This document shows positions 1-64,000 of a stretch of DNA of 64,000 nt, in pieces. Position 1 is the stretch's first letter; the number at the start of each line of letters is the position of its first letter. Both the position numbers and the translations under genes were made by a program. Origin of the DNA: Acidimicrobiia bacterium. GTDB lineage: Bacteria; Actinomycetota; Acidimicrobiia; Spongiisociales; ZC4RG35. The stretch covers positions 22,070 through 86,069 of the forward strand of contig JBEVJN010000065.1 in the NCBI GenBank assembly GCA_040510135.1. Reading direction: 5' to 3'. Under the pieces are notes generated by a model, which did no database searches, was not told the origin of the DNA, and worked only from the letters and a program-made list of their open reading frames with translations.

Positions 1-123
1 GTGGCCGGCTTTCGATCCGGGAAGGACACCGTCCAGTTTCCGCTGAACGACCCGATGCCCTACGAATTGATCGGGAGGATCGTCGGCGCCTTGATGGACA
101 AGAGACTGAGCGCCGGGCGATAA
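1..123 (+). CDS. C-terminal fragment of a DUF1801/YdhG-like domain protein (5' end outside window)
   Basis: Open frame from base 1 to TAA at 121-123. The tail GKDTVQFPLNDPMPYELIGRIVGALMDKRL resembles the conserved C-terminus of DUF1801 proteins. Confidence 0.4.
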   Translation: MAGFRSGKDTVQFPLNDPMPYELIGRIVGALMDKRLSAGR

Positions 124-144
124 AGCCCGGCGCCCACAATTCAG

Positions 145-178
145 CTTGCGTCGATCAAGGAGGGTCGATCAACGCAAG
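145..178. terminator. Hairpin between convergent genes (possible bidirectional terminator)
   Basis: CTTGCGTCGATC (145-156) pairs with GATCAACGCAAG (167-178), 12 bp with 1 mismatch and a 10-nt loop. It lies between the stop at 123 (+) and the stop at 191 (-). No clear U-tract. Confidence 0.4.
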
Positions 179-190
179 GTGACTGTCCGA

Positions 191-1021
191 TCAACTCTCG
201 TCGTTTGACCGGGCACGAACCGCCTGCGCCCCCAGCAGGGTCAAGACGCCCAATGCCAGAATGATCAAAGCCAGCTGGCCTAGCGTTTCGCCGTCGAAGC
301 CCGTGAAGGGCAACTCGTCTGCCACGATCGTCGTGCCGGCGACCTCGTCACCCATCGTCGTGCTGGTGATCACCGTCCCCTCCACCTCGTCCGGCTCGGT
401 CGTCGACGTGGTACCCGGATCGGTCGTCGACGTGGTACCCGGGTCGGTCGTCGACGTGGTCGGCTGAGTCGAGGTCGTGGTCGGCTGGGTCGTGGTCGTG
501 GTCGGCTGAGTCGTGGTCGTGGTCGTGGTGGTCGTCGGGTCAGTCGTCGTGGTCGTGCTGCTGGTGGTTGTGCTCGACGTTGTGCTCGACGTTGTGCTCG
601 AGGTGCTACTGGTCGTGGTCGTACTCGTGAAGACACAGAGCCGGATATGTGATATCGCATTCTGCAGCCCGTTGCTCACGGTATGGGTGCCATTGCCGTA
701 CGGGCCCGACTCCTGGACAAAGGTGCCGGACTTGACCGAGATGTCGACGACTGTCCCCGCAGTCAGGCCGCTGATCGTGAAGTTGACCGTGTGCGGATCC
801 CCTGGAGTGTTGGTCCACGAATTCAGAGTTATCGTGACTCCGAGGACGGTCTGCGATCCGGTAGCGCCCGCCTGAAACTCCACGCAATTATCCGGAATTT
901 TTCCGGTATCCGGAATATGAGAGGCCTCCGCCTGCGGGCCCGATGCCACCAGCACCATCGAGAACGCCGCCAACGCCACCGTGAGACCCGCGAGCGTCAA
1001 CCGCCTGCGATTCGTCAACAT
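191..1021 (-). CDS. LPXTG-anchored cell-surface protein with Thr/Ser/Pro-rich stalk
   Basis: 276-aa ORF. It has an N-terminal signal peptide (MLTNRRRLTLAGLTVALAAFSMVLVASGPQAEA), a ~100-aa globular domain and a 78-aa T/S/P stalk. The C-terminal sortase signal is LPFTG (299-313), followed by a hydrophobic helix and the charged tail RARSNDES. Confidence 0.85.
   Translation of the reverse strand: MLTNRRRLTLAGLTVALAAFSMVLVASGPQAEASHIPDTGKIPDNCVEFQAGATGSQTVLGVTITLNSWTNTPGDPHTVNFTISGLTAGTVVDISVKSGTFVQESGPYGNGTHTVSNGLQNAISHIRLCVFTSTTTTSSTSSTTSSTTSSTTTSSTTTTTDPTTTTTTTTTQPTTTTTQPTTTSTQPTTSTTDPGTTSTTDPGTTSTTEPDEVEGTVITSTTMGDEVAGTTIVADELPFTGFDGETLGQLALIILALGVLTLLGAQAVRARSNDES
395..628. repeat. In-frame tandem DNA repeats encoding the T/S/P stalk
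   Basis: 24-nt units (ggtcgtcgacgtggtacccggrtc, about 2.5 copies, encoding DPGTTSTT), 12-nt units (gtgctcgacgtt x3, encoding TTSS) and gtcgtggtc runs are visible directly in the sequence. Confidence 0.75.
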
Positions 1022-1071
1022 TTCCTGTACCCCTTGCTTTCTTGAAGGGGGTCGGTCTCACCACTGGCTCC

Positions 1072-1106
1072 GCTAAGCCCAAGGTGACCGTCTTGCGGGC
1101 TTAGCC
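1072..1106 (-). terminator. Hairpin downstream of the gad operon (weak terminator candidate)
   Basis: GCTAAGCCC (1072-1080) pairs with GGGCTTAGC (1098-1106), a 9-bp perfect stem with a 17-nt loop. It lies between the stop at 1258 and the LPXTG gene start. No U-tract. Confidence 0.3.
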
Positions 1107-1257
1107 TCCACACCCTCCCCATTTTTCCCTAGCAGCGCGGAACCGTGGCCCCGCCCTCGAAAGCATTATGGCCGGAGTCGTGGGATGAGGTCGGGACCAT
1201 TCGAAGAACGCCGTTATGGACTAGACCTTCCGATACGCCGGAACGCCCGCCGCCGGG

Positions 1258-1911
1258 CTACTCGTCGTGCACGCCACGCGGCTCGCGGGCGGGTTCGGCG
1301 GCTATCAGCACCAGGATCGCACCTGCCAGAAAGCCCAGGGCTCCAATGAAGGTTCCGGCGTTGACAATTGCCAGGTTCAGTGGCTCGCCAGTGGTGGGGA
1401 GCACCACGGCCCCGAGAGCAGACAGACCGAAGGCCACCGATCCGGCGAGGTTGACCGCCCCCTCCCACCAAACAGCTCGCCGCGCCGCCACGCTCGGCGA
1501 CATGTGGCGGGCGAGGCTGAAGGCGATCGCGCTGGAAATGAGAAAGGCGATCGAACCAAACAGATCCGGGGCCCAGATCAGACGATCCTCCTGCTGCACG
1601 GTCAGGTTCTCGATGAGGGCGGCACCAGTGCTGATGTTGAAGAACAACGTTCCTATCGACTGGATCCCCGATGCCAAGGCATCTCGCGTGAGGTTGCGGA
1701 GGGCCAGAAATCGTCGCGGTCCGGCATCGTTGATGGACAGGTAGTACTGGATGTATCCGGCCGACGTGAAGAACAACGACCCCACGAAGAAGGTGGTGGC
1801 GGCGACCGTCGCCCCGACATTGTCGAAGTAGAGCGGAAGCGAGCCCAAGGCGAAGCAGGTGGATCCAACGGCAAACAGCCATGCCATCGCCACCGTCAAC
1901 CGATTGGCCAT
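1258..1911 (-). CDS. Integral membrane protein, unknown function (about 6 TM helices)
   Basis: In-frame ATG at 1911 (MANRLTVAMAWLFAVGSTCFALG...) lies 5 nt after the gad stop. The profile is strongly hydrophobic. The ORF-track start at 2106 would overlap gad by about 190 nt. Confidence 0.6.
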   Translation of the reverse strand: MANRLTVAMAWLFAVGSTCFALGSLPLYFDNVGATVAATTFFVGSLFFTSAGYIQYYLSINDAGPRRFLALRNLTRDALASGIQSIGTLFFNISTGAALIENLTVQQEDRLIWAPDLFGSIAFLISSAIAFSLARHMSPSVAARRAVWWEGAVNLAGSVAFGLSALGAVVLPTTGEPLNLAIVNAGTFIGALGFLAGAILVLIAAEPAREPRGVHDE

Positions 1912-1915
1912 CGGC

Positions 1916-3283
1916 TCAGTTGTGGCTGAACGCAGGCTGGGTCGGCTCCTCGGTGGGATGCTCCCGCAGGAAGGCAACCGCTTCGGCGATGTCCTTGACC
2001 AGGTCGTCGGCAAGATCCCGGGTGAGGCCCTCCCGCACCACGATGCGGAGAACGGCGATGTCTGCGGCGTTGTCCGGCATCGTGTAGGCAGGGACCTGCC
2101 AGCCATTCATCCGCAGGCGAGCCGAGATGTCAAAGACTGTGAATCCTTCGTCTTCAACGAGTCTGAACGCAAGAACCGGAATCGCGCTCCCATCACTGAT
2201 CACCTCGAACGGCCCGATATCGGCCAGGCCCGCGGCGATCTCCTGTGCCGTGTTCGAGAGCACCTCCATCACCCGGGTGTACCCGTCCCTGCCCAGTCGG
2301 AGGAAGTTGTAGTACTGGCCGACGATCTGATTGCCCGGGCGGGAGAAATTGAGGGTGAAGGTGGGCATGTCGCCACCCAGGTAATTGACATGGAACACCA
2401 GGTCCTCGGGCAGATCGTCGGCCGACCTCCAGACGACGAAGCCGACGCCCGGATAGGTGAGGCCGTACTTGTGGCCCGACACGTTGATCGACTTCACCTG
2501 GGGCAATCGGAAGTCCCATTCCAGATCGGGATGCAGGAACGGGGCCACGAAGCCGCCGCTGGCGGCGTCGACGTGGACCGGCACATCCCAACCGGTTTCT
2601 TCGTTTTGGTCGACGACCGCGTCGTGGACTTCCTGTATGGGTTCGAACTCCCCGGTGAAGGTCGTCCCGAGGATCGGCACCACGCCGATCGTGGTTTCGT
2701 CGACGCGCTTCATCACCTCTTCGGGTGTGATGACGTAGCGGCCCTTCTCCATGGGCACGTACCGAGGCTCGACGTCCCAATAGCGGCAGAACTTCTCCCA
2801 CACCACTTGGACGTTGCTCCCCATGACCATGCTCGGCCGGTCGGTCGACTCGCCGGCGGCCTCTCGCCGCTGTCGCCACTTCCATTTCATAGCGAGCCCG
2901 GCGAGCATCACGGCCTCGCTGGAACCGATCGTCGACACACCCACCGCGTCTCCATCGCCCGGTGCGTTGAAGAGGTGGGCAACCATGTTCACGCACCGGC
3001 GTTCGATCTCGGCCGTCTTCGGATACTCGTCCTTGTCGATCATGTTCTTGTCGAAGGCCTCGGCCATGAGGGTCGCCGCCTCGGGCTCCATCCACGTGGT
3101 GACGAAGGTCGCCAGATTCAGACGTGAGTTGCCGTCGAGGAGCATGTCGTCGTGGATGTATCGATAAGCGACCTCGGGCCTGGTGCCGTGCTCCGGAATC
3201 ACGAGATGAGAAACCGGCTCCACATCGAGAGCCCTGGTGTAGGGGGCCGAGACCGCGCTTTCGTCGTCTTGAATGTTGTGCAA
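1916..3283 (-). CDS. gadB: Glutamate decarboxylase (PLP-dependent)
   Basis: Carries GAD family motifs (NSRLNLATFVTTWMEPEA and the INVSGHKYGL PLP-lysine motif). The ORF-track start at 3541 runs through tRNA-Asp, so the start is moved to in-frame TTG 3283, which is preceded by GAGGGA. Confidence 0.9.
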   Translation of the reverse strand: MHNIQDDESAVSAPYTRALDVEPVSHLVIPEHGTRPEVAYRYIHDDMLLDGNSRLNLATFVTTWMEPEAATLMAEAFDKNMIDKDEYPKTAEIERRCVNMVAHLFNAPGDGDAVGVSTIGSSEAVMLAGLAMKWKWRQRREAAGESTDRPSMVMGSNVQVVWEKFCRYWDVEPRYVPMEKGRYVITPEEVMKRVDETTIGVVPILGTTFTGEFEPIQEVHDAVVDQNEETGWDVPVHVDAASGGFVAPFLHPDLEWDFRLPQVKSINVSGHKYGLTYPGVGFVVWRSADDLPEDLVFHVNYLGGDMPTFTLNFSRPGNQIVGQYYNFLRLGRDGYTRVMEVLSNTAQEIAAGLADIGPFEVISDGSAIPVLAFRLVEDEGFTVFDISARLRMNGWQVPAYTMPDNAADIAVLRIVVREGLTRDLADDLVKDIAEAVAFLREHPTEEPTQPAFSHN

Positions 3284-3462
3284 GATGTATCCCTCTGCCG
3301 AGCTTTGAGCGGACTCTGATCCGACCCGTGAGCGATAACTCGGGGCGTGAATCGTCCGCTCGCCGACTCTACGCGAGGAACCCGCACCTGATGTTGAGCA
3401 GGCACCGGTGAGTTCTATACTTCCCGGGTCGCCCCGAACCTCGTCGGAATCAGCGACGTCCC

Positions 3463-3540
3463 GGGGGCGTAGAACAGCCTGGAGTGTTCGCCGGCCTGTC
3501 AAGCCGGAGGTCGCGGGTTCAAATCCCGTCGCTCCCGCCA
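3463..3540 (+). tRNA. tRNA-Asp (anticodon GTC), CCA encoded
   Basis: Folded by hand into a cloverleaf. The acceptor stem is GGGGGCG/CGCTCCC and the D stem is GAAC/GTTC. The anticodon stem is CCGGC/GCCGG with loop CTGTCAA. The T arm is GCGGG-TTCAAAT-CCCGT, followed by discriminator G and CCA. Confidence 0.9.
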
Positions 3541-3567
3541 ACCGAATCCATTTAGGGTTTGGCTGGA

Positions 3568-3640
3568 GGTCAGGTAGCTCAGTCGGTAGAGCGCCGGTCT
3601 GAAAAACCGGAGGTCGACGGATCGACGCCGTCCCTGACCA
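3568..3640 (+). tRNA. tRNA-Phe (anticodon GAA), CCA not encoded
   Basis: The acceptor stem is GGTCAGG/CCTGACC and the D arm is GCTC-AGTCGGTA-GAGC. The anticodon stem is CCGGT/ACCGG with loop CTGAAAA. The T arm is GACGG-ATCGACG-CCGTC, which puts an unusual A at position 54. The discriminator is A. Confidence 0.85.
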
Positions 3641-3797
3641 CTATTCATCCTGCTGCATGATCGCCCGAATCGCCCTGTGGCAGTTGGGGTTTTCTGCGTC
3701 GTGCCGGACGCTTGTCGACTTCGCAGCTTTCGCGAGCGGCCACCACCCAGTCTGGTGAGTCTCTGATCCGACGCCGGGATGCGTCGCAAGCGGTTCC

Positions 3798-4625
3798 CTA
3801 GCCGGGCGTCCCGTCGTGCTTCTCCTTGGCGAGCTGCTGTTGTTGCCATTCGTACACGCCGGGCAGCCAATCCTTGCCGAACGTGGCCGATGGGCCGATG
3901 CGCGGGTCATGGGGAGCATTGCCGTCGCGCAAGGCATGCACGTACGCTCGATCCTGTTTGATCCGTGCGCGTACCTGATCAGCCCCGCCGACGGACCCGT
4001 GACCGGGGATGAGAACATCAACGTCGTCCGCAACGCCCTCGAGCAGCCGCAGCCCGACGAGGTAGTCCTCAATCGGATTCGCGGCGTCCAGGTCGGGGAA
4101 CGGAATCAGGATGTCAGAAAGCATGTCACCGGCGACGAGAACGCCGCTCTCCTCGATCAACAGCGCCGCATGGCCCTGGGCATGCGCCGGATGCTCGATA
4201 ATCCGGACTTCAGGGCCATCCCAAGGAATCTGTGCAGTTTCGACAGGCAGACCGGTAATGAGGCCGAACAGGTCCAGTGGTATCTCCTCGGCGATTTCCG
4301 GCGGCAACATCTCGGCGACGCGGGCCTTCCAGTCCGCGTTCGACAGCAGGTCTCGCATCCAAGCCGCGCAGCGGGCGGTACCGTAACGGGGCGCTTCGCC
4401 AAGTTCGGCGTGCCAGAGCACGTGATCCCAATCAGGATGCGTCGAGAAGCCTGCCGAAACGGGCTGGCCCAACTCGCGAAGGTCGTTCGCTAGGCAGGCC
4501 ATTTCATCACCCTGGATTCCGGGGTCGATGAGCAACACACCGGCCCGGCCTTGCACGACAACGGCGTTGTTCTGGAGTAACTCGCTCTGGTGGATTAGCA
4601 CACCATCCGCGACCTGCTTCAGCAT
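3798..4625 (-). CDS. MBL-fold metallo-hydrolase
   Basis: 275-aa ORF with beta-lactamase-fold metal motifs (STHPDWDHV, HPAHAQGH, IPGHGS). Confidence 0.8.
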   Translation of the reverse strand: MLKQVADGVLIHQSELLQNNAVVVQGRAGVLLIDPGIQGDEMACLANDLRELGQPVSAGFSTHPDWDHVLWHAELGEAPRYGTARCAAWMRDLLSNADWKARVAEMLPPEIAEEIPLDLFGLITGLPVETAQIPWDGPEVRIIEHPAHAQGHAALLIEESGVLVAGDMLSDILIPFPDLDAANPIEDYLVGLRLLEGVADDVDVLIPGHGSVGGADQVRARIKQDRAYVHALRDGNAPHDPRIGPSATFGKDWLPGVYEWQQQQLAKEKHDGTPG

Positions 4626-4754
4626 GGGACTCCTTTCCTCCGGTCGAGTACAGGTTGGCTGGGTTCTGGTGGTGGGCGTCGAGCCCCTGGCGGTCGCGAG
4701 GTGGGTAGATCACAATCAGCGAACCTCCAAACGTGTGTGCCACTGGTGTTGTGC

Positions 4755-5627
4755 TCATGCGAGAGCCAGCGCTGCAACTGCAACGGTGCAAACTCCGATT
4801 CCCGCTCGTTGTCCGGTGCCGATCCGCTCTCCGAGCAAGCTGGCTGCAAGGAGTACGGTGATTGCGGGGTAGAGGGAGGCGAGCACCCCGGCGATGCCAA
4901 GGCTGGTCATTCCGGTGGCGACCATGAATGCGACGGTGCCCAAGGCACCGAGCACACCGGACGCGGTCCCCCAGGCGACCACGCCTCGGCGGGGACGCCA
5001 CGGCTGTTTCAGGCCCGCAGCAACCGCCAAGGTCAGGATCGCTCCCACCAGTTGGTTGGCCGCAAGCGGCAACAGACCCGCGCTATCCGAGATTTGGGCG
5101 AGTGCAACGAAAAGGATCCCGAAGCCCGCGCCCGCGAGGACGCCGTCGACGAGTGCTCCCCGCGTCGCCGCGGCCTGGTCGACGCCTACCCCTGGGCGAT
5201 CCGACGCGGGGTCGCGGGAGACCAACCAGATCCCCGAGAGCGCGGCGACCATACCGATCCAGATCAGCCAACTGGGGCCCTCACCGAGGGCTGCACCTAC
5301 CAACACCGGCAGGACCGCGGCCCCTACCGCCGAGATCGGTGCGACAAGGCCCATCTCTCCGCGGGCGAGCCCCCGGAACAAGAAGACGCTCCCGGTCGCC
5401 GAGCCGCCTCCGGCCAGGAGCGCCCATGCGAAGTCCGGCGTGGCCGGGCTACCTGGAAGCAGAAGGCCTGCTGCGAGCATGACGAGCGCTCCCGCGGCCT
5501 GGCCAACCAGAACGACCTGCCACGACGAATGCCGACGCGAGCCGGCACCGCCGATGAAGTCGGCGGTGCCGTAGGCGAGAGCCGAAGAGAATGCCAGGAG
5601 GATTCCGGGGTTCATCACGCCGAACAT
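4755..5627 (-). CDS. EamA/DMT-family transporter
   Basis: Highly hydrophobic protein with about 10 TM helices and two EamA-like halves (MFGVMNPGILLAFSSALAYGTADFIGG...). The start is taken at ATG 5627 (alternative 5615). The Arg/Pro-rich ORF-track N-terminal extension overlaps the divergent MocR gene. Confidence 0.8.
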   Translation of the reverse strand: MFGVMNPGILLAFSSALAYGTADFIGGAGSRRHSSWQVVLVGQAAGALVMLAAGLLLPGSPATPDFAWALLAGGGSATGSVFLFRGLARGEMGLVAPISAVGAAVLPVLVGAALGEGPSWLIWIGMVAALSGIWLVSRDPASDRPGVGVDQAAATRGALVDGVLAGAGFGILFVALAQISDSAGLLPLAANQLVGAILTLAVAAGLKQPWRPRRGVVAWGTASGVLGALGTVAFMVATGMTSLGIAGVLASLYPAITVLLAASLLGERIGTGQRAGIGVCTVAVAALALA

Positions 5628-5701
5628 ACGACTGCTTCGGTCCAGCTTGAAGGTCCACTTCGGAGATCTCTGAGTGGTCCATTTTTCGGTACTCTGAAGA
5701 C

Positions 5702-7204
5702 ATGACGGTGGAATGGGCGCTAGGTGGCCCCGACATTCTGCTGACGCTCGACCGCAGCGCCGGTCCGATGAGAATTCAGATCCAAGATCAGTTGCGGGCG
5801 GCGATTCGGGAGAAACGAGTCGGCGCCGGAGAGCGCTTGCCGTCGACTCGACGTCTGGCCGAGCTCCTCGGCGTCTCTCGCGGCACGGTCGTCGACGTGT
5901 ACGAGCAGTTGCTGGCCGAGGGCTACGTCGAGTCGGAGGTCGGCTCCGGGACGCGTGTTGCCGCGATGCCCGCCGGATGGCCAGTCGCTCAACCGTCTGG
6001 AGTCGTCGCGACCCGGGCTTCACCCTTGTCGCTCAAACCGGTCGAGGTCGACTTCGAGTACGGCATCCCCGATCTCGGCTCGGTGCCGTTGACCGCCTGG
6101 AGTTGGGCGTTGTCGGAGGCGACGAGGACCCTGCCGACTGCCGAGTTGGGCGACGAGGAGCGGGCTGGTTCGAGGCACCTCCGAGAGGTTGTCACTGCTT
6201 ACCACCGTCGCGTTCGTTCGGGCTGCGCCGTCGCCGAGGACGCCGTCATCGTGTCCGGATTCCGCCAGGGGCTGGGTTTCGTTCTCTCGACATTGGCACA
6301 GGGCGGCATCCAGCAGATCGCGCTCGAAGATCCCGGGCCCCGCGAGCACGACGTCATCGCCCGCCGTGCGGGTCTGGACGCTGTGCCAGTTCCCGTCGAC
6401 GACCACGGACTGGACGTGGACCGCCTCCGCGCGACCGGGACCCGAGCGGTGCTGTTGACACCGGCCCACCAATGCCCCACCGGTGTCGCGCTCAGCCCGT
6501 CGCGGCGACGCGACCTGGTGGCCTGGGCGGACGAGGTCGACGGGGTGATCCTCGAGGACGACTACGACGCCGAGTTCCGATACGACCGTCAGCCGGTCGG
6601 CTCACTACAGGGCCTCAACTCGACCCGTGTGATCGCTTTGGGATCGGTCAGCAAGACGCTCGCTCCCGCGATCCGGCTCGGCTGGGTGCTCGCGCCCGCA
6701 CGGTTCATGGCTGGAATCGTCGAGGAGAAGAGACTCAGCAGTCGAGGCGCGCCTGGCCTGGACCAGGAGGCGCTCGCGCTGCTCATGGAGACGGGCCGTT
6801 TCGACCGCCACTTGCGACGCGTGCGAGAGGTCTACCGCGCCCGCCGGGACGTCCTCGCAGCCGAGGTCGAACACGCCTTCGGGCCGGGTCGATTGCAGGG
6901 GCTGGCGGCCGGCTGTCATGCCCTGCTGCGTCTTCCAAAGGGGACATCCGAGCGTGCCGTCGAGGCGACTGCGGCGAGCATGGGCGTACGTGTGAACGGG
7001 CTGGGCCATTATCGGTTGGTCGCCTCCGACTCGGAAGTCGAACCGGAGCCACGCCCGCCCGCCCTCGTGCTCGGCTTCGGGAACGTAAGCGAAGCCCAAA
7101 TCAGCAAAGGCGTCCGCAAACTCGCGGAAGCTGTTCGACACCAAACCGAGAACCAGATCGTTCGAGCCAATTCGGAGCCAGAGCTCTACCCCGTACCTGA
7201 TTAG
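5702..7204 (+). CDS. MocR/PdxR-type regulator (GntR wHTH fused to an aminotransferase-fold domain)
   Basis: The N-terminal GntR HTH is LPSTRRLAELLGVSRGTVVDVYEQLLAEGY. The C-terminal fold-type I aminotransferase domain carries SVSKTLAPAIRLGW. Divergent to an EamA exporter, which is a typical pairing. Confidence 0.85.
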   Translation: MTVEWALGGPDILLTLDRSAGPMRIQIQDQLRAAIREKRVGAGERLPSTRRLAELLGVSRGTVVDVYEQLLAEGYVESEVGSGTRVAAMPAGWPVAQPSGVVATRASPLSLKPVEVDFEYGIPDLGSVPLTAWSWALSEATRTLPTAELGDEERAGSRHLREVVTAYHRRVRSGCAVAEDAVIVSGFRQGLGFVLSTLAQGGIQQIALEDPGPREHDVIARRAGLDAVPVPVDDHGLDVDRLRATGTRAVLLTPAHQCPTGVALSPSRRRDLVAWADEVDGVILEDDYDAEFRYDRQPVGSLQGLNSTRVIALGSVSKTLAPAIRLGWVLAPARFMAGIVEEKRLSSRGAPGLDQEALALLMETGRFDRHLRRVREVYRARRDVLAAEVEHAFGPGRLQGLAAGCHALLRLPKGTSERAVEATAASMGVRVNGLGHYRLVASDSEVEPEPRPPALVLGFGNVSEAQISKGVRKLAEAVRHQTENQIVRANSEPELYPVPD

Positions 7205-7260
7205 CAGGAGGCAATCGGGGTCCAAAAATTGGACGTATCGGCGCGGGATCTTGGATTTGT

Positions 7261-7288
7261 TTGACGTGGAAGCACCAGGACATAGCCT
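7261..7288 (+). promoter_or_regulatory. Candidate sigma-70-type promoter for the lysyl-oxidase gene
   Basis: TTGACG (7261-7266), 16 nt, then TAGCCT (7283-7288), which fits TANNNT. It lies about 40 nt upstream of ATG 7330, which is preceded by GGGGGAG. Confidence 0.35.
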
Positions 7289-7329
7289 GTGGCATCAGGT
7301 AGGGAACGCGACAGAGTCGGGGGAGATGC

Positions 7330-8115
7330 ATGAAGCCAGCACGCCGGCTCCGTCGGCCGATCGAGGTTGGTTTGGCCTTCCTGGTCCTCGTTTTGGCAGC
7401 TTGTGGGGGCTTTCCAGAGATCACCGAGCCCGTCGGCACCCCGCTGCTCCCAGACTTGGTTGCGGAGCCTCCGGTCGATCTTCGAGTCACCAGACTCGAC
7501 GACGGAACTCTCGAAGCTCGATTCAGCTCCACGTTGGTCAACGTAGGTGACGGAGACTTCGCCCTACGGGCGAGTCGCGAAACGGGCGACTGGGCTGTCA
7601 TTCAGGAAATCTGGTACTCCGAGAGCGGGGCGGAACTCCGCGCGTCGAGCGCAGAGCTGGCCTTTGCCGGGGACGGACATGAGCACTGGCATGTGCGACG
7701 CGTGGCCGGATACAGCCTCGTTCCATTGGATAGCTCGGGAAGTCCGGTGGAGAACGCGCCGGAGCGCACCGATGCCAAGATCGGCTTCTGTTTCTACGAC
7801 CACACTCACTCGATGGGCTTTGGCGACGAAGACCCCCGATTCGACGTACACGAGTGCGGAGAGGAGAACGCCACCGAGATTCGGATGGGTTTGTCCCCGG
7901 GGTGGGCCGATGTCTATGGGTTCAATCTGCCGGGCCAATCCATCGATATCACCGACCTCCCGGACGGGGCCTACCGAATCTGGGCGGAGGCAGATGCCGA
8001 AGGGTGGTTCGAAGAGTCGAACAAGGAGAACAACACAACCTGGATCGACTTCGAACTCACTACCGACGGGGAGAACCGTTTCGCCATGGTCACCGAAGTG
8101 GGGCCCGAACCCTGA
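7330..8115 (+). CDS. Lysyl-oxidase (LOX) family copper amine oxidase homolog, lipoprotein
   Basis: Lipobox LVLAAC|GG. The His cluster GHEHWH, KIGFCFYDHTH and GWADVYGFNLPGQSIDITDLPDG align with the metazoan LOX copper site and the LTQ Lys/Tyr segments (KASFCLEDT / DTYGADIDCQWIDITDV). Confidence 0.8.
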   Translation: MKPARRLRRPIEVGLAFLVLVLAACGGFPEITEPVGTPLLPDLVAEPPVDLRVTRLDDGTLEARFSSTLVNVGDGDFALRASRETGDWAVIQEIWYSESGAELRASSAELAFAGDGHEHWHVRRVAGYSLVPLDSSGSPVENAPERTDAKIGFCFYDHTHSMGFGDEDPRFDVHECGEENATEIRMGLSPGWADVYGFNLPGQSIDITDLPDGAYRIWAEADAEGWFEESNKENNTTWIDFELTTDGENRFAMVTEVGPEP

Positions 8116-8234
8116 TTCGACCTTGCGGAGCCCCTCGACCGCGGAGATTTCTTGACCACTCTCCGCGTTCTTGGTGTAGAGTTTTCCCCAAGCCCACTGA
8201 CCGTGGGGAGGAATAGAGGAAGGGTTGGGGAACC

Positions 8235-8591
8235 ATGAAGAGACGCCTTATCGCGCTCTCGCTCGCGCTGGGACTGTCGGTCGCTCTGATGATCCCGGCA
8301 GGTGCTGCGGACCTACATGAGCCGCACACGAACCTGACGTTTGACTGTGAAGGAACAGTCATCCTTCATTTCGTGAACAACCAGACGGGAGGAGCGGCAG
8401 CAGCCAACATCACGGTCTGGCTCAACGGCGGAGCGACGACCATCGTGGATGGCCCGACAAAGGTCCTCAAGAACGTCCAGCAGTACTACATCCCCATCGA
8501 CGGGGGTGACACTCTCACGGACGCGTCTACTCCGCTTGCCGGCATGCTCGTGCTCTCAGATTGGGAGTGCGCGCACGACAAGAAGAAGTAG
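8235..8591 (+). CDS. Small secreted protein, unknown function, C-terminal HDKKK tail
   Basis: 118 aa with a signal peptide (MKRRLIALSLALGLSVALMIPAGA|AD), two Cys and a Lys-rich C-terminus. A strong hairpin follows the gene. Confidence 0.65.
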   Translation: MKRRLIALSLALGLSVALMIPAGAADLHEPHTNLTFDCEGTVILHFVNNQTGGAAAANITVWLNGGATTIVDGPTKVLKNVQQYYIPIDGGDTLTDASTPLAGMLVLSDWECAHDKKK

Positions 8592-8623
8592 CAGCGGCTT
8601 GGGGCACCAACGCCCATGACAAC

Positions 8624-8655
8624 AAGTGGGCCCCCGGAGTTCCGGGGGCCCACTT
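8624..8655. terminator. Bidirectional intrinsic-terminator-like hairpin
   Basis: AAGTGGGCCCCCGG (8624-8637), loop AGTT, then CCGGGGGCCCACTT (8642-8655), a 14-bp perfect stem. It lies between convergent genes ending at 8591 (+) and 8695 (-). Confidence 0.75.
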
Positions 8656-8694
8656 CGTTGGTTGTCGTGAGGCGTGGCCGAGATCCGATCCTGG

Positions 8695-10191
8695 CTAGAT
8701 CAGACCGTTACTCCACGGCCCCCAGATGGCGTAAGTAATGCCGTTGGCTTGCATGTTGGCATAGAGCACCTGACCCCCGGGCCCAAAGGTTGCTCCGGAG
8801 AACTCGTCGACCCCGCTTGCCACATTGTTCAGGGCGAAGTCGAATATGAGCCCGTCCCTCGTCAGGGCGCGGAGCATGTTGCCCGCCGAACTGTCCTCAC
8901 AGAGGATCACGCTCTTGCGACGTGGTGAAACAGTGATGTTGTCAGGGAAATCGAGAACATCCGGCCCCGGTGACTCGAACACCAGGGTCAATGTCTCATT
9001 GGTGATGTCGTACATCCAGACCTGGCCATACCCGCCACCGAAGCCTGCGCTCCCGTTGGGGGGTGGATCCGAGTCGAAGGGGCCGCCTCCCTCCGTAGAG
9101 ACGAAGAAGATCTTCCCGTCGAAGTAGTCCATCCCCTCCAGGCGAGAGAATCGGGCCCCCCCTTTTGACTCCCCCTCCTGGAAGACCACGCGTGCCGCTT
9201 CGTCGTTGCTCAGGCCAGGCGCGAATTCGGGGTCGGGAACCTCGATTGGGATCCAAGCGACTCGATAGGTGGTTCCTGGAGCCTGGTCGGCGTGAAGATC
9301 CATGGTCACCGGTTCGGAGGCGCCGGGAGGAATCACGCCCAGGATCTGCAAAGCACCTCCATCGGCAATCCGCTTGTCCTCGTCAGGCCGATTGGGCGGG
9401 CGGTAGCGGTAGAAACCCGATGCATATGCGAAGTCGTCCTCCGTCATGTACACATCGCCAGTTCCCGGGTCGACGGCGGCGGCCTCGTGAGCGAAGCGCC
9501 CAGCCGCGACGATCGGATCGGCGACCTCCAGCTCACCGGGTCCGCGCGAGACCGGGACCTCGAACAGGTAGCCGTGTTTCTGGGTGTAGGTGAGATCGTC
9601 CGGGTCATTGGGCCCGATCAGGAAGCTGCGCTGCTGGTCCACCCCATTAGGAGTTTCTTCGCAGGTCAGCCAGGTCCCCCACGGGCTGGCGCCACCGGCA
9701 CAGTTGAAGGTTGTGCCATTGAGGCTCACCCAACTGCTGACCGCGTCGGCGGTCGGGGAGATCTCCAGCGTGGTGGTGCCCCCAGGAGCGGCAGGATCGT
9801 AGGCATGGCCGAGGTCCCCGAAGGCGCCCACCGGATTCGGCTGGGTCTGCTCGTGATTCCGAACGATCCGAACCTTCCCTTGTTTCCAGGAGAACACGGC
9901 CATCCCGTCATGACGACCAGGAGTCAAAGTCGCCTCTTCGGTCAGCGGAGTGTTCCGGACCCCGAACGACCGATACTGGAAGCCCTCCGGCAGGAACAAG
10001 CGCTCCACGCCGTCCCGCAGGTCGCGCACAGCAACGAGCGGACCATAACCCCCGTTCTGTGCGGCGAACTTGGGCCCTGCATTGGCAGCGCGGGCGGACA
10101 AACCAACGAACGGCCCCACGGTGGAACCGAGAGTCGCGACGACCACGGCGGCACTCTTCTGCAAGAAGTCGCGACGGCTGATGGCGGCCAT
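8695..10191 (-). CDS. Tat-exported PhoX-like / DUF839 family protein (putative phosphatase)
   Basis: 498 aa with the twin-arginine signal MAAISRRDFLQKSAAVVVATLG. The body resembles the DUF839/PhoX beta-propeller family. Confidence 0.7.
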   Translation of the reverse strand: MAAISRRDFLQKSAAVVVATLGSTVGPFVGLSARAANAGPKFAAQNGGYGPLVAVRDLRDGVERLFLPEGFQYRSFGVRNTPLTEEATLTPGRHDGMAVFSWKQGKVRIVRNHEQTQPNPVGAFGDLGHAYDPAAPGGTTTLEISPTADAVSSWVSLNGTTFNCAGGASPWGTWLTCEETPNGVDQQRSFLIGPNDPDDLTYTQKHGYLFEVPVSRGPGELEVADPIVAAGRFAHEAAAVDPGTGDVYMTEDDFAYASGFYRYRPPNRPDEDKRIADGGALQILGVIPPGASEPVTMDLHADQAPGTTYRVAWIPIEVPDPEFAPGLSNDEAARVVFQEGESKGGARFSRLEGMDYFDGKIFFVSTEGGGPFDSDPPPNGSAGFGGGYGQVWMYDITNETLTLVFESPGPDVLDFPDNITVSPRRKSVILCEDSSAGNMLRALTRDGLIFDFALNNVASGVDEFSGATFGPGGQVLYANMQANGITYAIWGPWSNGLI

Positions 10192-10257
10192 GTGCCCTCC
10201 TTCTCTGTTGCAGAGGAGAGATAACCTACACCTCCGACCGATGCGCAGTCAGGGCGC

Positions 10258-10686
10258 GTGAGCGAACTTCGAATGATCGACCGAGACCAGACTCAGAAGA
10301 TGATCGACGCCCTGGTAGAACGGGCCCGAGCGCTTACCGATGACGATCGGGTCCGGCTGGCAGCGGCACGAGGAACGATCGAGGAGTCCTTCCACGCCGG
10401 GGCCTGGCGCGCCGCCTTTGAGATGCTCCCTGTCCGGGCAGAGATGTACGCCTCGGCGTGGCAGCGGATTGGACCTGCCTTCGTGCCGGAGCGACTGCTC
10501 GAGGTGGTTGAGATGGGGGACGAAGCCGACCCCGCCGAGCGGGAGGATTGGCAGGAGGTGGCCCGCCTTGTCCGGCTTGGGATCGACGACGAACTCCTGG
10601 CTCTGCTCACCTCTGACCTCATCCCGCCGCCTCATCTCCGGCAACTTCACATGTCCTGGGCCTCGATGGTCGAGCACTCGCGATAG
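10258..10686 (+). CDS. Hypothetical protein
   Basis: 142-aa acidic ORF with a GTG start. No recognisable motif. Coding-like G/C at third codon positions. Confidence 0.5.
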   Translation: MSELRMIDRDQTQKMIDALVERARALTDDDRVRLAAARGTIEESFHAGAWRAAFEMLPVRAEMYASAWQRIGPAFVPERLLEVVEMGDEADPAEREDWQEVARLVRLGIDDELLALLTSDLIPPPHLRQLHMSWASMVEHSR

Positions 10687-10760
10687 CCACAGGTCTGCCT
10701 CGACTTGACCTTTCCTGGTGATCGGGTTTACCCCGAGTCAACGCTGGGTAGGTCGGTCCG

Positions 10761-11888
10761 ATGGCCCGAGCCAATCGCCGCAGCGGGCGTCTCAGCTGGC
10801 TGGGAATTGTCTCGCTACTCGTCGTGACCGGAGCCTCGGTGGCCGTTGCACAGGAGACCCAGCTCGGCGGCAAGATCCAGTCGGGGAGCCAGATCACCAT
10901 CTCGGCCGATGAGACGGTCGATGGAGACCTCTATGCATCGGGGGGGCGGGTCCTCATCGAAGGCAGAGTGGATGGTGACGTGATCGCGGCAGCCGGCCAG
11001 GTGACCATCTCGGGTGACGTCAGCGGCGACCTCATGGCATCGGGCGGAGCGATAGACATCTCGGGAGAGGTCGGGGGCGATGCGAGGGTGGCCGCAGGAC
11101 AGACTTCCGTGAGCGGATCGATCGGCGAAGACCTGTTCGTCGCGTCGGGACAGACCACCATCTCGGATTCGGGCGAGGTGGGAGAGGATCTGGTGTTCGG
11201 GAGTGGTCGGATGACGATGAACGGGACGGTCGGCGGTGACGTGCTCGGCGCCGCTGGTGACTACGACCGCCAGGGGACCGTCATGGGGACCGAGGACGTG
11301 ACGATCCGGGAGGTCGAAGTTCCCACCACCGCCGATCGGATCGTGGACGCGCTGCAGCGGTTCATCAGCCTCCTTCTGGTCGCCGCACTATTCCTCTGGC
11401 TCGCGCCCCGGAGTGTCGAGGAACCCACTCTGATGCTGAGGCAGAGGCCTTGGACGTCTCTCGGGATCGGGTTCGTCGGTGTGATCGCGTTCGGTGTCGT
11501 CGTCTTTCTGGTGATCGTGGTGGCGGTCCTGCTGGCCATCGGCGTGGGGCTGGTGGGACTCAGCGATCTGGCCGGAACGATCATCTTCGCCGGCCTGGTG
11601 GCGGTCGCGGTGCTGGCCTTCCTTTTCTTCCTCGCCACCGTCTTCGGCGCACCCGCCTGGGTCGGCATGGCGCTGGTGAGCATCGGTCTCTCGTTGAACT
11701 CGACGGCACGTCGCTGGGTTGCCCTGATCATCGGCCTGGCCGTCGTCGTGGCGCTGACTTCGATTCCTGTCGCGGGTGGCTGGATCGGCCTCCTCGTCGC
11801 CCTATTCGGACTGGGCGCGGGAATCCTCGCTTTCCTCCCTCGCAGAACGACGCCAGTGTCGGTCGAACCATCTGGCATGTCGACTTGA
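10761..11888 (+). CDS. Membrane protein with bactofilin-like (polymer-forming cytoskeletal) repeat domain
   Basis: Has an N-terminal signal/anchor, then about 10 tandem ~19-aa G-D/E-hydrophobic repeats (GDVIAAAGQVTISGDVSGDLMASGGAIDISGEVGGDARVAAGQTSVSG...). The C-terminus has 4-5 TM helices. Confidence 0.65.
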   Translation: MARANRRSGRLSWLGIVSLLVVTGASVAVAQETQLGGKIQSGSQITISADETVDGDLYASGGRVLIEGRVDGDVIAAAGQVTISGDVSGDLMASGGAIDISGEVGGDARVAAGQTSVSGSIGEDLFVASGQTTISDSGEVGEDLVFGSGRMTMNGTVGGDVLGAAGDYDRQGTVMGTEDVTIREVEVPTTADRIVDALQRFISLLLVAALFLWLAPRSVEEPTLMLRQRPWTSLGIGFVGVIAFGVVVFLVIVVAVLLAIGVGLVGLSDLAGTIIFAGLVAVAVLAFLFFLATVFGAPAWVGMALVSIGLSLNSTARRWVALIIGLAVVVALTSIPVAGGWIGLLVALFGLGAGILAFLPRRTTPVSVEPSGMST

Positions 11889-11947
11889 GGCCGATCTGAA
11901 GATTCGGACGGGTAATCACCGCCCCAGCCACCACAGGAGGAGAAGAG

Positions 11948-12556
11948 ATGCAGGAACTGGTAGTGGACTTCATCACCTCACTCGATGGCTACGCCTCCGC
12001 TGAAGGCTGGCCCGGCTGGTGGGGACTCGAGAGCCCCGAGTATCTCGCCTGGCTCGACGAGCGGCCCGATCGCGACTACACGATCTTGATGGGTGCGAAC
12101 ACGTACCGACTGATGTACGGATTCGCCAGCGAATCCGAGGCAACGGAGTCGGCGGAGACAACCAACGAGGACGCCGCCATGGCTGAACTCACCAGAGCGC
12201 CCAAGGTGGTTTTCTCATCGACTATGGAGACCCCATTGTCGTGGGCCAATACCGAGCTGGTCAGCGGGGATCCGGTAGAGGCCGTGGGTGCGATGAAGCG
12301 GGAGGGCACCAGTATGAGCACGCTTGGCAGCCTCATTTTGTGCCGGTCGCTCCTCGAGGCGGGCCTGGTGGACCGTTTCCGGGTCGTCGTCTTCCCGGTG
12401 ATCACCGGGAAAACCGGCCGCGAGCGGATCTATGACGGCTATCCCGATGTCGCCCTCGAGATGGTTGCCAGCCGGACGTTCGACGAAAAAATCCAGTTGC
12501 TCGAGTATGTCCCCACGGTGCTCACCGGCCCGCCCGACCCGCACCCTGCCCCCTGA
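11948..12556 (+). CDS. RibD C-terminal domain / dihydrofolate-reductase-like family protein
   Basis: 202 aa. Carries MQELVVDFITSLDGY...LMGANTYRLM...VVFPVITGKTG, typical of the RibD_C family. Confidence 0.75.
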   Translation: MQELVVDFITSLDGYASAEGWPGWWGLESPEYLAWLDERPDRDYTILMGANTYRLMYGFASESEATESAETTNEDAAMAELTRAPKVVFSSTMETPLSWANTELVSGDPVEAVGAMKREGTSMSTLGSLILCRSLLEAGLVDRFRVVVFPVITGKTGRERIYDGYPDVALEMVASRTFDEKIQLLEYVPTVLTGPPDPHPAP

Positions 12557-12616
12557 CGATCAACGCGGCCGGCTTCGGTCGACGATTCTCTGCCACCCAA
12601 GGCACAATGCGTAGCT

Positions 12617-13750
12617 GTGCAGCTGGTCGTCACCGCCTTCGTCACCCTGGACGGCGTGATCGAGGCGCCTGGATTCGATGAGCACCGCGATGGCAGAAAC
12701 GCCTGGGCCCTGCGGGTTCAGAATGAAGACGACGAGCGATACAACCGGCACCAAGCCTTCACCGCTGACGCCTACCTTCTGGGCCGGAAGACATATCAGA
12801 TCTGGGCCGCGTTCTGGCCGACGGCCACCGGTGACGAGGAGCTCGCCGAGCGAGTGAACGGGATCCCCAAATATGTGGTTTCCAACACGTTGACAAGAGC
12901 CGACTGGAACAACTCGACACTGATCAGCGGCGATGTGGTTTCTCAAGTGATCGACCTCAAGAAGCGGCCGGGTGGTGACCTCGTCGTCTACGGCAGCCCC
13001 GACCTCGTGGACCTTCTTCTGAAGCACGACCTCGTCGACGAATATCGCTTGCTTATCTACCCCACCATCCTGGGGAGCGGGAAGCACATGTTCCGCGACG
13101 GGATCGATACCCACTATCTGCAGCTCGTCGGCACACAGACCTTCAGCTCCGGAGTTGTTCTCCTGACCTACCAGCCTCAGCGAGAGGAGCCCACCAGCCG
13201 ATATGTGGCGGACTTTGCCTGGACCCAGGAACAGGTTCGCTCCCTGCAGGCTGCCCAGGACGTGGATCGGGTGCTGGCCTCCGTGCTGTTCACCGACCTG
13301 GTCGATTCAACCGGGCGGGCCGCACAGCTCGGCGACCGCGCCTGGCGACGTCTCATCGACCGTCACGACGAGATGGCCCGCTCCGAGGTCGAACGATGGA
13401 TGGGCCGGTTCGTCAAGAGCACTGGAGACGGAGTGCTGGCCACGTTCGACGCGCCCACCAGGGCTCTCCGTTGCGCCTTCGATCTCCGGGACGCCCTCGC
13501 TCGGCTGGGACTCGAGATGAGGGCCGCCATTCACACCGGTGAGATCGAAGTCCGCGACGCCGATGTCGGCGGCATCGCCATTCACATCGCAGCCCGTGCC
13601 CTGGGGTCAGCCTCGGCACATCAGGTGGTGGTGACCCGGACCGTCCTCGATCTCGCCACTGGCACCGATCTCGGCTTCGCTCCTCTGGGTTCGGTGAGCT
13701 TGCGTGGGATTCCGGGCCAATGGGAGCTGTTCGCCGCCTCGCTCACCTAG
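12617..13750 (+). CDS. Fusion protein: RibD_C/DHFR-like domain + class III adenylate/guanylate cyclase catalytic domain
   Basis: The N-terminal ~190 aa are paralogous to the upstream gene (MQLVVTAFVTLDGV...LLGRKTYQIW...LIYPTILGSGK). The C-terminal ~170 aa carry cyclase motifs (VLFTDLVDSTGRA, VKSTGDGVLATF, AIHTGEIEVRDADVGGIAIHIAARA). Confidence 0.8.
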   Translation: MQLVVTAFVTLDGVIEAPGFDEHRDGRNAWALRVQNEDDERYNRHQAFTADAYLLGRKTYQIWAAFWPTATGDEELAERVNGIPKYVVSNTLTRADWNNSTLISGDVVSQVIDLKKRPGGDLVVYGSPDLVDLLLKHDLVDEYRLLIYPTILGSGKHMFRDGIDTHYLQLVGTQTFSSGVVLLTYQPQREEPTSRYVADFAWTQEQVRSLQAAQDVDRVLASVLFTDLVDSTGRAAQLGDRAWRRLIDRHDEMARSEVERWMGRFVKSTGDGVLATFDAPTRALRCAFDLRDALARLGLEMRAAIHTGEIEVRDADVGGIAIHIAARALGSASAHQVVVTRTVLDLATGTDLGFAPLGSVSLRGIPGQWELFAASLT

Positions 13751-13817
13751 CCGGTGCGTTGAAACGGAGCCGACATCAAACCCTGCGATGATCAGAGCCT
13801 TCCGACCGAGGAGGTGC

Positions 13818-14237
13818 GTGACGCAACCGGACCTGCTGGAACTTCTCATCAGACACACCGAGGCTTGGAACCGCCACGACCTCGATGCTCTGATGGATCT
13901 CTTCGATGAAGCCTGCGTGTTCGAAGCGTCCGGTGGCGACGAGGTCTGCGGAAAGCGTTACCAGGGCTACACCCACGTCAAGGAGGCGTTCAGTGAGGTC
14001 TTCGGTTCGATGCCGGACGCAGAGTGGAGCAACGGGCGTCACTACGTCCTCGGGCCCGACTACGGGGTATCCGAGTGGACCCTCACCGGCAGTTTGCCCG
14101 ACGGGCGCCGCCTCGAGGTCAACGGCTGTGACTTTCTGACAGTGCGCGACGGAAAGATCCTCGTCAAGAATTCCTATCGCAAACAACGACCACCTATCGA
14201 GCCGTCAATAGGCGATTATCCACGATCTGGCTTCTGA
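13818..14237 (+). CDS. SnoaL-like / NTF2-fold protein
   Basis: LLELLIRHTEAWNRHDLDALMDLFDEACVFE is typical of the SnoaL family. GTG 13818 is preceded by GAGGAGG. An alternative ATG lies at 13788. The ORF-track start at 13704 overlaps the cyclase gene. Confidence 0.7.
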   Translation: MTQPDLLELLIRHTEAWNRHDLDALMDLFDEACVFEASGGDEVCGKRYQGYTHVKEAFSEVFGSMPDAEWSNGRHYVLGPDYGVSEWTLTGSLPDGRRLEVNGCDFLTVRDGKILVKNSYRKQRPPIEPSIGDYPRSGF

Positions 14238-14276
14238 GACATCCTCGTCGCGGTACGACGTTCGCCGAGAGAGTGA

Positions 14277-14951
14277 TCAACCGGCATCCTCTGCCCCGAG
14301 CCCTTGGCTGCTGTCCGCCGCACGCCCAGCGACAATGAGGAAGTACACGGAGATCAGCAGAACCCACGCCGGGAACACGAGTACCACCCAGAGGTTCACG
14401 TTGACCACGAAGAGAAGGACGAGGGCCAGGAAGTAGGTGGCGATGTCCAGCCAAACGGGGATCCTCCTCGTTCGGATCCCGATGGTCGCCAGTGACAGCA
14501 TGAAGACCGCCGCCATCCGCATCGAGTAGATGTTGCTGACCCGGTGGGTGAGGTCGCGGCCGAAGGTGTAGATCCCGGAGTCGACGATCCGATCGGGGAT
14601 CTCGGCATATGCGGCCAGCAGGGAGCTCGCTGCTGAAGCTGATACGAAGACCATCGCCAGATAGAGGAGGCCGCTGCCGAAGAAGACGGTGGAGAAGAAC
14701 CGATCCTCGTAATCACCAATGCGGTCTCGAACGACGCCCATGAACCAGAGAAAGGCGATCCCGGCGAACGGGATGAGGCCCAACGCCACCCGCACCGTGC
14801 CGGCGTTCTCAGCGAGCCATAGGCTCTCCCCGGGATCCTGCGGTATCGAGATGCGGATCAGGACGTAGGCGCTTCCCACGAGGAGGGCGAAGGCGATGCC
14901 TGCGATCGCCGCCGCACGGGGTGTTCGCAAACGTCTTCCGGAGAGCGTCAT
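14277..14951 (-). CDS. Integral membrane protein, unknown function
   Basis: The hydrophobic ORF has about 6 TM helices. The start is taken at ATG 14951 (MTLSGRRLRTPRAAAIAGIAFALLV), with an alternative at 14990. Confidence 0.55.
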   Translation of the reverse strand: MTLSGRRLRTPRAAAIAGIAFALLVGSAYVLIRISIPQDPGESLWLAENAGTVRVALGLIPFAGIAFLWFMGVVRDRIGDYEDRFFSTVFFGSGLLYLAMVFVSASAASSLLAAYAEIPDRIVDSGIYTFGRDLTHRVSNIYSMRMAAVFMLSLATIGIRTRRIPVWLDIATYFLALVLLFVVNVNLWVVLVFPAWVLLISVYFLIVAGRAADSSQGLGAEDAG

Positions 14952-15105
14952 ACCCCCAGTCTGGTCGTAGGAGGTCGCACCTCCGGCCATCAAGCCGTCC
15001 CCGCCGCCCGGGTCGCTGCTACGTTTTGCGTCGATGTGGGGTGGCCTCCATTCAGCTGCGACGCTCCGGACGAGGTCGAGATTGACGACCTCGCGGAGAC
15101 GGCAG

Positions 15106-15702
15106 ATGCACAGGATCGCCGGAATCGTCATCCTCGCCGTCGGCGTCGCATGCGGTGAGGAGTCGGATCCCGAGGTCCCTCCGACGACGATCGAGGCGAC
15201 TGTGACCACTTCGGCGGACGGCACGACCCCGTTGATTGGATCCTGGCACCGAGCCCAGACATGTGAAGAGATGCTCGCCGCGTTCGAGCAGGCGGGACTC
15301 GCCGAAACGCACCTCGGCTGGCTTCAGGGGAACTTCTTCGGCGGTGAGCCGGGCCCGACCTCGGGGGACCCGTGTGAAGGGGCGCAGGGACCGCTGGAGC
15401 ACGACCACTTCTTCACGACGGCCAATGCGTTCGGATCACACGACGAGAACGGCGAGGAAGTCGACCATGGTGATTTCGAGGTCGTCGATGATGACACAGT
15501 GGCCTTTCCATCCCACGCCTCCGAGTTTGGCTACGACGGTGATCTCGTCGTCGACTACACCGTGGACGGCGAGGTCGTGACCTTCGAGGTATCGCTACCC
15601 GAGGATTGCGTCGACGCCTGCGCCGAAGCGTACGCCTGGGCCCTATCCGCGTTTGCCTCCGGGCCATGGGAGCGAGGCGATGTGGTCATCCCATCGACCT
15701 GA
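15106..15702 (+). CDS. Putative lipoprotein, unknown function
   Basis: MHRIAGIVILAVGVAC|GEES is a lipobox-like signal. The mature part is acidic. Confidence 0.55.
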   Translation: MHRIAGIVILAVGVACGEESDPEVPPTTIEATVTTSADGTTPLIGSWHRAQTCEEMLAAFEQAGLAETHLGWLQGNFFGGEPGPTSGDPCEGAQGPLEHDHFFTTANAFGSHDENGEEVDHGDFEVVDDDTVAFPSHASEFGYDGDLVVDYTVDGEVVTFEVSLPEDCVDACAEAYAWALSAFASGPWERGDVVIPST

Positions 15703-16096
15703 ACGAACGACGGCGCCGCCCTAGCCGAGAACACCCGAGTGTGTGCCTACGGCCGCGCCGGTTGGGACAGGAGCGACCCGCCTCTGAACGAGCCGCGTAG
15801 CGCCAACGATGTCATCGACGATCCTCACAACCTGCTGGACCAGGTGTTCCAAATCCGTTGGGTGACATCGTTCCGGAGTTCGAGGGCAGGTTCGCCAAAG
15901 ACCCGGTGACGTTCCCGCGCCCCTGACCGTGGTCACCGCAACCCAGGGCTTTGGGGGCATGGAGGACCAGGCGACTTGGCTGGAGGCCAGCCCCGACGCC
16001 GACCAGATCGAGCTGGACGGGGGACATGAGATCTATCTCGACGACCCCACTGGGGCAGCCTCCGAAGTGCTGGTCTTGGTCCGACAGCAGGATTGA
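15703..16096 (+). pseudogene. Decayed alpha/beta-hydrolase gene remnant
   Basis: One frame reads ...RVCAYGRAGWDRSDPP...ANDVIDDPHNLLDQ, an N-proximal alpha/beta-hydrolase segment, then hits TGA at 15908-15910. The +1 frame, open from 15866, carries the C-terminal segment GDVPAPLTVVTATQGFGGMEDQATWLEASPDADQIELDGGHEIYLDDP...* . The N-terminus and the GxSxG nucleophile region are absent. Confidence 0.5.
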
Positions 16097-16114
16097 CCGA
16101 ACCCGCTGGAACAA

Positions 16115-17668
16115 TCAAGCTCGATTTAGGCGGTGCCGGCGCCAGACGATGACACCACACAACGCCGTCACGAGCACCCCGGCCACCACGGCAATCGCGG
16201 GCCACGGCAGTGGCGCCTCGATCACTTGCGAACCTTCCGAGTCAGTGATGGCTTCATCATCGACAAGCGGAGCGAACTCCGCGACCACCGTTGTGCCCGT
16301 GATCTCCGCGTCCGGCTGGAGCACTGCAGCCAGATGATGCATCTCGGAGGGGAGCAGCCGGAGCTCACCGACCGGGCCACCCTCGATAGGCATGACATTG
16401 AGGTGGGCGCCTGTCACACCACTCAGATCTTCGCCTACCCGCAACACCTGCCAACCGGGAGTGGCGGGGAGATGTGCGATGGTCTCGCTGGTGGTGTCGA
16501 TGAGGAGATTGTCGACGACATCGCTGGTCATGTCGGGATAGGAATAGGCGGCGAAGGTGTGATCGTCGACCCAGCCGATGCCATCGGCGGTCGCCATCGT
16601 CTCGCTCTGCCAGAGAAGCTCGCCGCTGGTCAAGTCGTAAAGGAAGAACGTCGAGTTACCGCCGGTGTCGTCGCGGTATCTCCACTCGGCGACCATCACC
16701 CGGTCGCCGGTGGGATCCACCCATGCCATCCCTGAGGGCTCGGAATCACCCGGATCCATCGGAGTTTCATGGAGCAGAGCGCGCTCCGTGCCATCCAGGT
16801 CGATGCGCCAAATGCTCCTGGCTGTTGGACCTTCTCCGCCAACGGCAAAACCGTTACCGACCTCGAGCCACCCATAAGGCCCCTCGACGATCGGTTGACC
16901 GATGTCCTCGGCATCCACGAGCCGGATCATCGAACCGCCGATCTCGGTCCAGTCGTCGACCGACAGCCACACCGTGTCGCCCGATTCGTCTCGGCACCAG
17001 ATTTTCGGCACCGCTTTCTCATAGGGGAGATTGTCGAGATCGACCCGACGGATCTCGGTCAGGTCGACCGTCGATCTCACCACCAAATCGTCGTTCATCA
17101 GCTCGACGAACCGATCGGTGCCCGGGCACATCGCCAAGCCGTTCATGGCCTCGCCCTCGGCGCCGACCGCGGCCACCAGGCCGCCGGCGGCGTCGATCAG
17201 CATCAGCCGGGCCGGGCCGTCGTACCCCGCGACGAGGAAGACCGGTGGCCCAGTGCCGTCAATGGCCATCGGGCTGTCCCCGGCCAGCAGAAGGTCGGGG
17301 TCGACCATCGCACAGAGGTTGCTGGTGAGCACACCGCTTTGCTCACTAACGAACAGTCCCACCCGCTCGCCGACCGGCGCCTCGATCCCGCAGGCCGAGC
17401 CTTGGTTGGGAGCGTGCACCACCACCTCGGAGCCGAAGTCGCCGCCCTTGACCCAGGACTCCACTTCGAAGGTGTAGGGGGCGTCCTCGACGAAGGTCGT
17501 CTCCGAGCCGGGACGATCGATCAGGGTCCCGACAAATGCGGCGTCGGCCTCGTCCAGGGCCACCGAAGGTATGATCGAAGCACAGGAACATGCCGATGCC
17601 TCACCGGCGCGGGTCACCACCAGCACCGTGGCGATGAGACCGAGGACCAAGAGACGCTTGCCCATCAC
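16115..17668 (-). CDS. Secreted, C-terminally membrane-anchored protein: N-terminal Cys-x-Cys (TIMP/NTR-like) module + beta-propeller-like body
   Basis: The signal peptide ends ...GEASA|CSCAS. The first ~100 mature residues (CSC...ADAAFVGTLI...YTFEVESWVKG...C...C) resemble NTR/TIMP-like OB modules. The C-terminal TM helix is PAIAVVAGVLVTALCGVIVW, followed by RRHR. Confidence 0.6.
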   Translation of the reverse strand: MMGKRLLVLGLIATVLVVTRAGEASACSCASIIPSVALDEADAAFVGTLIDRPGSETTFVEDAPYTFEVESWVKGGDFGSEVVVHAPNQGSACGIEAPVGERVGLFVSEQSGVLTSNLCAMVDPDLLLAGDSPMAIDGTGPPVFLVAGYDGPARLMLIDAAGGLVAAVGAEGEAMNGLAMCPGTDRFVELMNDDLVVRSTVDLTEIRRVDLDNLPYEKAVPKIWCRDESGDTVWLSVDDWTEIGGSMIRLVDAEDIGQPIVEGPYGWLEVGNGFAVGGEGPTARSIWRIDLDGTERALLHETPMDPGDSEPSGMAWVDPTGDRVMVAEWRYRDDTGGNSTFFLYDLTSGELLWQSETMATADGIGWVDDHTFAAYSYPDMTSDVVDNLLIDTTSETIAHLPATPGWQVLRVGEDLSGVTGAHLNVMPIEGGPVGELRLLPSEMHHLAAVLQPDAEITGTTVVAEFAPLVDDEAITDSEGSQVIEAPLPWPAIAVVAGVLVTALCGVIVWRRHRLNRA

Positions 17669-17713
17669 GCCACTTTGACGCGTGTCGGGGTCGAAAGGTT
17701 CCGGCTCGGCCGA

Positions 17714-18286
17714 TCATTTTGCCTCAGGCAGTATCGGGTAATCCGGGATCGGATAGATACCGACGACGAAGCCATAGGCGGTGTCCCCCGAACGGGGAAG
17801 TCGGTCGAAATCGTGAATCAAGGCCATGACCTGTGTCCAGAACTCGGATGCACGCTCCGGCGGAATCCGGGCGTGTCGAATGAACGACCACAACTCGTGG
17901 GATTGATACGCGGGTTGTGACTCTTGGGCGGCGACATCGAAGTCGTTGAAGTCCAACGGCATTACCGCATCGCCCTTGCCCTTCCCGACCCCGACATAGA
18001 ACATCCGGGCCGTCCGCCCGTAGTAGCGCTCTTCGATCGCTCGCACCCGACGCGTCTTCACCACACGGACCAAGCCGGCCTCGTGGAGGACTTCGACGTG
18101 ATAGGCAATGGTGCTCTTTGGCCGGCCCACGGCACGGGCGATCTCGGTCACGGTGGCCGCCCGCTCGTGGAGCAGGCCAAGGATCGTCGTTCGCAGCTGG
18201 TTGCCGATGGCCTGCACCTGGAGGGGATCGGTGAGTTCGAGGGTGTCGGCCAGCTCGTAATCAGGCACGGCGGGCTTGATGGCCAT
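17714..18286 (-). CDS. ArsR-family winged-helix transcriptional regulator with C-terminal extension
   Basis: The HTH segment is LRTTILGLLHERAATVTEIARAVGRPKSTIAYHVEVLHEAGLVRV. Confidence 0.75.
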   Translation of the reverse strand: MAIKPAVPDYELADTLELTDPLQVQAIGNQLRTTILGLLHERAATVTEIARAVGRPKSTIAYHVEVLHEAGLVRVVKTRRVRAIEERYYGRTARMFYVGVGKGKGDAVMPLDFNDFDVAAQESQPAYQSHELWSFIRHARIPPERASEFWTQVMALIHDFDRLPRSGDTAYGFVVGIYPIPDYPILPEAK

Positions 18287-18354
18287 GACCGCTCAGACTA
18301 ACATTCTCGATTGTTCCAATATTTTGGATCAATCGCGACGAGGAGGAGAGAGTC

Positions 18355-18933
18355 ATGGCCGAAATCGTGTTGTTCCACCACGTAATGGGTCTCACCGACG
18401 GGATCAAGGCGTTTGCCGACGAGCTGCGTGCCGCCGGGCACGTCGTCCACACCCCCGACCTATTCGACGGTCAGACCTTCCCGACGCTGGAGGAGGGCAT
18501 GGCCTACGCCAAAGCAGTTGGGTTCGGATCCATCCTCGACCGCGGCGTCGCCGAGTGCGAGTTGCTGGTGCCGGAGCTGGTCTATGCGGGATTCTCGATG
18601 GGGGTGATGCCCGCCCAGCAACTCGCCCAAACCCGGGAGGGGGCGCGCGGCGCGCTGTTCTTCGACTCCTGTCTCCCGGTCGCCGAGTTTGGTGACGGGT
18701 GGCCCAACGGCGTGCCGGTCCAGGTACACGGGATGGACGCCGACCCGATATTCGCCGGCGAGGGCGACCTCGATGCGGCGCGAGCCCTGGTCGACTCCAC
18801 CGACCAAGCGGAGTTGTTCCTCTACCCCGGCGACGTGCACGTCTTCGCTGATGTATCTCTGCCCTGGCATGACAAGGCCGCCGCCGAGCTGATGGCCGGG
18901 CGCGTGCTGGCCTTCCTATCCGCGCTCGACTGA
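18355..18933 (+). CDS. Dienelactone hydrolase family protein
   Basis: 192-aa alpha/beta-fold protein (VLFHHVMGLT...GFSMGV...GDVHVFAD). The RBS is GAGGAGGAGAG. Confidence 0.7.
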   Translation: MAEIVLFHHVMGLTDGIKAFADELRAAGHVVHTPDLFDGQTFPTLEEGMAYAKAVGFGSILDRGVAECELLVPELVYAGFSMGVMPAQQLAQTREGARGALFFDSCLPVAEFGDGWPNGVPVQVHGMDADPIFAGEGDLDAARALVDSTDQAELFLYPGDVHVFADVSLPWHDKAAAELMAGRVLAFLSALD

Positions 18934-18952
18934 GCCTGCGCCCTCTCGCCGG

Positions 18953-19477
18953 TCACTCCGTGACAACGACCACCCCGCACTGGTCCTCGAGCACCTGGAC
19001 CACAGTCTGGGTAGCTGCGGCGGGTGCCGTTGGCGGAGGGTTCTCGACCAGCTCTTCCAGGGGCGGCGACGGGTTCCACTCGTAGGCCTCGTAGAAGTCA
19101 TAGAGGTCCTGCTCATAGAGCAGAAACTCGGCGAAAGCGCCCTGCACCGCCGGATCGACGAGTTCGACCGCCTTCGTGTAGAAGCCCAGAGACGCAGTGC
19201 GAACGATCTCGAGGTCATCGGGACCCTCGACCGGCAGATGACCGTCGACCGCTGATTCCAACTCGCCGTGGGCGACACACAGTGGGTCGTCGACGGGAAT
19301 GGTGGAGACGGGCTCCGATGTGGAGGACGCCAAGGACGAGACTGTTGTCACAGTCGTTGCTACGACCGCTGCACTGGTGGTCGGGGGCGGATCCTCAAAC
19401 GCACCGAGGGCAAGCGCCATGCCGAGACCGGCCGCGACCAGCACGATCACGGTCCCGAGGACCCGGCCCACACTCAT
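18953..19477 (-). CDS. Membrane-anchored hypothetical protein
   Basis: The N-terminal TM helix is VLGTVIVLVAAGLGMALALGAF, and the extracytoplasmic domain is acidic. The start abuts the stop of the upstream SHOCT gene. Confidence 0.55.
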   Translation of the reverse strand: MSVGRVLGTVIVLVAAGLGMALALGAFEDPPPTTSAAVVATTVTTVSSLASSTSEPVSTIPVDDPLCVAHGELESAVDGHLPVEGPDDLEIVRTASLGFYTKAVELVDPAVQGAFAEFLLYEQDLYDFYEAYEWNPSPPLEELVENPPPTAPAAATQTVVQVLEDQCGVVVVTE

Positions 19478-19768
19478 CTATTCGGCCGGTGGTGGCTCGG
19501 GGCCGCCCAGGTCTTTGGTGACCTGGAGGAACTCCTCTCGGGTCATCTCGCCGCGGGCGTAACGGAGACGGGCCGCGTCGAGTGCTTCGTCCCCGGCACT
19601 CCGCTCGACCTTGCTGTCACTCGCCCCCCGTCGCCACAGCAACGCCACTCCCAAGGCCAACAGGGCGAGAAAGGCCATGAACAGAAACCAGGCGACCCAG
19701 CGAACGGCGAACCCACGCCCCCACGTCCAGGGATCGTTCACCAACTGGAATATCAGGTCGGCAACCAT
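19478..19768 (-). CDS. SHOCT-domain membrane protein
   Basis: Has an N-terminal TM segment and the C-terminal motif LDAARLRYARGEMTREEFLQVTKDL, typical of SHOCT. Confidence 0.65.
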   Translation of the reverse strand: MVADLIFQLVNDPWTWGRGFAVRWVAWFLFMAFLALLALGVALLWRRGASDSKVERSAGDEALDAARLRYARGEMTREEFLQVTKDLGGPEPPPAE

Positions 19769-19784
19769 CCGCCGAGGATACGCG

Positions 19785-20225
19785 TCAGATCGTCATGTCC
19801 TCTCCGAAGCGGCCTCTCGCCTCGTGCGGGATGAGCGGCTTCTCCCCACGCGCCTTGATCTGCTGCACCGACCAGGTGTTTCCATCGGGATCGCTGAATC
19901 CGAAGAACGTTCCCCCATCGCGGTCGTCGAAGACGACGATCTCGCTCGGCTCCACCCCCCGATCGAGGAGCTCTTGGCGGGCCGCCCCGGCGTCGGCGAC
20001 CACCAGCTGGAGACCTCGCATCGATCCGGGGGGCATCTCGCGATGTGCGTCGAGGTCTCCGAGGACGATCGAACAGCCCGAACCCCGGGGAGTCAGCTGG
20101 ACTACATGCATCTGATCGGTCCTGGTGTCGTGATCGAGGTCGAATCCGACCTTGTCCCGGTAGAACTCGATCGCCCGGTCGACGTCACTAACCGGGAGCA
20201 GCACCACTTCCAGGGTCCAGTCCAC
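19785..20225 (-). CDS. VOC / glyoxalase-family protein
   Basis: Carries VLLPVSDVDRAIEFYRDKVGFDLDHD. GTG 20225 is preceded by AAAGGAG and lies 4 nt after the upstream stop. The ORF-track start at 20285 would overlap the upstream gene. Confidence 0.75.
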   Translation of the reverse strand: MDWTLEVVLLPVSDVDRAIEFYRDKVGFDLDHDTRTDQMHVVQLTPRGSGCSIVLGDLDAHREMPPGSMRGLQLVVADAGAARQELLDRGVEPSEIVVFDDRDGGTFFGFSDPDGNTWSVQQIKARGEKPLIPHEARGRFGEDMTI

Positions 20226-20229
20226 AGGG

Positions 20230-20721
20230 TCAGCTCCTTTCGGCCAGAAGCGTGGCCAGGAGATCGTCGAGACGCTGATATCCATCGTTCATCCCGGTCT
20301 CCATTCCCTCGCTCACCATGCCATTTCTTGCTTCGAGGGAGGGGTAGGTGGCGTGGCCACGGACGCGGGTGCGCCCGTCTCCCAAATCATCGAACGTGAG
20401 ACTCTCGATGCTCACTGCCTCCGGGAACATCTCGAACTCGAAGGTCTGGATGGCGAACTCGTTCTCGCGGACGACATGGAAAACGCCATTGAATGCGTAC
20501 TCCTCGCCCTCCGGGTTTCGGTGGACAAAGCGCCAACGGCCCCCGGTCCGGAAGTCATAGATCTCGATGTCCGTGTCGTAGTCGCGCGGTCCCATCCACT
20601 GCTTGACGAGATCCGGCTCTTTGTGAGCCCGGAACACCGCGTCCACCGGGGCGTCGAACTCACGCTCGAAGTCGATGAAGGGCAGGCCGTCAGGTGCGCT
20701 GACCTGTAATGGGTTGGTCAT
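20230..20721 (-). CDS. SRPBCC / AHSA1-like family protein
   Basis: 163 aa. FEREFDAPVDAVFRAHKEPDLVKQWMGP is typical of Aha1-like START-fold proteins. It has a 4-nt overlap with the arsR stop. Confidence 0.75.
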   Translation of the reverse strand: MTNPLQVSAPDGLPFIDFEREFDAPVDAVFRAHKEPDLVKQWMGPRDYDTDIEIYDFRTGGRWRFVHRNPEGEEYAFNGVFHVVRENEFAIQTFEFEMFPEAVSIESLTFDDLGDGRTRVRGHATYPSLEARNGMVSEGMETGMNDGYQRLDDLLATLLAERS

Positions 20722-21068
20722 TTTCGTTTCTCCTTTTCCATGTTCTCTAGCACCGCGTCGAGACGCCGGTACTCCTCCTCGTGCAGCAGCCGGTAACGAT
20801 CGATCCAGGCGGTCATTGCCTCCAGCTGAGCTGGGTTCAGATGCACCGGCCGCCGTTGCGCATCGCGGCTCCGGGTAACCAGACCGGCTTGCTCGAGCAC
20901 CTGGATGTGTTTCGACACCGCTTGCTTGGTGATCTCGAACGGCTCGGCGAGCTCGTTGACCGTTGCCGGTCCCCGACTCAGCCTGGCGATGATTCGCCGC
21001 CGCACCGGGTCGGCCAGGGCGGCAAATGCTCGATCGAGACGATCCTCAGCCGACGGATCGATGATCAT
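20718..21068 (-). CDS. ArsR/SmtB-family metalloregulator
   Basis: 116 aa with FAALADPVRRRIIARLSRGPATVNELAEPFEITKQAVSKHIQVLEQAGLV. Confidence 0.85.
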   Translation of the reverse strand: MIIDPSAEDRLDRAFAALADPVRRRIIARLSRGPATVNELAEPFEITKQAVSKHIQVLEQAGLVTRSRDAQRRPVHLNPAQLEAMTAWIDRYRLLHEEEYRRLDAVLENMEKEKRK

Positions 21069-21086
21069 TATTCAACTGTGTCCTTT

Positions 21087-21100
21087 ATCAATCGATTGAT
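21087..21100. promoter_or_regulatory. Candidate ArsR operator (perfect 14-bp palindrome)
   Basis: ATCAATCGATTGAT lies in an AT-rich patch 19 nt upstream of the arsR start (21068), in the divergent arsR/ridA intergenic region. Confidence 0.4.
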
Positions 21101-21157
21101 TGACTACGGTACGGCATTCCGCAACCGGCGTCAAGAGGAGACTGATAAGTTGGACGA

Positions 21158-21559
21158 ATGGCTGAAGAATTCGAACGAGCAGCAGTCGATGTGCCGGGGC
21201 ATCCAGCCCCGGCCGGGCATTACTCCCACGGGATCGTCACGTCGGGACGCCTTCTCTTCGTCGCCGGTCAGGTCGCCCTCGACGAGAACGGAGAGCTCGT
21301 CGGGGGTGATGACGGCGCTGCCCAGGCCCGTCAAGTCCTGACCAATCTGCAACGCGTGATCGAGGCGGCCGGAGCCCGGATGGCCGACGTGGCCCGTACC
21401 ACCCTCTACCTGACCCGTCTCGAGGATCGTGGTCCGGTGGCCGAGGTCCGGAAGGAGTTCTTCCCCACCCCACCGCCCGCCAATACCCTGTTGGTGGTGT
21501 CCTCGCTGGCGAGCCCTGAATTCCTGGTCGAGATCGACGCCATAGTCCCGCTCCCCTGA
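21158..21559 (+). CDS. RidA/YjgF family reactive-intermediate deaminase
   Basis: 133 aa with PAPAGHYSHGIVTSGRLLFVAGQV...TLYL...PANTLLVVSSL. Confidence 0.85.
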   Translation: MAEEFERAAVDVPGHPAPAGHYSHGIVTSGRLLFVAGQVALDENGELVGGDDGAAQARQVLTNLQRVIEAAGARMADVARTTLYLTRLEDRGPVAEVRKEFFPTPPPANTLLVVSSLASPEFLVEIDAIVPLP

Positions 21560-21565
21560 CCGACG

Positions 21566-22153
21566 ATGGACGCGGTCTCGGTGCTGGCCGGCCGTATCAG
21601 TGAGGTCGCATCCGAGCGACCGGATCCCATTCTCGTCGCCCTCGATGGGCGGAGCGCGGCCGGGAAGTCGACTTTGGCCGCGGTGGTCGCTCCGCTGGTC
21701 GGAGCGATCGTGATCGATGGCGACGACTTCTACTCGGGCGGGAGCGCCGAGACCTGGGACGCGATGAGCGCCGCCGAGAAGGCCGGGCATTGCATCGATT
21801 GGCGAAGACAGCATTCGGTGCTCGAGAAGCTGGCGAGGGGTGAGGCCGCATCCTGGCGCCCCTACGACTGGGAGGCTGATGACGGCAGCCTGACCGACCG
21901 GACTGTCACCTGTGACCCGGCTCCGGTCGTCATCCTCGATGGCGCCTATAGCGCCCGTCCTGAGCTCGCCGACCTGTTCGACCTGCGAGTTCTCGTCGAT
22001 GCTCCGGCCGGCCTGCGAAGGAAACGGCTGGTACACCGTGAAGGTGAGGGCTTCCGGCTGGACTGGAATCGACGTTGGGACGACGCCGAGCAGTGGTACT
22101 TCGCCGAAGTGATGCCCCGGGAGTCATTCGACCTGATCGTCACGGCTAGCTAA
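21566..22153 (+). CDS. P-loop NTPase, uridine-kinase-like
   Basis: Walker A motif GRSAAGKSTLA. Size and the DGDDFY motif are consistent with the uridine kinase/PRK family. Confidence 0.55.
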   Translation: MDAVSVLAGRISEVASERPDPILVALDGRSAAGKSTLAAVVAPLVGAIVIDGDDFYSGGSAETWDAMSAAEKAGHCIDWRRQHSVLEKLARGEAASWRPYDWEADDGSLTDRTVTCDPAPVVILDGAYSARPELADLFDLRVLVDAPAGLRRKRLVHREGEGFRLDWNRRWDDAEQWYFAEVMPRESFDLIVTAS

Positions 22154-22163
22154 GCATTTCCAC

Positions 22164-22191
22164 TTGCACATTTCCTTTGCATAGTTATTGT
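22164..22191 (+). promoter_or_regulatory. Candidate promoter giving a leaderless transcript of the wHTH-MFS operon
   Basis: TTGCAC (22164-22169), 16 nt, TATTGT (22186-22191), 7 nt, then GTG 22199. It sits in an AT-rich island with the inverted repeat TTGCACA/TGTGCAT (22164-22170 / 22189-22195). Confidence 0.45.
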
Positions 22192-22198
22192 GCATATT

Positions 22199-22768
22199 GT
22201 GACCGCAACCCCTCCCTACCCCCGTCTCGACCCCACGGCCCTCAAGGTTCTCGCCCACCCGCTTCGGAGCCGCCTCCTCGGCGAACTGCGCCTCAACGGA
22301 CCGGCGACGGCGACAACCCTCGCCAATGTCCTCGGCACCAACACCGGAGCCACCAGCTATCACCTGCGAAAACTGGCCTCCGTTGGTCTGGTCGAGGAAA
22401 CCGGTGAGGGGAAAGGCAGGGAGCGTTGGTGGCGCCCCACCCACGAGATGCACTCCTGGTTGACCAGCGACCTCGATGAAGACCCGGACGGGATCGCAGC
22501 AGCGGAATGGCTGCACGGCGAGTCGCTGCGCCGGTTCCAAGTGTTCGCCGAGGAATGGTTTGCATCGGAGTGGGACTGGCCAGTCGCGTGGCGGGATGCG
22601 GCCGGATCCTCGGATTACCTCCTCGAGCTATCCGCCGATCAACTCCGCGATCTCGGCAAGGAATTGACCGCGGTGATCGATCGCTACCGCAGGCTCGAGC
22701 CCGGGCCTGATCCTGCCCGCATCATCTTCTGCACCTTCGCCTTCCCCCAGCCGGACGGGCGAATATGA
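22199..22768 (+). CDS. Winged-helix (ArsR-like) transcriptional regulator
   Basis: Carries LKVLAHPLRSRLLGELRLNGPATATTLANVLGTNTGATSYHLRKLASVGLV. The start could be GTG 22199 (leaderless geometry) or GTG 22190 (ORF track). Confidence 0.75.
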   Translation: MTATPPYPRLDPTALKVLAHPLRSRLLGELRLNGPATATTLANVLGTNTGATSYHLRKLASVGLVEETGEGKGRERWWRPTHEMHSWLTSDLDEDPDGIAAAEWLHGESLRRFQVFAEEWFASEWDWPVAWRDAAGSSDYLLELSADQLRDLGKELTAVIDRYRRLEPGPDPARIIFCTFAFPQPDGRI

Positions 22769-24021
22769 CGCAGGCTCTGACCGCGGAGGCGGTGCGACGG
22801 CGCTACCTGACCCTGGTCGCGATGCGTTGGCTGCCTACGGGCCTGCTGATACCGGTGTTCATCCTGTTGCCCGCCGAGCGCGGGCTTTCGCTGAGCCAGC
22901 TGGGCCTGGCCGCCGCGGGGCAGGGGCTGGTCGTCCTCTTTCTCGAGCTGCCGACGGGCGGCCTGGCCGACTCGCTAGGCCGGAAGCGGGTCCTCATCGC
23001 CTCATCCTTCGTCGGGATGGCTTCGGTTTCCATCTACCTGTTCGCCGACTCCTTCGCTGCGTTCTTTGCTGCATTTGCCCTGCAAGGGGTGTTTCGCGCC
23101 CTCGACAGCGGCCCGTTGGAGGCCTGGTATGTCGATGCGGCCCACGCCGCCGATCCCGACGCAGAGATTCAACGAGGGCTCAGTGGTGCCGGGATCGCCC
23201 TCGGCGTCGCCATTGCCGCCGGCGCCCTACTCAGCGGGCTGCTCGTGACCCTGGACCCGATCAGGGGTCTCGAGCCGCTCGCCACTCCTGTCGTCGTCTC
23301 CCTGGGTCTGCAACTGCTCGGCCTCGCCGGTGTCGTCATCCTGATGACCGAGATCCGCGCCGAGAAGGGCTGGCAGGCTGCGACACGGGCCGCCCGGGAG
23401 ACCCCGGCCGCGATCAGAGGCGGCCTCCGCCTGCTTCGTGACAACCGCGTCCTCCTCGCCATCGTCTCGGTCGAGCTGTTCTGGGGCTTCGGGATTTCCA
23501 CGTTCGAGACCTTCACCCCGCTCCGCCTCTCCGAGATCCTCGGCAACGCGGACCAGGCCGCCGCGGTCGCAGGGCCTGCGGCATCCGCCGCCTGGCTGAT
23601 GTCGGCAGCGGGGGCGGCGACGGTGCCCTGGCTGGGACGTCGTATCGGCCTGGCTCCGGCGGCCATGCTGTTGCGAGTGCTCCAGGGGATCGCGGTGTTG
23701 GGCATCGGCCTGTCCGCCGGCGTCCCCGGCGTCATCGCGGCCTATCTGGCGGCCTATGTGTTCCACGGCGCCTCTAATCCGATCCACATGACTCTCCTCC
23801 ACCGCCAGGTCGAGGGGACTTTCCGCGCCACAGTCTCCTCTCTGAACTCCATGGCAGGGTTGTCGGCCGGCGCCCTCGGCCTCATTGCCCTGACTGCCAT
23901 CGCCGAGGCGACCTCGTTGAGCACCGCCACGATGGTCGGGGCCGTGGTCCTCGCCGCCGCTGCCCCCCTTTACATCCCCGCCTGGCGGCAGTCAAGGAAG
24001 AAGGAGCCGGCGAGACTATGA
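22765..24021 (+). CDS. MFS transporter
   Basis: 418 aa with about 12 TM helices and the MFS motif GGLADSLGRKRV. ATGA overlap with the upstream regulator. Confidence 0.85.
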   Translation: MTQALTAEAVRRRYLTLVAMRWLPTGLLIPVFILLPAERGLSLSQLGLAAAGQGLVVLFLELPTGGLADSLGRKRVLIASSFVGMASVSIYLFADSFAAFFAAFALQGVFRALDSGPLEAWYVDAAHAADPDAEIQRGLSGAGIALGVAIAAGALLSGLLVTLDPIRGLEPLATPVVVSLGLQLLGLAGVVILMTEIRAEKGWQAATRAARETPAAIRGGLRLLRDNRVLLAIVSVELFWGFGISTFETFTPLRLSEILGNADQAAAVAGPAASAAWLMSAAGAATVPWLGRRIGLAPAAMLLRVLQGIAVLGIGLSAGVPGVIAAYLAAYVFHGASNPIHMTLLHRQVEGTFRATVSSLNSMAGLSAGALGLIALTAIAEATSLSTATMVGAVVLAAAAPLYIPAWRQSRKKEPARL

Positions 24022-24040
24022 CCGTGCCCGGAGTTGAGAT

Positions 24041-25282
24041 TCACAGGCTTGACCAGGAGACCCAAGACCCGTCGTGAACATTGACCGGGTCGCCACCGGC
24101 GACGGGGTGGACCCAGATTCCGGAGTCAGCGTCGATGGCCCCGGGCAGGGCAAACGCCGCCGAATCCGGCGACCAAAGCTGTAGTGATTGGCCGTATTGG
24201 TCGAAGAAGCGGAGCACGTCGGCGACAAACGCCGGATCTGGTGACATGGTCGAAAGCTCGGTCGTGCTGCCGGCACGCCAAACGATGGTCGCCAGCTCGG
24301 CGGCACCACCTTCGTCAGGGTTGAGCAGGAGCAGCGACTCCCCATCGGGACTCCAGAACAGCCCTATTGAAGTGGAGGCGACCACCTCGGACATCTCGCC
24401 ACTTACGATGTCTATGACCACGACCGTGTTGGAAGGGATCGCAGGTGTCTCTGTGATCGCCGCGTTGACGCCGGGAGGGGTCTCTTCCTCGACGAAGGAC
24501 TGGACCGCCACTCTGGTGCCCTGGCGGTTGGCTACGAACGCAATCGGTCCGGGGACAGTGGCCAGCAGACGGGCCTCCCCGTCAACCTGACGCAACTCGA
24601 GACCGTCGGCGGAAAGATGGAGGATCCCGGCCGGGATCCAATGCGGCGCCTGGTACCCCGGGGCCGTGGCGCCGAGATCCACTCCCTCGCCGTCGAGAGC
24701 GATGGTCCCGAAGAACTCCGATTGGACATGGGCGGCAACCTGGCTGCTGTCAGGGCTCCACGAGAAGTAGAAGGGGGATCCCTGCGCCACCACCTCGGAT
24801 GATGTCGCGCCGACATCGACCATCTCGAATTCGATCGTCCCCTGGACACTGTTGTGCAACACACCGATCCCGTTGCCGTCGGGCGACCAGAACATGTAGA
24901 ACGGAGGGGCAGTCATGGGGACCGATACGCGGCCTTCACCCCGCGGGTCGCTCGAGCCCAGGCCCGACCCTCCGGCATTTATCTCCGACCAGGCCACGGT
25001 GTCGGTTACTGGAGAGAAGGCCGGCTGCCGATATCCGGCGGCGTCGCCGCCGTCGTCGGTGATGGCGGCGGGATCAGAGCCGTCGGGGTTCATGGTGACG
25101 ATGTTGCCGCTGTCGTCGACGACCACGAGCCGGCCGGGCAGGTCCGACACATCGGTGGTCAGGGGCTGGGTCGACTCCGGTGCCGTGGTCTGGTCGACGA
25201 CTGTCGATGTCGTCCCCGAATCGCCGGTGCACGCCGCGATGGTGATGAACGCGGCCACAGCGGCGGTCAACCGGTGCATCAA
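24041..25282 (-). CDS. TolB-like beta-propeller lipoprotein (PD40/WD40-like repeats)
   Basis: Lipobox AFITIAAC|TG. Repeated motifs of the form PAFSPDG / WSPDG / FWSPDG / WSPDS occur through the protein. Confidence 0.7.
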   Translation of the reverse strand: MMHRLTAAVAAFITIAACTGDSGTTSTVVDQTTAPESTQPLTTDVSDLPGRLVVVDDSGNIVTMNPDGSDPAAITDDGGDAAGYRQPAFSPVTDTVAWSEINAGGSGLGSSDPRGEGRVSVPMTAPPFYMFWSPDGNGIGVLHNSVQGTIEFEMVDVGATSSEVVAQGSPFYFSWSPDSSQVAAHVQSEFFGTIALDGEGVDLGATAPGYQAPHWIPAGILHLSADGLELRQVDGEARLLATVPGPIAFVANRQGTRVAVQSFVEEETPPGVNAAITETPAIPSNTVVVIDIVSGEMSEVVASTSIGLFWSPDGESLLLLNPDEGGAAELATIVWRAGSTTELSTMSPDPAFVADVLRFFDQYGQSLQLWSPDSAAFALPGAIDADSGIWVHPVAGGDPVNVHDGSWVSWSSL

Positions 25283-26295
25283 GGGAGGCTACCGATGGGG
25301 GTCGCCCCGTTTTCTCCCACGACCCTGGCGAAGAGGGCACGATCCACGCTCCCGCCACTCACGACGCAGACGCTCAGGCCTCTTGCCTCGACCGGTGTTG
25401 ACAAGGCAGCCGCCACGGCAGCAGCACCTGCGCCTTCGGTTACCAACCTGTTGCCCCGGGCGAGAAGGCGCATGGCGGCCTTCACCTCTTCCTCGCCGAC
25501 CAGGACGAGGTCGTCGACGAGCCGACGCAACATGGGGAACATCTCGTCTGTGATCACAGGTGTGGATGCACCTTCGACGATCGTGTCCTGCCAGTCGATC
25601 CATTTCGGACCACCGGCTTCGAACGCCGCAGCGAGCGCCGAGTTGACTCGGGACTGCACGGCGAAGACCCGGGTGGATGGCTTGAGAATCTTCAACACCG
25701 AAGCAACGCCACCGAGAAGGGCCCCTCCGCCAACCGGGACGAAGACAGAGTCGAGGTCGGGAAGCTCCTCGAAGATCTCGACACCCATCGTCCCGTGACC
25801 GGCAACCATCAGCGGCTCACCCCATGGGTTGAGATAGCTGTGCGGGTCCTCTCGCCATGCTTCCTCGAACATGAACCGCATCAGCTCGGTCATCGAAACG
25901 TGGACGAGATCCACCCCGTAGGCGGCAAGCGCCTCCCGTTTCGACTGGTGGAGGGAGTCGGGAACATGGCACCGTACCGGCACCCCGAGGAGTCGACCCA
26001 TATACCCCAGCGCCATGGCGGTGTTTCCGGCGCTGGTGGTGGCGATCCCGCGCTGTCTCCCTTCGTCGCTGAGACTGAGTGCCCAGTTGCCGACGCCCCG
26101 GATCTTGAACGATCCCACCGGCTGGAGGACCTCCGGCTTGAGGTAGATATCGGATGCGGCTTCGTAGCTGTGAAGTGGAAGGAGAGGAGTTCGCACGACG
26201 AGACCCTCGATTCGATCCGCCGCCTCGGTCACCTCCCGGAGATCTGGCGGTTGGACTGGGTCCCCACCCCATCCGGTCGGGCGATCGTCGCTCAC
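25279..26295 (-). CDS. PLP-dependent threonine/serine dehydratase-family enzyme
   Basis: The PLP-lysine motif is PVGSFKIRGV, and the Gly-rich loop is VPVGGGALLGG. 4-nt overlap with the downstream gene. Confidence 0.8.
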   Translation of the reverse strand: MSDDRPTGWGGDPVQPPDLREVTEAADRIEGLVVRTPLLPLHSYEAASDIYLKPEVLQPVGSFKIRGVGNWALSLSDEGRQRGIATTSAGNTAMALGYMGRLLGVPVRCHVPDSLHQSKREALAAYGVDLVHVSMTELMRFMFEEAWREDPHSYLNPWGEPLMVAGHGTMGVEIFEELPDLDSVFVPVGGGALLGGVASVLKILKPSTRVFAVQSRVNSALAAAFEAGGPKWIDWQDTIVEGASTPVITDEMFPMLRRLVDDLVLVGEEEVKAAMRLLARGNRLVTEGAGAAAVAAALSTPVEARGLSVCVVSGGSVDRALFARVVGENGATPIGSLP

Positions 26296-26344
26296 TACCT
26301 TCCTCGTCGCAGGACAGCGACTCTATTGGTAAGGAGGTCATGAC

Positions 26345-26722
26345 ATGGAAAAGGTCGTCGTCGAAGGGCTCGCCCGTGTCCCATCGTTCAGCCACGCCGT
26401 GATCGCGGGTGACTTCGTCCACGTCGCGGGGAGCCTGGGGACTCTGGGTGACACAGCTGAACTGGTCGAGGGAGGGGTCGGACCCGAGACGACCCAGACC
26501 ATCCGGAACATCGAGCGGATCCTCGAGGCGACTGGGCTCGGTTTGGGCGATGTGGTCAAGATGAATGTGTATCTATCGGATATGACTGACTTCCAGGTCA
26601 TGAACGAGGCATACATGGTCGCCATCGGCGACGATCCCCCGGCCCGGATCACTGTGGGCGGCGTCGACCTCGCCCTCGGGGGGGCGGTGGAGATCGACTG
26701 CGTGGCGTACCGGGGAGGATGA
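26345..26722 (+). CDS. RidA/YjgF family protein (second paralog)
   Basis: 125 aa with FSHAVIAGDFVHVAGSLG...MNVYLSDMTDF...PARITVGGVDLALGGAVEIDCVA. Confidence 0.85.
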   Translation: MEKVVVEGLARVPSFSHAVIAGDFVHVAGSLGTLGDTAELVEGGVGPETTQTIRNIERILEATGLGLGDVVKMNVYLSDMTDFQVMNEAYMVAIGDDPPARITVGGVDLALGGAVEIDCVAYRGG

Positions 26723-26770
26723 CCCCGCCGGGCTTTCAACTCGAAGGCCCATTTTGTCGATAGACAGAGC

Positions 26771-28513
26771 ATGACACCGACCAACCGGCCGGTCATGACG
26801 CCGCGCTTTCGCATTGCGGTGCTGCTGGCCGTCGTGGTCGCCACTGCGCTCGGCGTTGTCGCCGAGTACGGGGCTTGGTCTGCCGTCGCCCCTGGCGCGG
26901 GGTACCGGCTGGCTGCCTATGCCGTCGTCGGCCTCACCGCCACTTTTCAATTGATCCGTCACCGTCGCATCGAGGCTGTCGTAGCCACGGCTGCGCTGAC
27001 GCTCTGTGCCCTCAGTCTGACCGAGGCGTGGAGAACGACCGGGTTCGACAGCGGTTACACACTCGCCTGTCTGATCCTCATATCGGTGGTCTATGTGGCT
27101 ACACGTGAGGGAAAGTCAGTGATTCCGCTGGTGCTGGTCTCCGGGCTGACCGCGGCCTTTACGATCGCGTCCCTGATCCTCGAGAAACCCCTGGCTTCCG
27201 TCGCCTTCGCCCGCCTCATGATCGGCATTCCGGGGCAGGCGTTGGTCATCTGGATCACCTGGCAGCTGATCCAGTCCCTCGCCGAGGCCTCCGAGCATCA
27301 GGCCAACACGGCGCGCATACAGAAGGCTCTTGCCACCTGCTCCCAGGCCTTGCTCACCGGTCGTGACGAGCAGCCGTTGACAGCCGCGCTCCAAGCCCTC
27401 CTCGACGCGACGGAGGCGGACTATGCCTATATCGACATCAACCGGGTGGCCGAGGACGGCAACGTCACGTGGGAGATCGTGGCCGAGGCCCTGGGGGACA
27501 ACGTCGCCTCGGGGCCGGATACCTTCGATGAGGGCGACTACAGCCAGTTCCCGCAGATCATCGAGGTCCTCTCCGCGGGCCGGCCGGCACGGATCCGGGT
27601 GCGCGACCTGCCCATGCCGGTGCGAGAGCGCTACGAGGCGGAGGGAATTCGCTCGGAGCTGATGGCCCCGATCATGATCCGGGACCAATGGGTGGGGACA
27701 TTGGGCTACTCCGACTTCTGGCGGGACGATGTTTGGACCGAGGTCGAGGTCGAAGGGCTGATGCGGGCAGCAGACATGGTTGGGGCGTATTGGGAGAGGG
27801 AGTCGGCGCGTGAGGGTCTGGAGGAGTTAGCCGAGGCCAAGGACCGATTCATCGCCACGGTAAGCCATGAGCTCCGCACTCCGCTGGCCGCAGTCGTTGG
27901 CTTCTCAGGTGAGTTGGCCGATGGCATCGGGGCGTACACACCCGAGGAGATTGGCGAGATGGTCGTGTTGATCTCGAGTCAGAGCCAGGAGGTTGCCCAA
28001 CTGGTCGACGATCTGCTCACGGCGGAGCGAGCGGCGTCCGGAAACCTGACCATCAGCCCCCGTTCCATCGACCTCCTCGATGAGTGCCGGTCGATCGTCG
28101 ACTCCCTTGGAGTCGATCTCGACGTAGTGATCGTCGGAGACTCGTCGACCGCATGGGCCGACACGTTGCGAACCCGGCAGATAGTCCGGAATCTGCTCAC
28201 CAACGCCCATCGCTACGGAGGGAAGACGGTGCGCGTCGAGGTCTCCAGCCACAGGAACCTGGCCTCGCTGGTGGTCAGCGACGACGGGCCCGGCGTCAGG
28301 GGCATCGACGCCGAGCACATCTTCGACCCCTACTACCGCTCGCAGTCGTCGTCGGACGCCAGACCGGACTCGGTCGGTCTCGGGCTGGCGGTTGCCCGAC
28401 AACTGGCGCGGATGATGGGTGGAGACCTCGTCTACCGGCGCCGCGGTGGGTGGACCCGCTTCGAACTGAGCCTCCCGAATGGCCCCGACCAGGCTGCCTC
28501 GATGGCCGGCTGA
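26771..28513 (+). CDS. Membrane sensor histidine kinase with GAF domain (no adjacent response regulator)
   Basis: Has about 5 N-terminal TM helices and a GAF-like middle region. The H-box is VSHELRTPLAAV. The HATPase motifs are NLLTNAHRYGG, DDGPGV and GLGLAVARQL. Confidence 0.85.
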   Translation: MTPTNRPVMTPRFRIAVLLAVVVATALGVVAEYGAWSAVAPGAGYRLAAYAVVGLTATFQLIRHRRIEAVVATAALTLCALSLTEAWRTTGFDSGYTLACLILISVVYVATREGKSVIPLVLVSGLTAAFTIASLILEKPLASVAFARLMIGIPGQALVIWITWQLIQSLAEASEHQANTARIQKALATCSQALLTGRDEQPLTAALQALLDATEADYAYIDINRVAEDGNVTWEIVAEALGDNVASGPDTFDEGDYSQFPQIIEVLSAGRPARIRVRDLPMPVRERYEAEGIRSELMAPIMIRDQWVGTLGYSDFWRDDVWTEVEVEGLMRAADMVGAYWERESAREGLEELAEAKDRFIATVSHELRTPLAAVVGFSGELADGIGAYTPEEIGEMVVLISSQSQEVAQLVDDLLTAERAASGNLTISPRSIDLLDECRSIVDSLGVDLDVVIVGDSSTAWADTLRTRQIVRNLLTNAHRYGGKTVRVEVSSHRNLASLVVSDDGPGVRGIDAEHIFDPYYRSQSSSDARPDSVGLGLAVARQLARMMGGDLVYRRRGGWTRFELSLPNGPDQAASMAG

Positions 28514-28518
28514 TCACA

Positions 28519-29031
28519 TCAGACGAACAACTGAACGTCCGCGTCGGCGGCGAAGTCGAGAAACGCCGCAGCACCGGCGATCTCGCACCCTTTGATCAAG
28601 TCTCCCTCCTGCACGCCCATCACACCCATCGTCGTCGAGCAGGCGAAGAAGCGGACGTCGAGACCCTGGGCCATCTCGATGAACTCGGGGACGGTGGGCA
28701 TCCGGGCGTCGCTCATCCATTTCTTCATGATCTTGGTTGCAGCGGCCGTCGCCCCCGGGAGCGCGCCGAGCAGGTTGGGCAGCTGGATCGGGCCCGCCGG
28801 GTTGGCCAACGACGCAACCTTGAGGCTCTCCAGCCGGTCGTTGTGGATGATGTCGAGGCCGTAGAAGGTGAAGTACACCCCGGCCTCCCAACCCAGGCTC
28901 GCCGCCGTCGTGGCCAGGATCAAAGGCGGATACGCCTGGTCGAGCGTCCCTTTGGAGGCGACCAGGGCGATGCGGCGGCGGCGCTGCTCCTGTCCGATAC
29001 CTGGTCCAGATTCGGTGAGCGTGTCGGTCAT
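28519..29031 (-). CDS. DsrE/DsrF-like sulfur-relay family protein
   Basis: 170 aa. IALVASKGTLDQAYPPLILATTAASLGWEAGVYFTFYGLDII and ...FFACSTTMGVMG are typical of DsrE-like proteins. ATGA overlap with tusA. Confidence 0.75.
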   Translation of the reverse strand: MTDTLTESGPGIGQEQRRRRIALVASKGTLDQAYPPLILATTAASLGWEAGVYFTFYGLDIIHNDRLESLKVASLANPAGPIQLPNLLGALPGATAAATKIMKKWMSDARMPTVPEFIEMAQGLDVRFFACSTTMGVMGVQEGDLIKGCEIAGAAAFLDFAADADVQLFV

Positions 29032-29294
29032 GGCCGCGCCGCCTTCTCGATCCAGAACAACTGACGTGACTCCTCGCGCTCGACCCCCAGCAAGATGTTG
29101 CCGGTCTGCCTGGCCAGGGCCGGGATGTCCTCCAGCGCTCCCGGGTCAGTGGTGATCAATTTGAGCACCTGTCCGGGCGAGAGTTGGCCAAGAGCGAGCG
29201 AAGCTTGATAGACCGGTAGAGGGCAGAGGACACCCGAGCAGTCGAGCTCTGCATCGACGCGCTCTTCTATCACCTTGGCGTACTGGCTGGTCAT
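29028..29294 (-). CDS. tusA: TusA-like sulfurtransferase
   Basis: 88 aa with LDCSGVLCPLPVYQASLAL, which contains the CPxP active-site motif. The RBS is GAAAGAAGGAG. Confidence 0.85.
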   Translation of the reverse strand: MTSQYAKVIEERVDAELDCSGVLCPLPVYQASLALGQLSPGQVLKLITTDPGALEDIPALARQTGNILLGVEREESRQLFWIEKAARP

Positions 29295-29330
29295 GGCTCG
29301 TCTCCTTCTTTCGTCCGGAGGGGCCCCATG

Positions 29331-29364
29331 ACGAAAAAGGCCCGCATCCGGTGCCGGTGCGGGC
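29331..29364 (-). terminator. Intrinsic terminator inside the tusA leader
   Basis: Minus strand reads GCCCGCA-CCGGCACCGGA-TGCGGGC followed by CUUUUUCGU. It ends about 35 nt before the tusA start codon. Confidence 0.65.
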
Positions 29365-29399
29365 TCTGTGTGTCTGTCTCTTGCTGGCTCAGGACATCA

Positions 29400-29468
29400 C
29401 TACCCACACGGCACGGCCGCACAGCGACAAGCGCAGCAGCGGATCGGGCTGGTGGGTGGGCATGTCAT
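29400..29468 (-). CDS. Candidate polycysteine leader peptide (22 aa: MTCPPTSPIRCCACRCAAVPCG)
   Basis: The ATG lies 10 nt downstream of a TACCAT -10 box. Six of the 22 codons are Cys. The ORF stops 35 nt before the leader terminator. It is too short for coding statistics. Confidence 0.4.
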   Translation of the reverse strand: MTCPPTSPIRCCACRCAAVPCG

Positions 29469-29478
29469 GTCGGCGAGG

Positions 29479-29506
29479 ATGGTAGGCGTTCAGGGCCGCG
29501 GGTCAA
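29479..29506 (-). promoter_or_regulatory. Candidate promoter of the tusA-dsrE leader
   Basis: Minus strand reads TTGACC (29506-29501), 16 nt, then TACCAT (29484-29479). Confidence 0.45.
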
Positions 29507-29536
29507 GACCGGGACGCCCGTATTGGAGGAGTTGCG

Positions 29537-29603
29537 GGGCCAGTGGAGCATTTGAGGAGGAGAAGGAGTCCGCTGAAGAAGCGGAAACTGGCTCCACTGG
29601 CCC
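29537..29603. other. Long perfect hairpin with nested stem-loop (terminator of the upstream gene or small structured RNA)
   Basis: GGGCCAGTGGAGC (29537-29549) pairs with GCTCCACTGGCCC (29591-29603), 13 bp perfect. The inner hairpin is TCCGCT-GAAGA-AGCGGA (29569-29585). On the minus strand the interior contains CUCCUUCUCCUCCUC. Confidence 0.5.
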
Positions 29604-29631
29604 TCGCAAATCGTGAGGAGGGAAAACAGCT

Positions 29632-29647
29632 TGTGATTCTGTTCACA
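29632..29647. promoter_or_regulatory. CRP/GlxR-type binding site (perfect TGTGA-N6-TCACA)
   Basis: TGTGATTCTGTTCACA lies in an AT-rich patch, 67 nt downstream of the stop of the gene ending at 29714 and upstream of the hairpin and tusA leader. Confidence 0.5.
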
Positions 29648-29713
29648 AATCGAGAACGTCTTCAGTCGCCGTTTATTCCCGTCACCTCCACGGCTCGACC
29701 ACAGGCAACCCGA

Positions 29714-30451
29714 TCAGCTGCTGAACGTGACCGAGAAGGCGGGCGCCCATCGAGAGACGACACGGCCGTAATTCTCCCCAGCCGTCATCATGTCGCCATC
29801 CGCGAGGGCCTCGATAGAGCGTCGCACCAGCTCGACCGAATCATCGAACACCAGCTCCTGCGGGGCGAACAGGTCGGACACGGTCGAGTAGTCGAGCTCG
29901 AGCATCGACTCACCGGGAAAGCTGTCGATCCAATCCGATAGCTGGGCGAGCTCCTCGGCGGGCCCCTGAAATACCTGGAGGCCCCGGAGCACCCCGAGAG
30001 CATGGTCGACCCGCTTCCGCCCGACGGCGAGATCGACACGCAACCGGATCCTCGGAGTGCCTTCGACCTCGTAAACCTCCTTGTCCTCTGGCTGGAAGGC
30101 GGTGAACCAGCGGACCGGGACATGCCAGGCGGAGGTCAGGACATGAGAGCGATGACCCGGGTGTTCCTGGTGATATCGGCGAAGCTCGCTGTCGGCGGCC
30201 CGGGCTGCCTCCTCGGGAATCAGACCGGCCCCAAGCCCACGAAACGCGTTCGCGAATGCAACGGTCGACTCGAGGACTCGAAGACGGAGATTTCGTGGGC
30301 ACACCATTCGCTGCCCATTCCACTCGACCACCCAATCGGCATCACCTTCGGACTCGGACAGCAAGCCATAGGCCCGAACGAATCCAGGCACAGGGTCGCC
30401 ATCCTCAGAGCTCTCCGGGGTGTAGACCCGGAGATGGGCGGTCTTGGTCAC
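29714..30451 (-). CDS. Conserved-looking hypothetical protein
   Basis: 245-aa ORF with coding-like composition. No motif recognised. Confidence 0.6.
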   Translation of the reverse strand: MTKTAHLRVYTPESSEDGDPVPGFVRAYGLLSESEGDADWVVEWNGQRMVCPRNLRLRVLESTVAFANAFRGLGAGLIPEEAARAADSELRRYHQEHPGHRSHVLTSAWHVPVRWFTAFQPEDKEVYEVEGTPRIRLRVDLAVGRKRVDHALGVLRGLQVFQGPAEELAQLSDWIDSFPGESMLELDYSTVSDLFAPQELVFDDSVELVRRSIEALADGDMMTAGENYGRVVSRWAPAFSVTFSS

Positions 30452-30561
30452 TCGCCAATGGTGGCATAGCTCGGCCCCACCGTCACACAGGCCGGGCCAG
30501 GGGCGTCCAGGTAAGATCGGCCGCGGAGTGAGAACCGCCCATCGAGAAGGGAGGACCGGAC

Positions 30562-31644
30562 TTGGTCGTATTCGATGAGGTTGCCCGCGGAGGTCACGAG
30601 CAGATCATCTACGGCTACGACCATGTATCGGGCCTTCGGGCCATAATCGCCATTCACTCCACAGCTCTGGGTCCCGCTCTCGGCGGGACTCGTTTCTTTC
30701 CGTACGAGACCGAGCAGGCCGCCCTCGTCGACGTTCTCCGTCTCGCCAAGGGAATGACGTACAAGGCGGCCGCCGCCGGTCTCGACTTGGGGGGTGGCAA
30801 AGCCGTCATCATCGGCAACCCAGCCACGGACAAGACCGAGCGTCTCCTAAGGGCGTACGGGAGGATCGTCGACTCTCTACGCGGGCGTTACATCACGGCG
30901 GAGGACGTCGGGACCACGACTACCGACATCGACATAATCCGACGGGAGACTCGCTGGGCCCTCGGCAGCTCTCCTGCCGAAGGGGGGGCGGGTGACCCGT
31001 CGCCGGTCACCTCCCGTGGCCTCTTCGCCGCCTCTCGGGCCGTGGCCGAATTCATGTGGGGGGACACCGATCTCGCCGGTCGCAGGTTCGCCGTCCAAGG
31101 AGTCGGCAAGGTTGGCGCTGCTTTTGTCCAGCTACTCGTCGAGGCCCGCGCCGAGGTCATCGTGGCCGACTCGAATGAGAGGGCGGTCACCGAGGCGGTG
31201 GAGACCTATGGCGTCAAGGGGATCGATGTGGAGGACATCCACGCTGTCGACTGCGACTTCTACTCCCCGTGCGCCCTGGGAGGCGGGCTCAACGAAACGA
31301 CGATCCCCAGTCTCAACTGCCAGGCAATCGTGGGCAGCGCCAACAATCAGCTCGCCACCGACAAGGACGCCGATCGCATCGCGACTCGGGGAATCATCTA
31401 TGCCCCGGATTTCGTGGTGAACGCCGGCGGTCTGATCAATGTCCACGACGAATTGCGCGGCTACTCGAAGATGCGGGCGATGCACCGGGTGGACTCCATC
31501 TTCGACGCGACCAGGGCCATCCTCCTCGCCTCGAGGGAACAGGAGGTCAACCCGAATCAGGCGGCGGTGATGCTGGCCGAGGATCGGATCCGGGAGATCG
31601 GCGACCTGCGCCGGTTCCGCCGCAGCGGAGGGGACCTAGGTTGA
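30562..31644 (+). CDS. Leu/Val (branched-chain amino acid) dehydrogenase
   Basis: Glu/Leu/Phe/Val dehydrogenase motifs (GPALGGTRFFPY, KGMTYKAAAAGLDLGGGKAVIIG, the Rossmann motif VQGVGKVG). TTG start preceded by AAGGGAGGA. Confidence 0.9.
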   Translation: MVVFDEVARGGHEQIIYGYDHVSGLRAIIAIHSTALGPALGGTRFFPYETEQAALVDVLRLAKGMTYKAAAAGLDLGGGKAVIIGNPATDKTERLLRAYGRIVDSLRGRYITAEDVGTTTTDIDIIRRETRWALGSSPAEGGAGDPSPVTSRGLFAASRAVAEFMWGDTDLAGRRFAVQGVGKVGAAFVQLLVEARAEVIVADSNERAVTEAVETYGVKGIDVEDIHAVDCDFYSPCALGGGLNETTIPSLNCQAIVGSANNQLATDKDADRIATRGIIYAPDFVVNAGGLINVHDELRGYSKMRAMHRVDSIFDATRAILLASREQEVNPNQAAVMLAEDRIREIGDLRRFRRSGGDLG

Positions 31645-31664
31645 CCAACCATCGCACTTATGGC

Positions 31665-33689
31665 ATGGATTTCGACCGGAACCTCCACCATGGAGAACTG
31701 GGCTTGTCCGACGAGCAGGTCGTGGAGATGTACCGCCTGATGCTGACGACGCGGCGGATCGACGACCGGCTCTTCGCCCTCCAGCGTCAGGGCCGGGCCC
31801 CCTTCGTCGTCGGGTCGTCCGGTCACGAGGCGGTCCAGGTGGCATCCGCCCTGGCCCTGGATCGAGAGAAGGATTGGGTTCTTCCCTACTACCGAGACAT
31901 GGGGGTTGCACTGGCGTGGGGTTTCGAGCCGGTGGAGATCTTCCTCGGGGCATTCGCCAAGAAGACCGACCCCATGTCCGGGGGCAGGCAACTGCCCGGC
32001 CACTGGTCGAGTCGCGAGCGCCGCGTTCTCACCCAGTCCTCGGTCATCGGGACCCAGTACCCCCACGCGGTCGGCATCGCCCAGGCGGTGGCCAACCGGG
32101 GCGCCGACGCGGTCGTGGCCGTGTACGGAGGCGAGGGGTCGACATCTGAGGGGGACTGGCACGAGGCGATGAATTGGGCCGGCATCCACCAGCTCCCACT
32201 GATCTTCGTCATCGAGAACAACCACTACGCGATCTCTGTCCCCCAGGAAGAACAGGTCGCCGGGAGTCTCGCCGCCAGGGCTGAGAGCTATGGGTTCCCC
32301 GGTGTCGAGGTCGATGGCAACCGGACGTTGCGGGTGTACAAGGTGATGCAAGAGGCAGTTCGTCGTGCGCGCGCCGGCGAGGGACCGACCCTGATCGAAG
32401 CGGAGACATATCGCTACTACGCCCACACCTCCGATGACAACGACACCCTGTATCGGAGCCGGGAGGAGGTCGAGACCTGGCGCAAGCGTGACCCGGTAGC
32501 GCGGGTCCGCCAGTATCTCATCGAGAACAGGTTGCTGACCGAGGCCGACGAAGAGCGAATCGACAACGAGGTGATCGCGGCCCTGGCTCGGGCGGTAGAG
32601 ACCGCCGAAGCCGCCCCCAATCCCGATGAGGCCACCAGCCGGGTGTACGCCCGGGTCATCGAGCCCGGCCCCCCGGTCACCGGACCTGAGGATGCTTCGG
32701 GCGGGGAGACGGTGAACCTCATCACGGCGATCAACTTGGCACTTCATGAGGTGTTGGAGGCACATGAGGACGCCGTGGTGTTCGGCGAGGACGTGGCCCG
32801 GCGGAAAGGTGGCGTCTTCAAGGCCACCCAGGACCTGACGGACCGCTTCGGGCCCGACCGCTGCTTCAACACGCCGATCGCCGAGTCGTCCATCATCGGC
32901 GCCGCCATCGGGATGGCCGCGGCCGGTTTCAAGGTCATCCCCGAGATCCAATTCGCCGATTACATCCACCCGGCTTTCGATCAGCTCGTCTCCGAGGCGG
33001 CGCGCATCTCGTTCCGCTCCGACGGGAAATGGAACGTGCCCATGGTCATCCGCGCGCCCTACGGCGCCGGGATCCACGGAGCCTTGTACCACTCGCAATC
33101 CATCGAGTCGTTCTACGCCCACGTGCCCGGGCTAAAGGTGGTTGTCCCCTCGACCCCGGCCGACGTCAAAGGGCTGCTCTTCACCGCCGTCGAGGACCCC
33201 GATCCGGTGATGTTCCTCGAGCCGAAGAAGCTCTACCGGCTGGCCAAGGGCCCATATCCGGAGGGCGAGCATCGGGTCCCATTGGCCCGAGCGGCGATTC
33301 GCCGCCAGGGCAAGGACCTGACGATCATCGCCTACGGGGCCATGGCCCATATCGCAGTAGAGGCTGCGTCTCTGCTCGAGGAGCTGGACATAAGCCCCGA
33401 GGTGATCGACCTGCGCAGCCTCAAGCCACTCGACTGGCCCACTATCGAGGCGTCGGTGAAGAAGACCTCCCGTGCTCTGATCGTCTACGAAGACAATGAG
33501 TTCCTCGGATACGGCGCCGAGCTGGCCGCCCAGATCGCCGACAAGACATTCGAATGGCTCGATGCACCGGTCCGTCGCTATGCACTTCCAGACGTGCCGA
33601 TCATGCCCTACGCCGGACCACTGGAGAATCAGCTCTACCCCACGCCTGAGGGCATCGTCCGCAAGGCCCAGGAGCTGGCGAAGTATTGA
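31665..33689 (+). CDS. Fused E1 alpha/beta subunit of a 2-oxoacid (branched-chain keto acid) dehydrogenase
   Basis: The alpha part carries the TPP motif (GSSGHEA..., YGGEGSTSEGDWHEAMNWA). The linker is EPGPPVTGPEDASGGE. The beta part (TVNLITAINLALHEVL...FNTPIAESSIIGAAIGMA) follows in one frame with no stop. The start could be ATG 31665 or TTG 31641. Confidence 0.85.
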   Translation: MDFDRNLHHGELGLSDEQVVEMYRLMLTTRRIDDRLFALQRQGRAPFVVGSSGHEAVQVASALALDREKDWVLPYYRDMGVALAWGFEPVEIFLGAFAKKTDPMSGGRQLPGHWSSRERRVLTQSSVIGTQYPHAVGIAQAVANRGADAVVAVYGGEGSTSEGDWHEAMNWAGIHQLPLIFVIENNHYAISVPQEEQVAGSLAARAESYGFPGVEVDGNRTLRVYKVMQEAVRRARAGEGPTLIEAETYRYYAHTSDDNDTLYRSREEVETWRKRDPVARVRQYLIENRLLTEADEERIDNEVIAALARAVETAEAAPNPDEATSRVYARVIEPGPPVTGPEDASGGETVNLITAINLALHEVLEAHEDAVVFGEDVARRKGGVFKATQDLTDRFGPDRCFNTPIAESSIIGAAIGMAAAGFKVIPEIQFADYIHPAFDQLVSEAARISFRSDGKWNVPMVIRAPYGAGIHGALYHSQSIESFYAHVPGLKVVVPSTPADVKGLLFTAVEDPDPVMFLEPKKLYRLAKGPYPEGEHRVPLARAAIRRQGKDLTIIAYGAMAHIAVEAASLLEELDISPEVIDLRSLKPLDWPTIEASVKKTSRALIVYEDNEFLGYGAELAAQIADKTFEWLDAPVRRYALPDVPIMPYAGPLENQLYPTPEGIVRKAQELAKY

Positions 33690-33710
33690 GCCGGCGAAGC
33701 CGGCTCAATA
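33684..33710 (+). terminator. Terminator hairpin enclosing the E1 stop codon
   Basis: TATTGAGCCGGC-GAA-GCCGGCTCAATA is a 12-bp perfect stem with the TGA at 33687-33689 inside the 5' arm. A T-rich heptamer tract follows. Confidence 0.7.
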
Positions 33711-33712
33711 CT

Positions 33713-33768
33713 CGTTCTACGTTTTGCGCTTTTCGTTCTACGTTTTGCGCTTTTCGTTCTACGTTTGT
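33713..33768 (+). repeat. Tandem 21-nt repeat built of T-rich heptamers
   Basis: CGTTCTACGTTTTGCGCTTTT occurs in about 2.7 copies. The 7-nt sub-periodicity is TTCTACG / TTTTGCG / CTTTTCG. Confidence 0.85.
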
Positions 33769-33774
33769 CGGTGA

Positions 33775-35538
33775 ATGTCGCTTCTGAGTCACCTCTCATT
33801 CATTGCCGGTGAGGCCTTCTCCGAGCTCGGCCTGGCCCCCGAGCTGGGCGAGACCGTCCCTTCTCAGAGGCCGGAGCTGGCTCAGTTCCAGGTAAATGGC
33901 GCCATGGCGGCAGGGAAGAGCACCAACCAGGCGCCTCGGGACATCGCCCAGAAGGTGGCCGACCGACTCGACCGACATCCGGACTTCGCAAGCGTCGAAA
34001 TCGCCGGCCCCGGTTTCATCAACATCACACTCACTGACGCAACCATCGCCCGCATTGCGTCTGAGGACGCCGCCGACCCGTATCTCGGCTTTCCGGTGAC
34101 CGACGATCCGGAGAACGTCGTCGTCGATTACGCCGGCCCGAACGTGGCCAAGGCGATGCATGTGGGCCATCTCCGAGCCACCATCATCGGAGACTCGCTC
34201 GCCCGACTCTTCTCGTTCGCAGGGCACAAGGTCATACGCGATCCGCATTTCGGCGACTGGGGCTTCCAGATGGGCCTGCTCATCGCCGCCATTGCCGACG
34301 AGCAGCCGGACTTGCCCTATTTCGACCCGGGGGCAACCACCTATCCAACGAAGTCACCGGTCACGCTCGACGACCTGCAGCGGATCTACCCAGAGGCTTC
34401 GGTCAGGGCCCGTAGTGACGACGACTTCGCCGACGACGCCCGGCGAGCCACAGTTCGCCTCCAGCAGGGTGATCCCGGGTATCTCGCCCTCTGGCGTCAC
34501 ATGAAATCGGTGTCCGAAGAGTCCCAGCGCCAGGACTTCGCCGACCTGGGAGTCACTTTCGACCTGTGGTTCGGGGAATCCGACGTACACGAGAGGCTCG
34601 GACCGCTGGTGTCCTCCCTGCGCGAGTCCGGGGTGGCCGAGGAGTCGAAGGGCGCAATCGTGATTCGGATCGGGGAGGACGAAGACAAGCGGGACATTCC
34701 GCCTTTGATCCTCGAGTCGTCGAGTGGCGGGTTTCTGTACAGCACGACGGACCTGGCCACCATCCAGATGAGGATGGAGGAGCTACGAGCCGATCTCGTC
34801 CTGTACGTGGTCGACCGGCGGCAGGCGGACCATTTCCTCCAGATCTTCCGGGCAGCGGTGAAGGCCGGAATCGTCCCCGAGGGAACCCGATTGGAGCACA
34901 TCTGGTTTGGGACCATGAATGGGCCCGACGGCAAGCCGTTCAAGACACGGGAGGGTGGGGTCGTCCGCCTTTCCGACGTGATCGAGATGGTCACCGAGGC
35001 CGCCCGGCGGAGGCTCGACGAGGCCCATCTCGCCGAGGACTACCCGGAGGAGGAGAGATCGAGGATCGCCTCGATGGTCGGTGTGGCCGCTCTCAAATTC
35101 GGCGATCTCATCAACAACCGCACGTCGGACTATGTCCTGGACCTCGACAGGTTCAGCTCCTTCGAGGGAAAGACCGGGCCATATCTCCAATACGCGGCGG
35201 TGCGCATCAAGTCGATCCTGCGCAGGGCAGAAGCGGAGGGGGTCGAGCAAGGCCCGCTGGGGGCTCCAACCGTCGATGCCGAGCGCGAGCTGATGCTCGA
35301 GCTTCTGCGTCTCCCCGAAGTGGTTGGACGTGCAATCGCCCTGCGCTCTCCGAATCATGTCGCCGAGTTCGCCTTCGAGGTGGCCGGCCGTTTCAACCGG
35401 TTCTACGACGCCTGCCACATCCTGTCAGAGCCGGACATCGCCCGGCGCGGCTCGTGGCTCTCCCTCTCCTCATGGGCATTGGCCGCGCTCGAGCGTCTGC
35501 TGGATCTCCTCGGCATCGAAGTCCCCGACCGGATGTAG
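33775..35538 (+). CDS. argS: Arginine--tRNA ligase
   Basis: 587 aa with a class I HIGH-type motif (AKAMHVGHLR) and ArgRS-wide similarity. Confidence 0.92.
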   Translation: MSLLSHLSFIAGEAFSELGLAPELGETVPSQRPELAQFQVNGAMAAGKSTNQAPRDIAQKVADRLDRHPDFASVEIAGPGFINITLTDATIARIASEDAADPYLGFPVTDDPENVVVDYAGPNVAKAMHVGHLRATIIGDSLARLFSFAGHKVIRDPHFGDWGFQMGLLIAAIADEQPDLPYFDPGATTYPTKSPVTLDDLQRIYPEASVRARSDDDFADDARRATVRLQQGDPGYLALWRHMKSVSEESQRQDFADLGVTFDLWFGESDVHERLGPLVSSLRESGVAEESKGAIVIRIGEDEDKRDIPPLILESSSGGFLYSTTDLATIQMRMEELRADLVLYVVDRRQADHFLQIFRAAVKAGIVPEGTRLEHIWFGTMNGPDGKPFKTREGGVVRLSDVIEMVTEAARRRLDEAHLAEDYPEEERSRIASMVGVAALKFGDLINNRTSDYVLDLDRFSSFEGKTGPYLQYAAVRIKSILRRAEAEGVEQGPLGAPTVDAERELMLELLRLPEVVGRAIALRSPNHVAEFAFEVAGRFNRFYDACHILSEPDIARRGSWLSLSSWALAALERLLDLLGIEVPDRM

Positions 35539-35540
35539 CC

Positions 35541-36383
35541 GTGTCGTTCGTCATCCGCCCCGCCCGGGCCGAGGACGTGGCGTCGATCAGACCGTGGACC
35601 CAGGACACCTTCGGCTGGGGGGACTACGTGCCCGAGATGATGAGCGGCTGGCTGGAGGAGCCAGATTCGCTGGTCATCGTGTGCGTCTACGACGACGACA
35701 TCCCGGTTGCGCTGTCTCGGGTGCAACTCCTCTCCCCGACCGAGGCCTGGCTCAGCGCCACCCGGGTTCATCCCGATCAACGGCGATCGGGGATGGGGAT
35801 GGCCATGAACGACCATGCTGTCGAATGGGCCAGGGCGCAGGGGGCGCTCGTCGCCCGTCTCGTCATCGAAGAATCGAACCAGGCAGCCCGCGGCCAGGTG
35901 CTGCGGTCCGGCTATAGGGAAGGAGGTCGCTGGGCCTACGCCACCGCCCCCGAGTCGGTCGGGCGACGTCTCCCGCCGGACCAGCGGCTCAGGGCGGCCG
36001 CCACAGTAGATGCCGACGCCGCCTGGACCTTCTGGTCACAGAGCGATCTCGCCCAAGCCGCCCGCGACCTCGTCTCGGTGGGATGGCGCTGGAGGAAGGC
36101 CTCCCGGCAGGACCTGGAATCGGCGGTCACCGCCCACACCTTCCTTCAGAGCCCGGGAGGATGGGTCATCGCCGAGGCCGATGAGGAGGGGATCTCGGCA
36201 CGCTGGCCTGCAACCACGGCCCCGGATGCCCCACTGCTCTTTCAGGGGTTGCGTGATCTGGTGCGAGATCGGGGCGGAGGTCGGGTCGAGGCGATGATCC
36301 CGATCACGGTCTGGAGCGTCGAGGCGTTGCAGCGAGAGGGCTACGAGGTCCATCCCACTCAGATCTTCACGAAGGCTCTTTGA
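35541..36383 (+). CDS. GNAT-family N-acetyltransferase with C-terminal extension
   Basis: GTG 35541 lies 2 nt after the argS stop. The acetyl-CoA motif is RVHPDQRRSGMGMAM. The ORF-track entry 34566..36383 is the same frame extended through argS. Confidence 0.7.
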   Translation: MSFVIRPARAEDVASIRPWTQDTFGWGDYVPEMMSGWLEEPDSLVIVCVYDDDIPVALSRVQLLSPTEAWLSATRVHPDQRRSGMGMAMNDHAVEWARAQGALVARLVIEESNQAARGQVLRSGYREGGRWAYATAPESVGRRLPPDQRLRAAATVDADAAWTFWSQSDLAQAARDLVSVGWRWRKASRQDLESAVTAHTFLQSPGGWVIAEADEEGISARWPATTAPDAPLLFQGLRDLVRDRGGGRVEAMIPITVWSVEALQREGYEVHPTQIFTKAL

Positions 36384-36390
36384 CGTTCGG

Positions 36391-36981
36391 TCAGGAGATC
36401 ATGGCCATGGTGGCCACGGCCCAGACCACGAACATGATCGGAATCTCGGTGGAGCGGAGCCAGTCGGGGCCCTCGGGATACCAGCGGGCGGCGAGGGCCA
36501 CCGGGACGCCGAGGAGGGGCATGACGGTCATCCCGGCGACGCCGACCGCCCTGATTCCCGCAACCCCGATGGTCACGGGCGATGGCAGCCCTTCAACAAC
36601 GCCATCCACCAGCCTGTGCACGAGCAGGAACAAGAGGCCCACGACGAAGACGGCGATGATGCGGCCCAGGCCGACCTCCCAAAGTTTGAAGCCGATGAGG
36701 CGCCGGCCCCGTCCCAGCGGCCCTTCGGCGGCCACACCCAGGCAGAACAGACCGATTACCGCAAGCACCAGCGACGATGCCAGCATCGCCCCGGTCGACA
36801 GATCCTGGATCACGTTGACGATGTCGAAGCCGGCAAGCACGACCGAGGCGGCCAGACCAACAAGCAGGCTCCCGATCACCATGAGCCCGACGTCGAGCAT
36901 GGTCCCGAACGACCCGTAGGCCAGGATCGCATAGCGCTTGGCCGCGGCGCGGCTGTCGACGCGGGCGATGTCGTCGGTCAT
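36391..36981 (-). CDS. Integral membrane protein, unknown function (last gene of the hyu-glc operon)
   Basis: 196 aa with about 5 TM helices. ATGA overlap with the glcF stop. Confidence 0.6.
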   Translation of the reverse strand: MTDDIARVDSRAAAKRYAILAYGSFGTMLDVGLMVIGSLLVGLAASVVLAGFDIVNVIQDLSTGAMLASSLVLAVIGLFCLGVAAEGPLGRGRRLIGFKLWEVGLGRIIAVFVVGLLFLLVHRLVDGVVEGLPSPVTIGVAGIRAVGVAGMTVMPLLGVPVALAARWYPEGPDWLRSTEIPIMFVVWAVATMAMIS

Positions 36982-38231
36982 CTCGCTGCCTTCACGGCGG
37001 CGACACTACCGGTTGGCCCGGCTGCCGCGAGGGCGCGCAGATACCACTCGATCGGGTGCGCGATCTCGTAATCGCGGCCCAGGGACGACCTGAGCTGCAT
37101 CTCACAACCAGGGTTGGCGGAAGCAACCCTGCTCACTCCGGTTGAACGTATTTGGGCTGCCTTTCGGTTTCCGAGTTCCTGCGATGCTTCGGGTTGCAGC
37201 ACGGTGTAGAGGCCGGCCGCGCCGCAACACATCCCTGCAGGATCGATCTCGACGACCTCGTACCCACCGGCCTCGAGGATGCGCCTTGGCTCGACCGTCA
37301 CCCGCTGCGCATGTCGCAGGTGACAGGGGTCCTGGATCGCCATGGTTCCCGACCCATCCGGAAGAGTGGGAAGGAGGCCGGTCTCGATGGCGCGTGCCAC
37401 CGCCACCGTCACGTCGATGGTCCGGGTGCCGACTTCGTCGCCGCCTTCGGTCCAGTGGCCGTATTCACGGACATGGGCGGAGCATCCGGCGGAAGTGACG
37501 ACCACCTGGTCATATCCGGATAGGACCGGCAGGTTTCGCTCCGCCAGGGTGCGGGCGGCGTCCGCTTTGCCGTCGTGGGCGGCGAGTGCGCCACAGCATG
37601 TCTGACCACGCGGTACCTCGACCCGGAACCCGGCCAGCTCCAGCAACTCGATGGCGGCGTGATTGACCGGCCGGAACCATTCGTCCTGGATACACCCGGC
37701 CAGAAGAGCGATGGAACCCGAAACGCCAGTGCCTCCTTCGTGGCCCAGCGTCGGCTCGGGCCGTCCACCGAGCGGGCGCATGCCTTCGGAGAGCCGCCGA
37801 TAGCGCCCCGGCACCAAGGATGTGGCGCCGGTTGCCTGGGCCACGCGCAGTGCGCCCGACCCGAAGCGGAGCGATCGCCTCGAGCCGATGGCTGTGCCCA
37901 GCAAGAACGATCGAAGCCGGTGGCCGAAGTTCGGGCGCTGGGCGGCGATCTCGGCGCGCGTCCCCTCGAGTATCCGCCCGTATGAAACCATCCCGGGGCA
38001 GACCGGCTCGCAGGCCCGACACCCGAGACAGAAATCGATCACGCCCTGAAAGGGCCGGTCGAGCTCGAGGACGCCGTTGTGAACCGCCTTCATCGCCTGG
38101 ATTCGACCGCGCGGTGATGCGGTCTCACGTCCGGTCAGGCGGAACGTCGGACAGGCGGGGAGGCACAGCCCACATTGCACGCAGGCATTGAGCTCATCGG
38201 TGGTGGGGTGGTCGGTGGTCACCCATCCCAT
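36978..38231 (-). CDS. glcF: (Fe-S)-binding subunit, GlcF-like
   Basis: Two 4Fe-4S motifs (CVQCGLCLPACP and CLGCRACEPVCP) plus CCG-type Cys-rich repeats. ATG 38231 overlaps the glcE stop (ATGA). Confidence 0.8.
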   Translation of the reverse strand: MGWVTTDHPTTDELNACVQCGLCLPACPTFRLTGRETASPRGRIQAMKAVHNGVLELDRPFQGVIDFCLGCRACEPVCPGMVSYGRILEGTRAEIAAQRPNFGHRLRSFLLGTAIGSRRSLRFGSGALRVAQATGATSLVPGRYRRLSEGMRPLGGRPEPTLGHEGGTGVSGSIALLAGCIQDEWFRPVNHAAIELLELAGFRVEVPRGQTCCGALAAHDGKADAARTLAERNLPVLSGYDQVVVTSAGCSAHVREYGHWTEGGDEVGTRTIDVTVAVARAIETGLLPTLPDGSGTMAIQDPCHLRHAQRVTVEPRRILEAGGYEVVEIDPAGMCCGAAGLYTVLQPEASQELGNRKAAQIRSTGVSRVASANPGCEMQLRSSLGRDYEIAHPIEWYLRALAAAGPTGSVAAVKAAR

Positions 38232-39292
38232 CACAGCCCTCCAGGGAGCCGGCCTGGGTTGAGGACGCGACCCGGGTCGAACTGCGCGATCAGACGACGT
38301 TGGATCTCCATTCCCGGCGGCAGCGATCCCCAGGGATCGAGGCCATCGAGGCCGCCGACAGGCGCCTCCGTCGACACCAAGGCACCGCCACAGCCCTCCA
38401 CCCACGTGCGCAGTCCCTCCGCTCCATCCGCAGTGCCCGAGGCGGCACGAATGTCGCCGGCCCTATGGACGGCCAGGTAGTCCCACCCATCGGGAAGTCG
38501 ATCGATGGCAGGCGTGGTCAGGGCGGGTGGGACTCTCACTGACCATCGGAATGGTCCGTCGGGATCGGCCGGCCATCGGTGGCCATCGGCGACGCCGCCC
38601 CCGAGTCTGCCGCTCGATGCGACGACCTCCTCGACGGTGCCCCAGAGAAAGACTTCGACCACACCGTTTCGCTCGAGAACGGCGAGCGGCCGCTTTACCC
38701 GCTTGGCAAGCTCGATGTCATCGATCGTCACGGTCGCCGAGGCGGGGGGCTTCGGCCACAACTTGAGGCAAACCGAGGTGATGACACCGAGAGAGCCAAA
38801 GGCACCCACCACCAGACGGGGCAAGTCGTATCCCGAGACATTCTTGACTACCCGTCCTCCGCCCCGGACCACCCGGCCATCACCGGTCACCAGACGAACC
38901 TCGAGCATCCGTTCCCTGGTCCCGAGGAGACGGGCCCGTCGCAGCGAGGAGACACCGGCAGAGATCACCCCACCGACGGTCGATGCGCCGGGGACTTCGG
39001 GCAGGACCGCAGTCTGTGCGCGTTCGGCAAGCGCTGATTCCAGCTCGGCCACCGGCGTGCCCGCGCCGACGGTCACGGTCAGGTCGTCGGGGTCCCACTC
39101 CTCGATCCCGGCGAGGCTGCTCATCTCCACCAACAGGGCAGCAGGTGGCGGCGATCCGTAGCCCTGTCTCGTCCCACCACCGATCACGTTCACGACGCGC
39201 TGCTCCTCGGTGGCCAACTTGAGGATCGTGGCCAGTTCCTCGACGCTGGAGGGAGCGACACGCTCGGGACCGCACCCGGCGGCCCCGGTCAT
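38231..39292 (-). CDS. glcE: FAD-binding subunit, GlcE-like
   Basis: FAD_binding_4-type N-terminus (VAPSSVEELATILKLATEEQRVVNVIGGGTRQG). ATG 39292 overlaps the glcD stop (ATGA). Confidence 0.75.
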   Translation of the reverse strand: MTGAAGCGPERVAPSSVEELATILKLATEEQRVVNVIGGGTRQGYGSPPPAALLVEMSSLAGIEEWDPDDLTVTVGAGTPVAELESALAERAQTAVLPEVPGASTVGGVISAGVSSLRRARLLGTRERMLEVRLVTGDGRVVRGGGRVVKNVSGYDLPRLVVGAFGSLGVITSVCLKLWPKPPASATVTIDDIELAKRVKRPLAVLERNGVVEVFLWGTVEEVVASSGRLGGGVADGHRWPADPDGPFRWSVRVPPALTTPAIDRLPDGWDYLAVHRAGDIRAASGTADGAEGLRTWVEGCGGALVSTEAPVGGLDGLDPWGSLPPGMEIQRRLIAQFDPGRVLNPGRLPGGL

Positions 39293-40791
39293 ACCCAGGC
39301 CCCGTCCGGTATCTCTCGCTTCACCCCGCCGAAGTCGAAGCATCGTGAGCCCTCGGGAAGCACTTTCGACGGGTTGAAGATGCCGGCGGGGTCGAAGGCC
39401 TCTTTCAGGCGGGCCTGGGCGTCGAGGTCGAGCTCGGTGAAATCGGCTCGCATCATGTCCCTTTTCTCCAGCCCGATCCCGTGCTCACCCGACAGGGCGC
39501 CGCCGCGACTGAGACATGCGGCGACCATCTCCTCCCCGGCCCGGTGAACCTTGTCCATCATCACCGGATCGGAGGCGTCGAAGGCCATGAGCGGGTGAAG
39601 GTTTCCGTCGCCCGCATGGAAGACGTTGTAGACATCCAACTCGTACCGGTCGGCGATCGCCTGGATCTCTCCCATCGTCTCCACGAGACGGGAGCGGGGC
39701 ACGACCGTGTCATGCAGGTAGTAATTAGGGGACACCTGGGCCACGGCCCCGAATGCGGATTTGCGCCCCTTCCAGAGGATGGCGCGCTCGGCTTCGTCCC
39801 TGGCCACCTGGACATTGCGCGCCCCATTGGCAAGACCGATGCGTGAGATCAGGGCCGCTTCCGCCTCCACTGCCTCAGGCTCCCCCACCACCTCGGCGAG
39901 GAGGATCGCGGCGCAGTCGCATGGAAGACCCGCCCTGAGCCAGTTCTCCACCGCGGTCGTCATCTTCTGATCCATGATCTCCAGCGCGGCCGGCACCAGC
40001 CCGGAAGCGATGACGTCGGATACGGTCCGCGTCGCCCCTTCGAGCTCCTCGAAGTCGAGGAGCAGTGTTCTCACGTCCGCTTCGATGGGTAGAAGCCGGA
40101 CCAGGGCCCGGGTCACAACACCCAGGGTCCCCTCGGAGCCCACCAGCAACCCCTTCAGGTCGAGACCCGGCATGTCGGGAGCTTGACCGCCGAGGACGAG
40201 AATCTCGCCACCCGCCAGGACCACCTCGAGGCCGAGGACATGGCTGGTGGTGGCGCCCTCGGCCAGACAATGGGCCCCACCCGAGTTGTTGGCGACATTG
40301 CCACCGATGGTGCAGGCCGACTGCGAGGAGGGATCGGGGGCGAAGGACAGGCCGAACGGCTCGGCTTCCGTGCTCAAGTCGAGGTTGATGACCCCGGCGC
40401 CGACCCATGCGGTTCGGTTCTCCACGTCGATGTCGATGTGATTCATCGCGGTGGTGGACAGGACGATCCCCCCGTCGACTGGAATGGCGCCGGCGGCAAG
40501 ACCGGTGCCCGCACCCCGGGCAACGATCGGGACCCCGTGCTTCTCGGCCACCATGACCACCTCGGCTACTTCCTCGGTGGTCCGGGGGAACACGACACAG
40601 GTCGCCTGGCCATGCATGAGGGAAGCATCTCTCGAATACAGATAGAGCTCGACCGGCTCTTCCAGCACCCGATCATCACTCAAGACACCACGAAGATCCC
40701 CGATGAGGCTCACAGGATGAGAGTAGTTGTGGCGGGGTTCAGGATTGCCCCCAACCACCGCCTCCAGGGGTGAGCACGAGGAGACGGTCAC
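39289..40791 (-). CDS. glcD: FAD-linked oxidase, GlcD-like (glycolate / D-2-hydroxyacid oxidase large subunit)
   Basis: FAD-binding PCMH domain (VVFPRTTEEVAEVVMVAEKHGVPIVARGAGTGLAGGA) and C-terminal GEHGIG. The start is uncertain, with in-frame GTGs at 40791, 40758 and 40713. The first two overlap the hyuB 3' end. Confidence 0.8.
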   Translation of the reverse strand: MTVSSCSPLEAVVGGNPEPRHNYSHPVSLIGDLRGVLSDDRVLEEPVELYLYSRDASLMHGQATCVVFPRTTEEVAEVVMVAEKHGVPIVARGAGTGLAAGAIPVDGGIVLSTTAMNHIDIDVENRTAWVGAGVINLDLSTEAEPFGLSFAPDPSSQSACTIGGNVANNSGGAHCLAEGATTSHVLGLEVVLAGGEILVLGGQAPDMPGLDLKGLLVGSEGTLGVVTRALVRLLPIEADVRTLLLDFEELEGATRTVSDVIASGLVPAALEIMDQKMTTAVENWLRAGLPCDCAAILLAEVVGEPEAVEAEAALISRIGLANGARNVQVARDEAERAILWKGRKSAFGAVAQVSPNYYLHDTVVPRSRLVETMGEIQAIADRYELDVYNVFHAGDGNLHPLMAFDASDPVMMDKVHRAGEEMVAACLSRGGALSGEHGIGLEKRDMMRADFTELDLDAQARLKEAFDPAGIFNPSKVLPEGSRCFDFGGVKREIPDGAWV

Positions 40792-42274
40792 CGGCCTGCA
40801 CGGGAATAGTGCATTTGGAGGGGAGACGCTCCCGACCGCCGCGTCGGATCAGCCAGTCCTCGCCCGATGCTCCCGGCTCGCCGCCCGACAGGCCCCACGG
40901 GCGATGCCGCCTCCGCTCACCCATCAGGGAGAGGGTCGCGTCGGTCAGGAACAAGATCTCCCGCTCGATCCCCTCGCCACCCGGGAACCGGCCGCGGCCC
41001 CCACTACCGCGGCGCAGCGTGTAGCGGTCCACCCGAAATGGATAGTGGGTATCCAGCGCCTCGATTGGGGTGTTCTCGGTGTTCGTCATCCCGGTATGGA
41101 TGCCTGACTGGCCGGCTCGGCCGGGCCGACCGCCCTGCCCGCCTCCGACCGTCTCGTAGTAGGCGAAGTCGTCGTTGCCCACCAGGATGTTGTTCATCGT
41201 CCCCTGTGAGGCGGCGGGGACCCGATCCGGGGCGGCCTGGGCCAGCGCCCCGAGGAGGACGTCGGCGATCCGCTGGCTGGTCTCGACATTTCCGGCGGCC
41301 ACAGCTGCCGGCGGGTCGGCGTTGACCACCGACCCCGACGGAGCGACAACCTTCAGGTGCCGATAGCACCCGCCATTGGCGGGAATGGTGGGATCCGTCG
41401 CCACCCGGACCGCGTAGTAGAGACAAGACCTGGTCACCGCCTCCACTGCGTTGAAATTGGCGGCGACCTGTTCTTGGCTTCCAGTGAAATCGGCCGTCAG
41501 CCGTCCATCGGCAATGGTCACTACGACGCGGATGGGCACGTCGATGTCACCGAGCTCCATGAAGTCGGCGAACGCGTAGGACCCATCGGGCAGATGCCGA
41601 AGTGCAGCAGTCATCCGCCGTTCGCCGTAATCGAGAAGAGACGCAGCCTGCGATCGGAACGACTCCGCACCAATGCCCGACACCAACTCCGCCATTCGGC
41701 TCGCACCGACTGCGTTGGCACCGATCTGCGCCTCGAGATCCCCCCGCCGCTCCCACGGCGTGCGGGAGGCGGAGATGAACGGCTCGGCGAACTCGTCTGC
41801 CCACCGCCCCGATTCGAACGCGACCACCGGTGGGACTCGATGACCCTCTTGATCGATCGAGACGGCATGGGCCGGCATCGAACCTGGTGCCTCGCCTCCG
41901 ACATCGGCGTGATGAGCCCGATTGGCCACCCACGCCACGTGTCTGGTGTCGAGGAACACGGGGGCGACGAGGGTCAGATCGTTGAGATGGGTGCCGCCCT
42001 CGAAGGGGTCATTGACTGCGTACTGGACACCTGGAGCGGGCTCGAATCGGGCCAGGCAGGCCGCCACCGACTGCGGCATCGACCCGAGATGAACCGGGAT
42101 GTGCTCTGCCTGGGCCAGCATCTCGCCCTCGGGAGTGAACACGGCCGCCGAGCAGTCCGCCCTCTCCTTGATGTTTGGCGACAGCGACGAGTGCCGAAGC
42201 ACCGTCCCCATCTCATCGGCCACCGAGGAGAGCCGATGACGGGCCACCTCTAGGCCTATGGCGTCGGAGGTCAT
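40739..42274 (-). CDS. hyuB: Hydantoinase B / oxoprolinase family protein
   Basis: 511 aa with HyuB-family similarity (AVFTPEGEMLAQAEHIPVHLGSM, NDPFEGGTHLND). ATG 42274 overlaps the stop of the AlkD-like gene (ATGA). Confidence 0.85.
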   Translation of the reverse strand: MTSDAIGLEVARHRLSSVADEMGTVLRHSSLSPNIKERADCSAAVFTPEGEMLAQAEHIPVHLGSMPQSVAACLARFEPAPGVQYAVNDPFEGGTHLNDLTLVAPVFLDTRHVAWVANRAHHADVGGEAPGSMPAHAVSIDQEGHRVPPVVAFESGRWADEFAEPFISASRTPWERRGDLEAQIGANAVGASRMAELVSGIGAESFRSQAASLLDYGERRMTAALRHLPDGSYAFADFMELGDIDVPIRVVVTIADGRLTADFTGSQEQVAANFNAVEAVTRSCLYYAVRVATDPTIPANGGCYRHLKVVAPSGSVVNADPPAAVAAGNVETSQRIADVLLGALAQAAPDRVPAASQGTMNNILVGNDDFAYYETVGGGQGGRPGRAGQSGIHTGMTNTENTPIEALDTHYPFRVDRYTLRRGSGGRGRFPGGEGIEREILFLTDATLSLMGERRRHRPWGLSGGEPGASGEDWLIRRGGRERLPSKCTIPVQAGDRLLVLTPGGGGWGQS

Positions 42275-42972
42275 GATCTGAGCAAGTGGCCGATATGTCT
42301 CGTGGCTTCTCGGTAGGACAAGGCGGAGAGCTGATCCTGATGCTCGATCACAAAACGGGCGACGGCATCGGGATCGACCCGGGCGTGCTGACGGAGGGCC
42401 CAGCCAATCGCCTTCCGGATGAAGAACTCCTTCTCAAAGCTCCGTTCCTCGCAGAACCGGAACAGCCTGACTGCATCGGTGCGCTCCTTGGCCCTGACCT
42501 GACAGATGATCGCCGACCGCCTCAGCCACATATCGTCGTCCTCGATCCAGGTGTCGACCGCCGGCCACACCTCACCCGGGTACCCGACGACGAGATCGCA
42601 GATGAGATGAGTCGCCACCTCGTCGACCAGGTCCCACCAGGCGCCCTCCACGATCAGCCGTCGATACACAGCAAGCGCCGCAGGAGTCACGAACTCCTCG
42701 AAGTGTCGGGCCACCCCGAGCGCCAGATACTTCTCCTCCCGATGGGGAAGGTCCCACAGACCGAGTACCAGCTCTTCATACTCCACTCGATCTGAGGGCG
42801 GGAACCTGCGAACCATGTCACGGAGAATCTCCGTACGGGCAGGCTTCTGCACGCCGTGGAAGGGCATGTCGGTCTTCATGTAGGCCTGCATCCCCTCGCG
42901 CTTGGATGGATCTGCGGCCGCAGTGAGGGCCGCCGAGGCGAATCGTCGCGCCTGCGCAACGCTCCCGGTCAC
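42271..42972 (-). CDS. DNA alkylation repair protein (AlkD/AlkC-like HEAT-repeat family)
   Basis: Carries REGMQAYMKTDMPFHGVQKP, LWDLPHREEKYLA, GAWWDLVDEVA, WLRRSAII and EFFIRKAIGWALRQ, a pattern typical of the DNA_alkylation family. GTG 42972 overlaps the hyuA stop (GTGA). Confidence 0.75.
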   Translation of the reverse strand: MTGSVAQARRFASAALTAAADPSKREGMQAYMKTDMPFHGVQKPARTEILRDMVRRFPPSDRVEYEELVLGLWDLPHREEKYLALGVARHFEEFVTPAALAVYRRLIVEGAWWDLVDEVATHLICDLVVGYPGEVWPAVDTWIEDDDMWLRRSAIICQVRAKERTDAVRLFRFCEERSFEKEFFIRKAIGWALRQHARVDPDAVARFVIEHQDQLSALSYREATRHIGHLLRS

Positions 42973-44861
42973 GACGCCACGTCCAATGTCCCGTCTCCGT
43001 GAACCGACATCCGGTCTCCACGCTCGAGCCAGACCGCCGAGTCCCGCTCGATCACGACTGCCGGGCCTTCGATCTGATCTCCTGGGGCCAGGGCCACCCT
43101 GGAATAGATCGGAACGTCGGACCTGCGGTCGACGACGGTCGGGGCTGAACTTGCCGTGACGAGAGGAAGGTCGGCCCATGTGATCGGGGAGCGACCGATG
43201 GCCTCGGCACGTACGTCGACGAGTTCGATCGCCTCACCAGCCCGGGTGAATCCGAACCGGGCCTGGTGCACGTCCTCGAACTCCTGACGAAGCCGTGCCC
43301 AGTCGGGGACGAGGCTCACCGGGAGCTCGTGTGACTGGCCGGCATACCTGACCTCTGCCCATGCTCTCAGGTTCAGCGGATCGCTCCCGTGGTCGGAGCG
43401 GTAGGTCCCCCTTGCCTCGTCGAGGATCTCTTCGGTCACCGGGGCCAGCCGGGTCGATCTCTCCTCGAGCATGACCGTTCGAATCGCATCACTGCTTGGG
43501 CTGGCCAACAGCAGTCCCAGTGCGGAGAACACGCCGGACAGGGGTGGGATCAGGGTCCTCCGCATGCCGAGCCGTCGGGCAAGACGAGTTGCGTGCAGCC
43601 CACCCGCTCCTCCGAACGCGACCAGGGCCGAGTTCCGGGGATCCACCCCTTCCTCCACCGACACCGCGCGCAGCGCCCGCTCCATGTGGGTGTCGACCAC
43701 CTCGATGATGCCGGCCGCCACCTCCTCGACTCCGATGCCTAGGTCGGCAGCGAGCAGTCCCAGAGCACGCCGCGCCGCCCAGATGTCGAGTGGGACCGAT
43801 CCGCCAAGGCTGAGATCGGCGGGAATGCGGCCGAGGACGACGTTCGCGTCGGTCACAGTGGCCACCACCCCACCGCGCCCATAAGCGGCCGGCCCCGGAT
43901 CGGCACCGGCCGAGGTCGGTCCCACCCGAAGCGCACCCCCATCGTCAACCCAGGCCAGACTCCCACCGCCGGCCCCGATTGTTCGCACCGGGATCGCCGG
44001 CACTCGATTGACCCTGCCAGCCCGGCTGTGGCCCGTCACCTGGATCGCACCGTTATCGACCCGGCAGACATCGGTCGATGTGCCGCCCATGTCGAAGCTG
44101 ATGATCGACTCGAAACCTCTGGCCCGGCCCACGGCGTTGGCGGCCACTACCCCGGCGGCAGGACCGGAGAGGACCAGTCGGCCGGCGTATGAGGAGGCCG
44201 AAGCAAAGGGGAGCAGTCCCCCCGACGAGGTCATCACAAGTCGCCGACTGCCTCCGACCCTGCGATCGAGACTGGACAGATATCCGGCTAGCTCCGGCGT
44301 CAGATAGGCATTGAGGACGGTGGTGGCGACCCGCTCGTACTCCCGGAATTGTGGCGACACCAATGCACCCACCGAGACGGGGACATCGAGCAGGCCCTGC
44401 AGCCTCTCGGCCAGATGGATCTCGTCGGATGGATCCTTGTAGGACCGAACCAGGGCGACCGCGACCGCCTCGGGAGTCGCCTGCACGACCAACTCTGTGA
44501 TGGCCTCGACGTCACCCGCGTACCCGAAACGCATGCTTCGGGGGGACAGTGCCACCGGTCGGTCTGCGAACGGGTCGTAAAGGGACGGGCGAGCCTGACG
44601 GCCGATCTCGAGAAGGTCCTCGAACCCACTCGTCGTGACCAGTGCCGTCGCTGCCCCCCTTCCTTCGATCAAAGCGTTGGTGCCGGCAGTCGTGCCGTGA
44701 AGAATCGTGGTCACGTCGTCGACCCGGTGCGAGAGCGCTCGGGACACGCCGTCGGATTGGTCGGGTGTGGTGCGCACCTTGTACCCAACGACCGACTCCC
44801 CATCGAGCACGACCACATCGGTGAATGTGCCCCCCACGTCCACCCCGACGACCCGGGACAC
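42969..44861 (-). CDS. hyuA: Hydantoinase A / oxoprolinase family protein
   Basis: VVGVDVGGTFTDVV N-terminus and HyuA-wide similarity. GTG 44861 is preceded by GGAGG. Confidence 0.85.
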   Translation of the reverse strand: MSRVVGVDVGGTFTDVVVLDGESVVGYKVRTTPDQSDGVSRALSHRVDDVTTILHGTTAGTNALIEGRGAATALVTTSGFEDLLEIGRQARPSLYDPFADRPVALSPRSMRFGYAGDVEAITELVVQATPEAVAVALVRSYKDPSDEIHLAERLQGLLDVPVSVGALVSPQFREYERVATTVLNAYLTPELAGYLSSLDRRVGGSRRLVMTSSGGLLPFASASSYAGRLVLSGPAAGVVAANAVGRARGFESIISFDMGGTSTDVCRVDNGAIQVTGHSRAGRVNRVPAIPVRTIGAGGGSLAWVDDGGALRVGPTSAGADPGPAAYGRGGVVATVTDANVVLGRIPADLSLGGSVPLDIWAARRALGLLAADLGIGVEEVAAGIIEVVDTHMERALRAVSVEEGVDPRNSALVAFGGAGGLHATRLARRLGMRRTLIPPLSGVFSALGLLLASPSSDAIRTVMLEERSTRLAPVTEEILDEARGTYRSDHGSDPLNLRAWAEVRYAGQSHELPVSLVPDWARLRQEFEDVHQARFGFTRAGEAIELVDVRAEAIGRSPITWADLPLVTASSAPTVVDRRSDVPIYSRVALAPGDQIEGPAVVIERDSAVWLERGDRMSVHGDGTLDVAS

Positions 44862-44881
44862 CGGATTAGCCTCCGCCGGAA

Positions 44882-45139
44882 ATGACAGTGATCGTTGCCC
44901 CCTCACCAAACCCCAATGCAATGAAATTCACCGTGGGAAAGTCGGTGGGCGGGCCGACGACCCATGTTGCCGGGACTCCGCCGGAGCAAGGGTTTGCACG
45001 CGATCTTCTTGCCATACCCGGCGTGATCAGCATTTTCTTGACCGCGGATTTCGTGACCATCTCCAAGACCTCAGACGTCCCCTGGGACTCGATCATTCCC
45101 GAGGCCACATCGATCCTAGAGGGGGAGTTCGGGGGCTGA
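44882..45139 (+). CDS. Nfu/NifU N-terminal domain protein
   Basis: 85 aa. PNPNAMKFTV...ARDLLAIPGVISIFLTADFVTISK is typical of the Nfu_N scaffold domain. Confidence 0.75.
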   Translation: MTVIVAPSPNPNAMKFTVGKSVGGPTTHVAGTPPEQGFARDLLAIPGVISIFLTADFVTISKTSDVPWDSIIPEATSILEGEFGG

Positions 45140-45973
45140 TCAGGAGGCAGGAACCGGCACTGAAACCGGACGGCTGACCCCATCGGGCATAACCGCGATT
45201 ACGACAACCTGCCACTCCCCGTCGGGAGTCTGCATCCCCCCAACGACCTCCGAGCCCCCTGACTGCTGGAGGGCGACGGAGCCCACCTCATCGGGAACCG
45301 GGGCCAGCGCCAGTTGGTGGGCTGGGCCGGGTTGTGCCGGGGAGACACGCGGGGCCATCACAACCTGGGCGGCATCGCCGGCGATGGACACGTCCACCGC
45401 GACCTGCAGCGGTGCCTGACGCTGGTACTCCGCATTTGCGGCGGCCGCCAACGTTCGGGCGAGAACCGTCACCCGATAGAGGAGCTCGCCGATCTCCTCC
45501 ACCGTCGAGGCGCGGACCCATTCCACGAACACCCTGGTGCCGTCTCCCGCCGCCGGAAGCGGCACACCGGCAGGGGTCAATGCGGCCAAGGTTGCTCTGC
45601 CTTCATCTGTTCCGTCAACAGTCAGATACTCGGCCACGAACCATTCGGCGTGGGCGACAGCGCGATCGATGATCCTCTCCGGATGGACCGCATAGAGATC
45701 GGCTTCTGCGGTCACGATCGGCGTGCTGGAGGCCACCGGCGGGGCCAACGCCTGAGGTGGAAGAGCCGGAGCAGCGGTGGTCTCAGGGCTGGCGGCGGCC
45801 ACCGACGATGCGACGGAAAGGGGCGCCGGCCGATTGCTCATGAACGAGTAGGCGAGTGCGCCGAGCACGACGGCTCCGGCCACCGCCATGATCAGCCACT
45901 GACGATCGGGCTTGTGCTCCTCCAGCGTTTCCCAGGGGATGCGCTCGTAGGTCTCGTTCCTCTCCGGCTCCAT
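45140..45973 (-). CDS. Membrane-anchored hypothetical protein
   Basis: A single TM helix (WLIMAVAGAVVLGALAYSF) follows an acidic N-terminus. The start is ATG 45973, with an alternative GTG at 46048. Confidence 0.5.
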   Translation of the reverse strand: MEPERNETYERIPWETLEEHKPDRQWLIMAVAGAVVLGALAYSFMSNRPAPLSVASSVAAASPETTAAPALPPQALAPPVASSTPIVTAEADLYAVHPERIIDRAVAHAEWFVAEYLTVDGTDEGRATLAALTPAGVPLPAAGDGTRVFVEWVRASTVEEIGELLYRVTVLARTLAAAANAEYQRQAPLQVAVDVSIAGDAAQVVMAPRVSPAQPGPAHQLALAPVPDEVGSVALQQSGGSEVVGGMQTPDGEWQVVVIAVMPDGVSRPVSVPVPAS

Positions 45974-46075
45974 CTCTCGAACGTAAGTGTCGGCGGCGAC
46001 GGGTTCAAGGGGTTTGAGAGGCCCCTGTGACGAGGCGCGGGGAACCACAAGGTGCCAGCTATCGTTTCGCCGGTC

Positions 46076-46693
46076 ATGGCTGTCAACCCCGACCCGAAGC
46101 CGGGCCGCTGGATCCTCCCCTTGGTCATTTTGGGAATGATCGCGTTCACCTATTTCTTCGTCCGCTCACTGCCCGAGGCCTCGCCCGACACGACGCTGGC
46201 GGCCGGTGACACGACGCCGACGACCGTCGGCGGTGGTGACGGCCCCACCACCACGAGCGGTCCGGGGGGCACGGGCTCGATCCCCGACGCGGCCGCTGCA
46301 TACCTTGGCGAGCTGGACCGAATCAATGGTGAGTTCCAGGCTCTGAACAACGAGCTCGTCGCGGTCAACACCGGATTCGACGCCGACCCCCGGGAGATCG
46401 AGTTCGGAGACGCCGAGACCAGAATGGAGGCGGTGGCGACCTCGTCACAGGCTCTTTCCGATCAGGTGGCGGCGCTCGTGCCCCCGGCAGGCCTCGAAGC
46501 CAATCAGGAAGCGTTGGCGGCGGCGGCAAGCCTTGCGGCGCGGGCCGCAGGCGAGGCCCTCTCGGGTCTCCAGTCGGCAGACCCCGGGGACCTCCGTCGA
46601 GCCGCGGTGACTGCTTTTACCGGTGCCGTAGCGGACTTCGATGTCGAAGTGCAGAATGCTCGCACCGCAGCGGGGGCGGCACCCGACGCCTGA
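46076..46693 (+). CDS. Membrane-anchored hypothetical protein
   Basis: The N-terminal TM helix is WILPLVILGMIAFTYFFV, followed by a Gly/Thr-rich linker and an Ala-rich helical domain. The start is ATG 46076, with an alternative GTG at 46052. Confidence 0.5.
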   Translation: MAVNPDPKPGRWILPLVILGMIAFTYFFVRSLPEASPDTTLAAGDTTPTTVGGGDGPTTTSGPGGTGSIPDAAAAYLGELDRINGEFQALNNELVAVNTGFDADPREIEFGDAETRMEAVATSSQALSDQVAALVPPAGLEANQEALAAAASLAARAAGEALSGLQSADPGDLRRAAVTAFTGAVADFDVEVQNARTAAGAAPDA

Positions 46694-47907
46694 TGGCCGT
46701 CGAGATCCGGGCCATCCGGCCCGACGAGTTCGAAGAGATGCGACGGACCATGGGTCTGGTGTTCGGCTTCGATCCACCGGAGGGAGACGGTCGGTTCCTA
46801 CGTCTGCTCCCACTCGACCGAACGCGCTGCGGATTCGATGGCGGACGGATGATCAGCACATCCGGTGCCTTCAGCCTCGTGATGACCGTGCCCGGAGCGC
46901 AGGTCCCTTGCGGCGGGACCACCGCGGTGGCAGTGGCGCCTACCAATCGGCGCCGGGGTGTGCTCCGGGAGATGATGAGTGCCCATCTCGACGATGTGAA
47001 GGAGCACGGGGAGCCAATAGCCGCCTTGTGGGCGTCTGACAGCGCCATCTACGGCCGGTTCGGGTATGGGTGCGCCTCCATCTGTTACGACGTCGAAGTC
47101 AAGCCACAGCACGCCACATCGAGCCGTCTTGCGCCCGAGTCCGGCCAATCACGGCTGATCGAGCGGGCCGAGGCACTCGAGATCGTCCCGCCGCTGTACG
47201 ACCGTCTCCGCAAGGGGATCCCGGGGTTCTTCGCCAGGACCCCCAAATGGTGGGAGGACCGCTCGTTCCGCGAGAGCGGATCCTCCGGCGGCGGCAGCAC
47301 CGCTCTCCGCTATGCGGTCGTCGATGGGGATGACGGAATCTCGGGTTTCGCCTCCTTCCGAACGAAGGCGCATTGGGACGAGGGCCATGGCTCGGGGACG
47401 GTGACCGTGCACGACCTTTTCGCTGACACACCTCGAGCCTGGGCGGGAATCTGGTCACTGGTGACCAATCAGGACCTCGTGGTTCGAGCCAAGGCGGGTC
47501 TCCGGCCGCCGTGGGACCCGATCTTCGACCTGCTGGCGGGGACGCGCAGGGCTCATGCTTTTCGAAATGACGCGCTTTGGGTGCGCTTGATGGATGTCGC
47601 CGGTGCGCTGACAGCCCGCTCGTACTCGGCCCCGCTCGACGTTGTGTTGGGCATCGAGGACCCGCTCGACGATGTCACCGGCTCGTACCGGCTTCGCGCC
47701 GACTCTGACGGCGCCGAATGTGCGCTAACGACCGACGAGCCGGCAGTCTTTCTCGACCTCGAGGATCTGAGCGCGGGGTACATGGGACGGCCTCGATTCA
47801 GACAATGGGCCCGCGCCGGCCGCCTGAGTGGCGCCGATGATGCCCTGACCTCGTTGGACGCCGCTTTCGCCTGGGACCCGCAGCCGTGGTGCCCGGAGAT
47901 CTTCTGA
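46693..47907 (+). CDS. Eis-like GNAT acetyltransferase (GNAT + SCP2-like C-terminal domain)
   Basis: 404 aa with IRAIRPDEF...GGTTAVAVAPTNRRRGVLREMM...ALWASDSAIYGRFGYG. The start overlaps the upstream stop by 1 nt. Confidence 0.75.
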   Translation: MAVEIRAIRPDEFEEMRRTMGLVFGFDPPEGDGRFLRLLPLDRTRCGFDGGRMISTSGAFSLVMTVPGAQVPCGGTTAVAVAPTNRRRGVLREMMSAHLDDVKEHGEPIAALWASDSAIYGRFGYGCASICYDVEVKPQHATSSRLAPESGQSRLIERAEALEIVPPLYDRLRKGIPGFFARTPKWWEDRSFRESGSSGGGSTALRYAVVDGDDGISGFASFRTKAHWDEGHGSGTVTVHDLFADTPRAWAGIWSLVTNQDLVVRAKAGLRPPWDPIFDLLAGTRRAHAFRNDALWVRLMDVAGALTARSYSAPLDVVLGIEDPLDDVTGSYRLRADSDGAECALTTDEPAVFLDLEDLSAGYMGRPRFRQWARAGRLSGADDALTSLDAAFAWDPQPWCPEIF

Positions 47908-47916
47908 GGGCAACAC

Positions 47917-47942
47917 GAGGGCCCGTCTGCCGACGGACCCTC
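47917..47942 (+). terminator. Hairpin after the Eis-like gene
   Basis: GAGGGCCCGTC-TGCC-GACGGACCCTC is an 11-bp stem with 1 mismatch, 10 nt after the stop at 47907. Confidence 0.5.
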
Positions 47943-47946
47943 GGTC

Positions 47947-47980
47947 CACGTACTACGCAGAACGTAGGACGTAAGACGTG
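47947..47980 (-). repeat. ACGT-containing heptamer tract following the glnA terminator hairpin
   Basis: Minus strand reads CACG TCTTACG TCCTACG TTCTGCG TAGTACG TG, four tandem heptamers related to TTCTACG. Confidence 0.7.
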
Positions 47981-48005
47981 AGTTGAGGCCCAAGGGGCCT
48001 CAACT
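47981..48005 (-). terminator. glnA terminator hairpin
   Basis: AGTTGAGGCCC-AAG-GGGCCTCAACT is an 11-bp perfect stem that touches the glnA stop codon (48005-48007). Confidence 0.7.
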
Positions 48006-49429
48006 CAAATGTCGTAATAGAGGTGGAATTCGTACGGGTGCGGACGCAGACGCACCGGGTCGACCTCGTGCTCGATCTTGTAGTCGATCCAGGCTTCGAT
48101 CAGCTCCTGGGAGAAGACCCCGCCCTGGAGCAGGAACTCATGATCCGCTTTCAGGGCATCCAGGGCCTCGGGCAGACTCCCCGGCACCGACGGGAGGCCT
48201 GCCAATTCGGCAGGCGGCAGATCGTAGATGTCCTTGTCCACGGGCTCATGGGGCTCGATCCGGTTCTGGACCCCGTCGAGTCCCGCCATGAGCATGGCGG
48301 AGAAGGCGAGGTATGGGTTGCACGAGGGGTCCGGGCAGCGGAACTCGAGCCGCTTGGCACCGGGAGCCTGTGAGTACTGGGGGATCCTGATCGCCGCCGA
48401 CCGATTCCGACTCGAGTAGACCAGGTTCACCGGCGCCTCGTAACCGGGCACCAGGCGGTGATAGGAGTTTGTCGTCGGCGCCGCAAAGGCGAGTATCGCC
48501 GCGGCGTGCTTCAGCAACCCGCCGATGTACCACCGCGCCATGTCGGACAGACCGGCATAGCCCCCCTCGTCGAAGAACAGTGGCTCGCCGTCCTTCCACA
48601 GCGACTGGTGAGTGTGCATGCCGGAACCGTTGTCCTCGAAGATCGGCTTGGGCATAAAGGTGACCGACTTGCCGTACTCCCAGGCGGTGTTCTTCACGAT
48701 GTACTTGTAGAGCGTGACGTTGTCCGCGGTGCGGAGCAGGGTGTCGTACCGCATGTCGATCTCCGCCTGGCCGGCGGTGCCCACCTCGTGGTGCTGCACC
48801 TCGATTTCGATGCCGGCCGCCTCCAGGTTGGCAGTCATCTCCGACCGGAGGTCCTGGAAGTGGTCGGTGGGTGGGACGGGGAAATAGCCTTCCTTGTATC
48901 TGGGCTTGTAACCGAGGTTGCCCCCCTCCTCGAACTCGCCTGAGTTCCAGGCGCCCTCCACCGAGTCGACGAAGTAGTAGCCAGAGAACTGGTTCTGCCC
49001 GAATCGGACGTCGTCGAAGATGTAGAACTCGGCCTCGGGACCCCAATAGGAGGTGTCGGCGAGACCGGTGCTGATCAAGTACTCCTCGGCCTTCCTCGCC
49101 ACGTACCTGGGGTCACGGTCATAGGGGGTGCCGGTGATCGGGTCGTTGACGAAGCAATAGAGGATGAGAGTCTTGCGAGCACGGAAAGGGTCGTCGATGG
49201 CAGTGCCCGGGTCCGGGATCAGGATCATGTCCGATTCCTGGATCTGCTGGAAGCCCCGGATCGACGAGCCGTCGAATCCAAACCCGGCCTCGAACGAATC
49301 CTCGGTCAACTGCTTGACCGGAACGGTGAAATGCTGGACCTGACCAGGCAGATCGCAGAATCGAAGATCGACGAACTCGTATCCCTCGTCGGCGACGAGG
49401 GACAAGACGTCGGCAGCCGTCTTGCTCAC
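48005..49429 (-). CDS. glnA: Glutamine synthetase, type I
   Basis: 474 aa with GSI-wide similarity ([23 protein letters not shown] and the adenylylation-loop region). GTG start preceded by AAAGGAG. Confidence 0.95.
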
Positions 49430-49447
49430 GGTGCTCCTTTCGGTTGG

Positions 49448-49514
49448 GTTGCGAAGCGTGAACGTGGAGGTTTTAGCCCGTTCCCCGTTTCCATGCCGTT
49501 GCTGGACCGTGAAC
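49448..49514 (-). promoter_or_regulatory. Candidate GlnR-type operator repeats upstream of glnA
   Basis: The minus strand carries GTTCAC-N6-GCAAC (49514-49498) and GTTCAC-N5-GCAAC (49463-49448), 50 bp apart. Extra GAAAC half-sites are present. This resembles the actinobacterial gTnAc-n6-GaAAc GlnR box. Confidence 0.3.
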
Positions 49515-49530
49515 GCTGTGTTTCATGCTT

Positions 49531-49671
49531 GATTGCCGACGGGTCACTTGGCCACGCGGCGGCAGCCCCCGGCCGACCGGCGTCTATTTGCCCGAGGCTG
49601 TGTCAGCGCGCTGGGAGTTTTCGCTCCAAACCTGAGGTTTGACCTCGGGCAAAGTCGGCCGCCAATTAAGG
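49531..49671 (-). repeat. Copy A of a ~145-nt nested-palindrome intergenic element (MITE/REP-like or structured RNA)
   Basis: Its reverse complement aligns with 56813-56961. The shared blocks are CCTTrATTGsCGGCCGACTTTGCCCGAG, CTCGGGCAAwyAGACGCCGGTCGGCCGGrGCTGCCGCCGCGT and GTCGGC..AATC. The central loop differs. Confidence 0.8.
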
Positions 49672-49676
49672 CAGCT

Positions 49677-50654
49677 TCACAACCAATCATTGCGACGGAA
49701 GATGAGATAGAGACCGGTCGAGACGCCGATGATCAGCAAGGTCGACCAGATGACGCCGGAGATCTCGCCGGATCCCGGGTAGGGGACGTTCATCCCGTAG
49801 TAGCCGGTGATCAATGCCGGAACCGCGATGATCGCCGCCCAGCCCGATACTTTCTTCACGATCAGGTTCTGCCGGTAGTCACGGAGGCTGAAGTTGGTCT
49901 CGACTATGGCTGTGACCAGGTCGCGCAGTGAATCGGAAGACTCGCTTACCCGGAGAATGTGGTCGTAGACGTCTTGAAAGTAGGGATAGAGGCCCTCGGG
50001 GACGATGTCTTGCTCGTGACGCATCAAAGCGCTCACCGTCTCTCGCATCGGCACCGCCAGGCGGTGAAAACGAACCGTCGCTCGGCGCATCTCGAACCAG
50101 TGCCGCTGACGTGATGGCTCCAGCGGTCGCTCGGCGAATATGTCTTCGCTCACCCGCTCGTAGAAGTCGTCGAACTCGGAGAGGACGGCGAAGTAGTCGT
50201 CGACGATGACGTCGAGCAACCCGTAAAGAAGGAAGCCGACGCCAAATCTCATCAGACCCGGCGACCGGTCCCAACGGGCGAGGACCCTGTCCATCGGGAC
50301 CCCGTCGGTCTTGCGCACCGTTATCAACCAGCGATCGTTGAAGAAGGCATTCACCTCGGTCTCGTCGAGCCGAGCCGCATCCAGATCGACGGCAACGTGA
50401 TAAGTGGTGAGAAAGAGGTGGGTCGGGTATCGGTCGACCTTTGGGCGCTGACCCTGGCCCACCGCGTCTTCTACGGCCAATTCGTGCAGGCCGAGTTCCT
50501 CGGCCAGGTCGAGCAGCTCCTTCTTCGACGGCCCGATGAGATCGACCCAGATGATCGTTTCGGGCTCATCCAGGTACTCGGACACATCTGCAACCGGAAA
50601 GTCCTCATCCGCTAATTGCCCGCTCCGATAGGCCCTGGTCGATGTCTTGCTCAT
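49677..50654 (-). CDS. corA: CorA-family magnesium/cobalt transporter
   Basis: 325 aa with the YGMNV signature followed by two C-terminal TM helices. Confidence 0.9.
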   Translation of the reverse strand: MSKTSTRAYRSGQLADEDFPVADVSEYLDEPETIIWVDLIGPSKKELLDLAEELGLHELAVEDAVGQGQRPKVDRYPTHLFLTTYHVAVDLDAARLDETEVNAFFNDRWLITVRKTDGVPMDRVLARWDRSPGLMRFGVGFLLYGLLDVIVDDYFAVLSEFDDFYERVSEDIFAERPLEPSRQRHWFEMRRATVRFHRLAVPMRETVSALMRHEQDIVPEGLYPYFQDVYDHILRVSESSDSLRDLVTAIVETNFSLRDYRQNLIVKKVSGWAAIIAVPALITGYYGMNVPYPGSGEISGVIWSTLLIIGVSTGLYLIFRRNDWL

Positions 50655-50735
50655 ATTGCCGGCGACAGACTACGGGTCGCCGGCGCCGCCTGATGGCCAA
50701 GGGGAGCCCCGTCCTGACTACCGTCGCTCCACGTC

Positions 50736-52006
<1,271 letters not shown>

Positions 52007-52010
<4 letters not shown>

Positions 52011-53221
52011 GGGTCCTCCTGGTCGGCAATGGCGGACGGGAGCACGCCCTGGGCTGGAAGCTGGCGTCGTCGCCCCGGGTAGACGATCTCATCTCCCTTC
52101 CCGGCAACCCCGGTCTCGGCACACTCGGGGCCGTGGTGGATGGGATCCCGGCAACGGATGTCGGTGCGATCGCCGCGATGGCTCGGGTACAAGCGGTGGA
52201 TCTGGTCGTGGTCGGCCCAGAAGCGCCTCTGGCCGCCGGCGTCGTCGACGCGGTTTCGGCTCTCGGCATCCCCGTTTTCGGACCCACCCGAGCTGCGGCG
52301 CGGCTGGAGTCGTCGAAGAAGTTCGCGAAAGAGGTCATGGCCCGGGCCGGGGTGACAACCGCGGCATCGGAGTCGTTCACCGAGCCGGGCCCGGCCCGGG
52401 AGTATCTCGTCCGCCGTGACGGCCCCTTTGTGGTCAAGGCGGACGGTTTGGCCGCCGGCAAGGGCGTGCTTGTCACCGACGACCGCGAGGAAGCGGCGAG
52501 CTGGGCTGAGCGATGGCTCGAAGTCGGCCCGATCATCGTCGAGGACTTCCTGGACGGGCCCGAGGTGAGCGTGTTCGCCGTTTGCACCGACGAGGGGGCG
52601 ACGCCATTGGAGCCGGCCCGTGACTACAAGCGGCTGCTCGACGGCGACCAAGGCCCGAATACGGGGGGGATGGGGTCGTACTCGCCGGTATCCAGCCTGC
52701 CGGACGGTCTCGCCGACGACGTGATGCGCGCCGTCGTCGATCCGACTGTTCGCCAGATGGAGGAAGAGGGGAGCCGTTTCCGGGGATTTCTCTATGTAGG
52801 TCTGGCCCTCACCGCCGAGGGCCCGAAGGTGCTCGAGTTCAATGTTCGATTGGGCGACCCCGAGACCCAGGCCATCCTCCCCCGCATGACGAGCGACCTG
52901 GTCGACGTCATCGAAGGGGCGGCGCCCGAGTGGACCCGGGACGCGACCGTCAATGTCGTCCTGGCCGCCGAGGGTTACCCGGAAGCACCGATCAAGGGAG
53001 CCTCGATCCGGGGGATCGATGCCGTGCCCAATGACGTGCTGGTGTTCCACGCGGGCACGCGGTTGGAGGGAAAACGGCTGCTCGTGGACGGTGGCCGGGT
53101 GCTCGACCTGGTCGGAATCGGCGACTCAGTCGGCGAAGCCCGCGAACGTGCCTATGAGGCCGTCGCCGCGGTCAACTGGCCAGGAATGCAGCACCGGGCA
53201 GACATCGCCGCTCAGTCGTAG
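52007..53221 (+). CDS. purD: Phosphoribosylamine--glycine ligase
   Basis: MRVLLVGNGGREHALGWKL N-terminus and an ATP-grasp body. ATGA overlap with the purA stop. The ORF-track start at 51650 lies inside purA. Confidence 0.93.
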
Positions 53222-53814
53222 CGGTGGCGGAACATGAGGGCGATACGGGGCGGAGCAGAAGCGCTCTTGGGAACGGTGTGCTCCCAGAGACGTTGACAGG
53301 CGCCGCCCATAACCACCAGATCTCCCCTTCCCAGATCGAACCCTGTCGACTCACCGCCACCTCTGGGCCGGATCAGGAACCTTCGTGGCCCTCCAAGGGA
53401 GACCGTGGCGACGATGGATTGGGCCCGGTCGCGGGCGATGCGGTCGCCGTGCCAGGCAACGGAGTCGAGGCCGGTTCGATACCAGCCGGCGCTCACCTGG
53501 TCCAGGGAGATCCCGTAGTGCTCCGAGAGCAGTTCGATAATCTCGGTAATCACCGGATGCGCGTCCGCAGGAACGGCCCCGACGAGACGCGGTGTCTTGA
53601 CCAGGCGGTCGTACATGTGCACCTCGGGCTGACGCCATGGCACGGTCTCTGCGAGCCGGTCGTAGAGCCGGGCATCGCCGACCAGAAATCCCGGGGCATA
53701 GTCGAGCCAGGACTCGGGATCGAGCTCGAACCGCTCCAAACTGGCGAACCCGGCATCCGCAACCGGCTCGCTTTCACCGAACAACGATGGTTGCAATGGC
53801 TCCATAACGAACAT
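53212..53814 (-). CDS. alkB: AlkB-family Fe(II)/2-oxoglutarate dioxygenase (oxidative DNA/RNA dealkylation)
   Basis: 200 aa with SVAWHGDRIARD (HxD) and WEHTVPK...RIALMFR motifs. The 3' end overlaps the purD 3' end by 10 nt (convergent). The start is ATG 53814, with an alternative at 53805. Confidence 0.8.
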   Translation of the reverse strand: MFVMEPLQPSLFGESEPVADAGFASLERFELDPESWLDYAPGFLVGDARLYDRLAETVPWRQPEVHMYDRLVKTPRLVGAVPADAHPVITEIIELLSEHYGISLDQVSAGWYRTGLDSVAWHGDRIARDRAQSIVATVSLGGPRRFLIRPRGGGESTGFDLGRGDLVVMGGACQRLWEHTVPKSASAPPRIALMFRHRYD

Positions 53815-53821
53815 ATGTTCG
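53808..53821. promoter_or_regulatory. LexA (SOS/Cheo) box
   Basis: CGAACATATGTTCG is a perfect 14-bp palindrome matching the Gram-positive/actinobacterial GAAC-N4-GTTC LexA consensus. It spans the alkB ATG and sits directly downstream of a TAACAT -10 box (minus strand, 53827-53822). Confidence 0.6.
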
Positions 53822-53879
53822 ATGTTAGTCGATTTGTGGAGAAGTTGATCAGCTGGGAGTCGGTTACCGTCGCCTCCTC

Positions 53880-54344
53880 ATGAGTCACAAAGTCGCAATC
53901 GTCATGGGCTCGGGTACCGACCGGCCGGTGATGGAGAAAGCAGCCCAGACCCTCGACTCTTTTGGCATCCCCAGCGAGGTCAGGGTCCTGTCCGCCCACA
54001 AAACCCCGGACCAGGCACTCGAGTTCGCCGCCGGAGCGTCCAATCAGGGTTTCTCCGTGATCATCGCGGGGGCGGGAAAGGCGGCACACCTTGCCGGTGT
54101 GATGGCGGCCAAGTCGCTGCTGCCGGTGATCGGAGTCCCCATCAACGCCTCTCTCGATGGTATGGACGCCCTGCTCGCCACCGTTCAGATGCCGACCGGG
54201 ATCCCGGTGGCCACGGTGGCAGTAGACGGGGCAACCAACGCCGCCCTCCTCGCCGTGGCGATCCTCGCCCTCGGCGACGACTCCCTCACCGCCAAACTGG
54301 CCGAGTATCGGGCCGATCTCGCCGAGAAGACCCTCGCCGGCTGA
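53880..54344 (+). CDS. purE: 5-(carboxyamino)imidazole ribonucleotide mutase
   Basis: 154 aa with VAIVMGSGTDRPVM, SAHKTP, AGKAAHLAGV and PVIGVP. Confidence 0.93.
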   Translation: MSHKVAIVMGSGTDRPVMEKAAQTLDSFGIPSEVRVLSAHKTPDQALEFAAGASNQGFSVIIAGAGKAAHLAGVMAAKSLLPVIGVPINASLDGMDALLATVQMPTGIPVATVAVDGATNAALLAVAILALGDDSLTAKLAEYRADLAEKTLAG

Positions 54345-54386
54345 CCCCGATCGCTCCAATACCGACTCCGATACCATCGCGTCTGT

Positions 54387-55571
54387 ATGAGTGACATCTC
54401 CTTCGAACGACCAGACCCGAGAGACTTCCTCGACATCGACTCGCTCCTCTCCGAGGAGGAGATCATGCTCCGTGACACGGTCAGGACTTACGTCCAGAAG
54501 GAGATCGTCCCCAACGTCGGCGACTGGTGGGACGAGGGCCTCCTCCCACAAGAGGCTCTGGCCAAGGCGTTCGGCGATATAGGCCTGCTCGGAATGCACC
54601 TCCAGGGCTACGGCTGCGCCGGGACATCTGCCACTGCGTACGGGCTCGCTTGTCTCGAGCTGGAGGCCGGCGATTCTGGCATCCGGTCCTTTGTGTCCGT
54701 CCAGGGATCACTGGTCATGTTCCCGATCTGGAAGTTCGGCTCCGAGGAGCAGAAACAGACCTGGCTCCCTCGGATGGCGAGTGGAGAGATCATCGGCTGC
54801 TTCGGCCTCACCGAGCCCGACTCAGGCTCCGATCCAGCATCCATGAGGACCAGCGCTCGCCGGGACGGGTCTGACTGGGTGATCAACGGGACCAAGATGT
54901 GGATCACCAACGGGTCCATCGCCGACCTGGCGGTCGTCTGGGCTCGGACCGACGAGGGAGTTCGGGGGTTCCTGATCCCCACCGACACGCCTGGGTTCTC
55001 GGCTCCGGAGATCAAGAAGAAGGTGTCGCTTCGTGCTTCTGTCACCTCCGAGTTGATCCTCGACGACGTCCGGGTCCCCGACGATTTCGTCCTCCCCGGG
55101 GTGTCGTCGATGCGAGGGCCGCTGTCCTGTCTCAACGAGGCGAGGTTCGGGATCGCATTCGGCGCGATGGGGGCGGCACGCGCCTGTTACGAATCCGCCC
55201 TCGACTATTCGATCGAGAGGCACCAGTTCGACCGGCCGATAGCCTCGTTCCAGCTGACCCAGAAGAAGCTGGTCGAGATGATGGTGGCGGTGCAGCGAGG
55301 ATCCCTGGTGGCCTTGCATCTCGGGCGCCGCAAGGACGAGGGGACCCTCACCCCCGAGCAAGTCAGCTTTGGCAAGTTCGACAACGTGCGCAATGCGCTC
55401 GAGGTTGCCCGCACGGCGCGCTCCATCCTCGGCGCCAACGGAATCACCCTCGAATACCCGGTGATCCGCCACATGGCCAATCTGGAGACGGTCTTCACCT
55501 ATGAGGGCACCAACGAGATCCACTCCCTCGTGATGGGCCAGGCGATAACCGGTATTGGGGCGTTCAGCTAG
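54387..55571 (+). CDS. Acyl-CoA dehydrogenase (glutaryl-CoA dehydrogenase-like)
   Basis: 394 aa with GCFGLTEPDSGSD and YEGTNEIHSLVMG motifs. Confidence 0.88.
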   Translation: MSDISFERPDPRDFLDIDSLLSEEEIMLRDTVRTYVQKEIVPNVGDWWDEGLLPQEALAKAFGDIGLLGMHLQGYGCAGTSATAYGLACLELEAGDSGIRSFVSVQGSLVMFPIWKFGSEEQKQTWLPRMASGEIIGCFGLTEPDSGSDPASMRTSARRDGSDWVINGTKMWITNGSIADLAVVWARTDEGVRGFLIPTDTPGFSAPEIKKKVSLRASVTSELILDDVRVPDDFVLPGVSSMRGPLSCLNEARFGIAFGAMGAARACYESALDYSIERHQFDRPIASFQLTQKKLVEMMVAVQRGSLVALHLGRRKDEGTLTPEQVSFGKFDNVRNALEVARTARSILGANGITLEYPVIRHMANLETVFTYEGTNEIHSLVMGQAITGIGAFS

Positions 55572-55581
55572 CCGAACGCCC
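55558..55581 (+). terminator. Hairpin enclosing the acyl-CoA dehydrogenase stop codon
   Basis: GGGCGTTC-AGCTAGCC-GAACGCCC is an 8-bp stem with the TAG at 55569-55571 in the loop. TTCTACG heptamers follow. Confidence 0.55.
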
Positions 55582-55608
55582 TCGTTCTACGTTCTACGTT
55601 CCAAGTAG
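55582..55608 (+). repeat. TTCTACG heptamer tract
   Basis: TCG TTCTACG TTCTACG TTCCAAG TAG overlaps the last codons and stop of the convergent ycaQ-like gene. Confidence 0.65.
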
Positions 55609-56771
55609 TGGGCCAGGTCCCCGTTGCGACTGACAACGACGTCATTCAATCCGAGCCAGGAGGCGGTCAGTTCCAGTTCCTCACGAAGCTCATGCCCGAC
55701 CCGGGCAACATCGACACCGGGCTCGGCGAAGGCGCCCCTCACCAGGAGGGACGCTGCCTTTCGATCGGTCTTCAGGTCGACCCTCGCCACCAGCTTCCCG
55801 TCGAGGAGGAATGGCAGCACGTAGTAGCCGTGCACCCGTTTCGGCTCGGGGACATAGATCTCGATCCGGTAGTGGAAGTCCCACAACCGCTCGATGCGAT
55901 CCCGGTTCCAGACCAGGTTGTCGAACGGGGATAAGACGGCACGGCCCTCGACCTTGCGGGGCAGAGCGGCCCCCGGATAGAGGTAGGCAGCCCGGTCCCA
56001 CCCGTCGACATCGACCTCGACCAGTTTCCCTTCGTCGACTAGATCTTCGATGAGCGGCCTGGCATCGGGCATCTTGATCCGTGGGTAGTCGGCCAGGTCG
56101 GCCGCTGTTGCAACACCCATCGAGCGAGCCGCCTTGAGGAGGAGCGCCGATTGAGCGTCCTCGCGCTCGAGCCCGGCCGTCTCGAGATGCTCGGGGGCGA
56201 TGACCCGTTCGCTCAGGTCGTACATCCGTGTGAAATTGGGGCGATGGGAGGTGGTCACCCGGCCCCCCACGAACAGGGCCTCCAGGGCAACCTTTCCCCT
56301 CGACCAACCCCACATGGATGTGCCATCTCGCTGACCGGGGTCGTGGAGGTCGGCCGCCTTCAATGGCCCCCGGTCACGAACCTGCTCCAACACTTGGTCC
56401 AGGTACTCGGGATGCTCCTGTCTCATCTGCTCGATCCGGGCCCAGTTGAAGGTCGCATTCATGCGCCATCTCCACAAGTAGTGGTCCTGGACCGGGATCA
56501 GCGACGCCTCGTGGCCCCAATACTCGAACATCTCACCCGAGCCCCAAAGCCAAGCGTCGAGGGCGGCGCGGTCGTAGCTGCCGAGCCGGGAGAAGAAGGG
56601 CAAGTAGTGGGTGCGGCTGAAGACATTGACCGAGTCGAGCTGGACGAGGCCGATCCGATCGACGACGCGTCGGAAATGACGCACATCGAGACGGCCGGTG
56701 GGGCGCGGGTCGGCGAAGCCCTGCGCGGCCAGCGCCAGACGACGGGCTTGGTCGATGGTCAGTCTTCGCAT
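55587..56771 (-). CDS. YcaQ/AlkZ-family winged-helix DNA glycosylase (interstrand-crosslink repair family, DUF1006)
   Basis: MRRLTIDQARRLALAAQGF...VQLDSVNVFSRTHYLPFFSRLG...FEYWGHEASLIP is typical of the YcaQ family. The start is ATG 56771. The ORF-track extension to 56987 reads through the repeat element. Confidence 0.75.
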   Translation of the reverse strand: MRRLTIDQARRLALAAQGFADPRPTGRLDVRHFRRVVDRIGLVQLDSVNVFSRTHYLPFFSRLGSYDRAALDAWLWGSGEMFEYWGHEASLIPVQDHYLWRWRMNATFNWARIEQMRQEHPEYLDQVLEQVRDRGPLKAADLHDPGQRDGTSMWGWSRGKVALEALFVGGRVTTSHRPNFTRMYDLSERVIAPEHLETAGLEREDAQSALLLKAARSMGVATAADLADYPRIKMPDARPLIEDLVDEGKLVEVDVDGWDRAAYLYPGAALPRKVEGRAVLSPFDNLVWNRDRIERLWDFHYRIEIYVPEPKRVHGYYVLPFLLDGKLVARVDLKTDRKAASLLVRGAFAEPGVDVARVGHELREELELTASWLGLNDVVVSRNGDLAHYLERRT

Positions 56772-56812
56772 CGCCCGGCAACCTAACGCCCATAGCGGAC
56801 AGCGCCCGTCCT

Positions 56813-56961
56813 CCTTGATTGCCGGCCGACTTTGCCCGAGACACTCGACAGCGCTCCACGAATTCGCTCTCTGACGGACTACGCAGTCTCGGGCAATCAG
56901 ACGCCGGTCGGCCGGAGCTGCCGCCGCGTTGTAAAGCTGTGGACAGAGTCGGCCGGCAATC
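56813..56961 (+). repeat. Copy B of the ~145-nt nested-palindrome intergenic element
   Basis: The terminal inverted repeats are GATTGCCGGCCGACT (56817-56831) and AGTCGGCCGGCAATC (56947-56961). The inner stem is TTGCCCGAGAC/GTCTCGGGCAA. A second GTCGGCCGG lies at 56908-56916. The element occupies most of the ycaQ-purB divergent intergenic region. Confidence 0.8.
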
Positions 56962-56985
56962 AGCGCCGGCGATCGATCTGCGAAC

Positions 56986-58293
56986 ATGCCTCCCGTGATC
57001 GAGCGCTACACGCTTCCCGAGATGGCCCGGATCTGGTCCGATCAGCGCAAGCTGGAAGTGTGGAAGGAGGTCGAGACCCTTGCCCTGCAGGCGTGGAGCA
57101 AGCTGGGCAAGGTGCCGGAGGGGGTTGTAGAGGCGACGCGGGCAGCGGCATGTCCCACCCCTGAGCAGGTGGCGGAGCGGGAGCAGGTGACCAATCACGA
57201 TCTGGCCGCCTTCGTGGACCTGCTCGGAGAATTCGCCGGCTCCGACGCGGCGGGGTGGGTTCACTACGGGCTCACCTCATCTGACGTCCTCGACACCGCC
57301 GGGGGCGTCATTCTCTCCGAATCGGCCGACCTACTCCTCAGCGCCCTGGGAGCGCTATTCGACACGGTCAAGGAGCGCGCCTTCGATCACCGGGACACAT
57401 ACATGGTGGGTCGTACCCATGGCATCTGGGCCGAGCCCACCACTTTCGGGCTCAAGCTGGCCGGATGGGCCTTCGAGCTGGCCCGGGACCACACCCGTCT
57501 TCAGGACGCCCGGTCGACGGTGGGAGTGGGGAAGATATCGGGTGCGGTGGGAACCTACGCCCACGTCCCGCCGGAGGTGGAGCGACACGTCTGCGATTCC
57601 CTGGGACTAGAGGCCGAACCGGCCTCGACGCAAGTCACCGCCCGAGACCGCCACGCTCAGTACCTGCAGACGATCGCTCTCGTCGGTGCCTCGATCGAGC
57701 GTATGGCCACTGAGATCCGTCACCTGCAGCGCTCGGAGGTGGCAGAGGTCAGCGAGGTTTTCGGCAAAGGACAGAAGGGCTCGTCGGCGATGCCGCACAA
57801 ACGGAACCCGATCCTCTCCGAGCGCATGACCGGGATGGCCCGTCTCCTCCGCGGCTATGCCCAGGTGGGTGTGGAGAACGTGGCGCTGTGGCACGAGCGA
57901 GACATCTCTCATTCCTCGGCCGAGAGGGTCGTGCTCCCCGATGCGTCGATCGCGCTGCATTACATGTTGGTCAAATTCACCGGTCTCGTCAGGGACCTCG
58001 TCGTCAACGCCGATCGGATGAAGTCCAACCTCGACTCGACTCGTGGCCTGGTCTTCAGCCAGGCAGCGTTGCTCGCACTGATCGACAAAGGGATGACCCG
58101 CGACCAGGCCTATCGCATTGTCCAGGGTCATGCAATGACGGCTTGGGACAAGGGGCAGACTCTCGAGGAATTGATGACGGCCGACCCAGCGCTCGACCTC
58201 ACCGAGGATGAGCTCGCCGCCAGTTTCTCGCTCGAACGGGTGGGTGAATCGGCCGAAATCGTCTTCGACAGGCTGGCCGAACTGAAGCTGTAG
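56986..58293 (+). CDS. purB: Adenylosuccinate lyase
   Basis: 435 aa with the fumarate-lyase signature GSSAMPHKRNP. Confidence 0.95.
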   Translation: MPPVIERYTLPEMARIWSDQRKLEVWKEVETLALQAWSKLGKVPEGVVEATRAAACPTPEQVAEREQVTNHDLAAFVDLLGEFAGSDAAGWVHYGLTSSDVLDTAGGVILSESADLLLSALGALFDTVKERAFDHRDTYMVGRTHGIWAEPTTFGLKLAGWAFELARDHTRLQDARSTVGVGKISGAVGTYAHVPPEVERHVCDSLGLEAEPASTQVTARDRHAQYLQTIALVGASIERMATEIRHLQRSEVAEVSEVFGKGQKGSSAMPHKRNPILSERMTGMARLLRGYAQVGVENVALWHERDISHSSAERVVLPDASIALHYMLVKFTGLVRDLVVNADRMKSNLDSTRGLVFSQAALLALIDKGMTRDQAYRIVQGHAMTAWDKGQTLEELMTADPALDLTEDELAASFSLERVGESAEIVFDRLAELKL

Positions 58294-58297
58294 GCGT

Positions 58298-58705
58298 TCA
58301 GTCCGAAGGCGTGATGTGGACGGTGCCGGTGAACAGGGCCATTTTCCGCCCGTCCTCTCGGGTCACATCGACACGGTAGGTGCCCAGGGTACGGCCCCTG
58401 GCGGTCTCGGCGACTGACGCCCGGAGCACGTCACCTACCTTCACCGGGGCGATGAGCACGAGATGGGTGTCGATGGCGACCGCCCGATCCCCGGCACTGT
58501 TCGCAGCCAGGGAGAATGCACAGTCGGCCAGCGAAAAGACCATTCCCCCGTGGCCTACGCCGAGGAAGTTGACGTGGTGGGGAAGGACGATCAGCCCAAC
58601 CACGATCTCCTCGTCGGTTACCGAGACCACATCCACTCCAAGTGAGCGGGCAAAAGGGTCGGCGGCGAGCAACTCGGAGACCCGGGGCAGAGAGAACCCT
58701 GGCAT
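58298..58705 (-). CDS. PaaI-family hotdog-fold thioesterase
   Basis: 135 aa. HVNFLGVGHGGMVFSLADCAF is typical of the PaaI/YdiI family. Confidence 0.8.
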   Translation of the reverse strand: MPGFSLPRVSELLAADPFARSLGVDVVSVTDEEIVVGLIVLPHHVNFLGVGHGGMVFSLADCAFSLAANSAGDRAVAIDTHLVLIAPVKVGDVLRASVAETARGRTLGTYRVDVTREDGRKMALFTGTVHITPSD

Positions 58706-58738
58706 TGGCGCAGATTACGTGCACTACTCTGCCGCCAC

Positions 58739-59620
58739 GTGCCGGCTCTTCCTCATATCGCCTCGGGAAAGGTCCGGGAGATCTACGAGGTCGATGGCGA
58801 GCATCTCCTGTTCGTCGCCACCGACCGCATCTCGGCCTATGACGTCATCCTCAATCAGCTGATCCCGGACAAGGGCAAGGTGCTCGCCGGCCTGAGCCTC
58901 TACTTCTTCGAGCTGCTCGACACCCCCAACCACCTGGTCTCGACCGACCTTTCTGGTGTGGAGGGGCTTGGCGAAGACGAGCTCGACGACATGAAGGGCA
59001 GGGCGATGGTGGTCCGCCGTGCCGAGGTGATCCCGGTGGAATGCGTCGTCCGCGGATATCTCTACGGGTCGTCGTGGCGGGAGTACCGCGACGGCGGCGG
59101 CCCCACAACGGAGCATCTGCCGCCAGGTCTGAAACTCGCAGATCGACTCCCGGAGCCGATATTCACCCCGGCCACGAAGGCCAGCACCGGCCATGACGAG
59201 AACATCACCGAGGCAGAGACCCGCGCCTTGCTCGGCGACGACCTGTACGAAGAGCTGCGCAGGCGATCGGTCGACATCTACCTGAGGGCATCGGAGCACG
59301 CCGCCGACAAAGGCGTGATACTGGCCGACACCAAATTCGAGTTCGGGTTCGCCGAAGACGAATTGCTCCTCATCGACGAGGTGCTCACGCCGGACTCCTC
59401 CCGCTACTGGCCGGCGGACGAGTGGACTCCGGGTCATGACGTGCCCTCGTTCGACAAGCAATACGTGAGGGAGTGGCTGGACACCACCGATTGGGGTCAC
59501 GACCCGCCCCCACCCGACCTGCCCGAAGACATCGTGAGGGGAACTCGCTCCCGCTATATCGAGGCGTACGAGCGGATCACGGGGGGGAGATTCGACGACT
59601 ATCTGGCCCGGGGCGGATGA
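58739..59620 (+). CDS. purC: Phosphoribosylaminoimidazole-succinocarboxamide synthase
   Basis: ASGKVREIY, ATDRISAYD and LADTKFEFG motifs. GTG start. Confidence 0.93.
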   Translation: MPALPHIASGKVREIYEVDGEHLLFVATDRISAYDVILNQLIPDKGKVLAGLSLYFFELLDTPNHLVSTDLSGVEGLGEDELDDMKGRAMVVRRAEVIPVECVVRGYLYGSSWREYRDGGGPTTEHLPPGLKLADRLPEPIFTPATKASTGHDENITEAETRALLGDDLYEELRRRSVDIYLRASEHAADKGVILADTKFEFGFAEDELLLIDEVLTPDSSRYWPADEWTPGHDVPSFDKQYVREWLDTTDWGHDPPPPDLPEDIVRGTRSRYIEAYERITGGRFDDYLARGG

Positions 59621-59859
59621 AGGTCACCGTAGAGATCACGAGACGCCCCGAGATCGCAGACCCGCAGGGGACGACGATCCAACGGGCTCTTCATGACCTG
59701 GGCCACAATGAGGTCATGTCGGTAAGAGTCGACCGGGTCATCCATCTCGACGTAGACGGCGAGGACCGAGCGCTTGTGCAGAGCCGGGTAGAGGAAATGT
59801 GCCGACAGGTGCTCGCCAACCCCGTCCTCGAGGACTTCAGCGTGGAGATCACCGGATGA
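59617..59859 (+). CDS. purS: FGAM synthase subunit PurS
   Basis: 80 aa with MKVTVEITRRPEIADPQGTTIQRAL. ATGA overlaps on both sides. Confidence 0.9.
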   Translation: MKVTVEITRRPEIADPQGTTIQRALHDLGHNEVMSVRVDRVIHLDVDGEDRALVQSRVEEMCRQVLANPVLEDFSVEITG

Positions 59860-60500
59860 GCACGGCGGTAGTGGTGTTTCCTGGCACGAACTGCGAACGG
59901 GATGTGGTCCATGCCCTCACCTCGCTGGGCGGCGACGCCGAACTGGTCTGGCACCGGGAGACCGACCTGACCGACTTCGATGGCGTGGTGTTGCCCGGCG
60001 GTTTCGCCCACGGGGACTATCTCCGGACCGGGGCGATCGCCCGCTTCTCCCCGGTCATGGCTGAGGTCGGCCATATGGCGGCCCAGGGATTGCCTGTCCT
60101 GGGGATCTGCAACGGTTTCCAGGTCCTGTGCGAGGCGGGCCTGCTCCCGGGTGCCCTCATCGCCAACCGCGACCTGGCCTTCATCTGCCGCTTCGTGGAC
60201 CTCGAGGTCGTCGACAACGAAAGCATCCTCACCCGGTCGGCCGAGGTCGGGCAACGAATCCGAATCCCGCTGAACTCATATGAGGGCAATTGGGTCGATC
60301 CCGGCAAGATCGGAAGGATCGTCCTCAGATATGTCGACGACCCCAATGGCTCGCAGCAAGGCGCGGCGGCGGTGGCCAACGACCGCGGCAATGTCGTCGG
60401 CGTGATGCCTCATCCCGAACGGGGCGTCGACGAGCTGCTCGGCTCCGTTGACGGGCGGATCCTCCTCGAGGGGTTTCTCCACTCGCTGGTCCCGGCGTGA
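59856..60500 (+). CDS. purQ: FGAM synthase glutaminase subunit PurQ
   Basis: [21 protein letters not shown] (catalytic Cys) and MPHPER. Confidence 0.93.
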
Positions 60501-62659
60501 CCACCGACACCCGGCCACTCCACCAGCGGCTGGGCATGACCGACGAGGAGCACGAGTCGGTCCGCGGCTTGCTCGGGCGTGATCCGCGCCCGGCCGAGCT
60601 GGCCATGTACTCGGTGATGTGGTCGGAGCACTGTTCGTACAAGTCTTCTCGTGCCCATCTCCGGCGGTTCCCTACCGAGGCGCCCTGGGTGGTGGTGGGC
60701 CCTGGAGAGAACGCCGGCGTCGTCGATATAGGTGATGGTTGGCTCGCCGCCCTCCGCATCGAGAGTCACAACCACCCTTCATTCGTCGAGCCATACCAGG
60801 GGGCCGCCACCGGAGTCGGCGGCATCCTGCGCGACGTCTTCACGATGGGAGCGCGGCCGATTGCGCTGTGGGACCAGATCCGTTTCGGCCCCCTCGACGA
60901 CTCGAGGAATCGCTATCTGTTCAATGGGGTCGTGTCCGGGATCGCCGGATACGGCAACGCGGTCGGCGTGCCCACTGTCGGTGGGGAGATCGAGTTCGAC
61001 CCCTGCTACTCAGGCAATCCCCTGGTCAACGTGATGTGCCTGGGAATCCTCCGTCGCGAGCAGCTCGTGCTCGGGACCGCCGGGCCACCTGGCACGGTGG
61101 CGGTGCTCCTGGGCCGGGCCACTGGTCGCGACGGGATTGGTGGAGCCTCGGTCCTGGCCTCGGCCTCCTTCGACGACGAGTCGCAGGAGAAGCGCCCCAG
61201 CGTCCAGGTGGGCGACCCCTTCGAAGAGAAGAAGCTGATCGAAGCCTGTCTCGAGCTCTACGAGAGAGGATTGGTCGCAGGGGTCCAGGACCTGGGCGCC
61301 GCCGGGCTCTCGTGTGCCACGTCGGAGCCGGCGGGAAGAGCCGGGGTCGGGCTCGATGTCGATCTCGACGCGGTGCATGTCAGGGAATCCGGGATGTCCG
61401 CCCCCGAGTTGTTGATGTCCGAGTCCCAGGAGCGGATGATGGCCTTCGTCCCTCCACACCTCGTCGACGACGTACTCGCCATCGCCACGAGATGGGAGAT
61501 CGACTCGGCGGTCGTAGGGACCGTTCGGGCCGGTGCCACTCTGACCGTGCATCACGGGGGCGAGATCGTGGCCGAAGTCCCCGCCGCCTCGTTGGCCGAC
61601 GACGCACCAATCTACGACCGTCCGATGCGACGGCCGGATTGGCTGGATGGGCTGTGGGCCACCCCTCCCCGGGATCTCGATGGCGAAGCAGCCGACGTCC
61701 TCGCGAGACTTCTCGACGACCCCGCGCTCGGATCGACGGCGTGGGTCCACGAGCAGTACGACCACATGCTCTTCCTCAACACGATTGTTGGACCGGGATC
61801 GGACGGATCCCTGATCCGGATCAGAGACACGGAAAAGGGTCTTGCCGTCTCTACTGACGGCAATGGGCGGCTCTGCCAACTGGACCCGCGAGGTGGGAGC
61901 TCGAGACTGGTCTACGAGGCCGCTCTCAACGTCGCCGTCAACGGCGCGCGCCCCCTGGCGGTGGTGGACAACCTCAACTTCGGGAATCCGGAGAAGCCCG
62001 AGGTCATGTGGCAGTTCAAGGAGAGCGTGGAGGGGATCTCGGCGGCCTGTGAGGCACTCGGCATCCCAGTCGTTGGCGGCAACGTCTCGTTCTACAACGA
62101 GACCGATGGCATCGACATCCACCCCACCCCGGTCGTCGGCCTACTTGGGCTGGCCGACCCAATGCCGAAAACCCCGCCCCGGCTCTCCCGGGCCAAGGAG
62201 GGAATGGAGATCTGGGAGATCGGCCCCGACCCGACAGGGAACCTGTCCGGCTCGGCCGCGCAGAGGCTCATGAACGGCGAGCTGACCGGGAGGCCAACCT
62301 CACCGGACCCAGATGCCGCCCGAAGGGTCGTAGCGCTCGCTCTCGATCTGGCTCATCGAGTCCCGGTTCTCCACGACATCTCCGACGGTGGTCTGGCGGT
62401 GGCCGTTGCCGAGCTTTGCATCGCCTCGCAGATCGGAGCCACGGTCACGGAGGCCGGGAACAGGCGGTTGTTCTCCGAGGACCCGCACCGATTGATCGCG
62501 GTGATGGAGCCAGGCGTAGTCGACCTGCCCGGGGACTTCAGCCGGAAAGTGGGAACCGTGGGCGGCGATGCGCTCCATCTGGGACGCTCTGATCCCGTCG
62601 AGATTCGGGCGCTGACCGAAACGTTCGAAGGCGCCATCCCCCGCCGGATGGCTGGGTGA
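60497..62659 (+). CDS. purL: FGAM synthase subunit PurL
   Basis: 720 aa with [16 protein letters not shown] and PurL-wide similarity. GTG start overlaps the purQ stop. Confidence 0.95.
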
Positions 62660-62825
62660 TCAGTCGGATCGCTCTACCCAGCGACCTCGCTCGTCCTGCT
62701 CCCACTTCGACCCATGGATGTCTTCCGCAGGGAATCCGCCTGAGTTTCTCTGCTCGACGGGGGAGTTACCGTCACAGTCGGATGGGGGGAAACCTTCAGG
62801 TCACGGCCCGGCCTGGCCAGGCAGA

Positions 62826-62831
62826 TACCAT
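62826..62831 (+). promoter_or_regulatory. -10 box positioned for a leaderless pfk transcript
   Basis: TACCAT is followed 6 nt later by GTG 62838. No Shine-Dalgarno lies between them. Confidence 0.35.
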
Positions 62832-62837
62832 CACATC

Positions 62838-63953
62838 GTGGCGAGAAGCATCGGGATACTCACGGCCGGCGGGGACAGCCCCGGTCTGAATGCCGCCATA
62901 AGGGCGGTGGGCAAGGCCGCCCAGCGCGCCTTTGGGATGCATGTCATCGGCTTCTACGACGGGTTTCTGGGGCTGATGCAAAACCGTTTCGTTCGATTCG
63001 ACTCGGATTCCCTCTCCGGCATCCTCACCCGAGGAGGGACAGTCCTCGGCACCAGCCGAGCCAAGGTCGACAAGATGGAGATGGGCGATGGACGACGCAT
63101 GGACATGCGGTCGCTGATGCGTGACGTCGTCGATCAGCACGATCTCGAGGCCCTGGTGGTCCTCGGTGGCGATGGCACGATGCGCAACGCCCTCAAGCTC
63201 GAGGATGTCGGCATCAATGTGCTCGCGCTTCCCAAGACGATCGACAACGACGTCACCGGCACCGACGTGACGTTTGGCTTCGACACCGCGATGGGCATTG
63301 CCACCGAAGCCATCGACCGTCTGCATTCCACCGCCCACTCCCATCATCGGATCATCCTTGCCGAGGTGATGGGGCATGAGGTGGGATGGCTGGCCCTCGG
63401 GGCCGGGCTGGCCGGTGGGGCCGATGTGATCCTCATCCCCGAGATCCCATACGACATCGAGGCCATCGCCGCGTCGGTCCAGGCCAGGAAAGCTGCCGGT
63501 AGCGCCTTTTCCATCATCGCAGTGGCCGAGGGGGCGTATTCCAGAGACGACGCTCGAGTGCGGGCCTCGTTAAGGGCCAAAATCGAGGACGCCGACGGTG
63601 ACGAGCGACGCGTCCTGAAGGAAAGACTGACCAGCCTCGCTCGGTCAGCCCGGACCGAGAAGCTCGCAGCCGCGCTCGAGGATGCCACCGGGCTCGAGTC
63701 GAGGGTCACCATCCTCGGCCACGTCCAACGCGGCGGCACACCCTCCCCTGCCGACCGTCTGCTCGCTACCAGGCTGGGCACCGCTACCGCCGCGTACATC
63801 GCCGATGGCGTGCACGGGGTGCTGGTTGCGGCCAGAGGGCAGTCGACCGAGCCGGTGCCTCTCAAGGAGATTGCCGGGGTCACCAAATTCGTGCCACACG
63901 ATCATCCGTGGGTCGACTCCACCCGAAGCCTGGGCATCGTCCTCGGAGACTGA
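62838..63953 (+). CDS. pfkA: 6-phosphofructokinase (ATP- or PPi-dependent)
   Basis: [25 protein letters not shown] and PKTIDNDV motifs. The start is taken at GTG 62838. The ORF-track N-terminal 40 aa are non-homologous. Confidence 0.9.
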
Positions 63954-63955
63954 GG

Positions 63956-64000
63956 TGACTCTGCTTGGTGCTGTCCTCGCCGGTGGAGCGAGCCGACGAA
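63956..64000 (+). CDS. 5' end of a nucleotidyltransferase (MobA-like) gene, runs off the window
   Basis: GTG 63956 opens VTLLGAVLAGGASRR, the LAGGxSxR N-terminal motif of MobA/NTP_transf_3 proteins. Only 15 codons are visible. Confidence 0.35.

Follow-up and report, generated by a model that had tools for sequence, protein, structure and literature searches.

The question that this locus raises is what a bacterial lysyl oxidase (LOX) works on. LOX genes have been on record in prokaryotes since 2015, and the available portions of the papers by Grau-Bove et al. 2015 (PMC4448552) and on HTU-LOX of Haloterrigena turkmenica (PMC6452851) describe their function as unknown or cryptic, the latter term being applied to the native function of HTU-LOX (PMC6452851). 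These portions give no physiological substrate for a prokaryotic LOX, and the strings "operon" and "neighbo" have 0 occurrences in the two papers. Our full-text literature searches found no paper on a partner or substrate gene of a bacterial LOX. The window, as we call the whole stretch of 64,000 nucleotides from an Acidimicrobiia bacterium that was analysed, holds a LOX-type gene followed on the same strand by a gene for a small secreted protein, and the original prediction speculated that the lysines of this small protein are oxidised by its neighbour. Here we argue that the small protein is the first good candidate for what a bacterial LOX acts on in nature.

The LOX gene and its features are as follows, in positions of the window.

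7330 to 8115, plus strand: gene of a LOX-family copper amine oxidase of 261 amino acids, a lipoprotein (open reading frame; PF01186; LOXL2 fold; 227 homologues).
7330 to 7404, plus strand: predicted signal peptide with lipobox, reading ...VLVLAAC-GG, with Cys25 as the lipidated residue.
7678 to 7692, plus strand: His117-x-His119-x-His121, the copper-binding triad, invariant in 32 LOX sequences and aligned to CHRHYH of LOXL2.
7777 to 7779, plus strand: Lys150, the lysine of the lysine tyrosylquinone (LTQ) cofactor, invariant in 32 homologues and aligned to the Lys of LOXL2 KASFCLED.
7915 to 7917, plus strand: Tyr196, the LTQ tyrosine, invariant in 32 homologues and aligned to the Tyr of LOXL2 DMYRH.

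A Pfam profile search matched PF01186 to residues 150-244 with 31.4 bits (E 1.9e-7; curated gathering score 20.4 bits), and several of the 227 homologues carry the NCBI name "lysyl oxidase family protein". The AlphaFold model (pLDDT 89.4) found human LOXL2 (5ze3_A) in Foldseek with E 2.7e-8. With VIA-align, residues 38-261 of the model were superposed on 545-750 of that chain with Z 17.1 and an rmsd of 2.5 A over 178 residues, the next-best chain after 5ze3 reaching Z 8.2. In the phmmer alignment, GHEHWH falls on CHRHYH of LOXL2, K150 on the lysine of KASFCLED and Y196 on the tyrosine of DMYRH. We take the latter two motifs to contain Lys653 and Tyr689, which PMC9694262 names as the LTQ residues.

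The original prediction had called a 261-amino-acid LOX-type lipoprotein with the motifs GHEHWH, KIGFCFYD and GWADVYGFNLPGQSIDITD, and had named a failure of the LTQ-forming residues to align as evidence against it. The reading frame, the LAAC lipobox with Cys25 and all three motifs, the first two within GDGHEHWH and DAKIGFCFYD, are present, K150 and Y196 align with LOXL2 in sequence, and in superposition the whole mature domain fits the catalytic domain of LOXL2. The lipobox was called by eye; as in bacterial lipoproteins generally, the signal peptide ends in it (...LVLAAC, residues 20-25), and Cys25 and Gly26 are conserved at 90% or more among the 32 homologues aligned. Membership in the LOX family is solid and far beyond chance, and the protein carries the full catalytic residue set, with the copper His triad and the LTQ Lys and Tyr. 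It shares with animal LOX (LOX, LOXL1-4; LOXL2 5ze3) the PF01186 domain, the fold, the His triad and the LTQ residues, but it is only 261 amino acids long, is anchored by a lipid and lacks SRCR and propeptide domains. Animal LOX have five disulfides, whereas the mature domain here has only two Cys (C154 and C176). Like the prokaryotic LOX described before (PMC4448552, PMC6452851), it consists of a simple LOX domain and a signal peptide with the catalytic residues conserved; unlike those papers, the present analysis names a specific and conserved partner gene for it. Taken alone, the LOX of the window does not stand out within a large and already named bacterial family, and the novelty rests on the small protein and its pairing with LOX, not on LOX itself.

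The small gene follows downstream.

8235 to 8591, plus strand: gene of the 118-amino-acid secreted partner, with a beta-sandwich core and a Lys tail (open reading frame; homologues; model).
8235 to 8309, plus strand: predicted Sec-type signal peptide, about residues 1-25, ending ...PAGAA/D (read from the sequence).
8367 to 8387, plus strand: HFVNNQT motif, residues 45-51, the family signature (H45, F46, N48 and Q50 invariant in 69 sequences).
8571 to 8588, plus strand: C-terminal tail AHDKKK after the conserved Cys112, with the proposed target lysines of LOX (comparison of Lys tails with LOX presence).

The product had been described as a secreted protein with two Cys and a C-terminal Lys triplet, and this description stands: there is a Sec-type signal peptide, there are exactly two Cys (C38 and C112), and the C-terminus reads ...WECAHDKKK. 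The A-x-A region of the signal peptide is conserved in two family alignments. Relatives comprise 27 close homologues and 395 representative clusters; the protein has no match in Pfam, NCBIfam or PDB sequences, and a search of the ESM Atlas returned unnamed clusters only. The model (pLDDT 83) is all-beta, a beta-sandwich, for which Foldseek found nothing in the PDB at E 0.001 or better. In a wide VIA-align search the best matches were generic jelly-roll, C1q-like, BclA and CBM35 domains with Z of 6.1 or less, under the noise level of about 8, and on this modelled structure we claim no fold family. The invariant polar and His residues H45, N48, Q50 and Q82 and the nearly invariant H83 of the head domain could form a metal site. 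Separately, we note that the basic C-terminus might merely bind the anionic wall. We also considered that a lysine of the small protein forms LTQ in trans, and rejected this because LOX retains its own invariant K150.

Three features lie between and behind the two genes.

8116 to 8234, plus strand: spacer of 119 nt from LOX to the small gene (sequence).
8152 to 8157 and 8177 to 8182, plus strand, in the spacer: candidate promoter of the small gene, -35 TTGACC and -10 TAGAGT (conservation, inference).
8624 to 8655, plus strand: terminator hairpin closing the two-gene unit (dG -45.3 kcal/mol, z -6.8).

Both the gap of 119 nt and the strong terminator of the original prediction were found where it had put them. 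The terminator hairpin is built of 14 base pairs, including 11 G-C pairs, and none of 200 shuffled sequences folds as stably; the U-tract behind it is weak, and the next gene, phoX, is convergent on it. The spacer also holds a short 5' hairpin and a purine-rich ribosome-binding site, and in a spacer alignment its elements are conserved in the closest relatives whereas the flanks diverge. A scan with the sigma-70 consensus found no promoter in the spacer, and it is from conservation that we propose one as a candidate. The spacer contains no terminator-like fold (z 0.58), and Rfam gave no match over 6900-8900. Contigs from RNA libraries overlap parts of LOX and of the small gene, each separately, and none bridges the two. 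Across loci, the spacers between the two genes measure 83-258 nt.

If the two proteins belong together, their genes should keep company in other genomes, and they do. The original prediction had named a lack of synteny with LOX elsewhere as evidence against it, and the synteny proved to be strong. When genome contigs were scanned with the small protein, 40 of 50 loci had an adjacent LOX on the same strand, directly upstream in 19 and directly downstream in 21, and in 2 more LOX was nearby but not adjacent. The pairs occur in Actinomycetota, Pseudomonadota, Nitrospirota, Methylomirabilota and Acidobacteriota. Within a sample of 401 genomes of the class, four have an orthologous LOX (E below 1e-110), and in all four the small gene lies just downstream of it. 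A metagenome scan covered 80 LOX loci. Among those of the same clade as the window's LOX, 33 extend at least 450 nt downstream, and 30 of these have the small gene there (L115, L117 and L118 are without it), compared with 0 of 28 loci of a paralogous LOX clade. Two types of LOX serve as partners. The first is a lipoprotein of about 260 amino acids, with the order LOX then small gene, and the second is a secreted protein of about 340 amino acids with a C-terminal IPT/TIG domain, with the order small gene then LOX. The partner LOX of Gram-negative loci matches PF01186 with E 1.8e-15. In the LOX tree the two types are distinct clades, set apart by clades of unlinked LOX, and as both are paired with the small gene, inherited synteny alone is not sufficient to explain the link. 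Many further LOX clades have no small-protein partner, so LOX must have other substrates as well. Clustering of open reading frames over the 50 loci found no gene besides LOX that is common to both gene orders. Extra neighbours recur in diderm-type loci only, namely DsbA-like genes in 6 loci and LuxR-type regulators in 10, and the flanking genes of actinobacterial loci are unrelated to one another. Two apparent fusions of LOX with the small protein were rejected: in P0148 a frameshift lets the LOX frame run on into the small gene, and P0012 is likewise a chimeric call.

A specific indication that the small protein may be a substrate comes from its tail. A LOX substrate should offer a peptidyl lysine that is accessible and that depends on the enzyme. 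A lysine after the last Cys is present in 72 of 72 LOX-linked copies versus 0 of 8 LOX-less copies, in a tail that is modelled with less confidence than the core (mean pLDDT of the C-terminal residues down to 74). The LOX-less copies end in Pro/Thr-rich tails (poly-Pro, PT repeats), in DPYYPY or in Gly/Asp-rich tails. LOX was absent from the whole genome in 4 LOX-less genomes of the class and in 3 of 5 further LOX-less genomes. Moreover, the type of tail follows the type of LOX, with short KK tails accompanying the lipoprotein LOX and Cys-loop K tails the TIG-type LOX; in diderm (Gram-negative-type) lineages the tail lysines lie inside Cys-x-Cys loops. The original speculation is supported by this specific comparative signal, in which C-terminal tail lysines appear to be exclusive to LOX-linked copies. 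In 70 of the 70 rows of the tree, LOX and the Lys tail are either both present or both absent. The best trees of the small protein, built on 81 usable columns, need 5-6 matching changes of LOX and Lys tail, and bootstrap trees 4-5, whereas well-supported branches force just 1-2. With so few contrasts on supported branches a sign test is unable to reach significance, and the correlation, with only 4-5 independent evolutionary contrasts, is not phylogenetically secured.

Taken together, we consider it somewhat probable that LOX oxidises tail lysines of the small protein to allysine, which then cross-links or covalently anchors it. The enzyme would be a membrane-tethered lipoprotein, a copper amine oxidase with an LTQ cofactor. 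The small protein would be exported via Sec; its compact beta-sandwich head would be held by a disulfide and continue into a short, flexible C-terminal tail with lysines. LOX would oxidatively deaminate the epsilon-amino group of at least one tail lysine to allysine, with release of H2O2 and NH3, and the allysine aldehyde would condense spontaneously with a nearby amine or a second allysine. This would covalently fix the head, with either other copies or an amine in the cell envelope as the acceptor; in the former case a layer of cross-linked protein would result. We hypothesize that envelope components take part in such cross-links. Within the module, we infer the oxidation of the lysine, the identity of the acceptor and the physiological role of the head. 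In animals, the lysines that LOX attacks belong to elastin and to the telopeptides of collagen, and KK...KK pairs in flexible segments resemble the cross-linking domains of elastin. The proposed chemistry would be the same, from peptidyl lysine to allysine and then to spontaneous cross-links, but the candidate substrate here is a globular protein of 90 amino acids encoded next door and not a fibrous matrix protein.

Other members of the small-protein family suggest what the tail may be for. L008 carries a Ser-rich stalk, an SdrD_B domain and an LPFTG signal on the same type of head, and P0267 carries a Thr-rich stalk and an LPETG signal, both instead of Lys tails. As judged from their sequences, these two proteins show the head as a putative surface-displayed domain that uses its C-terminus as an attachment device. 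A third member, P0220, has about seven repeats of a KPDPK tail, which is what a cross-linking substrate would predict. Sortase anchors LPxTG surface proteins covalently via a C-terminal signal, by transpeptidation. The route proposed here would be analogous, with a C-terminal appendage directing the covalent fixation of a secreted head domain, yet it would be independent of sortase. Its chemistry would be oxidative, by aldehyde condensation and not by transpeptidation, no sortase would be involved, and the module is also present in diderm phyla.

Alternatively, the small protein could be a caddie or metallochaperone that aids LOX maturation, by copper delivery or in LTQ biogenesis, with a tail lysine that mimics a substrate when it docks in the active site. 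The MelC2 tyrosinase and MelC1 caddie of Streptomyces and LodA and LodB of Marinomonas are two-gene operons of a copper or quinone oxidase and a small dedicated helper. MelC1 inserts a tyrosine into the tyrosinase, and the helpers of both systems serve metallation or the biogenesis of the cofactor. Here, too, an oxidase is tightly linked to a small partner gene, and a caddie would likewise predict Lys tails solely with LOX. The invariant His45 and the nearly invariant His83 of the head are in line with this idea, as is the galactose-oxidase-type copper enzyme that adjoins the LOX-less copy L054. Many family members also start with an LHxxH motif, but this motif is not confined to LOX-linked copies. 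The head domain persists in genomes without any LOX and is found N-terminally on the sortase-anchored stalk proteins, neither of which is expected of a dedicated chaperone, and repeated multi-lysine tails such as those of P0220 suit a cross-linking substrate better. The protein families are unrelated to those of the MelC and Lod systems, and unlike MelC1/MelC2, LOX and the small protein each have their own export signal. A role as caddie is therefore unlikely in our view.

A little less likely still is that the small protein is a partner without being the substrate, that is, a subunit for targeting, scaffolding or inhibition whose basic tail binds LOX and which steers or restrains the enzyme toward something else, such as another envelope protein or an amine that is free or bound to peptidoglycan. 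Such a subunit could explain the conserved adjacency and the co-variation of the tail (short KK versus Cys-loop K) with the LOX type. However, no third conserved gene that could encode the real substrate is found among the loci, where the actinobacterial flanks differ, and as LOX enzymes attack peptidyl lysines, the requirement for a lysine is most simply the site of attack. That two independent envelope proteins travel together as co-regulated neighbours without direct interaction is very improbable, as the small gene's own candidate promoter, the fairly long spacers and the three same-clade loci without the small gene would fit this, but neither chance nor hitch-hiking predicts that the adjacency is kept in five or more phyla, with two LOX clades and in either gene order, or that tail lysines are lost exactly where LOX is absent.

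The reading of the small protein as a LOX substrate can be extended beyond this locus. In at least five phyla, LOX would then fix a dedicated small surface protein covalently via allysine, as a sortase-independent form of oxidative anchoring or matrix cross-linking, the HFVNNQT protein would be the first known physiological substrate of any prokaryotic LOX, and the LOX cross-linking system would predate animals. We put this wider claim forward tentatively, as a serious possibility that we would stop short of calling probable. If it is true, bacteria would have a new way to build or anchor surface proteins, and LOX-driven extracellular protein cross-linking would be older than animals as a working system and not just as an enzyme fold. 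It would also provide a minimal soluble enzyme-substrate pair for work on LOX mechanism and inhibitors, and a compact tag-and-enzyme system for site-specific formation of protein aldehydes. In any case, the conserved, linked, Lys-tailed partner makes the function of prokaryotic LOX directly addressable with two small proteins. The carriers of the pair include cultured strains of Nocardioides, Jiangella, Variovorax and Methylibium.

The two genes of interest in the window encode a lysyl oxidase-family (LOX) lipoprotein and a small secreted protein, and each is present as a single copy in the 2.58-Mb, 99-contig assembly. They are arranged with their surroundings as follows.

5702-7204, forward strand: MocR-type GntR/aminotransferase-fold regulator, upstream of LOX
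7330..8115, forward strand: LOX gene, 261 aa (ORF)
8152-8157 and 8177-8182: candidate promoter TTGACC ... TAGAGT
8235..8591, forward strand: small-protein gene, 118 aa (ORF)
8624-8655: terminator hairpin (dG -45.3 kcal/mol, z -6.8)
8695-10191, reverse strand: Tat-signal PhoX alkaline phosphatase, convergent with the small gene (PF05787 E 5e-58; TIGR01409)

Reading of the ORFs bore out the original prediction in its description of both products. The LOX protein contains all of the quoted motifs (GDGHEHWH, KIGFCFYD, and DVYGFNLPGQSIDITD), and its N terminus reads as a signal peptide with a terminal lipobox (Cys25). The small protein, encoded 119 nt downstream, begins with a Sec-type signal peptide, contains two cysteines, and ends in WECAHDKKK. 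The hairpin noted behind its gene is real (14 bp, G+C-rich), and the 119-nt spacer showed no unusual fold (z 0.58). Neither PhoX nor the MocR-type regulator is kept beside the two genes in other genomes, and the remaining window is ordinary chromosome, with genes such as those for glutamine synthetase and purine synthesis. A 375-aa ORF (10761-11888, forward strand) without a Pfam match has a signal-like N terminus and a stretch of some 130 residues with (G)D(V/L)xxxGG-type repeats rich in Gly and Asp; several hydrophobic segments make up its C-terminal half.

The proposed lysyl oxidase identity was confirmed. The protein scores 31.4 bits (E 1.9e-7) against Pfam Lysyl_oxidase, for which the curated cut-off is 20.4 bits. 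Its sole PDB sequence match, a weak one, is human LOXL2 (E 0.67), and this alignment places the HxHxH triad on CHRHYH, K150 on the lysine of KASFCLED, and Y196 on the tyrosine of DMYRH. H117, H119, H121, K150, C154, C176, and Y196 are invariant in 32 homologues. LOXL2 (5ze3) is also the only significant structural match of the AlphaFold model (pLDDT 89.4; Foldseek E 2.7e-8); VIA-align superimposed 178 residues, within model residues 38-261, at 2.5 Å rmsd (Z 17.1, second-best match Z 8.2). The profile match, the aligned and invariant cofactor residues, and the predicted LOXL2 fold together indicate that this is a genuine LOX-family enzyme in which the residues for the lysine tyrosylquinone cofactor are intact. 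Taken alone, it is neither new nor unusual for this known family; we found 227 homologues, to several of which NCBI gives the name "lysyl oxidase family protein," and the available text of a 2015 paper (PMC4448552) already catalogues bacterial LOX genes.

The small protein has no match in Pfam, NCBIfam, or PDB sequences, and the closest ESM Atlas clusters are unnamed. Judged by its conservation, it belongs to a real family: there are 27 close homologues, and its profile found 395 clusters at E ≤0.001 (197 at ≤1e-10) among 1.84 billion representatives, nearly all of 100 to 190 aa. Across 69 sequences C38, H45, F46, N48, Q50, L94, G103, L105, and S108 are invariant and C112 is nearly so (at least 90%), and the family signature is HFVNNQT plus NxQH and LPGxLVLSD(F/W/Y)xC. 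The predicted model is a seven-stranded all-beta domain (pLDDT 83, pTM 0.71) whose confidence drops in the final residues. Foldseek returned no match to it at E ≤0.001, and VIA-align gave only generic jelly-roll or beta-sandwich matches under the noise level of the tool (best Z 6.1), so we claim no fold family.

The synteny of the two genes holds far beyond the window. In a scan for the small protein with one genome per species (50 loci, LOX profile run on six-frame ORFs), LOX directly adjoins the small gene on the same strand at 40 loci, upstream at 19 (Acidimicrobiia, Gaiellaceae, Nocardioides, and Jiangella) and downstream at 21 (Variovorax and other Burkholderiales, Gammaproteobacteria, Nitrospira, and Methylomirabilota). 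One further locus has LOX 4.4 kb upstream (L056) and one, from Vicinamibacterales, has it divergent (L079); eight lack it, including one cut by a contig end (L081). Among 401 genomes of the window's class, 8 carry the small protein, 15 have any LOX-like match, and all 4 with an orthologous LOX (E <1e-110) have the small gene just downstream. A metagenome scan with LOX gave 80 loci with bimodal LOX scores. The small gene follows LOX of the window clade (38 loci) in 30 of the 33 cases with at least 450 nt downstream, the exceptions being L115, L117, and L118, and follows LOX of the paralogous clade (42 loci) in none of 28 assessable cases. Two paralogous-clade loci without the partner (L124 and L164) have a second LOX-like ORF directly downstream, as tandem duplicates. 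The downstream-type LOX is unlike that of the window: it is about 340 aa long, carries a plain signal peptide, ends in an IPT/TIG domain, and retains HNHFH, KTTFC, and GDTYG. When 140 LOX domains were placed in a FastTree tree (midpoint-rooted, with long-branch warnings), each partner-linked type fell into a clade of its own (support 96 and 92), and unlinked clades lay between the two. Because the link holds with LOX of two clades and two architectures and in either gene order, it is functional rather than inherited synteny, and we consider it very probable that LOX and the small protein work as a pair. No further gene is common to all loci; diderm-type loci include a DsbA-like thioredoxin in 6 and a LuxR-type regulator in 10.

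A few records deserve separate mention. Locus L034, with LOX 97% and small protein 81% identical to those of the window, comes from a record titled Acidobacteriota, probably through misbinning or mislabelling; compared with related loci, the tail of its small gene carries a frameshift. Two apparent fusions among metagenome proteins probably arose in assembly or gene calling: P0012, on a 1010-bp contig, has the signal peptide of the LOX lipoprotein immediately ahead of the small protein, and in P0148 the LOX C terminus runs into the small protein via frameshifts.

The tail of the small protein, after its last conserved cysteine, follows the presence of LOX. At least one lysine occurs there in all 72 LOX-linked copies with a readable tail. 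Beside the lipoprotein LOX the tails resemble AHDKKK, EDSKKK, AKKK, NPKKDDPKK, or GKKGKK; beside the TIG-type LOX they resemble KEPPPCDPKKEICK, with the lysines flanked by a pair of cysteines, an arrangement consistent with the DsbA-like neighbour. None of eight LOX-less copies (L038, L039, L043, L054, L061, the identical L062, L074, and L007) has a tail lysine, their tails being poly-Pro, Pro-Thr repeats, DPYYPY, or Gly/Asp-rich. Searched genome-wide, the four LOX-less carriers among the 401 class genomes gave no LOX match; of five others, three have no LOX and two only a distant one elsewhere, which the small gene does not accompany. On a core-domain tree built without the tails, the LOX and lysine-tail states agree in 70 of 70 rows, which are not independent. 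Joint changes number 5 to 6 in the best trees and 4 to 5 in bootstrap trees, and none of 200 bootstrap trees allows a single one; well-supported branches of this 81-column alignment force only 1 to 2, too few for the contrast test to become significant. The contrast recurs within Gaiellaceae (L075 versus L039), Acidobacteriota (L079 versus L054 and L074), and family f3 of the window's class (G158 versus G399). The best 147 representatives comprise 97 lysine tails, 21 lysine-free tails, 1 tailless protein, and 28 unparsed by the pattern, several visibly lysine-terminated. Four copies from Nitrospira and Methylomirabilota (L055, L059, L064, and L069) have, ahead of the final lysine, an additional acidic module rich in Cys and of the CGDxIDNDCDGxIDE type, presumably resembling MopE/thrombospondin-type-3 calcium-binding repeats.

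Other C termini also occur on this head domain. In one protein (L008) the N-terminal head is joined by a stalk rich in Ser, an SdrD_B domain (E 7.8e-29), and LPFTG with a hydrophobic stretch and basic residues behind it; another (P0267) also has the head at its N terminus, a Thr-rich stalk, and LPETG with the same ending. Both place the head on a classical wall-sorted architecture, which marks it as a surface-displayed module. In a third (P0220), a Thr-rich KPDPK unit is repeated about seven times. From these sequences the C terminus appears to serve for attachment and to vary by lineage, with a sortase signal in some and a lysine tail wherever LOX is encoded alongside.

The best-supported reading is an enzyme-substrate pair, and the mechanism as a whole we hold with moderate confidence. 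The lipid-anchored LOX would oxidise lysines in the tail of the exported head protein, yielding allysine, and the aldehyde would condense with amines or other allysines, so that the head protein becomes fixed to other copies or to the envelope. Chief among the rivals is a caddie or metallochaperone with a lysine that acts as a substrate mimic; it likewise predicts the correlation of tail lysines with LOX, could use the conserved histidines of the head, and gains from a single case, a lysine-less member in the LOX-free genome of a Terriglobales bacterium (L054), whose gene (L054:5887-6318) adjoins, divergently, that of a galactose-oxidase/glyoxal-oxidase-like copper radical oxidase with Kelch repeats and a GO E-set domain (L054:3287-5494, reverse strand). 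However, such a role leaves unexplained the heads in LOX-free genomes, the sortase-anchored heads, and the repeated lysine tails. Less likely are mere co-regulation of the two genes and a function of the small protein as scaffold or inhibitor. The available texts of Grau-Bove et al. 2015 (PMC4448552) and the HTU-LOX paper (PMC6452851) leave the function of bacterial LOX open and do not contain "operon" or "neighbo"; a full-text literature search, with subscription journals outside its coverage, returned no report of a prokaryotic LOX partner or substrate gene. As far as we found, the module of LOX and lysine-tailed head protein is undescribed, and its conservation makes bacterial LOX function directly testable.

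The spacer between the genes measures 83 to 258 nt (median, 148 nt) at 19 actinobacterial loci. The closest relatives conserve in it the candidate promoter, a short hairpin, and a purine-rich ribosome-binding site; a consensus promoter scan found none. The conserved elements suggest that the small gene has its own promoter besides possible read-through, an arrangement that would fit a substrate consumed stoichiometrically and produced in larger amounts than its enzyme. Contigs from four soil RNA libraries, mostly at least 99% identical to the window and possibly including DNA carry-over, cover LOX (7818-8134) in one run and the small gene (8247-8615) in three, and none bridges the two. Two contigs of run X18 (8502-8615) stop at 8614/8615, just before the hairpin, a weak hint from a single run that the transcript ends there.

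Follow-up and report, generated by a model that had tools for sequence, protein, structure and literature searches.

Several leader systems in which cysteine codons are thought to govern the expression of downstream sulfur genes have been described. Attenuators built on polycysteine leaderless short open reading frames (sORFs) are known from mycobacteria, where Ms5788A/Rv0815A belong to the 'Cys ribulon' (Canestrari et al. 2020, bioRxiv 10.1101/834739). Control of Ms5788A is translational, with the Cys tract pairing with the Shine-Dalgarno (SD) sequence of the next gene, and involves no terminator (bioRxiv 10.1101/834739). Leaders reported from Actinobacteria in 2005 contain short ORFs with Cys runs upstream of cysteine-metabolism genes (PMC1262725); they were explicitly described as lacking a conserved terminator hairpin, the authors proposing Rho-dependent termination instead (PMC1262725). 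In Rhodobacterales, the uORFC-8-2 motif precedes cysS and was predicted to be a Cys-uORF attenuator in a survey from the Breaker lab (PMC8632094). Thus, the earlier cysteine cases come without a complete, conserved terminator/antiterminator pair: the 2005 leaders have no terminators, the case tested in 2020 is translational, and the 2021 cysS case is a prediction only.

The leader considered here lies on the minus strand of a 64,000-nucleotide stretch of Acidimicrobiia DNA, hereafter the window, ahead of tusA and a dsrE2-family gene. An initial annotation of this DNA proposed that a poly-Cys sORF governs read-through of a terminator before tusA-dsrE, and comparative evidence lends this central idea strong support. 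The leader is probably a ribosome-mediated (leader-peptide) transcription attenuator that senses charged tRNA-Cys, and the operon is most likely turned on when cysteine is short. The same annotation regarded the pairing of such an sORF with a terminator and sulfur-carrier genes as not known; because a Cys-codon uORF with an intrinsic terminator had already been predicted upstream of cysS (PMC8632094), the pairing is less unprecedented than was then held.

Architecture and conservation of the leader

A search of orthologous leaders for a Cys-rich sORF plus hairpin, a check proposed with the initial annotation, recovered the layout of promoter, near-leaderless poly-Cys sORF, hairpin with U-tract, and gene in at least 85 Acidimicrobiia loci, comprising 51 genome loci and 34 metagenome loci. 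The features of the window locus are collected in Table 1.

Table 1. Leader elements and downstream genes of the window locus, in order of transcription.
Feature	Positions	Strand	Details
Promoter-like site	29479..29506	(-)	-35 TTGACC 29506-29501; 16-nt spacer; -10 TACCAT 29484-29479
Leader sORF MTCPPTSPIRCCACRCAAVPCG*	29400..29468	(-)	22 codons + stop; ATG 29468-29466; TAG 29402-29400
Putative regulatory Cys codon cluster	29421..29438	(-)	Cys11 29438-36; Cys12 29435-33; Cys14 29429-27; Cys16 29423-21
Small conserved hairpin in Cys-codon region	29417..29436	(-)	CUGCGC 29436-29431 with GUGCGG 29422-29417
Predicted antiterminator 5' strand CCGUGCCGUGUGGGU	29402..29416	(-)	codons 18 (part) to 22 + stop-codon U
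Mini-ORF AUG-UCC-UGA	29389..29397	(-)	five nt past sORF stop; invariant in window clade
Terminator hairpin GCCCGCA-CCG-GCAC-CGG-A-UGCGGGC	29340..29364	(-)	arms 29364-29358 and 29346-29340; 11-nt loop
U-rich tail CUUUUUCGU (DNA CTTTTTCGT)	29331..29339	(-)	directly 3' of terminator stem
Conserved block GGGGCCCCUCCGGAC	29313..29327	(-)	between terminator and tusA SD; conserved in window clade only (alignment); contains anti-SD-like CUCC
SD AAGGAG + tusA	29028..29307	(-)	SD 29307-29302; tusA 29294-29028, 88 aa, CPLP motif
dsrE2-family gene	28519..29031	(-)	170 aa; 4-nt overlap with tusA stop

The promoter annotated earlier, TTGACC-N16-TACCAT, is present both on direct reading of the sequence and in a promoter scan, in which it was the sole match across 28400-30500, with 0.2 matches expected by chance. 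Both hexamers are kept in an alignment of 25 loci, and a TANNNT box stands 7-11 nt upstream of the sORF start in 50 of the 51 genome loci. The sORF itself has no SD sequence. Its AUG lies 10 nt past the end of the -10 box in the window, and three loci have a GTG start exactly 7 nt past the box, so the mRNA of the sORF is predicted to be near-leaderless, with a leader of 0-4 nt. The 10-nt spacing in the window implies a predicted leader of 3-4 nt, which makes efficient leaderless-type initiation an assumption of the attenuator model. The gap from hairpin to start codon is just 23-49 nt across loci and leaves no room for a separate promoter for the downstream gene, in line with the earlier argument that tusA has no space for a second promoter.

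The 22-codon ORF with six Cys codons was likewise found as first annotated, with Cys at positions 3, 11, 12, 14, 16, and 21, including the consecutive pair Cys11-Cys12 and four Cys within six codons. With Cys at 6 of its 22 codons, the ORF shows the enrichment in codons of the regulating amino acid that marks the leader ORF of an attenuator. Among 428 six-frame short ORFs of 12-45 aa in the window, with a mean Cys fraction of 2.8%, it alone has six or more Cys, or four or more within six residues, and no further Cys-rich sORF occurs in the 64-kb window or within 3 kb on either side of loci L001-L057. The combination of poly-Cys sORF and terminator is not due to chance. The sORF peptide is missing from the protein collection searched and so has never been called as a gene; this annotation gap extends to all of these leader sORFs, none of which is contained in a collection of 15 billion proteins.

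Across the 51 genome loci, the sORF ranges from 19 to 34 codons with 4-8 Cys. Indels within it are multiples of three, and the Cys codons are preserved even as the codons between them and the N-terminal half vary; selection acts on both the frame and these codons. A pattern scan of metagenomes returned poly-Cys leaders only before cysM-like genes and/or tusA-dsrE2, which is a biased negative as regards a wider poly-Cys regulon because the pattern was derived from this leader family, and about half of the 120 metagenome pattern matches lack an sORF and seem to be due to chance.

Other small elements accompany the sORF. An overlapping ORF, MPTHQPDPLLRLSLCGRAVWVVMS (29463-29389), was rejected as not conserved because its ATG is missing from most orthologues. 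The mini-ORF that follows the sORF stop is replaced by AUG-UAU-UGA in L004 and L005, with start and stop retained in the alignment. The small hairpin in the Cys-codon region, seen in the RNAalifold consensus of 20 leaders and in MFE folds of the window, is a candidate pause or timing element.

The terminator and its predicted antiterminator

The GCCCGCA-N11-TGCGGGC hairpin and U-tract of the initial annotation are present, and the hairpin folds at -18.9 kcal/mol with three extra pairs inside its loop. Together with CUUUUUCGU, it places an intrinsic terminator between the leader ORF and the first gene, as in transcription attenuators generally, with the tusA ATG (29294) 36 nt beyond the U-tract. 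Only seven runs of at least five T occur on the two strands of the 64.7%-GC window, and this U-tract alone among them follows a strong hairpin. An automatic terminator scan with a loop limit of 8 nt returned nothing, only because the 11-nt loop exceeds that limit, and the hairpin was folded by hand instead. Searching Rfam with 28900-29900 at E<=10 gave meaningless matches only.

The hairpin is found in all 51 genome loci, at -15.5 to -22 kcal/mol, and each has at least five T in the 10 nt past the stem (median 7). Over 38 distinct sequences the lower stem is 95.5% paired, compared with 26-44% for slid controls, and the base of the stem shows A-U to G-C covariation. The interruption of the U-tract in the window clade, where it reads CUUUUUCGU, or CUUUGUCGUUC in relatives, counts against an attenuator.

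It was also proposed at the outset that the 3' end of the sORF and the terminator arm take part in mutually exclusive folds. The strand responsible is a neighboring one: UGUGCGGCC, the strand originally named, was rejected as an antiterminator since it forms 6 bp at -10.8 kcal/mol and sits in a local hairpin of the consensus, whereas CCGUGCCGUGUGGGU (29416-29402) pairs with 29364-29348, comprising the terminator 5' arm and loop, over 15 bp at -24.2 kcal/mol. The terminator 5' arm finds its best partner, at every locus, in the sORF stretch immediately past the Cys run. Compared with dinucleotide shuffles, the duplex between arm and partner has a median z of -2.4, with p<=0.05 in 39 of 51 loci; the remaining 12 are not above shuffles at this level, and L020, L023, and L053 are poor. 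Cognate pairs of arm and partner outbind non-cognate pairs (permutation p=0.004), compensatory variants of arm and partner occur in L032, L051, L013, L021, L044, and L055, and antiterminator cells are paired at 80% in register versus 32-46% when slid. A formal covariation test of the antiterminator was not above shuffle controls because its columns are almost invariant, and the support for it is therefore conserved complementarity, not compensatory change. Identity at synonymous third positions is 0.93-0.94 in the last nine sORF codons versus 0.55-0.61 in tusA for the same genome pairs, and the 3' end of the sORF is under constraint at the RNA level.

Folding predictions indicate that a ribosome finishing the sORF covers the antiterminator 5' strand and that one stalled upstream leaves it free, the geometry typical of attenuators. 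In MFE folds, a ribosome at Cys11 or Cys12 allows the antiterminator to form, whereas one at Cys16, farther on, or at the stop abolishes it, and in a scan of ribosome positions A-site codons 1-17 gave the antiterminator and codon 18 to the stop gave a free 5' arm or the terminator. The distance to the downstream antiterminator strand is 21 nt for Cys11, 18 for Cys12, 12 for Cys14, and 6 for Cys16, and all 51 loci have at least two Cys codons at least 13 nt upstream of this strand. Stalls at Cys16 or Cys21 would favor termination, so not every Cys codon can be a sensor. A 1:2 anti-antiterminator helix was not found, and the Cys-region hairpin (29436-29417) does not compete with the antiterminator strand. 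At equilibrium, naked window RNA favors the antiterminator, with P(terminator)=0.05, and termination of this RNA would consequently depend on a well-timed ribosome occupying the sORF 3' end. A clean equilibrium switch was seen in ribosome-position scans of closer relatives only; the terminator wins at every ribosome position in L004, L005, L020, L023, and several cysM-type loci, so that only a kinetic switch could operate in the most divergent loci.

The mechanism inferred from these elements would begin with a transcript starting a few nucleotides upstream of AUG 29468, with the sORF translated at once. When cysteine is ample, the lead ribosome would pass the Cys codons, reach the stop at 29402-29400, and cover CCGUGCCGUGUGGGU, allowing the hairpin (29364-29340) and U-tract to form and causing RNA polymerase to terminate 36 nt before tusA. 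When Cys-tRNA is scarce, the ribosome would stall at Cys11, Cys12, or Cys14 and leave CCGUGCCGUGUGGGU free to pair with the 5' arm of the hairpin, and the resulting antiterminator would permit read-through into tusA-dsrE2.

Downstream genes and alternative explanations

The tusA product scores 66.8 bits against PF01206 (cut-off 28.6) and contains LCPLP, in agreement with the Cys-Pro-x-Pro motif of the family, and does not reach the NCBIfam TusA equivalog of the E. coli type (40.6 vs 78). The dsrE2-family product scores 140.9 bits against PF13686 (cut-off 25) and 144 bits vs 210 for NF047629 DsrE2. In most relatives, the leader precedes a gene for a CysM-like cysteine synthase (TIGR01136, 250 bits; closest solved structures CysM, E~1e-53), which is followed by tusA-dsrE2. 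The window clade has no synthase gene at the leader position and has kept the leader. The leader is tied to cysteine biosynthesis because the CysM-like gene is the first regulated gene in most relatives, and in this larger group of loci, with the CysM-like gene first, the regulated genes serve to make the amino acid that would be sensed. Since the same leader stands before the CysM-like synthase and before tusA-dsrE2, TusA and DsrE2 may be placed in a sulfur-supply module for cysteine biosynthesis. A sister leader on the same chassis has Met-Met-Cys(-Met) codons ahead of a MetY-type sulfhydrylase (TIGR01326, 624-652 bits, cut-off 495). It amounts to a natural codon swap, providing a control that would otherwise need engineering.

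The locus offers some material for translational attenuation of the Ms5788A type, the closest precedent studied experimentally (bioRxiv 10.1101/834739), in which the leader would mask the tusA SD, a Cys-stalled ribosome would unmask it, and the hairpin would be merely structural. In the window, the U-tract can pair with SD-adjacent GACGAAAGAAGG at -9.5 kcal/mol, and the SD is preceded, 11 nt upstream, by the conserved anti-SD-like CUCC. However, this UUUCGUC:GACGAAA pairing, to which the initial annotation had drawn attention, is not conserved, falling to between -2.9 and -8.1 kcal/mol with shifting registers in orthologues, and it is missing from the consensus fold, where the GGGGCCCCUCCGGAC region makes just a weak 3-bp UCC:GGA contact with the SD. 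No fold, whether MFE or consensus, pairs the Cys tract with the SD, which lies outside every conserved helix in cysM-type loci, and SD masking has no need of the U-rich tail that all 51 loci keep after the GC hairpin. Translational control of this kind is unlikely.

The sORF could instead encode a functional Cys-rich micropeptide, whether metal-binding, redox-active, or a sulfur-acceptor partner of TusA/DsrE2, with a hairpin that ends or stabilizes the transcript and no sensing. Such a peptide is quite unlikely given how freely its length, number of Cys, and Cys spacing vary between clades (CCCCC, CxCxCxC, CCCxC), even though the reading frame is conserved, the sORF always adjoins sulfur-carrier or cysteine-synthase genes, and a C-terminal motif, C-A-A-V/A-P-C-G, is kept from clade to clade. 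The codons of this C-terminus are kept at synonymous sites too and spell the complement of the terminator arm, the sister leader before metY swaps the Cys run for Met-Met-Cys, and no separate promoter serves the downstream genes. It is very improbable that the hairpin and its flanking blocks serve to bind a protein or small RNA, or act in RNA processing or stability, with the Cys-rich ORF being incidental. Within the window clade, almost no variation is seen in the hairpin loop, in the post-stop AUGUCCUGA, or in the GGGCCC-CUCCGGAC block, which an attenuator explains only partly. Between clades, however, loops and upper stems differ freely, the constant parts being the stem, the U-tail, and the complementary strand upstream, and there is no Rfam match. 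Cys enrichment and 3-nt indels would also be unexpected in a non-coding element.

If the leader is a cysteine attenuator, the presence of TusA/DsrE2 under a cysteine-starvation signal beside a CysM-like enzyme suggests a role in sulfur assimilation. These carriers are mostly discussed in the context of dissimilatory sulfur oxidation, and the literature searched contained nothing on TusA/DsrE with cysteine biosynthesis in Actinobacteria or on leader peptides of Acidimicrobiia. Canonical intrinsic terminators are rare in the phylum Actinomycetota. A tentative and rather doubtful extension is that TusA/DsrE2 have an assimilatory role not recognized before and pass protein-bound persulfide or thiosulfonate sulfur to the CysM-like synthase, a route to cysteine with a protein as sulfur donor (cf. 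CysO-CysM), and that the chassis, recoded between poly-Cys and Met-Met-Cys, forms a small regulon in which ribosomes sense sulfur amino acids and termination is of the canonical intrinsic kind.

Relation to described leader systems

Ms5788A and the Acidimicrobiia leader both occur in Actinomycetota. Each is an sORF that lacks both an SD and an annotation, contains consecutive Cys codons, and opens the mRNA of a sulfur/cysteine operon at its 5' end; in both, the proposed sensor is ribosome pausing for Cys-tRNA. Unlike Ms5788A, the Acidimicrobiia leader has a GC hairpin and U-tract, and its predicted helix uses post-Cys codons and the terminator arm, leaving the SD uninvolved. The operons also differ, being cysM-like/tusA/dsrE2 in Acidimicrobiia and Ms5788-cysA2-sseC2 in the case of Ms5788A.

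With the trpL, hisL, leuL, pheL, and ilvL attenuators, the leader shares end-product codons in the leader ORF, a terminator before the first structural gene, and a predicted masking of the antiterminator 5' strand by a ribosome arriving at the ORF's end. It differs from this type in that it would sense cysteine, in that initiation would be near-leaderless or leaderless rather than SD-led, and in having no 1:2 helix, as a result of which untranslated window RNA defaults to the antiterminator.

The uORFC-8-2 motif is similar in its predicted ribosome-mediated attenuation, in the Cys codons of its uORF, and in the U-run after its last stem. That motif has just two tandem Cys codons, located inside the first stem, belongs to Alphaproteobacteria, and regulates a tRNA synthetase gene (PMC8632094). 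Compared by description, the window leader lies outside the definition of uORFC-8-2, having an Acidimicrobiia host, tusA-dsrE2 or a cysM-like gene downstream, and no match in Rfam. In contrast to the leaders of 2005 (PMC1262725), terminator and antiterminator are both present and conserved in the Acidimicrobiia leader, and the family thus appears to represent a complete, widely conserved, and directly testable terminator/antiterminator version of cysteine attenuation.

Leader architecture and conservation

The initial annotation's promoter, short open reading frame (sORF), hairpin, U-tract, and tusA start were found by direct sequence reading to lie exactly where described (see table). The checks below put the arrangement beyond what chance would give. 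The promoter is the sole sigma-70-like match in a scan of 28400-30500, and its -10 box lies 10 nt from the AUG, predicting a leader of a few nucleotides, not zero. Among 428 six-frame short ORFs (12-45 aa) in the window, with a background Cys fraction of 2.8%, this sORF alone has at least six Cys or at least four Cys in six residues. Folding of the hairpin gives -18.9 kcal/mol, with 3 extra base pairs inside its loop; the 11-nt loop is the sole reason it escaped a built-in terminator scan limited to loops of 8 nt or fewer. No Rfam family matched the leader region of the window. In this organism, few gene ends seem to carry canonical hairpin-plus-U-tract terminators, because both strands of the window (64.7% GC) hold only seven runs of at least five T and the leader's alone follows a strong hairpin, which makes the strict conservation of hairpin and U-tract in the leaders more striking. 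The attenuated operon would comprise tusA and dsrE2 only, since a convergent sensor histidine kinase gene adjoins dsrE2, with stops 6 nt apart.

Coordinates of leader features, neighboring elements, and metagenome sister leaders (window positions unless a locus is named)
Feature	Position	Strand	Remarks
Promoter TTGACC, 16-nt spacer, TACCAT	29506-29501 and 29484-29479	minus	direct sequence reading
Leader sORF MTCPPTSPIRCCACRCAAVPCG	ATG at 29468, stop TAG 29402-29400	minus	direct sequence reading
Small hairpin within Cys codons	29436-29417	minus	consensus fold
Putative antiterminator strand CCGUGCCGUGUGGGU	29416-29402	minus	sORF 3' end
Mini-ORF AUG-UCC-UGA	29389-29397	minus	5 nt after sORF stop; invariant in window clade
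Terminator hairpin GCCCGCA, 11-nt loop, TGCGGGC	29364-29358 and 29346-29340	minus	sequence, folding
U-rich tail CTTTTTCGT	29339-29331	minus	directly 3' of hairpin; sequence
Conserved block GGGGCCCCUCCGGAC (GGGCCC-CUCCGGAC)	29313-29327	minus	between U-tract and tusA SD; window clade only
tusA	ATG at 29294	minus	TusA-family, PF01206
dsrE2	3' of tusA		DsrE2-family, PF13686
Histidine kinase gene	26771-28513	plus	GAF-HisKA-HATPase, 580 aa
Long hairpin UUGCGAGGGCCAGUGGAGC ... GCUCCACUGGCCCCGCAA	29532-29609	minus	~18 bp; just upstream of promoter
Upstream gene	29714-30451		
Sister leader, L088	4914-5050		
Sister leader, L102	4243-4380	minus (of locus)	
Sister leader, L168	6367-6500		
Sister leader, L100	2582-2710		
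Sister leader, L111	2222-2350		

A search with the DsrE2 protein gathered 57 loci, almost all of them in Acidimicrobiia MAGs. About 25 of these have a tusA with 67-98% identity and a leader that can be aligned base for base. Conservation there covers both promoter boxes (-35 and -10), the sORF start and Cys codons, the final nine codons of the sORF, the hairpin, and the U-rich tail, and all indels within the sORF are 3 or 6 nt long. Three loci have GTG instead of ATG, precisely 7 nt downstream of the -10 box, a spacing that would fit leaderless initiation. Cys codons are retained amid variation in the peptide's N-terminal half and in the inter-Cys residues, and none of the sORF peptides is present in a collection of 15 billion proteins. 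All 51 genome loci carrying the leader have 4-8 Cys codons in the sORF and a hairpin followed by at least five T in 10 nt, and in 50 of them the sORF start follows the end of a TANNNT box by 7-11 nt. The U-tract is interrupted in the window clade, the closer relatives with the leader directly ahead of tusA.

Ribosome position and alternative folds

The free RNA of the window leader was folded with a ribosome placed at successive A-site codons. A ribosome at Cys11 or Cys12 would leave the strand at the sORF 3' end to pair with the 5' arm and loop of the hairpin (15 bp, -24.2 kcal/mol), blocking the terminator; one anywhere between about codon 17-18 and the stop would cover this strand and let the terminator form. 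Mutually exclusive folds had been proposed initially, and the exclusion of the terminator by an antiterminator stands, with the strand corrected to this one. The other proposed pairing, between the U-tract and GACGAAA, was discarded as part of the switch; it is peculiar to the window (-9.5 kcal/mol versus -2.9 to -8.1 kcal/mol in shifting registers elsewhere) and absent from consensus folds.

In 51/51 loci, the upstream sequence that pairs best with the 5' arm falls within the sORF, shortly after the run of Cys codons. Counted from the stop, it occupies positions -16 to +1 in window-clade leaders and, for the most part, -25 to -10 in cysM-type loci, where the leader precedes a CysM-like synthase gene and then tusA-dsrE2. 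Arm/partner duplexes had a median z-score of -2.4 against dinucleotide shuffles (p<=0.05 in 39/51 loci), and at least two Cys codons sit at least 13 nt upstream of the partner in all loci. An RNA-level constraint accounts for the conserved ...V-P-C-G ending of the peptide, because its codons, GUG CCG UGY GGG, are the complement of CCCGCAC-CGGCAC; the synonymous-codon third-position identity of the last nine sORF codons agrees (0.93-0.94, versus 0.55-0.61 for tusA in the same genome pairs).

In an alignment of 38 sequences spanning all clades, the lower stem of the terminator was 95.5% paired versus 26-44% in slid registers, and A-U to G-C covariation at the stem base exceeded all 500 shuffles. 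The antiterminator was 80% paired in register versus 32-46% slid; its covariation in these sequences did not exceed shuffles because the columns are almost invariant. Cognate versus non-cognate arm/partner energies gave a significant but modest permutation result (p=0.004), with clear co-variation in loci L032, L051, L013, L021, L044, L055, L030, and L031 and none in L020, L023, L041, and L053.

At equilibrium, untranslated window RNA prefers the antiterminator (P(terminator)=0.05), and termination would therefore need a ribosome on the sORF 3' end as the 3' arm emerges. Equilibrium folds of the most divergent loci are dominated by the terminator whatever the ribosome position, so kinetics must decide there. 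Folding of the leaders revealed no 1:2 anti-antiterminator, and the small conserved hairpin within the Cys codons does not compete with the antiterminator strand. Because cysM-type sORFs run 3-4 codons past the antiterminator strand in place of the mini-ORF, the latter might, speculatively, prolong ribosome occupancy; in two loci, L004 and L005, it reads AUG-UAU-UGA, keeping start and stop with a changed sense codon. Within the conserved block ahead of the tusA SD, CUCC is the complement of the SD GGAG, and other segments are complementary to parts of the terminator 3' arm (GGCCC with GGGCC, UCCGG with CCGGA). The long hairpin upstream of the promoter encloses a CCGCU/AGCGG hairpin and an invariant anti-SD-like pyrimidine stretch, CUCCUUCUCCUCCUC; it is conserved in 23/25 window-clade loci, is absent from L004 and L005, has no Rfam match, and may represent either a terminator for the upstream gene that lacks a U-tract or an independent RNA element.

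Predicted target genes and re-coded sister leaders

More distant loci have another gene immediately 5' of tusA, and the poly-Cys sORF (for example MNLARTSCACLCACVCAAVPCGEETA, MSPIAAVVCCCCCRFRVRPGEVTC, MKTYPTTCACCCTTVSCGKVRI, and MITDTRPMSSCCCCCCHPAGAERKRVVI) lies ahead of that gene, ~1.1 kb 5' of tusA. Beyond each sORF, at a distance of 24-41 nt, comes an ACCCGC...GCGGGU hairpin and strong U-tract, and then an SD and start codon. A cysteine synthase family member, the intervening gene matches PF00291 and scores best with the NCBIfam models cysKM (250 bits), cysM (239), and cysK (226), all under trusted cut-offs; the solved structures nearest to it are CysM (E about 1e-53). CysM is the thiosulfate-using isozyme. 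At locus L013, a diverged Cys sORF and hairpin of its own lie immediately ahead of tusA.

A metagenome scan for CCGTGYGG-N25-55-CCCGCACC-N6-30-GCGGGYYTT matched at least 120 loci, and at least 34 among the matches listed have a Cys-rich sORF. Given enough DNA, the listed Cys-rich leaders precede tusA-dsrE2, cysM-like-tusA-dsrE2, or a cysM-like gene alone or on a truncated contig. The poly-Cys leader travels with either half of the module, since in metagenome loci L103 and L159 it (MSSYTALSCCCCCCGATVVPCGEVNA) precedes a cysM-like gene alone, with no tusA or dsrE2 within 2.7-4.5 kb downstream. The leader family would recast TusA/DsrE2 as belonging to cysteine biosynthesis in Acidimicrobiia. Thiosulfate uptake for assimilation involves TusA-family proteins (YeeD, PMC11073785), and thiosulfonate can be carried by DsrE/TusA proteins (PMC4175335). 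Together with the thiosulfate use of CysM, these precedents make an assimilatory sulfur-supply role for TusA/DsrE2 plausible. A literature search found no link of TusA/DsrE2 to a cysteine synthase operon and no description of leader peptides in Acidimicrobiia.

Five further listed metagenome matches share the promoter spacing, 22-codon length, hairpin, and U-tract of the window leader, with the Cys run replaced. Their peptides, MFENRAFAMMCSAPQEPCGRDV or VRNVTSTRMMCMAPYEPCGLVV, have Met-Met-Cys(-Met) at codons 9-12, matching the Cys-run positions of the window, and they carry an ...E-P-C-G strand (CCGUGCGG) and a CCCGCACCGG hairpin. The gene that follows is a MetY-type O-acetylhomoserine/O-acetylserine sulfhydrylase (TIGR01326, 624-652 bits versus a cut-off of 495), making the sister leader a candidate Met/Cys-sensing attenuator. 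Re-coding of sensor codons to suit the regulated pathway is predicted by the leader-peptide model, whereas a leader acting as a micropeptide or by protein binding does not predict Met-Met-Cys ahead of a sulfhydrylase gene. The sister leader is a codon-swapped paralogue and a natural control for the window leader family. With conservation, ribosome-position folding, and arm complementarity, it supports the initial reading, and the element is, with good probability, best described as a predicted cysteine-sensing leader-peptide transcription attenuator. The mechanism is unsurprising in principle; its family, large and unannotated, lends itself to clean tests.

Comparison with known cysteine leaders

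Cys leader peptides have been predicted upstream of actinobacterial cys operons, where the absence of terminators was stressed (Seliverstov et al. 2005, PMC1262725), whereas the present family has a complete terminator/antiterminator. In mycobacteria, the leaderless poly-Cys sORF Ms5788A was shown to exert translational control via SD masking, with the mechanism at other loci left open (Canestrari et al. 2020, bioRxiv 10.1101/834739). For cysS in Rhodobacterales, an upstream uORF with two Cys codons and an intrinsic terminator were predicted in a 2021 survey (PMC8632094). The present element, as read from its sequence, would join the actinobacterial SD-less poly-Cys sORF to a complete classical terminator/antiterminator, with the cysM-like/tusA/dsrE2 module as its predicted target.
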